NCBI GenBank assembly: GCA_951406725.2
Contig: OX597817.1
Location: 172,546,001 to 172,610,000, forward strand
DNA from: Octopus vulgaris
Taxonomy: Eukaryota
Length of the DNA stretch: 64,000 bases
Direction of reading: 5' to 3'
Shown: piece by piece, positions 1-64,000 of the stretch
Layout: every line of letters starts with the position of its first letter
How positions within the stretch are numbered: position 1 is the stretch's first letter
Position numbers and translations under genes: made by a program
The notes under the pieces: generated by a model
Told to the model about the DNA's origin: nothing
The model's input: the letters and a program-made list of their open reading frames with translations, nothing else
Database searches by the model: none

Positions 1-6
1 GGTAGA

Positions 7-211
7 TTTCATACAGCATATTTTTACGGCCTACAAGTGTTTCCACTGCACAGAGTATGGGCAGTTGCACATGCAACCGGACATAATTTTCTGTCCAGTT
101 TCGTTCAGGGATTCAGAAAGGTCATGCCTGGTTGCATGTGCAACTTCCCATATTCTGAGGAGTGGAAATGCATGTATGTCGTAATAACCATAAAAATATG
201 CTGTATGAAAT
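7..211. mobile_element. Fold-back/MITE-like palindrome
   Basis: tttcatacagcatattttta (7-26) mirrors taaaaatatgctgtatgaaa (191-210). tttccactgcacagagtatgggcagttgcacatgcaacc mirrors ggttgcatgtgcaacttcccatattctgaggagtggaaa. Loop is about 50 bp. Confidence 0.7.
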
Positions 212-499
212 TATAAAATAAAAGGATATAAATTTTGAGGATGAACAAGTCTCTATATTCTATATCAGTATAACTATCGCTAATATACGTTCCAGACGAT
301 ATTACCATCCTGAAAAGCGAAAACGAAATAACCCATCGGAGGAATTTACAGCGTGAGTGATAACTCATAGTAGTCACAGACGTTAAATTCTAATCGATGC
401 TGTTAGCCGTTACCTGGAACATAACTGAGAGTCACCATAGTATGTGCCCAAATAATATATCCCTCCAAAATATCACATCGTGTATACACACACACACAC

Positions 500-539
<40 letters not shown>

Positions 540-1110
540 GCTCCTAACTATAGACACCACACTGTAAAATTAATTGGGGAATTCGAAGCAGTCCAGCGAA
601 GCTACGCGAAGAAGATAACCTCATTGCAGCAAATTAGCTACTGAGAAGGACTCAAGAGTTTAAGGTTTTATCTTCCTGGAACGAAGGCGTAAGGATATGC
701 TGCAGTATACTTCTGGCTGATCATAGAAGGACTTGTTCGAAACATTAGCGTTCAAAGTTATACTAACGCCAGAACAGGGCGCCATTGCATAGTGCCAAGA
801 ATCCCTCCCCTGCCGTCAAGGTACCGAACCAGATACTGCAATAACTTAGGATACAAGATTACATAGCTCTTCGATATCATCCCGAAGGAGCTGAGAGACT
901 TTTATTGTGTGGATGTTGATGTCTTCAAAAGTAAACTGGATTTCCTATTCTCAAAAGTCTCAGATAAGCCAACGTCATGGTAGAAAGCGAGAAAGGGGGC
1001 ATCAGCATCAAGCTCCCTCATTTACCAAATACAACACACCAAAGGAGGATTATGATGGTGTAGCAACACCATTTGGCGGTGGCACAACCTTTGAGCTAAA
1101 ACTAGAAAAA
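540..1110 (+). mobile_element. Degenerate CR1/L2-type LINE 3' end (RT C-terminus)
   Basis: Hand translation gives EAVQRSYAKKITSLQQISY*E.LKSLR...LERRR...YFWLIIEGLV, matching the CR1-like LExVQR...SYxERLxxL..LERRR block. Stops and frameshifts are present. Confidence 0.7.
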
Positions 1111-1176
1111 ATATGTTGGAAGCATTATGAATACCCACACAATCACACATACACACACACATACAGACACATATAA

Positions 1177-1411
1177 TAGCTGAAGGATTAAAAATTAAAC
1201 TAAGGACATACTAAGCATGTGGACCGATCCACGTGAGTCCAAATACTTGAATGTGCGCTGTGAGACTGTCTTAACCCGTTTGCCTTTTAAAAGTTGATTT
1301 CTGTAGTTATTATCAGTGTATTTTGGCGATTTAAATAAGGATTTTGACAGTTATTTCCAGCAAGTAGACATACTTAGTATGTCCTTTGATTAATTTTTAA
1401 TCCTTCAGCTA
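1177..1411. mobile_element. MITE with ~44-bp TIRs
   Basis: Left end tagctgaaggattaaaaattaaactaaggacatactaagcatgt; right end reverse complement tagctgaaggattaaaaattaatcaaaggacatactaagtatgt. Confidence 0.8.
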
Positions 1412-1556
1412 ATTAATGCTTTGGTGGGGGGGGGGCAATCGCCTATATTATTGATGCTGTTATCATTTTTAATTGTTACACTCTATAATTCTTACACTTT
1501 ATAATAGTAGAGTCAATGACATCTTCGCAAATATTTTCTCTTGAATTATTTGCTCC

Positions 1557-1591
<35 letters not shown>

Positions 1592-1767
1592 GACAAGCAG
1601 GCAGGGAGGCTTGAATCTTTAGAAATCTGTAAAGAAGCCAAAAAACAGGATGGTAAATCACACCTTAACAATCCTGGTATAATTGAGCATCATGTGAGGT
1701 CTGTGACAAATACTTCTCTCTCAGGGTAGGCCTTATTCATCACAGGAGCACATATGAATGAGTCACC

Positions 1768-1809
<42 letters not shown>

Positions 1810-1886
1810 CTACATACATATGCCTATACAAACATATATATATTTGTGTGTATGTATACACATATATATGTATATATATATATACA

Positions 1887-1963
<77 letters not shown>

Positions 1964-2180
1964 GGATTTTTCCTTGTGTAGTTGTCTTGTATTCTGTTTT
2001 TTCGTTGTTAAAAAAATGGTCCGTTCCATGCTGTTTTTACTTTTTCGTTTCTCGTTGAGTTCTACGTCTATTTGTGGTGTCCTGTACACACGTATATATA
2101 TTTATATATGCATGTATATATACATGTAGATGTACGTACGTACATATATGTTTGTATGTATGCATATATTTTATTTATTA

Positions 2181-2247
<67 letters not shown>

Positions 2248-2383
2248 ATATATATAAACATATATATATATGTATACACATACACGTATATGTATATATA
2301 TTCAGATGAGTGTATTACACATGCGCGTTTGCGTTTGTATGTGTGTGTGTATGTATGTGTGTGTGTGTGTATGTGTGTGTGTA

Positions 2384-2435
<52 letters not shown>
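1768..2435. repeat. Compound (CA)n/(TA)n/(TG)n microsatellite field
   Basis: Directly visible dinucleotide runs. Confidence 0.95.
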
Positions 2436-2438
<3 letters not shown>

Positions 2439-3007
2439 ATGTACTATATGAGTGTTTTTAGAATCCGGCTTTGTGTAATTATGAGAGCTTTAATTGTGTG
2501 CCCGTAAATATAAACAGAAATAAATGCGTATAAACGCAAATTAATAGTTTAATAAACGTTGCGTACTTATTGAAGTTTGTTGAAGAGTGTCCAAAAATTG
2601 CGATGTGCGTAATATCGCACAAAATAACTTTTTACGCCTGCAAATATTTTAACGCTAATTCTCCAGAGCAACATAAAAAGCTTCCTGATGTTTATTCACA
2701 TTGACTTTGAATTTTTTTTTTTTTTTTTTTAATGCTGGCGATTTTACTGGCCAAAAATGTCACTGGTCACCATTTTCATTTAGGTAGTGTGATGTACGTA
2801 ACAAAAATGGATGTGATATTTTCAAGGCAAATATTTACTGTATGTTCCAAACAAGATCTGAAAGAAATTGTCACAAGATCGATATCTACTCGGAAATGAA
2901 GCATATCAACATACCTTTACATGTTTAACCAATTTTTCTGAACATTCTATAAATGTTTCAAAACTTGGTTTGGTTTAACGTTCATGGCAATGACCCTATT
3001 AAAAAAA

Positions 3008-3188
3008 TTCTAACTGGGTTCCACCTGCTAGGTCATGTGTTGTTTATCTTCATGTAAGATCACCATGCTCCGTACATATACTTGTGATGCATGTTCTTGA
3101 TATAGCCTTATCAGATGGGTAGTCATGATGGGTATATTGGGCTTCGTGTAATTGTATCCCTTTGATGTCATACGCTGCTTTCTCACTC

Positions 3189-3264
<76 letters not shown>

Positions 3265-3842
3265 CATCACTGCCCTGATGCAGTACCAGGCAGTGGCTCT
3301 CACGGCTTCTGATCTTAACTGACATTGTTTTGTCTTGGTATAAAAGATGGGTTACAGCAAATATTCTGCTCAGTACCACAGACTTGCTTGTCAGTTGTTT
3401 GACCTTAACCAGTTAAGCATGTCCCTTAGTGGCTGACGATATGTGCATCTCTGATCACGAACAGAAGTAGTGGAGGAGCATCATAGCCATGTGTTGAGAG
3501 GGATTCTTTGGGATTTTAATAATTCACCTCAGGGAACATGGGTGTTTAGCTCAACATCATTAAAAACAACCTTTATTCAGGGACTTTTGAGCGGGATAGG
3601 TTACTCGACCAGAAGAAAATTCTAACTGGGCCCTACCTGCAAGGTCATGTGCTGTTTGCCTTTATATGCGATCACCATGTTGCGCACATGTGGTTGTGGT
3701 GCATGTGCCTAGTGTACCCTTACCAGACGGGTAGTCATGATGGGTATACTGAGCTTTGAATATTTTACCCCAGTGTCACTTTGATGACATGCACTGCTCT
3801 CTCACTCAACAATAATAATAATAATAATAATAATAATAAGAA

Positions 3843-3873
<31 letters not shown>

Positions 3874-3961
3874 AAGAAGAAGAAGAAGAAGAAGGAGAAG
3901 AAGAAGAAGAAGAAGAAGAAGAAGAAGAAGAAGAAGAATGATAATAATAATAATAATAATG

Positions 3962-4020
<59 letters not shown>
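3008..4020 (+). mobile_element. Two tandem copies of a non-coding retroposon 3' end, each followed by (AAT)n; the second tail includes an (AAG)n block
   Basis: 3008-3189 aligns with 3620-3809 (tctaactggg..cacctgc.aggtcatgtg...gggtagtcatgatgggtata...ctcactca). Both run into (AAT)n, and the longer copy starts inside the tail of the first. Confidence 0.75.
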
Positions 4021-4021
<1 letters not shown>

Positions 4022-4564
4022 GAGCGAAGTAAACTTTCGAGATGGAAATGCCTTTCATGTTGAAACGTATGATGCAGCTTTGCTCACAAAAAAAATGAAG
4101 AAAGAGAAAAGTAATCGGGTTAATTGGTTGACACATTTACCCGTTCAAATATTAGCGAGTCTCGAAGATAAAAAATAAATAAATAACTAAAGGAAGAAAC
4201 GCAAAACCGTTTGACATTATTCTAAAATATAAATTATAAATTCGTAATCCGTAAGTTTTCTGTACCCTTTCACCTTTACGACTCTCATCAGATCCATTCA
4301 GATGAATGCTTGCCACACCAATAGAGATGACGGTGGTTAGCGCAACTGAACCAAAGAGGATTTCTATAGATTGATAGAGAGAGCGTTTATTGCTGTGTCA
4401 TTCGCTTTTATTCATGTCACTTATTTACCCAACAGATAATGACATCAAGTCCATTCTCTTTAATCGTTCAACATATTCTAAGGAGCTTCTCTGAACAACA
4501 CTGTCGATCTATTATTATTCGCTGTGTCCGTCCATTAGCTGATAAATAGCAGCATTCAACATGC

Positions 4565-4593
4565 GTGTGTATGTGTATCTATCTATCTATCTA

Positions 4594-4645
<52 letters not shown>

Positions 4646-4702
4646 GTGTGTATACGTACGTAAAGAAAACAGGCACATTTTTAGCCTCTCTCTCACTCTC
4701 GC

Positions 4703-4768
<66 letters not shown>

Positions 4769-4984
4769 ACCTGTTCACCTAGTTTTCTACATAAAAGGCT
4801 ATGAGGAGTGCATCGCTTTAAGGTTGTATTTATGCAAATGCATTTTACTGAGTAGCGAAAATTAACTTGCACACGATCTCTGCAAACAATGCAAGCTGCA
4901 TTGTCAAACGATAGCAGATGCACAAACATGGATGAACAAAGACACGAACACACACACAAACGCATATATATATATATATATATA

Positions 4985-5027
<43 letters not shown>

Positions 5028-5099
5028 TATATGTTTGTGTATATATATATATATATATATACATATATACACATATACCTATATGTATACATATACATA

Positions 5100-5158
<59 letters not shown>

Positions 5159-5350
5159 ATATATACGCATACATATATATATGTGTGTGTCTGTGTCTGT
5201 GTATATATATATATATATTTGTGTGTGTGTGTGTTTATATATATATATATATATATTTCTGTATGCATATATACATATACATTTAAACATACACAAACAG
5301 GCATACATACATATATGAACATACATATATATATATATATATATAAATAA

Positions 5351-5425
<75 letters not shown>

Positions 5426-5576
5426 CACACACACATTTTATGTGTGTATGTATTTATGCATGTTTGTGTGTACGTGTATATATATTTGCGCGTGTGAACG
5501 TCTGTGTGCGTGCGTGTGTGTGTGTGTGTATTTACGTATGTGTGTGTGTGTGCGCGTACATATATTTGCGCGCGCG

Positions 5577-5611
<35 letters not shown>

Positions 5612-5928
5612 AGCAACAGGTTTACATTTATTTGATTTTACCTGAATCCATTAGTGCTAATTGCTACTAGCCAATGGATTAGATTACTGGGACAGGAAAC
5701 TGTTTCTAATGTTTTCAGAGCTCCTTTTTTGATACATGGATGAGTGAATGAGTGAGTGAGGGAGGGAGAGAGGGAGAGAGTGAGGGTGAGGGAGAGAGGG
5801 AGCGAGGGAGCAAGGGAGAGAATGGGTGAGTGTGGCTTGTCAGCTAGATACGTAGACGGGTGAATGGATTGATGGATTGATGGATGCACAGACATGCATA
5901 CACACACATACATATATACATATGAGCA

Positions 5929-6001
<73 letters not shown>

Positions 6002-6369
6002 ACATGTGTTAATGGAAAACACGATTCTATTTGTATTTCCTGTCAGCTGTAGGGCGCATGCGCTGAACAAAATCGTGCAGGGAAATCAGTTTTATGTCAA
6101 TGTTTTGCAACCAGTGAAATTATTTGTCACGTTTCAACTCCGAAGCGCACACGCACCCACACACAGTCACACACACACACACGCACACACACACACGCAC
6201 ACGCACGCACACACATACACACACGCACATACACACACACACACACACGCACACACACACACACACACACACGCACGCACACACATACACACACGCACAC
6301 ACACACACACACACACGCACGCACACACATACACACACGCACACACACGCACGCACACACATACACACA

Positions 6370-6400
<31 letters not shown>

Positions 6401-6401
6401 G

Positions 6402-6446
<45 letters not shown>

Positions 6447-6525
6447 GCACACACATACACACACGCACACACACACACACACGCACGCACACACATACAC
6501 ACACGCACATACACACACGCGCACT
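4565..6525. repeat. Compound microsatellite field (TA, TC, TG, CA and CACG variants)
   Basis: Directly visible. Confidence 0.95.
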
Positions 6526-6644
6526 ACCATTGACAACGTGACAACACTAATTTGCATTTACTCATTCGGTGGACACAGACTTCATAATATTATAACAAAG
6601 CGAGAAAAGGAAACATCAAAAGTGTTTTTTTATCTATATTTACA

Positions 6645-7055
6645 AGGCACAGGCATTGCTGTGCGATTAAGAAGCTCGCCTTTCAACCATGTGGTTTTGA
6701 GTTCAGTCACACTGTGCGGCACCTTAGGCAAATGTCTTCTATTTTAATCTAGGCCCGACTAGCGCCCTTAGAGTGGAAGACGGAAACTGCGTGGAAGCCC
6801 GCTGAATGTGTGTGCGTGTATGTGTGTGTGTGTGTTTGTATGTGTCTTTGTGTTTGTATGTGTCTTTTTGTTTGGTGCTGATCAATCCCCACCACTGGAT
6901 AACCAGTGCTGGTTTGTTTACATCCCCGTCTTTAGGTTCTGCAAAAGAAGCTGTAAGAATAAGTACCAGACTTTAAAATAAGTACTGAGTCGATGTTCTT
7001 TTGTCTGTGATGCTCCAGCATGACCGCAATCCAATTATTGAAATAGATAACATAC
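6645..7055 (+). mobile_element. Diverged tRNA-type SINE (family A)
   Basis: Head ggcacaggcattgctgtg...gagttcagtcacactg, CORE-like ccttaggcaaatgtcttct and tail gctccagcatgaccgca. Homologous to 43658-44058. Confidence 0.75.
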
Positions 7056-7560
7056 TGAAGTAATAGTTTCTTATTGTTTTCAATTAGTTTTAACACATAC
7101 ACACATATACACACTCACCACATGCGCGCGCGCACGCACACACACATACACACACACACATAAACTTGACCTATCATTTCTATAAATTATGTTCTTAATC
7201 GCATAGCCACACATGCGCCAATATTTGTTACATAGGCACGGATCGTCAGTTTCGGCAATTTCCGTTGCCTCATCAGTTAAGCCAGCTCAATTGTTAGGCT
7301 TTTTCCAGACTTTCCAGTCACATTTAGTGATATTTGTAATTCTCCTTTTTGGTGAGACATTAGAAACTGCCGTTTATATTAATTCTATTATTCTTTTATT
7401 CCTTTATTTGTTTCAGTCATTTCGACTTTGGCCATGTTGGAGCACCGCCTTTTAGTCGAAGAAATCAACCCCTAACTTTATATATAATTTTACATTAGCG
7501 AATCGCTAAGTCATCCAATAATTTGGATGACGAAAACAGAAAAACTAATAGCAAAGTGAG

Positions 7561-7663
7561 TCCGGAAGGAGCCGAACAATCGAGCGGTCTTAACTGATGA
7601 GGCGACGGAAATTACCGAAACTGACGCGTCAGTTTTAAGAATTCTCGATCGGCATTTTTCGGA
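7561..7663 (+). ncRNA. Type I hammerhead ribozyme
   Basis: Reads tcttaa-CTGATGA-ggcgacggaaattacc-GAAA-ctgac gc gtcag-TT-ttaaga. Stem I extends through atcgag/ctcgat and gccg/cggc. Stem III is palindromic and stem II is weakened. Confidence 0.8.
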
Positions 7664-7799
7664 CGGTTAAGGTCCCTGTTAGTCTATATGTTTTCATTCA
7701 TGTGCGTTAACTGCAGCATTAGAGCAGTTTAGCTTTTATTTCTAGCGATGTATATGTATATGTTTATACCCGTCTGTCACACTTGAACACATAAATATA

Positions 7800-9081
7800 C
7801 GAGAGCTGTTCATTAAAGATTTCCCCTGATCCATTCCCAAGGACTAGGATAAACGAAACTTGGCATAATTATTAGTCCTTCTCTACGTAGCCACCACCAA
7901 TGGCGATGACACACTTCTCCCATCGCTTTATGAAGCTGTGAAAACTTCGTCAGCAGAAGTCGATGGGTTGCGTCTAGAGACAAAACTTTACTTCGGAAAT
8001 AAGTTCATCATCCGATAAGTGTGTCCCCTTTAAATAAGACTTGATGGCAGGAAAGAGGTGGAAGTTAGATCGTTCGAGGTCAGGAAAGTGAGGCGAGTAA
8101 GGAAGAATTCCATAGCCGCAGGAGTGTGCTTTCATCTGGGTAACATGTGCATTGTGAACTGGGTCATTGTCTTAGTGGAGGCGGACTCCTTTAATCATCA
8201 TACCACGCCTCTCTGCTTTGATGGCGTCCCGCAGTTTCTGCAGCAGAGAAGCATTAATATGCCCCTTTAATTGTGCTGCCCTTTGCCAGAAAATCCATCA
8301 TCACTACTCCACGCAGGTCCCAAAAGATTGTGAGCATCACCTTGCCTGCTGAAGGTTGGACACCGGCCTTCTTTGGAGGTGGTGAGTTATCATGCTTCCA
8401 TTGTTTCGACTGGACTTTAGTCACAAGATCATGGTGATAGACTATTGTTTCATCCTGTGTGATAAGACGGCCGAAAACGTCCTGCTCGTTTTCTTGTCAC
8501 ATTACCAAAATATCCTGGGAGCAATTGACTCATTCCTGCTTCTGAAAAGGTGTGAGCATCCAGAGAATCCATCGTACAGACAACTTCCGCATATGCAAAT
8601 GGTTGTGAATGATTTTTTCCACACCTGCCTTCGCTTCTTGGGCTATTTGGCGAATAATTATGCAATGATTCTCCAAAATGGAGACTTCCATTTTATGGAT
8701 GGTGTCGTCATCAATGGTGGAACGTGGTCGTCCAGGAATAGGAGCAGTTTCCACCGATGACCGACCACATTAAACTGGCCGCGCCGGTACCTGACTACGA
8801 CGTACGATGTTGCATTGTCACCATAAACTACTTTCATCTCATCGAAAGTCTCTTTTGGTGTACGACCTTTCAAGTATATTAACCTGACCACTGATTTTCA
8901 TTCAACTGCCTTTATTATGACACCTTAGTCCACTTCAGAATCCGTAAAAGACATACGAATATTATTGGAAAGCTATGATTTACAATGTGATTGGTAGAGA
9001 CATATGATTGTACCTGTACAAGTTCTGTTTCCTGAAATAACCGGAAATGGGTCTGAGGAAATCTTTAATGAATATCCCTCG
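7800..9081 (-). mobile_element. Full-length decayed mariner (Tc1/mariner) DNA transposon
   Basis: Flanked by TA. TIRs are cgagagctgttcattaaagatttcc and rc cgagggatattcattaaagatttcc; length 1282 bp. Frameshifted transposase pieces: LKGRTPKETFDEMKVVYGD, PGRPRS, KLSVRWI..LT..QK. Confidence 0.92.
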
Positions 9082-9145
9082 TATCAAGTATATTATTCTT
9101 TATATAAAAATGTGCGGGCGGACATTTCTGAAGCATCCCGGTGAC

Positions 9146-9220
9146 AGAGTGTCCGAAGTTTGAAAGTGTTTAGTTACAAAAAATTAATTTCTCGTCTGCC
9201 GTTGTAAGGGAAAAGATCCA
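9146..9220. mobile_element. Solo terminal fragment of the GGATC fold-back family
   Basis: agtgtccgaagtttgaaagtgtttagttacaaaaaatta...aaagatcc matches 10566-10639. Confidence 0.7.
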
Positions 9221-9301
9221 AATATTATATAAGACACACTTTTGAAAGCAAAAATAAAAATGCAAACTGACGCGGAGTCGATTTGACTATCGTCCGTCCA
9301 T

Positions 9302-9568
<267 letters not shown>

Positions 9569-10111
9569 CAAAAATAATAAAATCTGAATATATTAAAATA
9601 GAGACATATAAATTTTTTTGACTTCTCTTAACACAAATTATATCATCCCAAACTTATATTTAGAAGAAAGTAAAAGAAAAAATTAGTTTAAAATTAAACG
9701 AAAATTATAATCTTCATAGCTTAAAAAGTAATTCCCTCATTCGTACTGCTTTCTTCAAAACCTTAAAATTTGATAATATCGTTGAATTTTGTGAAACGAT
9801 CCCTGTTCTCAGAATCTTTCCAGAGAGATCCACTTCAGTGTTATTTAAATTGTTACTTATAACACTTTTCTTGAAGGCTTTTATAATAGCATTTTTCTTT
9901 AACGGCCTCCAAAGATTTCTTCACCTTCTAACGGATGAGGGGGGCAATGCCGAGACGTTTCATTCGGCCAATTAGGGTGAATTCTTGCTCATTTAGAGCA
10001 CTCTTGAACTTTGTAAAACTCATAATATATGAAATCTCTGAAGGGTTTGTGAATCGATACATCCAAAGATTGCAATTGCAAAGTGAGGTCACCGAGAATC
10101 ACTGCAATTTT

Positions 10112-10639
10112 GGTATAGCTTTTGACCTACAGATTTTTAAAATAATTTTTTGTAACTAAACGCTTTCAAACTTCGGACAATGTGTCATATAAAACATCTT
10201 TTACTCTTAGCAGTTATAGTATTTCAGTAATTTCAACCAATCAATGACATGTATGCACATGAATAAAAATTACTGCCGTTGTTTGTCAACATCGACTATC
10301 GGCTGTGTATTTTTCGTTTGTCACTGTTATTTATGACATTGTTCGTGCATTTGTACTGGTTTTATGGTTAGGGTTAGGGTTTTAGGGTTAGGTTAGCGGT
10401 TTAGGGTTGGCAAACAACAGCAGTAATTTTATTCAGCTGAATACACGTCATTGATTGGTTGAAATTCTCGAAATACTATAACTTTAGCGTGAAATAACTT
10501 CGTAAATATAAGTTTTTCTCAAAAAATGCTAAGACTAAAAGATGTTTTATATGACACATTCTACCAGTGTCCGAAGTTTGAAAGGGTTTAGTTACAAAAA
10601 ATTATTTTTTTAAATCTGTCGGTCAAAAGGTAAAGATCC
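10112..10639. mobile_element. Long-TIR fold-back MITE with central TTAGGG repeats
   Basis: Arms mirror each other (aatttcaaccaatcaatgac / gtcattgattggttgaaatt; tgtgtcatataaaacatcttt / aaagatgttttatatgacaca). The centre has ggttagggttagggtt...tagggttaggttagcggtttagggtt. Confidence 0.85.
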
Positions 10640-10769
10640 TATAATTACGAATAATTTTATTGAATCGATGATTTTGGTTATGAATTGATTTAATACTAAT
10701 AAATCCGGTTTCCATCGTGAGCCCCCATCACCATCACCACCAGCGCGTTCTTTGTGGTGGAATAATATT

Positions 10770-10945
10770 GGTTTCAAATTTTGGTACAAGGCTAGTTGTT
10801 GTTTAGGAGTACTTATTTTATCCTCTCTGAAAGAATGAGAGACAAAGTCGACCTCGACAGAATTTGAACCCAGAAGGAAAAGACAGACGAAATGCCGCTA
10901 AACATTTTGTCCGGCGTATTAACGATTCTGCAAGCTCGCCGCTTT
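10770..10945 (-). mobile_element. SINE family B fragment
   Basis: aaagtcgacctcgacagaatttgaacc...gattctgcaagctcgccgc. Confidence 0.75.
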
Positions 10946-11450
10946 TTTATGGTGGAATAATAAATAATACGTGGAAGAATGAGAATATTTTCGTTCAAGC
11001 GTTCTCTGGCCAAAAACGATTTTATTGCGACGTCAAATAATTAGCGTTTTTTTTTTTTTTTTTTAATTTTTTTTTTTACTTTTAAATCATTTAGACAAAT
11101 TTTATTTACTGAAAGAGAAAGTTTATTGCAGCTTTACTCATGAAATATTTATGATATGACATAATAATTGCACAAATTTTTCTTTAGCAAAAATCCGACC
11201 TCTCAGCTGTTTTTTTTATGTTTTAGACGATCACAAATACTGGAATTATATATGGAGAATTCTGTCCATTAAATCTAATACAGCAATGATATATTTCGCA
11301 GCCCATTATGTGGGATACACAACGAAGATAATCCACCATCATCAAATTCGCATTAAACACCTCATTAAACACATTGAATTCGTAATAACTAAAACGTGTG
11401 ATCTCTGACCAAGTTTTTCGTCATCTTTTCTCTCGTGTTGTCTCTGTACA

Positions 11451-11867
11451 GGATCTTTTCGGTTTGAACGGCAGTTTTTTTAAATAATTTCCACGTAACT
11501 AAACACTTTTAAACTTCGTATACTTGGTCGAATGTGTTTATAAAACATCTTTTTCTTTTGGCTTTATTGAGAAAATTCTATAGTTTGTAAGATATTTGTT
11601 GTTGTTTTTTAATTTCTGCAATTTCAACCAATCAATGACGTCTATTGAGGTGAAAACATTCTGTGCCGTATGAATATGTCCCTCGTTTAAGAAACAGATT
11701 GGGTTTATTTACATTTCTGAAGAAAAAAAGATAACCTTCCCCCTACACCCTAACCCTAACCCTAAAACAGATTGAAATGCAATAGATTGATACTAGGGTC
11801 ATAATTATGGGTGACAATTTCATATGACACCGCTAGAAAAAAACTGCCGGTCAAACCGAGAAGATCC
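11451..11867. mobile_element. MITE with GGATC TIRs, 8-bp TSD and internal (CCCTAA)n
   Basis: TIRs ggatcttttcggtttgaacggcagttttttt / aaaaaaactgccggtcaaaccgagaagatcc. Flanks are tctgtaca and tctgtcca. ccctaaccctaaccctaa lies at ~11748-11766, and internal blocks are shared with 10112-10639. Confidence 0.85.
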
Positions 11868-11945
11868 TCTGTCCATATCTACGCATATTTGTTTCGTCTT
11901 TCTTATGGCTGTCTTTTGCATCCGTTAATTTTTGTTTTTTTTAAT

Positions 11946-12520
11946 TGTTTCAGTCATTAGTCTGCGGCCATGAAGGCGGCGAACTGGCAGAAACGTTAGC
12001 ACGCCGGACGAACTGCTTAGGGGTATTTCGTCCGCCGCTGCGTTCTCAGTTCAAATTCCGCCGCGGTCGACTTTGCATTTCATCCTTTCGTGGTCGATAG
12101 ATTAAGTACCTATTTCTTTATTACCCACAAGGGGCTAAACATAGAGGGGACAAACAAGGACAGACATAGGTATTAAGTCGATTACATCGACCCCAGTGCG
12201 TAACTGGTACTTAATTTATCGACCCCGAAAGGATGAAAGGTAAAGTCGACCTCGCGGAATTTGAACTCAGAACGTAACGGCAGACGTAATAACGCTTAAG
12301 CATTTCGCCCGACGTGCTAACGTTTCTGCCAGCTCGCCGCCTTCGATAAATTAAGTACCAGTTACGCACTGGGGTCGATGGAATCGACTTAATCCGTTTG
12401 TTTGTCCTTCTTTGTCCTCTCTGTGTTTAGCCCCTTGTGGGTACTAAAGAAATAGTCTGCAGCCATGCTGGGACACTGCCTTGAAGAATTTTAGTCGAAC
12501 GTATCGATCCCAGAACTTAT
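11946..12520. mobile_element. Triple-nested SINEs: family B (-) inside family B (+) inside a family A-type tail
   Basis: Inner copy ~12111-12343 has TSD cgata(g/a)attaagtacc. Middle copy ~11972-12454 has TSD tagtctgc(g/a)gccatg. Confidence 0.88.
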
Positions 12521-12559
12521 TATACATACCGGATGTTAATGGTCTCCCGAGTTTTAATG

Positions 12560-12765
12560 TATGAGGGTGAGTCAGAAAATAATGCAATTTTTATTTGCAT
12601 TACTTTTTGACTCATATCCCCACTTCTCCGTACATACGTGGATGAGTCAAAAAGAAAGTAATGCAATTTTTATTTGCATTATTTTTTTGTCTCACCTTCA
12701 TAAATATGGTGGGGAGTCAAAAAGTAATGCTAATATAAATTGCATTACTTTGATTCACCCTTGTA
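12560..12765. mobile_element. Three tandem ~60-70-bp mini-MITE hairpins built from mariner-type TIRs
   Basis: Each unit reads roughly TA-ygagggtgagtcaaaaagtaatgc-a(n)-gcattactttttgactcacccty-TA, at 12560-12632, 12635-12702 and 12705-12765. Confidence 0.75.
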
Positions 12766-13837
12766 CTAACAGCATGGGACTCATATCTTGCAAACTTCAC
12801 CTGTGAGTAAAAGCGTACACTGTCCGAGAGACGAGAATCTTTGTATGGATGCTAAGATGAGAGTTTAGAAAAGCTCCCTCTCAACTTTCTGAGTTCAGTT
12901 CTCCACAAGGTCCATTTAAATTTATTTATTATACTTCTATTTGTCAATAAATTAAATATCGATCAAGTACTGATGTTTATTCAACCAACTGTAGCATTTT
13001 CTTACGTATATTCAGCCAGGTGCTGAAGCGAGGTATCAATATAGTTTAGTTTCATTATTTCGCGTTACACCCTTTAAAGACTGCGAACTGAAGTTATTTC
13101 ATTGTATTTATATCGCTAATTACCTGTAATAAAACAATTGTTCTAAAATAATTTCATATAAACTTTCTCTTTCTCATCTCTAATAAATTTCAGGCGTTGT
13201 GTATTTGAAAACATTGTTGTCTGACATTTTGGAATTTTCCTTCCAATCTTTTCAAACGGAGAAGTATTCTGTTATGACGTCATATAATAAGCGTTCGTTT
13301 TTAAAACTCATAAATCATTGATGGTGAGAGAGAGATATATACATAGTTGAAGAAAAACAGAGTTTTTACACTTTTCAAATGTTTCTATTACGATGTAATA
13401 ATTGTCATGTCTTTTAAGAAAAATCTCAGCGTATTCTTATTTCCTATCTTTAATGCTTCAACAGACACCAACACTGGAATTATTTTGTATACAAGATATT
13501 ATTGAAATATTTCACTGACGATCTGTTACACAACGAAGTTATGCTACAGCCACCACATATACTTCCTGCTATCGTTAAACACAATGGAAACTTAATGACT
13601 AAATTGTGTGATACTCGAGAAAGGACTTTTTTTCTCTTTTTGTCTGCACGTACCCACATATAATTGTTTCTTCTTACTTACGGCTATCCATCAAATCCAA
13701 CGATGACCGTCTTCTCCTTCAGTTGTGAATTTTTGATGGCCGTATATTCCAGTTCTTGGTGAAAAGACGGTGCATGTAAATTTTGAGTTGGAGAAGCCCA
13801 TTGTAATTCTATTTGCATGATCTTTTCTAGCTTCACC

Positions 13838-14062
13838 TATTTCTTTACTACCCACAAGGGGTAAATACAGAGGGGACAAACAAGGACAGACACACGGATT
13901 AAGTCGACTACATCAACCCCAGTGCGTAACTGGTACTTAATTTATCGACCCCGAAAGGATGAAAGGCAAAAACGACCACGGCGGAATTTGAACTCAGAAC
14001 GTAACGGCGGACGAAATACGGCTACGCATTTCCCCCGGCATGCTAACGATTCTGCCAGCTAG
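13838..14062 (-). mobile_element. SINE family B
   Basis: Near-complete match to 47039-47268. Confidence 0.85.
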
Positions 14063-14149
14063 TCTGTTAATGCTAAGTGTGTGTTTTTTTTTTGGGGGGG
14101 GGGGTTCCTATATATCTTCAGTAACCAAAAAAGGACGGTAAATAGTGAT

Positions 14150-17060
14150 GTCCTCCACTCTAATCACGTCAGTGTTCTTTTTTAAATATGTCTTCAGTTG
14201 GTCTTTGAACCGCTTCTTTGGTCTTCAAATCAAATATTGACCATGGTGTAGCCGACTGTACAGGATCCTAAGTGAAAGATGCGAATCAGATATGCATGAT
14301 GCAGGATCAAATCATCTTGGGTGATGCTTGTATAATGTGAAATCGATGCCAATGATTTTGTTTCGGCGAAGGCTTTTTGTGTGCATAAAACCCCCTGGCC
14401 AAGTATTCAGAGAACTGCTTGTATAGGCCTACCAGGTAGCACATATTAGCACTGTCATTGAAACGTTAAATATATTTGGTCTAAACTTTTTGACCCAAGC
14501 GGACAGGAATTGTCGAAGGGCAGGAATTTTCGTGAATCATTTCGATATAGGAAAGTCTCGTTACTGGGGTTCAGATGACTGTTTAGAAGGACATTAGTTC
14601 TGATCCTCCCAAAGAACACAGAGAGTGTCTGGGGTGATTTAGAATATGTCCTGTGTTTGCAGTCAGGAGAACTGAAGCTATTTATGTGTCTTCAGATTGT
14701 TGTAGTAAAAAAGTAAGAAAGGAATGGGCTGTTTGGTGACATCTGTTCAGTTTTCTGGATGTAACTGATTCGTTTTCTGGATGTAACTGTCAATCCCATT
14801 CCTTTATAACCTGTAACGGTTGCCGAGTTATCGGGGCTTCCCGAATGTGAATGACTAGAGAACAACCGCTGCCACACTGTAGTCTAATGACATGTTCACA
14901 TCTGGATTTGCCTGAAGCTTTTTGATGTTGAAAAGTTAACTCGGAAATAAATATTGACAAATTCCTATACCGCGGTCATACAGATGAGGAAGATATTAAA
15001 CAGTATTAGAGCCAGCACTCCTCCTTGCTTAATTTCCATTCTTACAATACTCTCCAATAACGAGTCGTACCATCGTCTCTGTACGGAAATTATGGGAGAG
15101 ATTGTCGAATTTGGGCGGGCTCCCAAAGGGTTCCAAACTTTCTGTGAGTATCCTTCAGATGTTCCAAGTTCACAGAACCAACAGCTTTCAACAGATTCGC
15201 AAATGCTATGAACAAATCTTTATGTTGCGTCGTGTATTTCCCCTGGAAGATGCATTATGCTTCTCTCCCTGTCAAACACACACTGAGATTCTGGTGATAT
15301 TTTCTGATATTGATTGAACCTTTCTAGTAATAAACAAGAATGCCTTATTTTTCTGTCGTAGAAAACAGATTTATTTCCCTTGGTTTGTCGATGGTAATGG
15401 TGTTACCTTCAAATGGTAAAGTGTTAGAATCCTGGAAATTTCCTGTAATTTTTTTTTTGCTTTTTAAAGTTTTTGTAACCGCATTAATTTTCGTGAATGT
15501 CAGCAACTTATTAAAGTGGTAGACGAAGTCATACCACAAGACTTTTTTTCCCTGATGGCTGCATTCACTGGTTTTGTAACTGGTTAAAAATCTTGACCAC
15601 TTTACAATATTTCAGAGTGGTCTTACAGTAGAAAGTTGATTCCCGATGACCGTTGCTATGAAATAGTTCCGAGGATCATAGAAAGTCTTTATCTGATTAA
15701 AGAAATTATGCATCTTGTTCTTGTTAGTATGTATCTGGATTCTCTTGAACTTTTAAAATCCACCAAGAAGTTGAACAAAGAGTACGAGTTTTCAAAGTAC
15801 AAAGAACGTATTGCGCTTCATTCTAAAACACTTGCCAATGGGTTTTTTTTTTTCTCTCTAGTTTCAGCTCAGAGCTGCGGCCATGCTGATGCACCGCCGT
15901 TTTGAAAGAGTCAGCAGCAGTTCGCCATTACCTTCTGTCGGACACACGTGGAGCTTAGGTGTTTCGCTCATAAACACACACAACGCCCGATCCGATATTT
16001 GAACTCGCGACCCCTCGACCGCGAGTCCGATGCTCTAACCACTAGGCCATGTGCGTGATGAAAGATTGTCCTAAGTTGTTTGAACAATCCTTCATCACAC
16101 GTTTTAAGGTCAAGTGTTGTATGTCATTCACAAGGCTACAACTCATTGTCATAGTATTTTACTAAGTCAGTCTTGAAGTTCTTTCGCCATGAATCCAATG
16201 ATGTCGCCAGCAGCATCACAAAGTGTGAAATTCACTCACAAATATTGGCGATAACATTTTTAAATACAACGATGGGTGGCAAAATTGGTTGTTTATATAT
16301 CTATGTTTCTCAACGGGTTTCAGTTGGAATCTAGGTCTAGGTGAACGTCTGTGAAGTCAACTTTGGCTAAGTTAATAACTACAGTAAACTGAAGTGCTAT
16401 GTTATTAAAAACAGCTGTGAGATTTTTTTTTCCTTAAGGTATCCAGAAGATGACCATCACAACCCTGTATCATCACTCAACCATCGTTTCGGTGATTATC
16501 TTAATGTTGTGATTAAGTAATTTAGCCTTAAGTATTTTCAGTGTTACTATGTATAGGCCTACCAGGTTGCACATATTAACACTGTCAAATATATTTGACA
16601 CGTCAAATATATTTGGTCTAAACTTTTTGACCCAAGCGGACAGGAATTGTCGAAGGGCAGGAATTTTCGTGAATCATTTCGATATCCGAATAATCGACGC
16701 CAATGTATCTTCTGGAAAATTCGATGGTCCTAATCCTCAGAGGTTTCAATACTGAAGGGTAGAAGCCTATGTTATTGAACTGTGTAAATCTCGCCTTCGA
16801 TTTATGTTTTATATGTTTGAATCAATTGAAAAGAGTTTGCTCATTGATGAAACCTGCTCAATTTCTTAAATCTTGATATTTTATCAAGCAATATTTTTCG
16901 GTTATTAATAATATCTACATCTTAGTAAAGTTTGTTAGTCAACAAATGGGTTTAATTTGTGCAGTCAAGTTTATGAGTTTTTAAAGTTATGATCGCCTTC
17001 CTCTTGGCTAAAGAGTCTATCCTATTGCCAAACTTGCTCCGATTGGCTAGGTATTGTGTG
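14150..17060 (-). mobile_element. Heavily decayed near full-length RTE-clade LINE
   Basis: Hand-translated motifs appear in the expected order: CDAAGDIIGF..KELQD (~16200), WWILKVQE/IQIHTNKNKMHNFFNQIKTFYDP (~15700), QHKDLFIAFANLLKAVGSVN (~15200), RILYSRLHHG..RPKKRFKDQLK (~14200-14275). SINE pieces interrupt it at 15848-16035. Confidence 0.75.
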
Positions 17061-17854
17061 AATCTCTCAATGTTCATTCCTATACTATCGATAAATTAAG
17101 TGCCAGTAAGTACAACAGCGAAAGGAACTCAAAATGATGAAAGTCTAAATTTAACATTGTAGGATTTAAATCCAGATAGTAAATAGGCGTAACAAAACAT
17201 TGTATGATATTTGGTTAGTGATCTATTTATTCTACCATAAATCACACAAACATCTGAGTGTGTACATTGAAGAAATGTCTAGATGTCAAAAACAATGGTC
17301 TGGAGGTTACAAGAGAAACAGTTATGCTATTAAGGAAACAGAATACGTATGACTAATAATGCCCAGTGGGAATGAAACTAAATTCTGTAAGGTACGTTGT
17401 CTGGTGTTCTACAGATTTTCATTAGTTATGTAAAAAAAAAAAGTAAAGGCTAATGTATAGCCCACTCCCAATCGTTGTTTTCTGCTTCAACTCATTGAAA
17501 AAATTTTCTGAGTGTTTTGTTTGTTTGTTTTTCTAATCTCCAATCATATTTTCGCCGACTCTGATCATCGCCAGTCAATTCAATTGAAAATTTTCAAGAT
17601 ACAATCGAAGTGACGACTGGTTGAATGTTTCAAGGCGCACAAAATGCACCACAGTTTTGGGGCAGCCTTTTTCTGAAACATCTTTCTATAGCAACTCAAA
17701 CACTGACCTTATATCGATAAGAAGCAGTGCAATTTTAAGTGACTTTATCTATTAAACTACCGAATATGGTGTGTCGAGTTTAACAGTCGACAACGTAGAG
17801 ATTTACAATGCGCAGAATAATATCTAACCTATCCCATTTCAGAGATATTCACTC

Positions 17855-18800
17855 TTCCTTTTACATTTACTTGTTTCAGTAATTGGATTGTGGCCATGGC
17901 GGGACACCGTCTTGAATGGTTTTAGCCGAACAAATCGAACTGCAGCACCGTAAATCTTCGAGTATATTCCGTATTTTCCCCCAAAATTTAAAGGTCAAAA
18001 TCCCTAGTGCGTACTATATACAAGGTTAAAAATGAAAAATATTTTCTAAGCAATGTCCGAGTCACTATTTGCTGTCCGGCAATGTTTATTCAGACACATT
18101 TTGTGATGTCGAGCACGAAAATACCTTAAGCTAAGCCTGAAAGCAATGAAGTCATAAAAGAATCATCCATAACTTGCAGTAAGCAACATTTATTAAGATA
18201 AAAGTATTCAGAACACAGAATAACATGTAACAAAAACAATTTGCAAACATATTTACATTCCCATACAACAGTTAAGAACATCACCATTATTGTATTACGC
18301 ATGCGCGGAAGTGTTTGTTCGACTAGGTGCTGCTGGCTTAATTATGCACGACTCAAGTTAGAGAAGGAGTGCATATTATACACAAGGTTTAGGTTTTTCA
18401 GAAGTACAGCCCCTTAAAAATTCCCTGCGTATTATACTCAAGGGAGGACTATACTCGAAGATTTACGGTATTTATTTTAAGTCTGGTACTTATTCTATCG
18501 ATCGCTTTTATCGAACCGTTAGTGTTACGGAGATGTAAACAAGCTAACAACACCGGCTATCAAGCGGTGGTAGGAGACAAATTCAAAAGTAAAAACAAAC
18601 ACAAATGCGCAACCCCCACATACAACACACACACATACACAACACACACATACTCACACACACAAACATACATACACAGAGTTTCCATCAACCGAATTAG
18701 TCATACCGGGGTTATAATAGACAATACCTGCCCAAAGCGCCGCACAACGGGAAAGAACTCGAGACCACGTGGTTGCAAAGTTCTTAACCACATAGAAATT
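17855..18800 (-). mobile_element. SINE family A interrupted by a MITE
   Basis: Tail ttacttgtttcagt...gccatggcgggacaccg precedes 17948, and the SINE resumes after 18470 with aagtctggtacttattctatcg. Confidence 0.8.
17948..18468. mobile_element. pogo/Tc2-type MITE
   Basis: Perfect 19-bp TIR ccgtaaatcttcgagtata / tatactcgaagatttacgg. Flanks are CA and TA, and subterminal gcgtaytatacwc motifs are repeated. Confidence 0.85.
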
Positions 18801-18980
18801 CCCCCACCTGGACAGGATGCCAGTCCATCGCAACGTTACTCATTTTTGCCAGCTGAGTGGACTGGAGCAACGTGAAATGAAGTGTTTTGCTCAAGAACAC
18901 AACGCATCGCCCGGTCCAGGAATCGAAACCACAACTTTATGATCATGAGTTGAATGCCCTAACCACTAAGCCATGTGCTC
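18800..18980 (-). mobile_element. Short tRNA/CORE-like SINE with TSD
   Basis: Reverse complement gives head gcacatggcttagtggttaggg...ggtttcgattcc and gttgtgttcttgagcaaaacact. Direct repeat tcttaaccacatag lies on both sides. Confidence 0.75.
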
Positions 18981-19652
18981 CCATGTGCTCTTAACCACAT
19001 AGCCATACATGCGCCTATATTTGTTACATAGCTGAAAATTCTTGTATTTACAGAGAATGAGAAACAGGATAGAGCAAGGGATTGTATGATGTTCATGCTT
19101 TTCACAACAACGTTAGCGAAGCTGGTCGAGTGAAATGACTAACTGTATGGAATCGCTTCTTGGTAGCGCACACAAGACTGATTACGAAAAATATTCTACA
19201 CACTATTTCGTATGAAGTGTAAATACTGTAAAACTTAGAATAATCACTAAGTAATTATACACCCTAATATAATTACTGAGTTTGAAATCTCACATACATT
19301 GTATAAATCCTCAAATTTCATTATAATCTTGTGGTTGGTTTCTGGCTAAAAGCTACCAACTAAAAGGTAAATGGCTGACATCTAAAAGGTCAACTGCTTG
19401 GAATTAGATAACGAACAATGTTTTACTGCTAGCAACTATTGGTAATGGGAGTTCTACTGAAAATAGTGAATTTATAAAGCTATTTCTACTCCTCTTAATA
19501 AAAGGGCTCAGATCACAATCCTGTTAACCTTTTGAACGCGGAAAGTGGATATGTCTGCCTAAAGTTTTATTACCGTTAACTGCGGAAAGCGGTTTTATCC
19601 CACGGTTTTGATTCTCGTTATGCTTCGAGAAGAGACACTCCCAAACTCACTT

Positions 19653-19825
19653 GTTTTTTTTGCAGAAGATAAGTTTTCAAATCTTCTCTTTTTTCTTTTT
19701 TTTTTTTACAGTACAAGTTTTAAAATTTTCTCATTTTTTTACAGAAGATAAGTTTTCAAATCTTCTCAATTATTATTTTTTTTTTTTACAGAACATAAAT
19801 TTTCAAATTTTCTTAATTTTCTTAA
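19653..19825. repeat. Four degenerate ~40-50-bp tandem units
   Basis: tttttttRcagaagataagttttcaaatcttctc repeated with variation. Confidence 0.75.
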
Positions 19826-20021
19826 TAAGGAAGCAAGGTCCTTACCACACAGCTACGCCTGCGCCTCACCCTGAAAATCAAACAACATGGTCAAACAGAC
19901 CGAGATGGCACTTCCGAATCATAGAAATACTCTGCACAGAGCAGGAATGACCATGGAATTAAATTATAGTCAAAGAGTTTAAAAAGAAAAGTGGCCTTTT
20001 TATGAAAAAGTGTTTAATTAC

Positions 20022-20170
20022 TGTTGTGTCTGGGGAGAGTCATTTTCTTTTTGTGCCTTATAATGTAACACACTCACCAGTAAAATTTCCACTTTTTTCT
20101 TATTTTTATTTTCCTAAAATTTTATATTATAAGGCACAAAAATAAAATTACTCTCCCCAGACACAACAGA
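20022..20170. repeat. Inverted repeat with ~43-bp arms
   Basis: ctgttgtgtctggggagagtcattttctttttgtgccttataat mirrors attataaggcacaaaaataaaattactctccccagacacaacag. Confidence 0.85.
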
Positions 20171-20689
20171 ATATGCTTCAACACACGAACTCATATAAAG
20201 AATCTTGCCAACCAAATCCAAAAACGAAATGTTTAATTACTGAAAGACAACAAAAAGCACAATAAATTTCTTAATCAAGAAAGATAACTCTTACAAAAAT
20301 ACTACTCGGTTATTTTTCTTGTTAATGTTTTATAATATTTAGTAAATTTTGTGAAACTTTGAAAGCAATCGATATCGTTTTAAGTTTATGAATGACGTAA
20401 GAGAAACGGAAATTCTTTCTATTACTTTTTTTTTTGGCTTTTATTTCATGTGTTGTAAAATGGAAATATAGACAAATATATCCATAACTTGTTTCAAATG
20501 TAGATGGCTGACAAAAACCAGTTTTATAAACAATGACTGGATGTTACCTGGCGTTAAAAGATATTTGTGGCGATTATATATGATTTATTACAGGAACGAA
20601 TATACATGCACCGAGAAAATTATGCAATTCTTTATACAATACACTGATGCTATAAATACTCTAAATGGTGTCGGCGGCAGAGGACGAGA

Positions 20690-20741
<52 letters not shown>

Positions 20742-20904
20742 TGTTGTTGTTGTTGTTGTTGCTCTTCTTGCTTAATCCTGTGTCGGACCTGTCCAAATAA
20801 TCTTATGGCAAAATATGTTCTCTTCAACAAGGTCTTGCCCTTATTGAGATGTGTGCCTCAGTGACCCTGAGTGCTATGCCAGCGGAACACAAGCCTCTAC
20901 CCTG

Positions 20905-23900
20905 CTGGACAGATCAAAAGATACCGACCAATCAAATACCAAAGAGGGTGCCGACAGAGATCAAAGAGAGGGTCGACTGAGATCAAAGAGGGTGTCAACA
21001 GAGATCAAAGAGAAAGCCGACAGAGATCAAATAAGAGTACCGACAGAGATCAAAGAGGCTGCCGACAGTGAACAAAGACGGAGCCGAATGAGGTCAAAGA
21101 GGGTGCTGACAGAGATCAAATAGGGTGCCGACAGAGATCAAATAGGGTGTCAACCGAGATCAAAGACGATCCCGAAAGAGATCATAGAGGAATGTTGACA
21201 AAGAATAAAGAGGGTGCCGACAGAGATCAAAGAGGGTACCGACAGAGATCAAAGAGTGTGCCGACAGAGGTTAAAGACGAGTGCCGACAGAGATCAAAGA
21301 GGATTGCCGACAGAGATCAAAGAGTGTGTCGAAAGAGATCAAAGAAGATGCCGACAGAGATCAAAGAGCGTGTCGACAGAGATCAAATGGGATTGCCCAC
21401 AGAGATCAAAGAGGATTGCCGACAGAGATCAAAGAGGATTGCCGACAGAGATCAAAGATAATTGCCGACACAGATCAAAGAGGAATGCCGACAGAGATCA
21501 AAGAGGATTGCCGACAGAGATCAAAGAGGATTGCCGACAATCCTCTTTGATCTCTGTCGGCACCCTCTTTGATCTCTGTCTCTCTGTCGGCATCTTCTTT
21601 GATCTCTGTCGGCACCCTCTTGATCTCTCTTTGATCTCTGTCGGCAATCTTCTTTTGATCTCTGTCGGCAATCCTCTTTGATCTCTGTCGGCACCCTCTT
21701 TGATCTCTGTCGCAATCTTCTTGATCTCTGTCGGCAATCTCTGTCTTTTTGATCTCTGTCGGCACCCTCTTTGATCTCTGTCGGCTTTGATCTCTGTCAT
21801 CTTTGATCTCTGTCGGCAATCTTCTTGATCTCTGTCGGCACCCTCTTTGATCTCTGTGGCACCCTCTGATCTTGTCGGCAATTCTCTTTGATCTCTGTCG
21901 GCACCCTCTTTGATCTCTGTCGGCAATCCTCTTTGATCTCTGTCGGCACCCTCTTTGATCTCTGTCGGCACCCTCTTTGATCTCTGTCGGCAATCTTCTT
22001 TGATCTCTGTCGGCACCCTCTTTGATCTCTTTCGGCACCCTATTTGATCTCTGTCGGCAATCTTCTTTGATCTCTGTCGGCAATCCTCTTTGATCTCTGT
22101 CGGCAATCCTCTTTGATCTCTGTCGGCAATCCTCTTTGATCTCTGTCGGCACCCTCTTTGATCTCTGTCGGCACCCTCTTTGATCTCTGTCGGCACCCTT
22201 TTGATCTCTGTCGGCAATCTTCCTTGATCTCTGTCGACACCCCTCTTTGATCTCTGTCGGCAATCCTCTTTGATCTCTGTCGGCAATCCTCTTTGATCTC
22301 TGTCGGCAATCCTCTTTGATCTCTTTCGGCAATCTTCTTTGATCTCTGTCGGCACCCTCTTTGATCTCTGTCGGCACCCTCTTTGATCTCTGTCGGCAAT
22401 CTTCTTTGATCTCTGTCGGCAATCTTCTTTGATATCTGTCGGCAATCCTCTTTGATCTCTGTCGGCAATCCTCTTTGATCTCTGTCGGCACCCTCTTTGA
22501 TCTCTGTCGGCAATCCTCTTTGATCTCTGTCGGCACCCTCTTTGATCTCTGTCGGCAATCTTCTTTGATCTCTGTCGGCAATCCTATTTGATCTCTGTCG
22601 GCAATCCTCTTTGATCTCTGTCGGCAATCCTCTTTGATCTCTGTCGGCACCCTCTTTGATCTCTGTCGGCACCCTCTTTGATCTCTGTCGGCAATCCCCT
22701 TTGATCTCTGTCGACACCCTCTTTGATCTCTGTCGGCAATCCTCTTTGATCTCTGTTGGCAATCCTCTTTGATCTCTGTCGGCAATCCTCTTTGATCTCT
22801 GTCGGCAATCTTCTTTGATCTCTGTCGGCACCCTCTTTGATTTCTGTCGGCACCCTCTTTGATCTCTGTCGGTAATCTTCTTTGATCTCTGTCGGCAATC
22901 TTCTTTGATCTCTGTCGGCAATCTTCTTTGATCTCTGTCGGCACCCTCTTTGATCTCTGTCGGCACCCTTTGATCTCAGTCGGTAATCTTCTTTGATCTC
23001 TGTCGACACCCCTCTTTGATCTCTGTCGGCAATCCTCTTTCATCTCTGTCGGCAATCCTCTTTGATCTCTGTCGGCACCCTCTTTGATCTCTGTCGGCAA
23101 TCTTCTTTGATCTCTGTCGGCAATCTTCTTTGATCTCTGTCGGCACCCTCTTTGATCTCTTTCGGCACCCTATTTGATCTCTGTCGGCAATCTTCTTTTG
23201 ATCTCTGTCGGCAATCCTCTTTGATCTCTGTCGGCACCCTCTTTGATCTCTGTCGGCAATCTTCTTTGATCTCTGTCGGCAATCTTCTTTGATCTCTTGA
23301 TCTCTGTCGGCACCCTCTTTGATCTCTGTTGGCACCCTCTTTGATCTATGTCGGCAATTCTCTTTGATCTCTGTCGGCACCCTCTTTGATATCTGTCGGC
23401 AATCCTCTTTGATCTATGTCGACACCCTCTTTGATCTCTGTCAGCACCCTCTTTGATCTCTGTCGGCAATCTTCTTTGATCTCTGTCGGCAATCTTCTTT
23501 GATCTCTGTCGGCAACCTCTTTGATCTCTGTCGGCACCCTCTTTGATCTCTGTTGGCACCCTCTTTGATCTCTGTCGGTAATCTTCTTTGATCTCTGTCG
23601 GCACCCTCTTTGATCTCTGTTGGCAATCCTCTTTGATCTCTGTCGGCAATCCTCTTTGATCTATGTCGGCAATCCTCTTTGATCTATTTCGTTAATCCTC
23701 TTTGATCTCTGTCGGCAATCCTCTTTGATCTCTGTCGGCACCCTCTTTGATCTCTGTCGCCAATCCTCTTTGATCTCTGTCGGCACCCTCTTTGATCTCT
23801 GTCGGCAATCTTCTTTGATCGCTGTCGGCCATCTTCTTTGATCTCTGTCGGCAATCCTCTTTGATCTCTGTCGGCACACTCTTTGATCTCTGTCGGCAAT

Positions 23901-24711
23901 CCTCTTTGATCGCTCTCGGCCATATTCTTTGATCTCTGTCGGCAATCCTCTTTGATCTCTGTCGGCACCCTCTTTGATCTCTGTCGGCAATCTTCTTTGA
24001 TCGCTGTCGGCCATCTTCTTTGATCTCTGTCGCCAATCCTCTTTGATCTCTGTCGGCACCCTCTTTGATCTCTGTCGCCAATCCTCTTTGATCTCTGTCG
24101 GCACACTCTTTGATCTCTGTCGGTACCCTCTTTGATCTCTGGCCGCACCCTCTTTGATCTCTGGCGGCACCCTCTTTGATCTCTGTCGACAACCCTCTTT
24201 GATCTCTGTCGACAATCCTCTTTGATCTCTGTCGGCACCCTCTTTGATCTCTGTCGGCACCCTCTTTGATCTCTGTCTGCAATTCTCTTTGATCTCTGTC
24301 TGCAATCCTCTTTGATCTCTGTCGGCAATCTTCTTTGATCTCTGTCGGCAATCCTCTTTGATCTATGTCGGCAATCTCTTTGATTTCTGTCGGCTCCCTC
24401 TTTGATCTATGTCGCCAATCCTCTTTGATCTCTGTCGGCACCCTCTTTGATCTCTGTCGGCAATCCTCTTTGATCTATGTCGGCAATCCTCTTTGATCTC
24501 TGTCGGCTCCCTCTTTGATCTATGTCGCCAATCCTCTTTGATCTCTGTCGGCACCCTCTTTGATCTCTGTCGGCACTCTCTTTGATCTATGTCGCCAATC
24601 CTCTTTGATCTATGTCGGCACCCTCTTTGATCTCTGTCGGCACCCTCTTTGATCTATGTCGGCAATCCTCTTTGATCTCTGTCGGTAATCTTCTTTGATC
24701 TCTGTCGGCAC
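20905..24711. repeat. 22/23-bp minisatellite (~165-170 units by length) with an internal orientation switch at ~21537
   Basis: Constant core ctttgatctctgtcggca with variant linkers ccct, atcct or atctt. The array is in the opposite orientation over 20905-21535. Confidence 0.97.
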
Positions 24712-25009
24712 TATTCTAATAAGCTATTCTACAACTGCCATTTTAGCTAAAAAATATCCCAAAAGCTCTAGAATTGTGAACTCGCTATTGTGTTATGTTT
24801 ATTTGAACAAATTCAACAAAAATATTAAATTCTTTGTGTTGCGATACTTGTGAATCGACTTGATACTGGGTCATGACTTTGAGTCTCCATGGGAATAAAT
24901 TTAATCGACCAATCAAAACTAACAAAGTAGATAACAATTCATTGGTCGAGGTGACACTCTTCTTTCCTTCCTCTGCACATGATAAATAATGTAAAGTTGA
25001 CTGCTCAGC

Positions 25010-25510
25010 CTCCTTCGTCTCCTCTTTTAGCTTGGGGAACAATCAAAACCCACAGGGAACAAGATGTGGACTGTAGGAAGGATGTGAGACAGTTTTGATG
25101 CCCATCTTTGTCAAGTAGTTGGTAATCAGGATGGAATTGTGAACTGTTGCATTGTTCTGGTACATGTGTTCTAGACTTTTTGCGATGAAATCTCTTCCTG
25201 GACGCCCTCAAAATCTTCACAAAGTACTCTTTGCTGACCGTCTGCTCAGAAGGAACTCAGTGGGTGTAGATTATGCTCTTGCTGTCGAAAAAGAGAATCA
25301 TCATGAGCTTCCGGCAGACTTGCTTTACCTAGCCTCTTGTGCCAACGAAAAACAGATGCTAGTCTTATACAAGTTCATCCGTAAGCAAGCTGGGGCATTT
25401 CATATGTTTCTGCAGCATTTTTGCACAGTTTAACACAAACTTTATTGCATAGCAGTCTTCCATATTGACTTCCCGTCCCGACTACATCTCCGAACTAGTC
25501 AGCCGTAACA
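25010..25510 (-). mobile_element. Mariner transposase catalytic-domain fragment
   Basis: Hand translation SKSAGKLMMILFFDSKSIIYTH*VPSEQTVSKEYFVKILRASRKRFHRK, then a decayed YSPDLAP-like block followed by LFPKLK. Confidence 0.8.
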
Positions 25511-25609
25511 AGCGGTATTTAGTTGTGTGTGTTCGCTTTTCTTCAATCGTCTCCTTCAATCTGTAAAAACAAAAGTTGGTAGATTAGCTTATTAGATATA
25601 TAGTACTGA

Positions 25610-25935
25610 TAGGGGATAGGGTAAAGATTCCCTTCGGCCATGAATGACCATGGGATTACGTCTAGAAAGCTACACTCCGAAGCACATGTCCGGGCAAGGT
25701 TGTTTTTGGAAGACCAGCAGTCACCCATGCATTCAAGCCTCCCCTATCCACGCTACCGATGTTATCCAAGGGAAAAGGCAAAGGGGCCGATACAGCTAGG
25801 CACCAGTGACGTCACAACTCATTTCTACTGCTTAGTGAACTGGAGCAATGACAACACATAGCCTTGTCCGGAAATCGAACTCGCTATCTCATGATTGTGA
25901 GTCCGACGTTCTAACCACTGAGCCATACGCCTTCA
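25610..25935 (-). mobile_element. tRNA-headed SINE (family D)
   Basis: Reverse-complement head ggcgtatggctcagtggttaga...gagttcgatttccgg. The body is shared with 52860-53195. Confidence 0.8.
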
Positions 25936-25999
25936 AACAATAATTTAAGGCAGTTATTACTGTCTCTCCTAAAAAAAAAAGTCTCAAAACTTCTGAAAT

Positions 26000-26380
26000 G
26001 TACTCTTTTACTTGTTTCAGTCATTTGACTGCGGCCATGCCGGAGCACCGCCTTTTAGTCGAGCAAATCGACCCCAGGATTTATTCTTTGTAAGCCTAGT
26101 ACTTATTCTATCGGTCTCTTTTGCCGAACCGCTAAATTTCAGGGACGTAAACACACCAGCATCGGTTGTCAAGCGATGTTGGGGGACAAACACAGACGCA
26201 CAAACATATACATATATACGACAGGCTTCTTTCAATTTCCGTCTACCAAATCCACTCATAAGGCTTTGGTCGGCCCAAGGCTATAGTAGAAGACACTTGC
26301 CCAAGGTACCACAGAGTGGGACTGAACCCGGAACCATGCGGTTGGTAAGGAAGTTACTTACCACACAGCCACTCCTGCAC
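26000..26380 (-). mobile_element. SINE family A
   Basis: High similarity to 31749-32133, 33127-33545 and 43658-44058. Confidence 0.9.
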
Positions 26381-27197
26381 CAGTACCTCGCAGATCTTCA
26401 AAGTATGTTTTATAAAATCCCTCTTCGGACATAAAAAGAGATTCAAAGAACTGCCTTTGAGGTTTATGGTAGGAATTATTTCAATGCATTAAATTTGCCT
26501 CCTTTGTTGTTATGAAAAATGCATTCATCATTTTCCAAGGTACACTGACTGGTTTTTAAAACCAATAATAAGTTAAGTCATATCTGTTGTTATTCCTGAC
26601 ACGTTTATCTAGGAAGAAACATTTAAGAAACATGTCAAGAATTTGTAACGATTTCAAATAAGCGTTAAAAATTATGCGCTTGTTTTGAATGCTGATAACT
26701 TAGTTTATAGAAAATCTAGTAATATATTCTTCGGATATCAGATTATCAAACATTCAATCTTCCGATTCTCAACAACTGGGACTATTATTGAAACTTAAAG
26801 TTCCTTCAAATTCTAAGAGCTTGTCCAAGATTATTTCATTAGTCAATTATTATGCAGGATGGCTACCAAGATATCCTGACATTATACGAATTCTTCCTGA
26901 TTCGTCTTATTTCCTATTATGCACTAAAACGATTGTGGCTTTTGGAAAGCTGAAAGAAGTAATTGCTAATTCTGCACTTCGGCGGCAATTCTCTCCTATG
27001 AGGTTTGATCAGTAGATTTCATTTCACGCTCGCTCAATAAGTATGAAAGACAAGGTCCTTCTAACGAAAAGGAAGCAGCAACAATTATTGAAAGCTTACG
27101 TGTATGGAAACATTTTTACTCTAAAGAGCTCATTATTAATAACAAAGCAATGATTACATGAGTGAATACATATATGTACATACACACACACACACAC

Positions 27198-27310
<113 letters not shown>

Positions 27311-27479
27311 TACATAAACATATACATATATACACACAAAAGGCTAAAGAGCCTTGACCAGCATACACGACTGCAAACATTGCAAACCAAGCTTTCCTCA
27401 TTCACTACGCTTGCAGTGCACTTTCGAGCAGCACGATTAAATTATTTATGAAGAATATGTGCTTTTTCAAATGCGTCGA

Positions 27480-29570
27480 CACTCACCTTAACCTGCTTCT
27501 TCCATCTGTGGTGATGACAAGCATTGCTCTCCCAGTCGGTCTCCTGTATATCAGATCATTGCAGTGGTGATTTTACACTGCTATAGTGGGCAAGTGCTAG
27601 ATTTTGCTCTATAGCTGAAAGTCTTCTGTACAGCAATACATTGTGGGCTTGGCACTTTACAACCAATAGTTGCTGAACTTCAGCATTATTTTCATCAAAC
27701 CAGTCCCTGGGTCTGGCAGTAGGATATCCCAGTGTTTCAGCAGCACATTGAAGAACCTGGTTTCGGAAATCTTCCCATACTGTAGTATTTTCAATACTGG
27801 ACAAGCGAGTCTGAAACTCTTTCCTCAACACAACATTATATATCTTGTGGACATTCAGACGCCGAGGAATGCCAACTGGCCCTCTTCCCTCTTTCAGTTT
27901 AATCATCATCCGGAACTTTGATCGCACCAGAGTGGTCTGTCCAGCATTCCGATCCATGAAAGGACTTGACATTACAAATGTCACAGATGTCACACTTGCG
28001 GATGATGACATAATCCAGCAGGCGCCAAACTTTAGACCTTGGATGCATCCACGTTGTTGTGTGATCCCCTTTGTGCATAATATGAGTGCTTGCGAGGTAG
28101 AGTCCATGTTCATTGCAAAACTTCAGCAGCATGAGACCATTGCTGCTCATTTTCCCGACAGCAAAACGTCATAGAGAGTTCCATGTTTGCCAGTCTGTTC
28201 CAGCCCAGGCATTGAAATCCCTCAGTAGAATGACTTTATCAGAATTTGGGATTTTTCTAAGCATGGCTCTCAGCTGGGAATAAAGAAGAGTTCTATCCTC
28301 ATCACAACTAGTCAAAGTAGGTGCATAGGCACTTATCAGAATAGCAAACCGCTCACCTTTCAGGTGCAATCGTAGTCATTAGACGTTCATCTATAAGAAC
28401 AGAAAGCTCCTCCAACTTCTTACGGATATCAGATCAAGCTGCAAAGCTAACAACCAGCCTCTCTACGCTCCTCTTTCAGTTTCCCCTTCCAAAAAAAGGT
28501 GTATCCACTTCCTACTTCTCCAAGATGACCATCACCTTCTATACGAGTCCCTGAAAGTGCAACTATATCAATGTTATAGTGGTTCAGCTCGCAAGCAACA
28601 AGTGCAGTATGTCCTTGAGGCTTACAATCACTTTTGTTATCCAACAGAGGGCGCACATTCCAACATGAAATGTTCAAGTTCCAACCAGATTTTGTAAAAA
28701 AAACTCTTTGTTTTTTGAAGCCAGATATAGAATGACAGGCAATTTTCTAGAACCTCCCCAGCCTCTGGGTGAGCAGTGCCCTCTCCAAATGGAGCTACTC
28801 AGATACCCATGCAGTAACCGAATCCTATCGCTGTCTTGGGCGACACGGAGACGACTTTATATCTAGCATGGGCCGCCTATGTGCAAGTCGCTGACTACAT
28901 GCTTCCAATCTGTCAGGTCTGCATGCTTCACCGCCTTCCCATCGCCACTGGACTTCCGAATAAAAATAAAATAAATATATACTAAAAATAAAAATACATA
29001 TATACTGAAAATAAAATAAATATATATGGGGGGGGGGAAGCTGTACATATCGAGCAGAGGTCAGTAGTGTAGAGTTTTAGGTCCAATAAGGCTTGCACGA
29101 TACCTCTTAGACCCTCTCCATTCTATTGACATTATCCAGAGACAAGCCAGAGCTAGATATCTGATGCCAATATGAGTCGCAGGCTTGGGGATGTGGGAGC
29201 GCCATGATCTCTAGCACAAACCAAAGATCCCCAAAATGTCCAATACCATTCCTTGCATATCTGGTTTTGTATCAGAGTGACCTTCTAGAGACATGCTTCA
29301 ACAGAAGCTGAGGGGTGCCTCACTCCCAGTGGTCCTCTAGCACGCCGGACACCATCCCGAAATTTCTTATATTACTAGATGGCCATTGAGGCTGCACTAG
29401 GTTCATCCGACCTTTCAACGGGTCTTTTTACCTTAATCCCGCTGGGTTGGGTTTCTAGCAACCCTCCTCACCAGGATAGCCTGGTGGGGGTGCCGGTTTA
29501 GTCACTGACAACCCGACCATGCAACAGGTTGTACTGGATTCCATGTTACCAGTAGCACTTATGAGAGCCT
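27480..29570 (-). mobile_element. 5' part of an RTE LINE (5'UTR plus AP endonuclease), frameshifted
   Basis: ORF pieces CWNVRPLLD..TALVACELNHYNIDIVALSGTR..GYTFFWKG, ISAYAPTL..LLRDFNAW, TWMHPRSKVWRLLDYVII..CWTDH and RDWFDENN. Confidence 0.92.
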
Positions 29571-31359
29571 CATAAGTGACCTGACATACATACATACATA
29601 CATACATGTGTGTGTGTGTGTGTGTGGACTTCCGTCTACCGTATCCACTCACAAGGCATTGATCGGCCCGAGGCGATAGAAGAAAACACTTGTCTAAGGT
29701 GCTATGCAATATGAATGAACCAGAAACCACATTGTTACAAAGCGAGCTACCTCTCCATATAGATATGCCTCTGTGTGTGTGTGCGCGCGCGCGCGTGTGC
29801 GTGTGTGTGTGTGTGTGTGCGTGTGTGTGTGTGCGTGTGTGCGTGCGTGCGTCCATGTATGTGTGTGTGCGTGCGTTCATGTGTGTGTGTGTGTGTGTGC
29901 GTGTGTGCGTGCGTGCGTCCATGTGTGTGTGTGTGTGTGTGCGTGCGTGCGTTCATGTGTGTGTGAGTGCGTTCATGTGTGTGTGTATGCGTGTGTGTGT
30001 GTGTGCGTGCTAAAATGTGACGTATGGCAACCATTATATTCTGTAACATTCCAATGTAACAAAACGCGAACGAGGAGTGATTTAAAAGGCAGAGATAAGT
30101 TTAAAGAGGTATAAAGCTGCTTTCTATAATGAAGCTAAAAACATCATCGAGCTGCACGGCAAAGAAATCAAAAGAATGAGTGCCACTGTCAGAGTACAAA
30201 GTAAATTAGAAGGTGATAGAAATATCAGGATATGTTGCAATGCTGAGAATATGCGGTGGGATGCCATACATAAATCTCTTAACATTCCGTGAAGCAAATA
30301 AAAACATCGTTCATTTAACGTAACATGTAAGTTTTGTGGAGCGAAACACTTTGATACAGAGAAATTCAATGATTGCTTATATAACTACAACTGTAAAGTT
30401 CAGATCCCCCCAACAGAACACCTGAAGAATATTATGAGTCAGCAATATCATCTGCCTTATTCCATATTAGAGTTTACAGTTTGGCACTTTCGTTGATTTC
30501 AAATAGCTGAGCCACATGGTCGAGGGCCCATGGGTAGATTTATCATCGAACTTCTTATATGCAGCCAATAGGAGACGAAAGATAATTTGTTCAACGGTTT
30601 CTTTTCGGTTCAGCAACAGCTTATAAGATAACTCTTAATTGCGAAGCTAATGAAGGGCGTATCCCTGAAATTATGGGTATTATCTGTAGTATTATTAGCG
30701 AAAATAATGTCTATGCTATGGCATAGAAATGCTACAAGAAGTGGAGGATGAGATGGAGCACACATAGCAGAAAAATAGACAAGCATAGTGTTTACAAGAA
30801 GCAGTTGTCTTGATAGACGACTCTAATTTGTCGACAACGAACAATGTGACAGTTGCATTCAAGAATGCAAATAGAATGCCACCATTTCACAAAGACTTCT
30901 GCATCTATCCAAGAAATTCAGATAACATAAATCGTATTACGATAACTAAGTTTTAACTTCATGGCAAATAAATATTTTACCAATATTGAAAACAGTTGAC
31001 AATCTAATTTACCAGTTACTGAAAGAAGAATGAGAGATGGTGGTTGAAATAAGGGTAAACCATTGACACACAAAATACTGCAAAAAGCAAGAGAAGATAA
31101 ATTTAATCTTATACTGCATGTATCTTTCACAACATAAAAATGTTTTATCACAAGACACTAGAAATGGTGCCAAAATATGGAAAACCTGATCTCTTCTTTA
31201 GAATAACATGTAATCCATCATAACCAAGAATTTTTTTTAAATACATATATAAAATGGTTAAACTGCTTCAGATCGCTCTGACTGGATAGCATGGGTATTT
31301 AAAAGCAAACTATTAAATGCGCTATTTGAAGACATACGAGTAAATACAAGATTCTTCGA

Positions 31360-31570
31360 GGAGGCAGAATCGTTAGCACGCCGGACAAAATGCTTCGCAA
31401 CATTTCGTCCATCTTTACGTTCTGAGTTCAAATTCAATCGAGGTTGACTTTTTCTTTTACCCTTTCGGGGTCAATGAAATAAGTACCGAATGAGCACTGG
31501 GGTCGATGTAATCGACTACCTCGATCCCCCAAAATTTTAGGCCTTGTACCAACGCCAGACAATATAATTA
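31360..31570 (+). mobile_element. SINE family B inserted in the Helitron
   Basis: ggcagaatcgttagcacgccgg...gttctgagttcaaatt...cctttcggggtc. aagattctt is duplicated on both sides. Confidence 0.85.
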
Positions 31571-31748
31571 TAAGATTCTTCATGTGAACTAAGCATTTAA
31601 TTATTCCACTGAATTTCAAAATTGAGGACAGCCTCACGTTCATATTTTCATCATATTATTAAACACAGAGAATTTTCAATGATCCAATTGAAAATGATGA
31701 GATTATTTGTGCAGAGTTTCCAAAACCAGTAACAGAATCAAACGTCTA

Positions 31749-32133
31749 CTCTCTTTACTCTTTACTCTTTTATTTGTTTCAGTCATTTGACTGCGGCCAT
31801 GCTGAAGCACCGCCTTTAGTCAAGCAAATCGACCCCAGGACTTATTCTTTGTAAGCCTAGTACTTATTCTATCGGTCTCTTTTGCCGAACCGCTAAGTTA
31901 CGGGGACGTAAACACACCAGCATCGGTTGTCAAGCGATGTTGGTGGGGTGGGGGAACAAACACAGACACACAAACACACACATATATATATATATACGAC
32001 GAGCTTCTTTCAGTTTCCGTCTACGAAATCCACTCACAAAGCTTTGGTCGGCCCTTTCCCTAGGTGCCACGCAGTGGGACTGAACCCGGAACCATGTGGT
32101 TGGTAAGCAAGCTACTTACCACACAGCCACTCT
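31749..32133 (-). mobile_element. SINE family A inserted in the Helitron
   Basis: (ttactctt)n tail, family A body and a short tctac duplication. Confidence 0.9.
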
Positions 32134-32626
32134 ACGATATTGTTACAAGAAAAATGTCTGATTCAAGGATCCTACAGTGAAACAAATCCAAATGCAGCAT
32201 TTTCAGAAAAAAACTTAATGCTCAAAAGAGTTTTCTGAAGACTTCAGATAGAGCACAACGGCTCGTGGCTAAGCATGATAAATTGATAATCATTGATATT
32301 GGTAACGGAAATGTTGTACCATACACAAATCTCTAACAAACATGTACGACTCATATCAATACTGCAATATACTCTTCCAAAGACATATATTTCGCTTAGG
32401 CATTGCGTGACTAGTAATCTGGTGTAGAACTCATTAGACTTTATGCTCCAAAATGAAGCGTTAGTCGAGTAAAAAGGAATAATATGGAAATGAGATGAGA
32501 AAGGAATAAACGAGTATCTTATGAACTGCATTGGCTTACAACTGTTTCTGCATCTTATAGTAGAGGCAACTGTAAGCTAATCAGGTTCATATGATAGTCA
32601 TTTATTCCTTTGTCATATCATTTTCT

Positions 32627-32729
<103 letters not shown>

Positions 32730-33126
32730 ATATATAATACATACATACACATACGCACATCTATACATTACATACATGCATGCATGCATACATACATACA
32801 TACATACATACATACATAAATACCCACACAAACACACCTACAAACATATATACAAAAATGTGCGTGTGTGTTTGTGTGTGTAGATGGACGGACGGACGGA
32901 CGGACGTAGGTATGATGTAGACGTACACTCAGACTTCAATAAGAGTAATAAACAAAAAGGACACCGAAAACCTTGTAGGTACGTAACAACGAATTCAATT
33001 ACCTGATGCAAATTTAATGTTGTGTCCCTGAAAAGCTGTGAGCGTGGGTGAAGTTTAAAACAATAAGGTATTTAAAAGAGGAAAGATAACTCTTTCAAGC
33101 ATACTAAAGTTTGTTTGTTTTGTTTG

Positions 33127-33545
33127 TTTACTCTTTTACTCTTTTACTTGTTTCAGTCATTTGACTGCGGCCATGCTGGAGCACCGCCTTTTAGTCGAGC
33201 AAATAGACCCCGGGACTTATTCTTTGTAAGCCCAGTACTTATTCTATCGGTTTCTTTTGCCGAACCGCTAAGTGACGGGTACGTAAACACACCAGTATCG
33301 GTTGTCAAGCGATGCTAGGGGGACAAACACAGACACACAAACACACACACATACACATATATATATAAATACATATATACGACAGGCTTCTTTCAGTTTC
33401 CGTCTACCAAATCCACTCACAAGGCATTGGTCGGCCCGGGGCTATAGCAGAAGACACTTGCCCAAGATGCCACGCAGTGGGACTGAACCTGGAACCATGT
33501 GGTTGGTTAGCAAGCTACTTACCACACAGCTACTCCTGCGCCTAT
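33127..33545 (-). mobile_element. SINE family A, full length
   Basis: Reverse-complement head ggcgcaggagtagctgtgtggtaag...ggttcagtcccactgcg; tail (aagagtaa)n. Confidence 0.9.
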
Positions 33546-34169
33546 TTTTATTTTTTTTTATTTATAGTATCCTTCTGCTATTTCAACTGGTTCCATATAA
33601 TGGGTTGTGCGTACGTTGGAGCACGCTATCGATATTATTGCAGCTTTCGGCAACATAATAGGTTATTAATTATTAATTTCGAGTTAATATATAATATCGA
33701 TTTCTCTTAAGATGCACAAGGCTTCGTATTCATAATGAACTTATACACATTGGTGTTCATATTTTTTCAATTGTTCTTTTCAAACAGTTAATTATCAATA
33801 TAAATATAGTGAAATGGATTATAAAGTGATCACGGAAGTAGAGTCACGATTGTATTTATTGTACAATAGCTGAAGAGGCTGACTGCCAAATTTGATACGT
33901 CAAATGCATCGATTCTTACGGATTGTTTTGTGTGTGTGTGTGTTTTGAGGGAATGCGTTCTATTTTGGACTTGTTATGACGTAAGCACTGTGAATGAAAC
34001 GAAGAAGACAAAAACTTGTGAAAGCCCGTCACATGGATCGAACATGAAGTTCATGCGGTTTCGCTTTATCACAGTGGGACGCTGAAATCTGCCTGAGTAT
34101 TATAACGTTGAGGGTTACGAGTGTGCGTGAGAGAGAGATTCAACCACTTACTCTTATGCTCCAATGTGT

Positions 34170-34553
34170 GGAAGCACTCCGTCGGTTACGACGACGAGGG
34201 TTCCGGTTGATCCGAATCAACGGAACAGCCTGCTCATGAAATTAACGTGTATGTGGCTAAGCACTCCACAGACACGTGTACCCTTAACGTAGTTCTCGGG
34301 GATATTCAGCGTGACACAGAGAGTGACAAGATCGGCCCTTTGAAATACAGGTACAAGAGAAACAGGAAGAGAGAGTGAAAGGAAGTTGTGGTGAAAGAGT
34401 ACAGCAGGGATCACCACCATCCCCTGCCGGAGCCTCGTGGAGCTTTAGGTGTTTTCGCTCAATAAACACTCACAACGCCCGGTCTGGGAATCGAAACCGC
34501 GATCCTACGACCGCGAGTCCGCTGCCCTAACCACTGGGCCATTGCGCCTCCAC
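34170..34553 (-). mobile_element. Young tRNA(Arg-like) SINE family C with TSD
   Basis: Reverse-complement head gtggaggcgcaatggcccagtggttagggcagcggactcgcgg...ggtttcgattccc (A and B boxes). TSD is tatgctcca. Confidence 0.9.
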
Positions 34554-34647
34554 TATGCTCCAGTGAGTAGGTAATTCAATCGATTGAACAACCGAAATAA
34601 TTATCGTCGAACCATCATTAAGCATGATACAAACATGGCTATTTTAA

Positions 34648-34875
34648 TTACCCTTTAGCATTTACATAACTCTCTTAAATGTAGGCCTTATTTATTCACG
34701 TTGTTTTGAATTAACTTACCATTATCTTGAAGCGTTGAGATTCTGATGGTGTAACTGATTATTTTTGTAATGACACTTTAGGGTCAGTGTGAGAGGCCAG
34801 ATTTGTCCAATTTGAACATTAAAAAATGTAGAATATTTAGGCTGGATATGGCCGGTTTAACTGCTTACGGTTTTA
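34648..34875. mobile_element. piggyBac-like MITE, degenerate
   Basis: Starts accctttagcatt and is homologous in reverse to 57339-57766. Confidence 0.55.
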
Positions 34876-34956
34876 TACTGCTTTTATTGCATATAAAGGA
34901 TTTCTATTAAGACGGTCGACTATTCGTAATATTAATGAATTCTTATTCACTGTTTC

Positions 34957-36798
34957 CTACATATAACTAGGTCTATCATTGGGCTTCCTATAAGGCTTAT
35001 AAATGTTCTTATTTAGATCTGAGGATACATCTAAGAAATTGACAACCGTCAGGTTGGTGTCTGTAGTTATACTAAGTCCGAGGGTTTTCATCAAATGGAT
35101 AATGTCCTTCCTAAACCGATCCTGTGCTGGTCCATTGGTATTTGCGGTTAAGGCGAGGGCATCATCTTTGTAGATGGCGAAGTATACGTCAGGAAAGGTG
35201 TTGCCCAACGTATCGAGTAGAAATAATCCAATAAGATCGCAAGACCTTTCCTGACGTATATTTCACCATCTACAAAGATGATGCTCTCGCCTTAACCACA
35301 AATACCAATGGACCAGCACAGGATCGGTTTAGGAAGGACATTATTCATTTGATGAAAATCCTCGGACTTAGTATAACTACAGACACCAACCTGACGGTTG
35401 TCAATTTCCTAGATGTATCCTTAGATCTAAATAAGAACATTTATAAGCCTTATAGGGAGCCCAATGATAGACTAAGTTATATTAATGTAGGTTCATGCCA
35501 TCCCCCTATAGTATTCAAAAATTTAGTTAAAAACATTAGCAAGAGACTTTCTAGCCTCTCCTCCGATAAGGACATTTTTTATAGCGTTGCCCCAGTTTAT
35601 AATAAGGCTCTAAAAGATGGAGGTTTTAGCGAGGAAATAACCTATACACATGTCACCAGCCCAACAATAAAGAAGAGGAAACATAGGAATAGGAAAACCA
35701 TCTGGTTCACACACCCCTACTCACCCGAGGTAACCTTCAATATAGGCAAGTATTTCTTAGCACTGATAGATAGATCACACACAACACACAAAAGCCACAA
35801 TACGAAACCATGCAGGGAAAAAATTGTGCCCGCTAAATGAAGCTTGCATGTCCGAGAACATCATTTACGAAGCCACAGTGGACTCTATACCCACTAAAGA
35901 CATGGTTTCGACGAAGAAATACGTGGGCCTTACAGAGGGTAATTTCAAGGCCAGGTTCAATAATCACACCTTGAGCTTTAAGTACTGGGATAAAAGGAAA
36001 ACGACCAAATTATCCAGTCATATATGATCATTAAAAGATAAAGGTGTCAGTTACAACATCCATTGGAAGATTTTAGCCAAGTTTAAGCCCTACACCAAGG
36101 CCAGTGGAAAGTGCGGTCTATGTGATATGGAAAGATGGCTCATCTGGAAAAGCAGCTTAGACCCCACTACATGTCTGAATTCAAGAACTGAATTTTTCGG
36201 ATCACGTCCATATGTGGCCAAATATTTGTTACGTTTTTGGTCCCCCCGAGACTACAGATAGAACTTACTTTCTATATTGTGTCCACGCACAAGCTTTTTA
36301 TTTCTTTATACCTTTTACTTACTTTTCTTTATATATTTTACATACTTTTCTTATATATTTTTTATTTTTTTATTTATATTTTTTATACATATATTTCTTA
36401 CATATTTATAGAGATATTGGTTTTAGGCGCACGCACGTGGGTGTGCGGGCGCACATGTTTAGGTAGGAACAGGCACGCTTGCGCGAATACTATGAACTCT
36501 TTTACTCCTTTTCCTTTACTCCCTCCCCTCACTTAGCGGTCATTCGAATAGCTCTTTTGTCTTAATAACGGTCAATCACACAGTAATTTCCCTTTGTATA
36601 ACGGTCATTTTTAATGGCATTTTTCCGATGGCCGGATAACTGAAGAGATGGCGGCGTGGATTTTCACCTCGGCATCCGAAACTCGGAGTTTTATCATGGC
36701 TACCGAATAATTATTTCATATTACATTTACAGATAAATTCCTCTATTTACATAATATCGAGGTCTCTTTATTTTCATTTTTTTTGTTGTCCTACCATT

Positions 36799-36800
<2 letters not shown>
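34957..36800 (+). mobile_element. 5'-truncated Penelope-like element (RT C-terminus, GIY-YIG endonuclease, 3' pLTR) with an inverted 5' segment
   Basis: RT motifs IYKDDAL, VNFLDVSLDL, YKPYREPN and SCHPP. Endonuclease CPL..C...IIYEA..KYVGLTEGNFKARFNNH..CGLC. 34957-35199 is an inverted copy of 35244-35485. Confidence 0.92.
36628..36702 (+). ncRNA. Minimal type I hammerhead ribozyme in the Penelope 3' region
   Basis: Reads gataa-CTGAAGA-gatggcggcgtggattttcacctcggcatcc-GAAA-ctc g gag-TT-ttatc. Stem II is partly mutated. Penelope pLTRs are known to carry such motifs. Confidence 0.7.
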
Positions 36801-36841
<41 letters not shown>

Positions 36842-37010
36842 TATAAGTAAAAGGGCAGGCAACAGGTTGCTTTGCCGCATACCGAAAGAATTAAAAATAG
36901 CAGTCAGAGACTGTTTTTCTACAAGTGGGGGCTCCATATACGACATAACCCTGCAATTTACATATGCAAAATAGGAGGAGTAAATAAACGAAAACAATGC
37001 CTTACCGTTA

Positions 37011-37071
37011 ATGGTGAACATGTTTCTAGATCGGAGGTGAGAAAATGCCTCATGTCTTTCATCAGCGCCAT
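37011..37071 (-). ncRNA. Type I hammerhead ribozyme (left arm)
   Basis: Reverse complement reads atggcg-CTGATGA-aagacatgaggcattttctcacctccgatcta-GAAA-catg-TT-caccat. Confidence 0.65.
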
Positions 37072-37398
37072 CTTCGTTAGATTTATCAAATGCCACCAGC
37101 CTCCACTTTTGACCAGGCGTCATCAAATAGTGGGGAGGAAAGTGAGCATAGGCTAAAGCTATGTAGACGATTGAATCCGTAAATTCTCCCTCCAAAATTT
37201 TACCCTTATTATTATATTACTAATTGGATTTTTCACTCCCTTACGACTATCCTTGTAGTGCGCATGGCAGAATTTTGGAGGGAGAATTTACGGATTCAAT
37301 CGTCTACATAGCTTTAGCCTATGCTCACTTTCCTCCCCACTATTTGATGACGCCTGGTCAAAAGTGGAGGCTGGTGGCATTTGGTAAATCTAACGAAG

Positions 37399-37459
37399 AT
37401 GGCGCTGATGAAAGACATGAGGCATTTTCTCGCCTCCGATCTAGAAACATGTTCGCTAT
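37399..37459 (+). ncRNA. Type I hammerhead ribozyme (right arm)
   Basis: Reads atggcg-CTGATGA-aagacatgaggc attttctc gcctccgatcta-GAAA-catg-TT-cgctat. Confidence 0.7.
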
Positions 37460-37758
37460 TAACGGTAAGGCATTGTTTTCGTTTATTTATTCCTCCTATT
37501 TTGCATATGTGAATTGCAGGGTTATGTCGTACATGGAGCCCCACTTGTAGAAAATGGAAATAAACAGTCTCTGACTGCTATTTCTAATTCTTTCGGTATG
37601 TGGCAGAGCAACCTGTTGCCTTCCCTTCTACTTATATACTATATATACTGAACTCCACAGAAGTTCCCGACGCTAAAGGTCATATTTACATACCGAAATC
37701 TACCGGTAAATAATTGTTGGTTGTCTGAAAAACCATCGAAAACATTATTTACCCTTAT

Positions 37759-37810
<52 letters not shown>

Positions 37811-37962
37811 TACAGACAGAGAGACATCTTTCTCGCTGTCTTCTTTCGTCTCTCTTCTTCTTTCTCTATCTCTTATCTTCTTTCTTCTCCCCTTCACTTT
37901 CTAATTCTGTTACTTCCTAAAATGCCTTTGTGATTCACCATAATTTAAAAATCACTGTTCTA

Positions 37963-37964
<2 letters not shown>

Positions 37965-38000
<36 letters not shown>

Positions 38001-38133
38001 TCTTTGCGTATGTATGTGCGCAGATAGACAGACAGCCGGAGAGACAGACAGACAAACAAACAGACAGACAGACAGGCAGGGAGGTAGGGAGGTAGGCAGA
38101 CAGACAGACAGACAGATAGACAGATAGATAGAC

Positions 38134-38228
<95 letters not shown>

Positions 38229-38262
38229 GCGAGAGTGAGAGAGATAAACAGATAGAGAGAGT

Positions 38263-38348
<86 letters not shown>

Positions 38349-38386
38349 GCGAGAGTGAGAGAGATAAACAGATAGAAAGAGAGAGT

Positions 38387-38461
<75 letters not shown>
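37965..38461. repeat. (TG)n, (CAGA)n and (GATA)n field with an internal ~120-bp duplication
   Basis: Directly visible; gagcgagagtgagagagataaacagatag occurs twice. Confidence 0.95.
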
Positions 38462-38730
38462 CCCAATGCTCTCTTGTGGTCTTCGCCTAGCCAGGAATGC
38501 TTCATTAACAGCATCAGCCAATCCACCCCGCTTACCACGTCCTTTCTTTCGAGTAGATTTTTCTCATTTGGTGCTGTTGAGCGTGCCTACAAGCTTAATT
38601 TATCCCATAGATGTAGTTCCTATGTCTGCTGGTAGCGCCAGCGCCGACAACCGCAAAGGGAGCATGTCCACTCAGAGCTTTTTCGTGCGTTCAAAAATCA
38701 CATACTCACCACCGACTTTTCCATGACAAG
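38462..38730 (-). mobile_element. Probable decayed RTE 3' end running into (TATC)n
   Basis: Weak remnants of GHA...W and a terminal EAF motif precede the microsatellite tail. Confidence 0.4.
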
Positions 38731-38926
38731 GTTGGGGCCTGGAATCTTCCAAACAGACGCATGACATCTCACTTAGTCGAATTAGCCCTTCATTTACTCC
38801 GCAAATGTTCTATCGTCAATACTGCACTTGCCCGTTTCACATGTTTCAACTTAACTCTACCATACATACAAGCTATGAAATATCAACCGTATCAATCTCG
38901 TTAATAATTAACGGAGCTGTACTTAA

Positions 38927-39127
38927 GGCAGTAAGCTGGCAGAATCGTTAGTAATCTGGGTGAATTGCTTGGGAGCATTTCGTCCCGTATTCAAATTCCG
39001 CCGGCGTTGACTTTGCTTTTTCAGCCTTTCGGGATTAATAGAATAAGTACCAATTGAATGCTAAGGTCGATGCAACGATTTATCCCCTGTCCGGAAAGTG
39101 CTGTCCTTGGGCCAAAATTTGAATCCA
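38927..39127 (+). mobile_element. SINE family B, diverged
   Basis: aagctggcagaatcgttagt...ttcaaattccgccggcgttgactttgc. Confidence 0.75.
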
Positions 39128-39258
39128 GTGTAGCTGTACTTTTCATTTTTTTTTCCTCAAACGTCATTTTGTTTAAAGACTTTTTGTGATAAAGTTCTGT
39201 ACATATTAAGATGTCTATCATGAATCTACATTATTGAAACGCACTTCAAATATATTTC

Positions 39259-39358
39259 GATACTACTTAAATACAGAGGTCCCTAAAAACTAATCCTCAC
39301 CCTAACCCTAACTAACCCTAAAACTAACGCTACTAAACCTCTGTATTTAAGTAGTGCC
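39259..39358. mobile_element. 100-bp MITE whose interior is degenerate (CCCTAA)n
   Basis: TIR actacttaaatacagagg / cctctgtatttaagtagt encloses ccctaaaaactaatcctcaccctaaccctaactaaccctaaaactaa. Confidence 0.8.
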
Positions 39359-40356
39359 TGTTTTTCTTCATTGCATATTTTATATGTCAACGGATCCGTT
39401 AACCAATTGTCGGGCTACATGCTAAGGCAAATATTACATATACACTGGTATAGATTAAACCATCATCTCCAATGTGGAGAAAATTAGAGTATAGACTCAT
39501 AGTTTATAAGTAGAAGGTGAAGATTCAGAATAAAACCATCTAGAAATAATTTTATAAGTGATATTGGTGCACTATGACCTCTCTAATAAAGGACCCACGA
39601 AAATTATTTTTCTTTCCATTATTCTCATTGTGAATCGTTTGAATATAAAAAAACGGAGATGATTTAAATACCTTAGTTTTGTATTCGGTGAAAAGAAATC
39701 AGTGATTTAATTCAATGTAATATTCACAAGAACCGTTAATGTTATCTCATTAGACCTATCAAGAAGTTATAGCCTCCTCTCTTAGCAGAAAACACACGAT
39801 CAGCTAAAGTCTATCGGACCATATAAGCAGCTAATGTATACAAAGCACTCAAACGACTAATGTAGATAATCAACACTTCACAGAGAATGAATAGAGGAAT
39901 TGTTTTGGTTATAAAAGTAATTGGAAGAAATGTTAGTGTATTCAGCAATACGATGAGTAGAGCGATAATGAAAGGTATTTGCGATCATCGTGTATTGTTG
40001 GAGCTGTTTACAACTACATTATGCAATGTGTTCTGCTTTGATTAAAACTGTAGAACATGATTGGCTGGTAAGTTGGCTGCTGTCTCTTGTTGGTCGAGCG
40101 ACATCATAGAGGCTTCCTTGTTGGCCCGAGTCATGGAAAGTTTTTGTTGTTGTTAAACCCTAGGCCGGCCCTAATAGAGCAGACCAAAGACCAAACTACG
40201 TTTTAGTCAATATACTCCTATGAAAGTTACAAGGGTGCATATCTTTCGTAGTATCCAAAATACAGTAAATGTTTAATGTGTTGAGATTTCCATTTATGCA
40301 ATTTTTCCTTTAAAATTTAATTCCAGTTTGTGAAGTGGAGACGGAGTCAATTATCC

Positions 40357-40550
40357 TTTCTACTATAATCATAGAGAGGGGGGTAGTCAATTACATCGAC
40401 CCCACTGTTCAACTGGTACTTATTTTATTGACCCCAAAAGGATGAAAGGTAAAGTCACCCTTGGTGAAAATCGAACTCAGAACGTAAAGACGAACGAAAT
40501 GCCGCTAGTCATTTTGCCCGGAGCGCTAACGATTCTGCCAGCTCACCGCT
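40357..40550 (-). mobile_element. SINE family B, diverged
   Basis: tacatcgacccc...gatgaaaggtaaagtc...gattctgccagctcaccgc. Confidence 0.8.
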
Positions 40551-41119
40551 ATTACGACGATATAAATAATGCGATGCCTGTATCCAAGTCTACTTCCAAA
40601 TATTGGCCGTTGACCGATGTAGAATCATTAGTAAGAGAAATTACTATTAATGTTATGTAACTATTGTTAGATTGTACTTTTGAGTTGAATAAAATGTTTA
40701 AAAGACTGGCTTTAAATATTGGGATAAATACCAACTATAATGTGTTATGTCAGGCATAGTAGACGGACTATATTATTGCAACTCAACACAGCATGATTCG
40801 GTAGATTCAAATTCAAAATAGTGTCTGGTGCATGTATTGCCAAGGAACAGGCACTGGTTTCTTGCGCAAGGAACGAAGCAGTTCGAAGTCAAATGTCACC
40901 GCATAGCATCTCTTTTTTATGATAAACAAAGTGCAGCAATTTTAGTCACATTTACCGATTTAGTTCACCGTCATCGGTTCCGTCAAGAATCGCTTATTAC
41001 ATCATATCACAAATGGAACCTACTGAACGTTTCATTAAAAATTTAGAGGCTAGAATCATCCCAAGGATGATCAGTTCACATCGGCTGATAATATATAGTT
41101 ACGTTTCTGGACAGATCGC

Positions 41120-41475
41120 ACCTTTCTATAATTTCTCAGATACCCTCAATGTCAGACACGTGTATCAGATCATCTGGAATGATTTTTGAGACAGAATGGT
41201 AGATACGTCAATACTGATGTAACATTTCATTTTCATAGACAATAATTATATAATGCAAGCCAAAAGCTTTAACCTATGGGGCTGGCCAGATTGGAGCAAT
41301 CTCAATATTAATCAGCCGAAATTGCGAGGATGATACGGTTCTTGACTGAAGATAAAAGGCTTCGAATGACCCGTCGGTGTTTTTTGTATCGTCTATCTGG
41401 ATGTTTTGTTGTCCCCTTTTGTATCACCGAGTTGTCCGGATGTTTTGCTTTCTTGTCCCATTTTGTATTTTATTT
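41120..41475 (+). mobile_element. Possible Penelope-like 3' remnant
   Basis: Weak translation RYPQCQTRVSDHL...FI...KSFN resembles a GIY-YIG C-terminus and is followed by a T-rich tail. Confidence 0.35.
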
Positions 41476-41477
41476 TA

Positions 41478-41832
41478 TACGTACATACATACATACATAC
41501 ATACATACATGCATGCATACATACATGCATACATACATACACACATACATACATACATACATACATACATACATACATACATACATACATACATACATGC
41601 ATGCATACATACATACATACATACATGCATACATACATGCATGCATACATACATACATACATGCATACATACATACATACATACATACATACATACATAC
41701 ATACATACATACATACATACATACATGCATGCATACGTTCATACATACATACATACATACATGCATACATACATACATACATACATACATACATACATGC
41801 ATGCATACATACATACACACACACACATACAT

Positions 41833-41872
<40 letters not shown>

Positions 41873-42035
41873 ACATACATACATACGTACATACATACAT
41901 GCATACATACGTACATACATACATACATACATACATACATACATGCATACATACGTACATACATACATACATACATACATACATACATACATACATACAT
42001 ACATACATACATACATACATACATACATACATACA
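41478..42035. repeat. (ATAC)n microsatellite with ATGC variants
   Basis: Directly visible. Confidence 0.97.
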
Positions 42036-42124
42036 TCTATATGTGTATGCATGTATGTATATGCAGAAATATGTGTGTGCGCGCGCATGTGCATATGCTT
42101 GTGTCTCAGAGCATCGTATATATA

Positions 42125-42362
42125 TAAGAGGTGGTACCAAAAGGTTCCCAGGTTAGTTATGTTTAATATTTAAAAAATTACTTATTTTTCCTTAATTTTA
42201 ACATCATCTCCTTCGAAATAGTCACCTTGCGCAGCAATACACCGGTCCCGGCTTTCCTGCCACTTTTAGAATCCGGCCTGGAATGCGTTTTCTGTAAACG
42301 AATCGGGGGCCTTCTGCGATTCGCTCTGAATCTCGACAATGGTGTTAAAACGGTGACCTTTG
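42125..42362 (-). mobile_element. Mariner 3' end fragment
   Basis: Reverse-complement translation KGHRFNTIVEIQSESQKA...FQAGF*KWQESRDRCIAAQGDYFEGD, followed by a TIR-like end. Confidence 0.85.
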
Positions 42363-43077
42363 TCGCCAAAATAATACCATGTATGTTATTATTTAGTTGT
42401 ATTTCTAGGTTTCTTTCAAATGGAGACAAGAGCTGGTTTCTAATATACATCCAAGACACAGTCATTGGAATTTCGACATCACCAGACTTGTTGTGCAAGT
42501 ATGTGTGTATATGTACAAGTATTTGGAGTCTGTGCATGTACAAATCTACACATTTTATTTTATATATGCATAGATACTTGGATGGATGGGTGGATGGATG
42601 GGTGGATGGATAGAGGGACGGACGGACGGACGGACAGACGATTAAACATTGTATATTATTTTATTCCTATTTCATCTTCCGTCAAGACACAGTTTACTGA
42701 AATTATGAAATGATTAAAACATAATTTTGCCCAAGCATAAGACAAATGTATATTGAAGAAATTGTTCCAGCAAATATGGTATTTTGTACAAGAGAAAATA
42801 AAGATACAACTTCTTTGAGAGTACTAATTTTTTCCTGTTAATCGGGCAGATTTTGTCAAATTAACGGGAAATAATTCCCAAATAAATATTAGGGAATCAG
42901 GAGTTATTTCCCTTGTAGTAATTATAAAAGTCGTCATCGTCGTCATTGTCATGAATCGTACTCTCACAGAGAAAGTCTCAGATTAAGCGCATTCTCCAAA
43001 CCAGTTCGTAATAGTGTCCATCTATTTTGTTCTTTGCTTGCCTATCAATATACTACCCTCTACTCCTTCGAAGGAGA

Positions 43078-43415
43078 CGTAGGATCGCGGTTTCGATTCC
43101 CAGACCGGGCATTGTGAGTGTTTATTGAGCGAAAACACCTAAAGCTCCACGATGCTCCGGCAGGGATGGTGGTGATCCCTGCTGTACTCTTTCACCACAA
43201 CTTTCTCTCACTCTTACTTCCTGTTTCTGTTGTACCTGTATTTCAAAGGGCCGGCCTTGTCACTCTCTGTGTCACGCTGAATATCCCCGAGAACTACGTT
43301 AAGGGTGCACGTGTCTGTGGAGTGCTCAGCCGCTTACACGTTAATTTCACGAGCAGGCTGTTCCGTTGATCGGATCAACTGGAACCCTCGTCGTCGGAAC
43401 CGACGGAGTGCTTCC
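43078..43415 (+). mobile_element. SINE family C, 5'-truncated
   Basis: Near-identical to 45485-45868. Confidence 0.9.
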
Positions 43416-43657
43416 AATTGTCACATTTCAGCTTGTGTTTTTTTTCACGATGTTCGGGGGTTGTCGTCTTTCAATTTTATTTGTCCAAAACTCCGTTTAA
43501 GATGTTCTTCTCCAGTGCAAAAGCAAGGGATTTCTGGCTGTATTTTCACGTCGTCGTCGTTGTTGTTGTTGTTGTTGCTGCTGCTTCGGCTGCTGCTGCT
43601 GCTCTTGGTATTATGCTCTATTTCATTCTTCTATGTTGATTTAAAAATATAAACAAC

Positions 43658-44058
43658 TGCTGTGTGGTAAGTAGCTTGCTAACCAGCCACATGGTTCCGG
43701 GTTCAGTCCCACTGCGTGGCATCTTGGGCAAGTGTCTTCTGCTATAGCCCCGGGCTGACCAATGCCTTGTGAGTGGATTTGGTAGACGGAAACTGAAAGA
43801 AGCCTGTCGTATATATGTATATATATATAAGTGTGTGTGTATATGTTTGTGTGTCTGTGTTTGTCCCCCTAGCATTGCTTGACAACCGATGCTGGTGTGT
43901 TTACGTCCCCGTCACTTAGCGGTTCGGCAAAAGAGACCGATAGAATAAGTACTGGGCTTACAAAGAATAAGTCCCGGGGTCGATTTGCTCGACTAAAGGC
44001 GCTGCTCCAGCATGGCCGCAGTCAAACGACTGAAACAAGTAAAAGAGTAAAAGAGTAA
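43658..44058 (+). mobile_element. SINE family A
   Basis: Head gctgtgtggtaagtagcttgc...gggttcagtccc, CORE-like cttgggcaagtgtcttc and tail (aagagtaa)n. Confidence 0.9.
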
Positions 44059-44367
44059 CTATTTTCGTTGGTTATTTAATATCAACTTTTTAAATAAAAG
44101 TTATTCCTGAATATTCCTTAAACATTTTAGAGAAATATAATATTGTCGAACCAGTATCACTGTTAGAAATAGATTAGAAAAATCGTTATGTTTTTTTTTT
44201 TCACTTGCTAAACTGTCAATGTCTGGAAACTTCGGCATTTCTTGCCATGCATATGTTCTGTTTATTACGTCAGAGCTTCTTAAAGCATTTGTTTGACTTT
44301 GACAGCTGCACAGTTGGTTTGTTTTTTGGGTTTTTTTTACCATACAAAAACAGTCGAAGAGAAATCT

Positions 44368-44749
44368 GAAGCACTCCGTCGGTTACGACGACGAGGGTTC
44401 CGGTTGATCCGATCAACAGAACAGCCTGCTCGTGAAATTAACGTGTAAGTGGCTGAGTACTCCACAGACACGTGTACCCTTAACGTAGTTCTAGGGGATA
44501 TTCAGCGTGACACAGAGAGTGACAAGGCCGGCCCTTTGAAATACAGGTACAGCAGAAACAGGAAGTAAGAGTGAGAGAAAATTGTGGTGAAAGGGTACAG
44601 CAGGGATCACCACCATCCCCTGCCGGAGCCTCGTGGAGCTTTAGGTGTTTTCACTCAATAAACACTCACAACGCCCGGTCTGGGAATCGAAACCGCGATC
44701 CTACGACCGCGAGTCCGCTGCCCAAACCACTGGGCCATTGCGCCTCCAC
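44368..44749 (-). mobile_element. SINE family C with TSD cgaagagaaat
   Basis: Full family C sequence with direct repeats at 44355 and 44751. Confidence 0.92.
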
Positions 44750-44827
44750 ACGAAGAGAAATATAATATACTTCAAACTCTATAGCTAAAATAAAACGTGT
44801 ATCACAAGGAACCTTTTAGTTATAACC

Positions 44828-45420
44828 TTTATTTCATTTAATTTGCCACAAGGGCAGTACACAGAGAAGCTTTCGGGCTGGACACGGACATTAATGAGAT
44901 GAGTGATAATGATACAAGGATGATAAGGATGGGAGAAGAGGAAAAGCGGCCGCCGACTTTCGCTTCTCTAAACCATTGTTCCATTAAAACGTCACATCGA
45001 GGCAATAAACCTCTTACACATTTCCAAGACAAAAACACATTTAAGAGGCAATAATCCTCTTACATATTTGTAGTTCAAAAAACCTATTGGGGCAATAAAC
45101 CTCTCACAAAAATTCAACTACTTTCTTTTCTGCCCGACCAGGCTCCTCGCTTCTTCGAAGCATCTGGATAGTAGCAAGGCAGAGCACTTCATCATATGTT
45201 CGAAGGAGTCCGCCGGGAAGGAATTCATTATCCTGTACAGATCGGTTTCCCATATGACCTCCGCAGCCACCTGCAAAGGCCACTCAGAGTCCTCCGTGCA
45301 GGACAGAAGCCCCTCCCACCGGCCCTTCCCTTTCAATTTTCCTAATCACGTTTTGCAGTGTCCCTCCCTCGTGGAAGAGGACCACAAATTCCGAAATATG
45401 CTTATCCAGTTTTCAATCGA
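44828..45420 (-). mobile_element. Probable L1/Tx1-like LINE 3' end
   Basis: ORF remnant LQVAAEVIWET, a 3'UTR with three ggcaataaacctct motifs, and terminal rc tctctgtgtactgcccttgtggcaaattaatgaaataaa. Confidence 0.45.
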
Positions 45421-45484
45421 AAAACAAAACAAAGATGATTACCCATCAACGATTTCCTATTGTAAGCGTTCGTATACCAATGTT

Positions 45485-45868
45485 GTGGAGGCGCAATGGC
45501 CCAGTGGTTAGGGCAGCGAACTCGCGGTCGTAGGATTGCGGTTTCGATTCCCAGACCGGGCATTGTGAGTGTTTATTGAGCGAAAACACCTAAAGCTCCA
45601 CGAGGCTCCGGCAGGGGATGGTGGTGATCCCTGCTGTACTCTTTCACCACAACTTTCTCTCACTCTTACTTCCTGTTTCTGTTGTACCTGTATTTCAAAG
45701 GGGCCGGTCTTGTCACTCTCTGTGTCACGCTGAATATCCCCGAGAATTACGTTAAGGGTACACGTGTCTGTGGAGTGCTCAGCCACTTACACGTTAATTT
45801 CACGAGCAGGCTGTTCCGTTGATCGGATCAACCGGAACCCTCGTCGTCGTAACCGACGGAGTGCTTCC
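45485..45868 (+). mobile_element. SINE family C, full length
   Basis: Full family C sequence; taccaatgtt is repeated on both sides. Confidence 0.92.
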
Positions 45869-46364
45869 TTTAGAGAAGAAGAAAGAACAAAAATACCAAT
45901 GTTAAGGAAAATTATCTTCTTTTCGCGGTACATTCGACTTTTCTAGAAACACTAAAAGAAAATATTTCTTTACTAAAACTAAAGAGAATGAGAACAGCTT
46001 TATCTAAAATAAGTGGGTTTAAATATGATTTTTCTTTCCACCATCTTCACCACATCGCTCTTTACTGAAGGATCAAGAAACATTCTCAGAACAATGGGAA
46101 ACTAACTTAACATTTTATGTCACGTTGCTTAAATATTAGATTTCTTCCAACAGTTCGTAAATAGATGTTTACACTTTTTTATTACTTCGTCAGAGCGTCT
46201 TAAAACATAACTTCCCATTTGTTTGACTATGTCACATGCACATCCACGTTTTGTTGAACAATTTTTATGATAAAAGTAAAAATTCAGTTTTTTTGTTTGT
46301 TTTTTTTTTTTTGTTAGTTTAGTCATTCTTTGCATCAGCAAATTATAGGCCATATCGAGGTGGT

Positions 46365-46567
46365 GAGTTGATAGAACCTTTAGCAAACTGGGAGAGATGC
46401 TTAACGGCATTTCGTCCGTCTCTATATTCTGAGTTCAAATTCCGCCGAGACTGACTTTGCCTTTCATCATTTCGGAGACGATAAAATAAGTTGAGCACTG
46501 GGGTTGTTTGAATCGACTTGATTCCTTTCCCCAAATTGCTGGCCTTGTGCCAAATTTTGAAACCAAA
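46365..46567 (+). mobile_element. SINE family B, diverged
   Basis: ttctgagttcaaattccgccgagactgactttgcctttcatc. Confidence 0.75.
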
Positions 46568-47038
46568 TTACAAACCATTTTGTATATTTATTGTTGATTT
46601 ATAGTTGGATATATTTCCTAAGAATAAATTGGAATTTCATTGAAATACGTATCATTATGAAGCAATGTTAATATACATTAGGAAAACTTTCACAAATTTC
46701 TTTGTATTCTAAGGTGCGAGAGATACTGTTTTTGTTTATGTCTCTGTCTGTCCTTGTGGCACATAGGTGTTCGAATGCCAGCCTGTCGTACATAAGTGGA
46801 CATTCCAACAACCACATACGACCTGAAGTTCTACAGCTCCTGAATTGTTGTTGGATATGATGCTCAGCGGACACAAACTTCAGCATACGCTTACGCGTGC
46901 TTCCACAGAGCATCGGTCCTCTGATATCTTCTACCTTTACACATTTTTCTACAGGATGTACAATTACTTTCTTTCTTGCCCTTGTCCTATGCGAGACTTC
47001 AGAGCGTAGTGGGATGAACGATCAGATCACGGTAAACC

Positions 47039-47590
47039 TATTTCTTTATTACCCACAAGGGGCTAAACACAGATGGGACAAACAAGGACAGACAAACGGA
47101 TTAAATCGATTATATCGACCCCAGTACGTAAGTGGTACTTATTTAATCGACCCCGAAAGGATGAAAGGCAAAGTCGACCTCGGCAGAATTTGAACTCAGA
47201 ACGTAGCTGCAGGCGAAATACCGCAAAGCATTTCGCCCGGTGTGCTAACGGTTCTGCCAGCTCGCCACCCAAAGCACTAGTTTCACAGGACTGAAGATGC
47301 GGCAGGACTCAAAGACCACAGGTGGACCCATGCAGTCGTCGAGTGGTATCCAAGAGAAGGCGGCAAACTGGCAGAATCGTTAGCACGCCGGGCGAAATGC
47401 TTAGCGGTATTTAGTCTGCCGCTACGTTCTGAGTACAAATTCCGCCGAGGTCGACTTTGCCTTTCATCCTTTCGGGGTCGATTAAATAAGTACCAGTTAC
47501 GCACTGAGGTCGATATAATCGACTTAATCCGTTTGTCTGTCCTTGTTTGTCCTCTCTGTGTGTAGCCCCTTGAGGGTAATAAAGAAATAG
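47039..47590. mobile_element. Divergently oriented pair of family B SINEs (47039-47268 on -, 47358-47590 on +)
   Basis: Arms are mutually complementary. The second copy has TSD ggtatccaagaga. Confidence 0.9.
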
Positions 47591-47740
47591 GTATCCAAGA
47601 GAACAAAAGAGACCACTCGGAAAAAGACGGCCAAGATTGTGGGAAGATGACATAGTCAACAAATTCGGGCCCAAATAGATAAGAAGTGAGCAACGGAGGA
47701 GCGGGATCGAATCATAACCAGGGATGTATGATGACATCTG
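47275..47740 (+). mobile_element. RTE LINE 3' remnant split by a SINE
   Basis: Joined translation AGLKDHRWTHAVVEWYPREQKRPLGKR..RLWEDDIVNKFGP. Confidence 0.75.
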
Positions 47741-47793
47741 ATTGTCTGATCGATAAAGGGATTGAATGATAAAACGATGGAGCAATACACGTA

Positions 47794-47871
<78 letters not shown>

Positions 47872-48086
47872 TGTGCGCGTGTATATAGATAGAGAGAGAG
47901 GAGAGACGGAGAAACAGAAATTGAGAGAGAGACAACTGCAGACAAATATACATACACACACATACACACACTTACATGTATACTGTGTGTGTGTGTGTGT
48001 GCGTGTGTGTATGCGCGTGTGTGTGTATGTGCGTGCGTGTGTGTATGTGCGTGTGTGTGTGTATGTGCGTGCGTGTATGTGCGTGC

Positions 48087-48142
<56 letters not shown>

Positions 48143-48593
48143 GTCCATTCCAATGCGGTTTTGTTGTCATCTTCAAACGTTTGTTTCGTTGCCATAGATA
48201 TGTTTTATTACGTCAGACTATTCTGTGACAAAACTTCACATTTGAACAATTTTCGATTCACACGATTTTCTATCAAATCATATTTTATTTTACTCCAGCA
48301 ACTGAAAAAGGATGCGTTTGACTATCTTAAATAAGAATCATGAGGAACTTCTTTGTACTATTTTTTAAATAATCCTATCCAAGTCTCAGTTCCATAACAC
48401 AACTGATATAAGACAAGAATACACAACGAAGGTTTTCCAAATGTAAGCATCCATAATCAAAGGTCAAATATTCACCACTAAAAATGGATTCTGCATTCGA
48501 ACGCACCGGGGAATATTTCAGCGTTTGGTCTTAATACTACATCCGTCGCTCTGTTTATTCATATGCAAAGTTTAAAGTAAGATATGGATGGAT

Positions 48594-48979
48594 GGAAGCA
48601 CTCCGTCGGTTCCGACGACGAGGGTTCCGGTTGATCCGAATCAACGGAACAGCCTGCTCGTGAAATTAACGTGTAAGTGGCTGAGTACTCCACAGACACG
48701 TGTACCCTTAACGTAGTTCTTGGGGATATTCAGCGTGACACAGAGAGTGACAAGGCCGGCCCTTTGAAATACAGGTACAACAGAAACAGGAAGTAAGAGT
48801 GAGAGAAAGTTGTGGTGAAAGAGTACAGCAGGGATCACCACCATCCCCTGCCGGAGCCTCGTGGAGCTTTTAGGTGTTTTTCGCTCAATAAACACTCACA
48901 ACGCCCGGTCTGGGAATCGAAACCGCGATCCTTCGACCGCGAGTCCGCTGCCCTAACCACTGGGCCATTGCGCCTCCAC
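48594..48979 (-). mobile_element. SINE family C with TSD aaagtaagatat
   Basis: Full family C sequence with a short (tcca)n tail. Confidence 0.92.
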
Positions 48980-49369
48980 AAAGTAAGATATACACTCCCA
49001 GGAGAGACGGAGAGACGTGGGGATAGGGTCCCTTGGCACATCCTTCATATTTTATTCATGGTTACATATTTAAATCCCATCGATTTTTTTTATTATTATT
49101 CTTTTATTTGTTCCAGTCATTGGACTGCGGCCATTGGAAGGGGATGAGGGCACCACCCCGAAGGGTTTAGTCGAGAGGTGTGATGGTAGCAGACATTTTC
49201 AACATGTTGTGCCATCTTCGATTGATGATCCTTCGGGATACACTTTTCTGTAACAGAAGGAATCAATGAAAGTGCTTAGTGAATAAGCCTGCCAGAAATA
49301 GCAACAACATTCCCTCAAATAACAAAATGCAATGCGAAATTTAAAAATAAAAGAACTGTAGAGTAACGT

Positions 49370-50025
49370 TACTTGACGGGGTGCGTGGCCCAGAGATCAG
49401 ATTTGTGTTTCCAGGTCGAACCGCAGCTTCTCCACATTGAGGGGTCACAGCACCGATATTACGAACATTTGACTAGAATGTAGCAGGAAAGAATCGTAAA
49501 ATGGATTCTTCAAGCCGAGTCAACTGGTGAAAGACTTCGGATTAGACCAAAAGCGAGACGGTTTGATAATATCTATAGTCTCTGGCGATCACGCCTGGGA
49601 ATCAGACCGGATAGTGTAATGACGATTGCTTCTGATATTTGGAGGAGGTACCTGAGGACTCTACTCCCAACGACTATCCCAAGATTAGTGGACGGACGGA
49701 CGGACGGACGGACGGACGGACGAACAGACGGACGGACAGGCGGACGGACAGACGGATGGCTGGATGGAGAGATTGAAGGAAGGAAGGAAGGAAGGAAGGA
49801 AGGAAGGAAGAAAAAGGAAGCAAGGAAGGAAGGAAGGAAAGAAGGAAGAAAAAGGAAGGAAGGAAGGGAAGGGAAGGAGGGAGGTGGAAGGAAGGAAAAG
49901 GAAGGAAGGAAGGGAAGGGAAGGAGGGAGGTGGAAGGAAGGAAGGAAGGAAGGAAGGAAGGAAGGAAGGAAAAGGAAGGAAGGAAGGGAAGGGAAGGAGG
50001 GAGGTGGAAGGAAGGAAGGAAGGAC
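49370..50025 (+). mobile_element. Rex3/Expander-type RTE 3' end with (GGAC)n and (GGAA)n tail
   Basis: Translation VEPQLLHIEGSQHRYYEHLTRM*QERIVKWILQAESTGERLRIRPKARRFDNI..RLGI. Confidence 0.8.
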
Positions 50026-51049
50026 GCTAAAGCTAATTGTGGTCATTTCTATTGCACAATTGTTTCCATTGTGAGGATCCATAATCTTTTTCACATCCTT
50101 TTTTCAATTTTAACCCGGTTCTAGACTAAGATTAAGATTAAGATTAAGGTTTACCAAGTAAGTCACATGTTACACGGAAAACGAAATCGGTGAGTCGAAA
50201 CAAGTTAATATGGAATAATCTCGAAAACAAATTACGTCTGCAGAAGAAAGAATTTCTTTTGTTATCTTATTTTTAAATCCGTGTTTGTATTTTTTTTTCT
50301 GGAATCATTAAAACATTCACAACACCGAATATAAAATCCTCTTAAATGATATTTTCCGATGTAATTCACTGCCATTTTATTTTCGTTACCATGGAGACAT
50401 ATTACGTCTATTACGTAATCACATCACAAATGAAACCAACTGAATCTAGAATCTAGAGACAGGAGGAGAGGATAAAATACTGCGTAGAACTATCTCAAAG
50501 GTGTTTTTTTTAATAGGTTGATAATATTCGATTGAATTGGGGGGGGGGGTACTGCCCTTCATTTTTGAGGTAAAACCCTTAATTTTACACTTTTTCAAAA
50601 TACTTTAAATGTTGGAGATAGGTATCAGAGCCCCTTGGAGAGATGCCTTTTTATTTGCCGTAAGAATAGAACTGATTATAGGTCCTTAAAAAACATGTAT
50701 TATCTTTGGTAAAAAGTACGAACCTCAGATAACCAAAATGTTGACTCTAAGAAAACATAAAGCAGCTGTTTTGTCAAAATTACATCAATACTTGTCGAAT
50801 AAATGTGACCGCGTGCAGAATTGATAATTTCGTTCATGTATTTATTTATATATATATAGTAATTCATCATTAGACCAAGTGACTTCAAACAATCTGGGTT
50901 ACATGTAATGGTGACTTGTCCCATAGTGGTTTGCAACTTCTAATTTTAAACTCCTACACGATCTGAATCACAGGAAGTAGAACGAATGTTGGAATTTCGT
51001 TTCTTTTTCTTCTTTCATTTACTTTTTTCTTTTGCTTTTATTTAAATGC

Positions 51050-51300
51050 TATCACTTTCTTTTAAGTGCAAATTGGGTGTTTAAAAAAAATTAGTTATAT
51101 GAGGTAGATATAAAGGTCCCTTCCAGGGGCCGTATTATCGATTTTTTTCAACAATCTAAGAGTGTCACGAGGTTTCCAGACATGAGTTCAATTCACGTGT
51201 TAAGTTTCATCAAAATCAATAAAACGATGTAGGAGGAGTTAGCTAACAACGCCACAAACACACCCACAGACAGAATTTCCACATATGTAGTATATATATA
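51050..51300 (-). mobile_element. Possible non-autonomous Helitron/Helentron terminal region
   Basis: aagtttcatcaaaatc...gtaggaggagtt...cacagacaga...gtagtatatat resembles DINE/HINE-type ends. Confidence 0.4.
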
Positions 51301-51312
51301 TATATATGTATA

Positions 51313-51353
<41 letters not shown>

Positions 51354-52508
51354 ATATATAAATGAGGGTGAAAAATTTGATATTAATTTAATAATTCCAT
51401 CAATTTAACACCAAGTGACTTAGCACATAAAAACCAGGGATACAATACAAATTTATGCATAAATATCAGAGAGTAACCACTATGTGGTCGACTCTCTCTC
51501 TCTCTACTTCACTCCATTACACCATCTTCATAACACTGTCCCTCTTTCTCTCGCTATTTCGTCTCTCTAAAGATATAGACGCTCCTTCTCTCTTTCTCTA
51601 TCTCTTTGCTTCACTCCATCAGCCCATAATTCTTCTCTCAGACCCTCAATCTCTCTTCTCCTCTCTCTCTACTTCCTCTCTATAAATACATTAAGACACA
51701 CTCTCCCGCTTTCTCTTTTTCTTTACTTTTCTCCATCGCACCATTCTTCTCTCACCCCCTCAAACTCCCTAAATATAGTATATATATATGTGTGTGTGTG
51801 TGTGTATGTATGCATACATATATGTATATATATGCATGTGTATGTATGTGTGTGTGTGTGTATATATAGAGAGAGAGAGGGAGAGAGAGACACTCTTTCT
51901 CTCTCCTATTTTTTCATTTCTCTCCATCACGCGTCTTTCTCTGTCTCTTCACTTCTCTCTGTCACACCGTCTTTCTTCTCTCAACCTCTCAATCTTCCTA
52001 AATATATAGACAAAACTCTCTCTCTCTTCCTCTCTTCTATCAGCCTCTCAATCACACCGTTAATTTTTTTTTTAATAAATAAAATATCCATAAAAATGTT
52101 CAGAAACTGGAGGAGCATGGAATTGGCATTGTTTTTGAGAGCCTGGTACTGTGCTGATGAGATAAACCAAACAATATTCACAGCTGCGCTGGAGAGCAAT
52201 GGTTACAAAAGAACTTTATCACAGAACGAAAGCAGCAAGAGTTTACACGCTCCTAAGCTCTCATACGATCCTACATCAGCACTTTTGATGCAATCTATGA
52301 TAATGAACACAGCGAAGATGACAAGGATGGGGGCACGAATGTAGATGAAAGATGTTACCCCCACTTGGTATATGTATATATATATATATATTAGAGAGAG
52401 AGAGAGAGAGAGAGAGAGATACTCTTTCTCTCACCTCTCTATTTTTCATTTCTCCCCAACACACGGTCTTTCTTCTCTCAGACCCTCAACCTCTATTATA
52501 AATACATG

Positions 52509-52540
<32 letters not shown>

Positions 52541-52859
52541 TCATAAGTCGGAAGTATTTTTCAGTCTTAAATAATCACTGAATCATTCACTCAAGACAAT
52601 TCTAATAAACAATTGGTTAACTTCAACAAATTTTACCACTGTTGCAAGCATTCGAATAGAAATGCGCAGTGTTTATAAACATCATAATGTACCAGTATCA
52701 ACTCACAATATTTCATAGGTCATTCTCAATGTCTACAAGACCGTACTGATGTTGAATGGGTTTCAGTGATATGAATAACTAAAATTTACTTCTAATGAGA
52801 TTTCTACCTTCTTGGTGGTCAACAAGCCCGTAGTTTCTCTAGAGCCCCTAACAGAGAAA

Positions 52860-53195
52860 ATGTAAAGACCCCCTTAGGTTATGAATATCCATAGGATTGC
52901 ACCTAGAAAGTTACCCTCCGAAGCACAAGTCCGGTGAAGGTTACTTAAGGAAAACCAGCAGTCATCCATGCATACCAGCCTCCCCTCTCGATATCACCGA
53001 TATTATTCAATGGAAAGACAAAGGCCGATACAGTTTGGCATGATTGAAGTCGCAACTCAATTCTAAAATTGTGTGAACTGGTGCAACGTAAAATAAAATG
53101 TCATGCTCAAGAACACAACACCGCCTTGTCCGGGAATCGAACTCACTACCTCATGATTGTGAGCCCGATATTCTAACCAGAGCCGTACACCTCCT
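52860..53195 (-). mobile_element. SINE family D
   Basis: Homologous to 25610-25935. Confidence 0.8.
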
Positions 53196-54499
53196 AAACG
53201 AAGAGAATTAAGGTGAGCGTCAAGGAGGAGGTTGAATGGTAGCAAGGAGTTCTAATAGTAAATAGAAGAGGGTGAAAGTTTTTTTTTCCTTCAGTTTGAC
53301 CGTCCTCCCGGACGCTTCAATGATATTGCGCGAGCGCACAATCCATCAAGTCCCCCATACATGTTCTTGATTCGTGAACGTTTGCCATTCCACTGACTTG
53401 AAGCAACTTGCCCACATAGTTTAGACGTTTTCTTTCCGCTGTTGATTCTTCCTTCAACTAACTGCCATAAGAATGATAGCAAGGATGCAATGATGAAAAA
53501 CTAGTGACACTATCGTATGAAAATTGAATCAGTGTCCTCGGAATGTGATGGAACTATCCAGTGTCAACGACATCATTTTGGCACAACGTCGGTAACTTCG
53601 GGGAGGGGAGGTAACTCGATTACATCGATCCCGGTACTCAGCTAGTACTGAGATTACTTATTTTTATCTCTTTTACCTTGATGGGATGTAAAATAAAGTG
53701 GATTACGGCGGAATTTGAACTCAGAACGTAAAGACGGCCAATGCCGCTAAGCATTTTGCCCGGCTTGCTAACAATTCTACCATTATTATCAAAGTTATTC
53801 CCCCTGACATATCACTGATTATTAATAATTACCTCCCTTATATGAATTGTGAAAGAACGAAACAGCGGGTGGCTGATTTGTCTATCTTTTACTAGTTTTA
53901 GTCATTAAACTGCGACCATGCTGGGGCACCGCCTTCGCAATTTATCAGAGAAAGCTTAGCATCACGAGATCTATTTAGTAGGGTCTTGTCAAGGACTATA
54001 TCTCTACTGTTACCGGCATCCACTACACACAGTTATGTGGTTGGTGATAGGAAGGATATCAACACAGAGAAACCCAACTGAAAATAAAACATACCTGTTC
54101 TAAGAGTGTAGTGGATCACAGTAAGAATATAATGACCTATCCAACCCATTCATGTGAAAGTGGAATTTGAATGAATACTCTGTAAATTTCATGTGGTATT
54201 AGGGAAAATATATGCTTTGCATACAATCTAATGAGAACCTTTACATGGCTGCTAAGATCAGCAGCCAAATCTCTCTCAAACAACAACTTCCCATCCTCAA
54301 AGAAAAATGTAAAGGAATCACATATTGATTAATGCAATCCAAAAAGTCAAGGTGGTCATGGTCACAATGTATTTGGTTATAAGTTTGCTTGGTCAGGGTT
54401 AACCGAAGATTAAACAATGACAAAAGCCAAATAGCATACCATTTTATGTAAATGCAAATTCAGTTACCTGGGGGAGTTTCTGAAATTAATCAAATTAAA

Positions 54500-54644
54500 G
54501 TATGGCTGTATGGTGAAGGAGCTCACTTTGCAACCACAAGGTTTGGGGTTCAGTCCCACATAACAGCAACTTGGACAATTGTCTTCTACGACAGCCCTGG
54601 GACAACCAAAGCCTTGTGAGTGAATTCAGTAGAGAGAGAGAGAG

Positions 54645-54701
<57 letters not shown>

Positions 54702-54845
54702 ATGTGTTTGTATCGCACCATCACTTGACAGCCAGTGTTGGTTTATTTATAACCCCATAGCAGACTTCAAAAAAATCTTAATTACTGGAATCAATTGGTT
54801 CAATGAAACTTTTCAAGGCAGTCCATTGGCTGAAACAAATAAAAG
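54500..54845 (+). mobile_element. SINE family A, diverged
   Basis: tggctgtatggtgaagg...gggttcagtcccac...gccttgtgagtgaatt. Confidence 0.7.
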
Positions 54846-54994
54846 ATAAACGATGACATAAAGAAAAGAAGACAAATGAAGATTATTATAAAAAAACAAA
54901 ATTTAATTATGAAATGAGTTCATTTTTATCTACATTTTTTCCCTTTTAATTTTCTTATTTTATTTTCAAAATCCTGAATCTACTTCTATGTCCA

Positions 54995-55274
54995 TTATTT
55001 AAAATAAGCATACTGCATCATTTCAGAACTGGTGAATTTTGGTGCTGGATGAATTGAAGTGTCCATAACTGGAGATCTGACCTTGATGCGACGTATGTGA
55101 GTATCCCGGCCATTCTGATGATTGGAAAGAACTGCAAGTTGAATCATAAAAGTTCGTATATGTTTGTCATTTGAATCTTTGAGAGGAATCCTAACCCAAC
55201 CAACTGGTTCGATTAGTTCCACTTGCTCAAGTTCGACTAAATCGTGGAAATTATTTCCTGCACGAATTGAGATT
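54995..55274 (-). CDS. ANAPC10: Anaphase-promoting complex subunit 10 (APC10/Doc1), last coding exon
   Basis: PolyT-cag acceptor, then (R)ISIRAGNNFHDLVELEQVELIEPVGWVRIPL...RTFMIQLAVLSNHQNGRDTHIRRIKV...stop TAA. NHQNGRDTH is the APC10 signature. Phase 2 matches the upstream exon, and an AATAAA lies about 30 nt past the stop. Confidence 0.96.
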
Positions 55275-55647
55275 CTGAAAAAAAAAAAAATGAATACTTG
55301 AATTATTATGGAAGACTTTCAAGGAAAAATTAATTTATTTCCAATCATCAACCTACTAAGACCTGAGCCCCTGCGCTTAATTTTACCCTCCACCTGGGCT
55401 CCTGGGCAGAAAAATAAATAGCTCAAGAGAAATGATTGCAGGCAAACTAATCAACAGAATCACAAAAACCTTCAAGAGAATAACAATAATGGGCCTATCT
55501 CTCAACTACTATATTTGTTCACCCAAATCACTACTTTCCTCATCATGTCCACCAGTTTAATTGTCTAAATCACTCTCGTTGTCTGTGTAAGGATAAACCC
55601 TTCATCCAAAGAATAAATATCAATAATTTCTTCCTTAACCCTTTAGA

Positions 55648-55767
55648 AACTCTGCCAGATCAGATTGGAGTCTGGTGCAGCCATCTCGTTTGCCAGTCCT
55701 CAGTCAAATCGTCCAACCCATGACAGCATGGAAAGCGGACGTTAAACGATGATGATGATGATGATGA
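55648..55767 (+). mobile_element. RTE-type 3' tail fragment with (GAT)n
   Basis: gtccaacccatgacagcatggaaagcggacgttaaacgatgatgat, the same tail as the RTE ending at 59303. Confidence 0.75.
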
Positions 55768-56034
55768 GTGATATCCTGACAGCTTAACCTTTCATTACCT
55801 TCCTGCTTAAGACAGTCACAGATTCTATGATACAAAACCTCTTGATTTAAAATGTTCATGTTCGTATCAAACCCTTCATAATTTTAAGTAGAAGCCTGAA
55901 TCTTTTCATTATATTACGTACCAAATCAGATTAATAAACAAAAATGTTAATCATTATAATATATTTCCTGATTCTTGATTATTTTAAAAATTAATTAAAA
56001 CACACAACCAGTGTATTGAGTTAGAAACAGTGGT

Positions 56035-56412
56035 GTGTCCATAACTGAAGATCTGAACTTGATAGAAAGCCTTCGACAAGGTCCCCCGATAGAATGTGAT
56101 TAGTATCTCAGCCTTTATGGTGATTGGAAAGAACAAGTTCAATCATAAAAGTCTGTCTATGTTTGTCGTGGCACATAAAAAGCACCCACTACACTCGCGG
56201 AGTGGTTGGCGTTAGGAAGGGCATCCAGCCGTAGAAACACTGCCAGATCAGACTGGGCCTGATGAAGCCTTCCAGCTTCACAGACCCCAGTTGAACTGTC
56301 CAACCCATGCTAGCATGGAAAACGGACGCTAAATGATGATGATGATTTGAATCTTTGAGATGAATCCTGCATCATTTCAAAACCCATGAATTTTGGTGCT
56401 GAACAAATTGAT
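56035..56412 (-). pseudogene. Circularly permuted, degenerate copy of ANAPC10 last-exon sequence, interrupted by an RTE tail at 56168-56344
   Basis: 56035-56368 corresponds to 55059-55192 and is followed directly by 56367-56411, which corresponds to 55013-55057. Confidence 0.85.
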
Positions 56413-56732
56413 GTTCATTTTATAATTTTACCAATGGCAAAAAAAGAAAACAATTGTTCAAAGACATCAACGTATGAGTATATTACTGGTACTTAGTTTA
56501 TCAACTCTGGACAAACAGATGAAGAACAAAATCAACATCTCAAACAGATTTAAATTCTGAACTTTGAAACAAAATAATCCACCACAGCTTGATACTTATT
56601 TCATCTTCTCAGGAGGGAAGAAAATCTAAGTTCCAAAAGAATGATTTGAATTCCTCATAAAAAAAAACTCCACTGAATGAGATAAAATTTGCAGGCATTA
56701 TTACTGTTAATTTGACAAATTTATTAGAGTAA

Positions 56733-57315
56733 CTAGCAGCTAAGCCCGGTTTCACCGGGTCAGTTTGGATGATGTGGCTGTAAAACCTGCTCTGTGTAAG
56801 CATTCGACTTGTTTGGGCATGCTTACATTAAAAAAAAAAATTTTAGAATGACTTTTTTCTAACAAAACGCTAATAATAACTGACCAAAAAAAACCAACCA
56901 AGATTCAACCAAATCAAAAAATAAATCGAAATACTAAGCGAACAAAGATGAACCATCCCACTTCCAATGCATGCACACACAAACACCCCCACACACATTC
57001 ACATACCCCCCTTTACATACACATATATATTAACACAGAGTTGAAACGCTGTTTGATTTATTTTTTCAGCATACAAATTTCATCATCCCACTACCAAGTA
57101 TGACGTCACCCCTACCTTTCTTATTCATAAACACAAAAGTATTATTATAGTAGATTATTTTGGTAACCATGCGAGCTATGAAAAAATACAAAGCCCAGCA
57201 TCACCACCAGCTCATTCTACACATCTGTGTAATTGTTTGCACAATTCCACCCAGCCGTTGGACCGTGAATCCCAAGACAAGAAAGAATCGCCCATATCAA
57301 ATGTATATGTATAGA
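56733..57315 (-). mobile_element. Non-autonomous Helitron with two candidate 5' ends
   Basis: On the minus strand the 3' end is the hairpin cccggtgaaaccggg, an 8-nt spacer, then CTAG|T. Candidate 5' ends are A|TCTACTATAATA at 57154 and A|TCTATACATA at 57315. Confidence 0.8.
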
Positions 57316-57338
57316 TTTCACTAATTATTAATTACTTC

Positions 57339-57766
57339 TAACACTTTAGCATTTAAACCAACCATTTATTCTGTTTTATGTTCAAACTGGCCAGATCTTA
57401 CCTCGCACACCAACCCAACAATGCCATTCTAAAAACAAACAACCACATCATTTAACCCTTTCGAGACCAACCCAACTGAAACTGCCTCTGGCTCTGTAGT
57501 ACCAATATCTTGTTTTCATAAGTTCTGAAATAAAATTTTCCACCAAACCTTAGTCACAATTTATGCTCCTAACACAAGCTTAATGATAACTAAATAATTT
57601 CTTTGTTATATTTAAAATTAATGGAAAGAAACCCAGAGCATCTCAACAGAAATATGGTAACGAAAGGGTTAAATCTCAAAGCTACGAAATAATGAATGAT
57701 TACTTCAAAACAGTGTGAATGAATAATCATTACATTTGACAGAATAAGCTGAATGCTAAAGGGTTA
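57339..57766. mobile_element. Nested piggyBac-like MITEs (inner copy 57452-57672 with TTAA flanks)
   Basis: Outer taacactttagcatt / aatgctaaagggtta; inner ttaaccctttcg..acc / ggtaacgaaagggttaa. Confidence 0.8.
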
Positions 57767-57797
57767 GAACAAAATAAATCTTTTAGGTTTGTTGTAC

Positions 57798-57960
57798 CTG
57801 TTGGGTGTGTAGCTCTCATCTGCTTTGTAATTTGTATAAAGACATATATCTTGAATAATTGTTTTTCGTCGGAATTGTACATTCACCAAGTGAGGTTGTG
57901 GACCGTCTGATTGCCAATAGGTGTCAAAATCTTCATCTCGTAACTGTTCAACACCAAACC
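57798..57960 (-). CDS. ANAPC10: APC10/Doc1 internal coding exon (163 bp)
   Basis: cag|GG TTT... translates as GFGVEQLRDEDFDTYWQSDGPQPHLVNVQFRRKTIIQDICLYTNYKADESYTPN(R)|gtac. TYWQSDG.QPH and DESYTP are APC10 motifs. Confidence 0.96.
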
Positions 57961-58033
57961 CTGTTTTAAAAAAAGAAATGCAACATCATGTAAATCCAAC
58001 TAATACTATTTACAAAGAAAGACTTATGTATCT

Positions 58034-58075
<42 letters not shown>

Positions 58076-58111
58076 GGGTGTACAAGTGTATTTGAAGGTT
58101 TATTTAATGAA

Positions 58112-58530
58112 ATCATCATCATCGTTTAACGTCTGCTTTCCATGCTGGCATGGGTTGGACGGTTCAACCGGGGTCTGGGAAGCCAGGAGGTTGCACCAGG
58201 CACCAATCTGATCTGGCGGAGTTTCTACAGCTGGATGCCCTTCCTAATACTAACCACTCCGTGAGTGTAGTGGGTGCTTTTTACGTGCCACCGGCATAGG
58301 TGCCAGGGGAGGCTGGCAACAGCCACAATCGGTTGGTGCTTTTTACGTGCCACAGGCACGGAAGTCAGTCAAGGCGACACTGGCATCAGCCATGTTCAGA
58401 TGATGCTTTTTATGTGCCACCGACACAGATATCACAACTACAATTTCCATTTGATTTTTATTTGATGTTGATGTTGATGTACTTGACTCAAAAGGTCTCC
58501 TCAGGCACAGAAGGTTGCCCTACGATCCTA
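58112..58530 (-). mobile_element. 5'-truncated RTE 3'UTR copy
   Basis: Homologous to 59303-59810, with a (gat)n tail. Confidence 0.85.
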
Positions 58531-58839
58531 GTTAATTATATCTATAATACTAAATGCGAAATTCTGTCTGTTCCTCCATCCAGCCATCCAGGACCCCTGC
58601 ATCTTAGTCTACATTTGCTCTGCAAAGACGTATCATACCTTTTTGGAATCAGGATGATCCTGAGATTGAAAATCTGCCCTTCATTTGGTTCTTGAACATC
58701 CAGCATTGGGATCAGGTCTGGTCGAGGATTTGTTGGCGTATGTTAACAGTTGAACATTCAAATTTTAAAAGAACACCTTAAATTTGTGAATTTATAAGTT
58801 TTTCATTTAAACTGAATTTCAAGAAATACCATTTTGGTA

Positions 58840-59295
58840 GAGCAGCAAGCTGGCAGAATCGGTAGCACGCCGGGCGAAATACTCAGTGGTATTTCTTCTG
58901 CTGTGAAATTCTCAGTTCAAATTCCGTCAAGGTTGACTTTGCTTTTCATCCTTTCGGGGTCGATAAATTAAGTACCAGTTATGCACTGGGGTCCGATGTA
59001 ATCGACTTAATCCCTTTGTCTGTCCTTGTTTGTCCCTTCTATGTTTAGCCCCTGGTGGGCAATAAAGAAATAAGGATCATTAGCACACCAGGCAAAATGC
59101 TTAGTGGTATTTCTTCTGCTATTACGTTCTGAGTTCAAATTACACCAAGGTCGACTTTGCCTTTCATCCTCTCAGGGTTGATTAAATAAGTACCAGTTAC
59201 ACACGGGGTTTGATGTAATCAACTTAATCTCTTTGTCTGTCCTTGTTTGTCCCCCTCTATGTTTAGCCTCCTGTGGGCAATAAAGAAAGAAATAC
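58840..59295 (+). mobile_element. Two tandem family B SINEs
   Basis: Head-to-tail copies at ~58840-59072 and ~59075-59295. Confidence 0.88.
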
Positions 59296-59302
59296 CATAT
59301 TG

Positions 59303-62150
59303 GTATCATCATCGTTTAGGGTCCGCCCTCCATGCGAGCATGTGTTGGACGGTTCAACTGGGGTCTGGGAAGCCAGAGGGCTGCACCAGGCCCAGTCTGA
59401 TCTGGCAGAGTTTCTACAGCTGGATGCCCTTCCTAATGCCAACCACTCCATGAGTGTAGTGGGTGCTTTTTACGTGCCAGATGAGGGTGGCAAATGGCCA
59501 CGATCGGATGGTGCTTTTTACGTACCACCGGCACGGGAGCCAGGCGAGGCTGCAACGGCCACAAACGGATGGTGCTTTTTATGTGCCACCGGCACGGGGG
59601 CCAGACGGGGATGGCAACGGCCACAAACAGATGGTGCTTTTTACATGCCACTGGCACGAGGCCAGTCGGGGCGGCGCTGGCAACGGCCACGTTCAGATGG
59701 TTCTCTTACATGCCACTGGCACTGGTATCACAACTACAAATTCCATTGATGTTGATCGATTTTGATTCTCACTTGCCTCAACAGGTCTTCACAAGTAGAG
59801 TTTTGTGTCCCAAGAAGGGAAGGTATGCATACGTAGGCTGGCTCCATCCCATGTAGAAGGCCACAGGTTATGGACTCACTTGTCCTGCCGGGTCTTCTCG
59901 CGCACAGCATACTTCCAGAGGTTTCGGTCTCTAGTCATTTCCTCAGTGAGACCTAAAGTTCGAAACTCGTGCTTCACTACCTCGTCCCAGGTTTTCCTGA
60001 GTCTGCCTCTTCCACAGGTTCCCTCAACCACTAGGGTGGGGCACGTTTTCACACAACTATCTTCATCCATTCTTGCCACAAGACCATACCAGCGCAAACG
60101 TCTCTCTTGCACACCACATCTGATGCTTCTTCGGTCCAACTTCTCTCTCAAGGTACTTACACTCTGTCGAGTATGAACACTGACATTACACATCCATCGG
60201 AGCATACTGGCTTCATTTCTTGCGAGCTTACGCATGTCCTCAGCAGTCACGGCCCATGTTTCACTGCCATGTAGCATGGCTGTTCATACACACGCGTCAT
60301 ACAGTCTGCCTTTTACTCTGAGTGAGAGACCTTTTGTTACCAACAGAGGTAAGGGCTCTCTGAACTTTGCCCAGGCTATTCTTACTCTAGCGGTTACATT
60401 TTCAGCACACCCGCCACCGCTACTGACTTGGTCACCTAGGTAATGGAAGCTATCAACTATTTCTAGTTTTTCTCCCAGGAATGTGGCAGAAGTTGATCTC
60501 AGAGCATTTTCAGTGTTTATTGCTCCCAAGCATCTGCCACATACAAAAACTATCTTCCTAGTTAGCCTTCCTTTGACATTGCTGCACCTCTTATGTGTCC
60601 ATAGCTTACACTTGGTGCACCTTATAGAGTTTCTACCTACACCTTTTCTACAGATCAAGCAGGGCCATCTACCTGAAAGCGTTTGTGATTTGTCTACCTT
60701 CCTACTTATTAGGACTTTAGTTTTAGCTAGATTGACTCTAAGGTCCTTCGATTCTAATCCTTGCTTCCACACCTGAAACTTCTCCTCCAGTTCTGATAGT
60801 GACTCATCAATTAGAGCAAGGTCATCAGCATAGAGGAGCTCCCAGGGGCATCTTGTCTTGAATTCCTCCATTATTGCCTGGAGGAGTATGATAAATAGGA
60901 GGGGGCTGAGGTCTGAGGTCTGACCCCTACCTCTACCCGGAATTCTTCACTGTACTCGTTGCCAACCCTCACCTTACTAGCAGCGTTCCTGTACATGGCT
61001 CGCACAGCTCTTACTAACCATTCATCTATCCCTAGTTTCCTCATTGACCACCAGATAAGGGATCAGGGGACCCTGTCAAAGGCTTTCTCCATGTCAACAA
61101 AAGCTAGGTACAGGGGCTTATCTTTGGCTAGGTATTTCTCCTGCAGCTGCCTTACCAGGAATATAGCATCAGTAGTACTTTTCCCTGGCACGAACCCAAA
61201 CTGCATCTCATCTAAACTAACTCTCTCTCTAATTAGTTGGGCTATGACCCTCTCCGTAACCTTCATTACCTGATCCAACAGCTTGATACCTCTGTAATTA
61301 TTTGTATCTAGGGTGTCACCTTTAATTTGTAGCAGTTGACTATTATGCTGCTACACCAGTCATTGGGTATGACTCCTTCATGTATCACCTGATTAACTAT
61401 ACAGGTGACTAGGCTATAGCCGACACTACCAGATATTTTGAGCATCTCTGCAGTGATTCCTGATGGGCCTGGGGCTTTCCCTGTCTTCATGCTTCTAATT
61501 GCCTTAACTACCAAGGAACTGTCAACTCGGATAGCTGGTCCCTCTGTTGGGTCAACATTCGGCAGACTCTCTTTATCCCATTCATTTTCTTTATTCAGCA
61601 ACCTTTCATAGTGGCATCTCCAAACCTCTCTCTTTGCATCCTCATTTAGCGCAAGTGAACCATCATCCATGCGAACTCATTTCTCTCCTACCACGTCACG
61701 ATTCTCTCTCACACACTGTCTTGCAACACGAAACATCTCCAGACTTTGGTCCTCACGGCGCAGAACATTAGCAAATTTTTTCTTATCTACTTCCCCTCTG
61801 GCTAGATAGACCTGTCTCCTAGCTTCCCTTTTGGCAGTCTGATACAATTCCCTGCTACCACCATTCTTCCAGTCCTTCCAAGCCTGTCTCTTTTCTCTAA
61901 TAGCCCTGTCTAAAACATTGTTCCACCACCACGTTACCTGGGACGAGAGGGGACTTTGTGCCAGCCACAGATCTGGTCAGTGGCTCTCAGCAGGTTGTCC
62001 CTTAGAAACGTCCAGTTGCCTTCTACCCCATGTGCTATTCTATCCCCTTCTACTTCATCAAAGGCTTCAAGTAACATGTCCCTAAATCTCTGTCCATTCG
62101 CAGGATCTTTAAGCTTCCAGATCCTTCTTCTCCATGTTGGTCGTCTTCTT
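59303..62150 (-). mobile_element. 5'-truncated RTE LINE (RT region plus 3'UTR) in an ANAPC10 intron, sense orientation
   Basis: GKAPGPSGITAEML, QFGFVPGKSTTDAIF..QEK..AFVDMEKAFDRVP, LLYADDL, FHYLG, RRLRWYG, GRGRLRKTW. Several stops and frameshifts. Confidence 0.95.
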
Positions 62151-62909
62151 AGTCCTGATCCTAAAGGTATGGTACCAATAAATGCTTTATTATTATTGCT
62201 CCCTTTAGTTTTGGGGCACAGGCCCAATTAGTCCTCCGCAGGACCTAGCTTAAAAGTCTACACGAGAGTGTGGTTTTGAAGCTTGTACATAAAGTAGAAG
62301 AAAACTGTGAAAGAAACTAAAGCGTATCCCAAAAGGTGGAAAGAAAATAAAAGCAATAGAAAGTAAAAATAGAAAGTAACAGTAAATCGGTGACAAAGAA
62401 ACAAAAGTAACAAAAAAAAAAACTATAACACGGACAACAAAGATAGAGAAAAACACTGTGAATGAATGATGCCACATCTACAAACAGCTATGTTTATAGT
62501 ACCTTCAAATGAGATAGTAAACTTTTGCTGTATCTTAGGAGGGTCATTATGCCAATAATAAATACATGCACTGGTTCTATTCACTTCTTTTATTGTTATT
62601 AGTTAATTCAAGGTGGTAAGCTGGAAAAATTATTAGCAGACCAGACAAAATGCTTAGCAGCACTTCTTCTGGCTTCATGTTCTGAGATTTTACCCATTCA
62701 CTAATTGATTGATCAATCATTTGGTAAATCAATCAATCAGCCAAGTCCTTTCATCACCATTCATGATCTCATGAACGATATACCCTCTCTACCCCCAGTT
62801 TGGCTACTTAGCTGTTTGATTACCTAACCAAATGAATAATCAATTATTTAATTGGTTAAATGCTGACAAATTGAATAATAATAATAATAATAATAATAAT
62901 GATAATAAT

Positions 62910-63610
62910 AATTTTAAAAAATACAGAATAGACAACACATCAGAAAATGACAAGTGCAGAATCTGTGGACAAAACGGTGAAACCATATGGCATATTACTA
63001 ATCAATGTACGCCACTAGCCCAGAAGGAATATAAGAGACACCACAACAATATAGCCAGGCTTTTCCATTGGACACTTTGCAACAAGTATGGACTTGACAG
63101 CGAAAAAATTGGAACAACCACAAACCTGAAGACATTGTGGTAAATAGAGATGCAAAAATCCTATGAGATTATGATTCAGTGCGACCATGAGATAGAGAAT
63201 AGGAAGACGGACATAGTCTTAATTGAGAAAGAAAACAAACTATGCTGGATCATAGACATAGCCTGCCCAGCTGACAGCAAGGTATGTGATAAGGAAGAAA
63301 GAAAAGTCAAGAGATATGACAGGTTAGCTTGGGAAGTTAAGCAGTTGTGGTCGATGAAAAAGGTAGCAGTAGTACCAATAATTATCAGAGCCTTGGGAAC
63401 AGTGAGCAAAAATCTTGAGAAGTATGTGGAACAAATAGGAGCTGCAATAAGGGTGGAGCACTTGCAGAAAACAGCATTGCTTGGAACCGCTTGAATACTC
63501 CGGAAGGTGCTCGAAAATTAAGAGGTGTTACTTTAGTTTGGTACTGAACAGCTGACACTGTAGTACATCTCCAGCGTTAGAAGCTGTGCAAAGGCAACAA
63601 TAATAATAAT
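62910..63610 (+). mobile_element. Dong/R4-type non-LTR element 3' end (CCHC plus restriction-like endonuclease) in (TAA)n
   Basis: KCRICGQNGETIWHITNQC..EYKRHHNNIA and NRKTDIVLI..IIDIACP..K..RY..VPIII. (AAT)n flanks both sides, which is the known Dong target. Confidence 0.9.
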
Positions 63611-63612
63611 AA

Positions 63613-64000
63613 TCTTTTCTACTAAAGCACAAGGCCTGAAACTTTGTGGGAGGGGACTAGTCAATTGCATCGACCCCAGTGTTTCACTGGTACTTAATTT
63701 AATGCCCCTAAAAAGATGAAAGGCAAAGTCAACCTCAGCAGAATTCGAACCCAGAATGTGACGACAGACAAAACGATAATAATAACCCTTTCTACTATAG
63801 ACACAAGGCCTGAAATTTGGAAGAGGCTTATAGTAGATTACATCGACCCCAGTGTGTAACTGGTACTTAATTTATCGACCCTGAAAGGATGAAAGGCAAA
63901 GTCGACCTCAGAGGAATTTGAACTTAGAACATTGTGGTAAACAAAATACCTATTTCTATTTCTTTACTGCCCACAAGGGGCTACACACAGAGGGGACAAA
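63613..64000 (-). mobile_element. Cluster of three partial family B SINEs
   Basis: Repeated catcgaccccagtg..tggtacttaattt..gatgaaaggcaaagtc; the third copy is cut off by the window end. Confidence 0.85.

Follow-up and report, generated by a model that had tools for sequence, protein, structure and literature searches.

The window analysed here, a stretch of 64,000 nucleotides of Octopus vulgaris DNA, carries a long minisatellite array and, as the nearest host gene found, APC10. Its features are given below. X2, X5, X7 and X11 denote four runs, from organisms A, B, C and D respectively, which were compared with the window over 24660-25320 at 82% likeness.

7977-8897: broken mariner transposase (Pfam remnant 8257-8897)
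20690..20765, + strand: (TAG)n(TTG)n microsatellite, 145 bp to the left of the array and unremarkable in this window
20910..21539, + strand: left arm of the array, 28 units
21493..21515, + strand: example 23-bp unit AGAGATCAAAGAGGATTGCCGAC; its other strand reads as an HMG-type site of 11 bp, a spacer of 5 bp and a helper-like site of 7 bp
21509..21562, no strand: strand-switch hairpin with perfect 25-bp inverted arms (21509-21533 and 21538-21562) and a 4-base loop
21540..21900, - strand: indel-rich start of the right arm, with indels in 11 of 18 units (one being the partial junction unit)
21540..24712, - strand: right arm, 144 units, the three main types intermixed, 1.4-4.2% diverged
24713..25004, no strand: right flank, single-copy-like, with one contig in runs X2 and X5 and one long orthologous contig in X11
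25005..25320, - strand: multi-copy interspersed repeat beyond the right flank
54998-55276 and 57797-57964, - strand: APC10 exons, by Pfam and protein match
59879-61676: LINE reverse-transcriptase remnant with a PHD-like stretch

The exon at 54998-55261 encodes 88 aa that are 100% identical to the Octopus vulgaris APC10 protein, and the array sits 30 kb downstream of the APC10 stop. A Pfam scan of 269 ORFs (268 of the 394 filtered ORFs of at least 45 aa, plus one) recovered no host gene besides APC10; its other matches were the one mariner remnant and the one reverse-transcriptase remnant. Since short exons would escape such a scan, an intronic position of the array is possible. Rfam gave 0 matches across the window, and no RNA datasets are listed for the right flank. 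The repeat at 25005..25320 has no Pfam match; its translation HPSYSPHLVPC resembles what we take to be a mariner transposase motif. Elsewhere in the window lie an imperfect, MITE-like inverted repeat of 150 bp and 73% identity (20021-20169, 740 bp left of the array) and a young interspersed repeat of about 385 bp, present in five copies that are 95-97% identical within 15 kb (34169-34553, 43078-43416, 44368-44750, 45483-45868 and 48593-48981). A segment of an APC10 intron (56099-56170) matches part of the last APC10 exon at 83% over 69 bp, and is perhaps a partial duplication.

The array comprises 172 parsed units of 22 or 23 bp between 20910 and 24712, 78 of them distinct, which agrees with the roughly 165-170 units of the initial annotation. 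Units of 22 bp account for 71 of the 172 and units of 23 bp for 84. The three dominant types differ solely in the linker (AGGGT, AGGATT or AAGATT). The two that had been named before are indeed the commonest units, at 33 and 26 copies, and the AAGATT type, which makes up 27 of the 84 units of 23 bp, is an addition to that account. ATCAAAG is unbroken in 145 of 172 units. Allowing at most one mismatch, the 11-mer GATCAAAGAGG occurs 147 times in the window, always inside the array, against 1.2 occurrences expected from shuffles, and the rest of the window holds no unit-like sequence.

What had been described as a single run consists of two opposed arms, 28 units on the + strand (20910-21539) and 144 on the - strand (21540-24712), which meet at 21539/21540. 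In the left arm, the outer 21 full-length units differ from the main types by 12.0% and the inner units by 3.5%; the outer units are an old, decayed edge. A higher-order repeat in the right arm was not supported, its longest exact internal repeat being 107 bp against a mean of 96 when unit order was shuffled. An identical pair of uncommon units stands in the same order once in each arm (21222-21265 and 24097-24140), hinting at a common ancestry of the arms. The unit length of about two helical turns had been expected to keep neighbouring sites roughly in phase. At 10.5 bp per turn, 22 and 23 bp correspond to 2.10 and 2.19 turns, a slip of 34-69 degrees per unit; thus neighbouring units are roughly aligned, but the array as a whole is not.

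Two other origins for the array were considered. Carriage by a transposon of the Helitron or MITE type is not borne out by the right flank, which is single-copy-like, or by the adjoining flanks, which have neither flank-to-flank nor in-window copies; nor do the two flanks have an inverted or direct repeat in common. Vector contamination is ruled out by the absence of any blastn match in 72,556 plasmids (a collection unlikely to hold reporter vectors), by a contig bridging the array border and by the variation among units. A 25-base unit pattern had 0 matches in metagenome contigs and 0 in viral contigs.

Searching with the translated array retrieved two O. vulgaris gene models that contain the repeat, P0121 and P0122, which lie on contigs of 147.5 Mb and 119.3 Mb, respectively; the APC10 model lies on a third contig, of 176.7 Mb. 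The two repeat-bearing models are only 42-52% identical to the array's translation and carry linker variants of their own. P0122 has 31 units ahead of a myo-inositol transporter, giving a 243-aa repeat N-terminus. Because the unit strand has no stop in any frame, both models are probably annotation artefacts, partly or wholly satellite read as protein. Weaker protein matches, P0123 and P0125, proved to be other repeats. The changes that separate P0121 and P0122 from the array types lie mostly in the linker, with 75 of 227 informative sites there, 10 of 267 for ATCAAAG and 18 of 141 for GCCG.

The runs extend this picture beyond the assembly. Summed depth at 24691, relative to the single-copy flank, reached 11,248x in X2, 17,013x in X5 and about 2,700x in X7. 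Summed contig depth is not copy number, so a simulation of the array alone served as the yardstick; it gave a depth of about 540x with a ceiling of 3,777x. Depth in X2 and X5 is therefore 21-32 times that of the local-only simulation, which converts into rough copy numbers of about 3,600 units for X2, 5,400 for X5 and 870 for X7, with floors of about 260-510, 390-770 and 60-125 units, respectively. Furthermore, the AAGATT type makes up at most 3% of the X2 pool against 31% in the simulation, indicating that most copies lie outside the assembled array. Linker deletions of 2 bases account for 42% of the depth in X5 and for 0.03% in X2. The X7 values come from the same study as X2, with a satellite depth of 5.4% of that in X2 and no cover on 24729-25004, and the X7 satellite reads may stem from index hopping. 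At 24729-25004, six differences from the window are common to X2 and X5, and the window haplotype is nearest to neither there.

X11 retains the flank, with 22 differences in 360 bases (about 6% divergence), and has zero repeat depth on 24660-24682 at a likeness of 82%, a level at which a decayed copy would be missed. The X11 flank contig reaches to about 24702, over the last 10 bases of the array, where a seed or a decayed copy could lie. The 12% divergence at the left edge suggests that the seed may predate the split from organism D. The search for other loci and relatives that had been proposed with the initial annotation thus yielded two further O. vulgaris loci and a high depth in other runs, with nothing detected in X11. 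With its tandem units, its further loci and its locus- and lineage-specific variants, the repeat is a dispersed satellite or minisatellite family.

The units bear a close resemblance to a composite binding site for TCF. For the HMG site the published consensus reads CTTTGWWS. For the helper site, which the C-clamp binds, the human form is RCCG or RCCGCC, the fly form GCCGCCR and the C. elegans form GCCRAnW (PMC4267635, PMC4154663, PMC3916239). A TCF site plus a helper-like motif had been claimed for nearly every unit. The array does contain 142 CTTTGWWS sites, but RCCG lies upstream, on the other strand, for 112 of them only. Among these 112, the spacing from RCCG to the HMG site is 5 bp in 62, 4 bp in 49 and 2 bp in one. 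As we read the orientation naming in the text of PMC4154663, such pairs would belong to the 'akimbo' class in the preferred geometry, 111 units having the helper in the preferred orientation (AK4 or AK5). According to that source, AK6 and FF0 bind best in fly, and human TCF1E favours AK2-9. The C. elegans helper consensus is fitted by 105 units. The fly consensus GCCGCCR occurs exactly once in the array and is one mismatch away in 102 cases, the fifth helper base being the one that departs; all seven helper bases are reported to matter in a fly reporter (PMC4154663). The first base of the longer HMG consensus, G or C, is a T in 139 of 142 sites.

Read directly from the letters, the spacer is 4 bp in the 22-bp type, and site, spacer and helper fill the entire unit, so that the next helper follows immediately downstream of every site as well. 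Aligned by eye with the unit of the published 6x HMG-Helper reporter, the 23-bp type is identical at 19 of 23 ungapped columns. Given the preferred geometry, the helper fit and this alignment, the likeness to a Wnt reporter that was first proposed is closer than had been claimed. We regard it as probable that octopus TCF would bind these units in vitro. Invertebrate TCFs are described as retaining the C-clamp (PMC9303524; a survey of deuterostomes). Binding in nuclei may perhaps occur too, wherever the array can be reached, and would then be a passenger effect. Satellites of O. bimaculoides are reported to be relatively more methylated than other repeats (PMC9476566) and CpG methylation to weaken binding of the C-clamp to the helper (PMC4267635); hence any predicted effect in vivo would depend on chromatin.

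How often such a composite arises by chance was estimated in two ways. An HMG site was present in 1,753 of 200,000 unit shuffles, and a site with a helper in the preferred position in 262. Among 59,917 circularised 22- and 23-mers from the rest of the window, the corresponding counts were 444 and 10. These values place the composite at about 1 in 800 to 1 in 6,000 per seed. It would thus be unusual for one given family, yet, given the many repeat families, genomes and candidate factors, one such case is to be expected. In the other 60 kb of the window, 0 of 19 CTTTGWWS sites have a helper, indicating that site-helper pairs are otherwise rare.

If TCF binding had shaped the array, both motifs might be depleted of substitutions, and this check had been suggested for ATCAAAG and GCCG. 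Counts were matched by base class, using 155 of the 172 units in one set and 169 in the other. G/C positions mutate 2-3 times as often as A/T positions, which explains part of the calm of the core. After matching, the ratio of observed to expected substitutions in ATCAAAG was 0.44 over all units, 0.51 over distinct units, 0.61 over clustered events and 0.66 in the left arm only, with permutation P values of 0.006, 0.009, 0.067 and 0.20; core depletion is thus not significant in the left arm alone. The same four counts gave no depletion for GCCG (1.00, 0.92, 1.08 and 0.89). In short, the signs of constraint are mixed, and the suggested check comes out half in favour: the core looks moderately depleted, to an extent that varies with the counting method, and the helper mutates at the background rate. 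The helper also lacks CpG decay (7 CpG against 12 non-CpG transition events), and small indels strike the A-run too, several of them in the doubtful stretch near the junction.

A second view comes from the variants that have themselves been amplified, pooled from three loci and run X5. This list is small, partly assembled by hand and drawn in part from loci found by similarity. None of its 16 variants touches the 8 core columns (P 0.001-0.014), nine lie in the linker (P 0.004-0.031), and GCCG, which is not depleted, takes four, two of them breaking CCG. Restricted to the window, the count for the core is 0 of 8, a weak result (P 0.03-0.12). Across the 11 major types there is a single helper change, and RCCG is preserved. 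Variation had initially been placed in the linker between the two motifs; most amplified variation does lie there, but helper changes are as frequent as the background.

Altogether, we favour the reading of the repeat as a recently amplified satellite of the O. vulgaris group that has copied a chance TCF composite site, and give it a probability of about 0.62; a Wnt role is not part of this reading. A seed of 22 or 23 bp would have expanded and then spread to several chromosomes, and slippage, unequal exchange and conversion would have raised a separate set of linker variants at each locus or in each lineage. By chance the seed would have held a TCF HMG site beside a helper-like site, and its expansion would have produced an array resembling a synthetic Wnt reporter. 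The caveat of the initial annotation, that a short motif in a seed is copied by any expansion, fits a multi-locus family restricted to a lineage. Satellites in general are described as amplifying to different degrees in different relatives and as carrying conserved motifs in their monomers (PMC12692304). Against a chance seed speak the depletion of the core after base-class matching, the 0 of 16 amplified variants in the core and the low prior for the composite. We class the array as a member of a dispersed satellite family rather than as a Wnt-responsive element.

The core could also be conserved for reasons unconnected with TCF. The AGATCAAAG block might mark a point where unit exchange starts or is resolved, or might be held by another binder of the HMG/Sox or zinc-finger kind, the helper match being incidental. 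The quietest 7-column windows of the unit begin at columns 7 and 4, and the ATCAAAG window, which ranks third among the 23, belongs to a wide stretch of quiet, purine-rich columns. The core-only pattern, with its unconstrained helper, fits such a cause, and conserved motifs are described as common in satellite monomers (PMC12692304). The Sox/SRY consensus is WWCAAWG, which ATCAAAG also fits. Nothing points directly to another binder, however, and the correctly placed helper would be left to chance. We consider this alternative unlikely.

Selection for a TCF/beta-catenin platform is the alternative that the array most readily calls to mind. In this view CTTTGATC would hold the HMG box and the helper, 4-5 bp upstream, the C-clamp, and the arrays would act as Wnt-responsive enhancers wherever they have spread or would jointly titrate the single TCF. 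The 111 pairs in AK4 or AK5 geometry, the fit of 105 helpers to the C. elegans consensus, the 19 of 23 columns in common with the reporter unit and the rarity of site-helper pairs elsewhere (0 of 19) all speak for it. So do the amplified variants at three loci, which spare the core, and the helper that is free of CpG decay, given that CpG methylation weakens C-clamp binding. Selection of this kind would explain the spared core and the geometry, but not the unconstrained helper, which mutates at the background rate. The T at the first site base and the missed fly helper consensus also tell against it, as do the small and partly hand-assembled list of amplified variants, the relative methylation of O. 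bimaculoides satellites and the lack of a target gene nearby, the sole host gene found, APC10, being 30 kb off. Moreover, the repeat is undetected in a relative that is about 6% diverged, so that any role would have to be young. A platform of this type seems to us quite improbable. The same low standing applies to its wider form, a natural Wnt-reporter satellite, young and built of a TCF site, a helper and a flexible spacer, whose arrays on several chromosomes would recruit TCF/beta-catenin, adding enhancers specific to the lineage or buffering Wnt output, while TCF binding would filter the variants that spread.

The two-arm structure may reflect an inversion that truly arose by template switching, or a join made in assembly. 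As an explanation of the whole, an assembly product would consist of two arrays of the family, or the ends of a much longer one, joined on repeat sequence, with the depth arising from collapsed arrays. The indels cluster just past the junction, affecting 11 of 18 units there but 5 of 125 in the rest of the right arm (Fisher P 1e-8), as either sequence error or palindrome-driven deletion would leave them; in addition, array starts abut both flanks and read depth exceeds what the array yields. Yet a 466-bp contig of run X2 spans the right border, the other loci exist independently, and the junction falls on a 2-base microhomology within a unit, as a template switch would give. The right arm mirrors the left for the first unit alone and not beyond; as the arms are not mirror copies, a simple fold-back read is ruled out. 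An artefact on this scale is thus very improbable. That the junction alone was made in assembly is a good deal easier to accept, though we lean against it, and the family would remain in that case.

The idea that the repeat encodes a basic repeat protein or a transporter N-terminus can be dismissed as barely credible, since the ORFs of the unit strand, which reach 564 aa, follow automatically from its being stop-free in every frame, units of 22 and 23 bp with their indels break the frame, and, although two gene models take in the repeat, the one strong match among 1.84 billion representatives is itself an Octopus model.

Even if the repeat is ordinary, it accounts for two gene models that are probably artefacts, and as an octopus satellite it is apparently undescribed: a literature search over titles and the starts of abstracts, to the exclusion of subscription journals, found nothing on this repeat or on a satellite of TCF sites. 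If TCF binds the repeat in vivo, the family would make it possible to ask directly whether a core developmental pathway is rewired or titrated by satellite expansions, and the close relative where the repeat is undetected would serve as an internal control.

Several known systems help to place it. Satellite families that follow the library model, as described in PMC12692304, likewise form short arrays at several loci with locus- and species-specific variants and decayed edges, and are abundant in some relatives and undetected in another; unlike them, the octopus unit is wholly made of the composite site of a signalling factor. The Helitron-borne heat-shock elements of Caenorhabditis (PMC6927752) are also species-specific repeats that multiply the sites of one factor at many loci; binding is reported for these elements. 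No carrier transposon is seen at the octopus array. Human Satellite 3, as a TEAD/YAP platform (PMC11526998), resembles the octopus repeat in multiplying the motif of a signalling-pathway factor; as a feature of genomes, the octopus repeat stands nearest to this satellite and to the Helitron elements. It is megabase-scale, with binding and function demonstrated according to that report, whereas the octopus family is estimated at a few thousand units, is lineage-restricted and is known from sequence. In design, the likeness is with synthetic constructs, namely the 6x HMG-Helper reporter built on the POPHHOP unit (PMC3916239) and the AK-type pairs (PMC4154663), which have the same core, the same helper orientation and, for the 23-bp type, the same 5-bp spacing. 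In contrast to POPHHOP, the octopus unit has T for G/C at the first site base and GCCGACA for GCCGCCA, and the array runs to about 170 copies and lacks a promoter. The multimerised design of such reporters is said, in the text of PMC3916239, to be absent from endogenous Wnt elements. Should TCF bind the octopus repeat in vivo, the family would be the equivalent in nature of such multimerised reporters.
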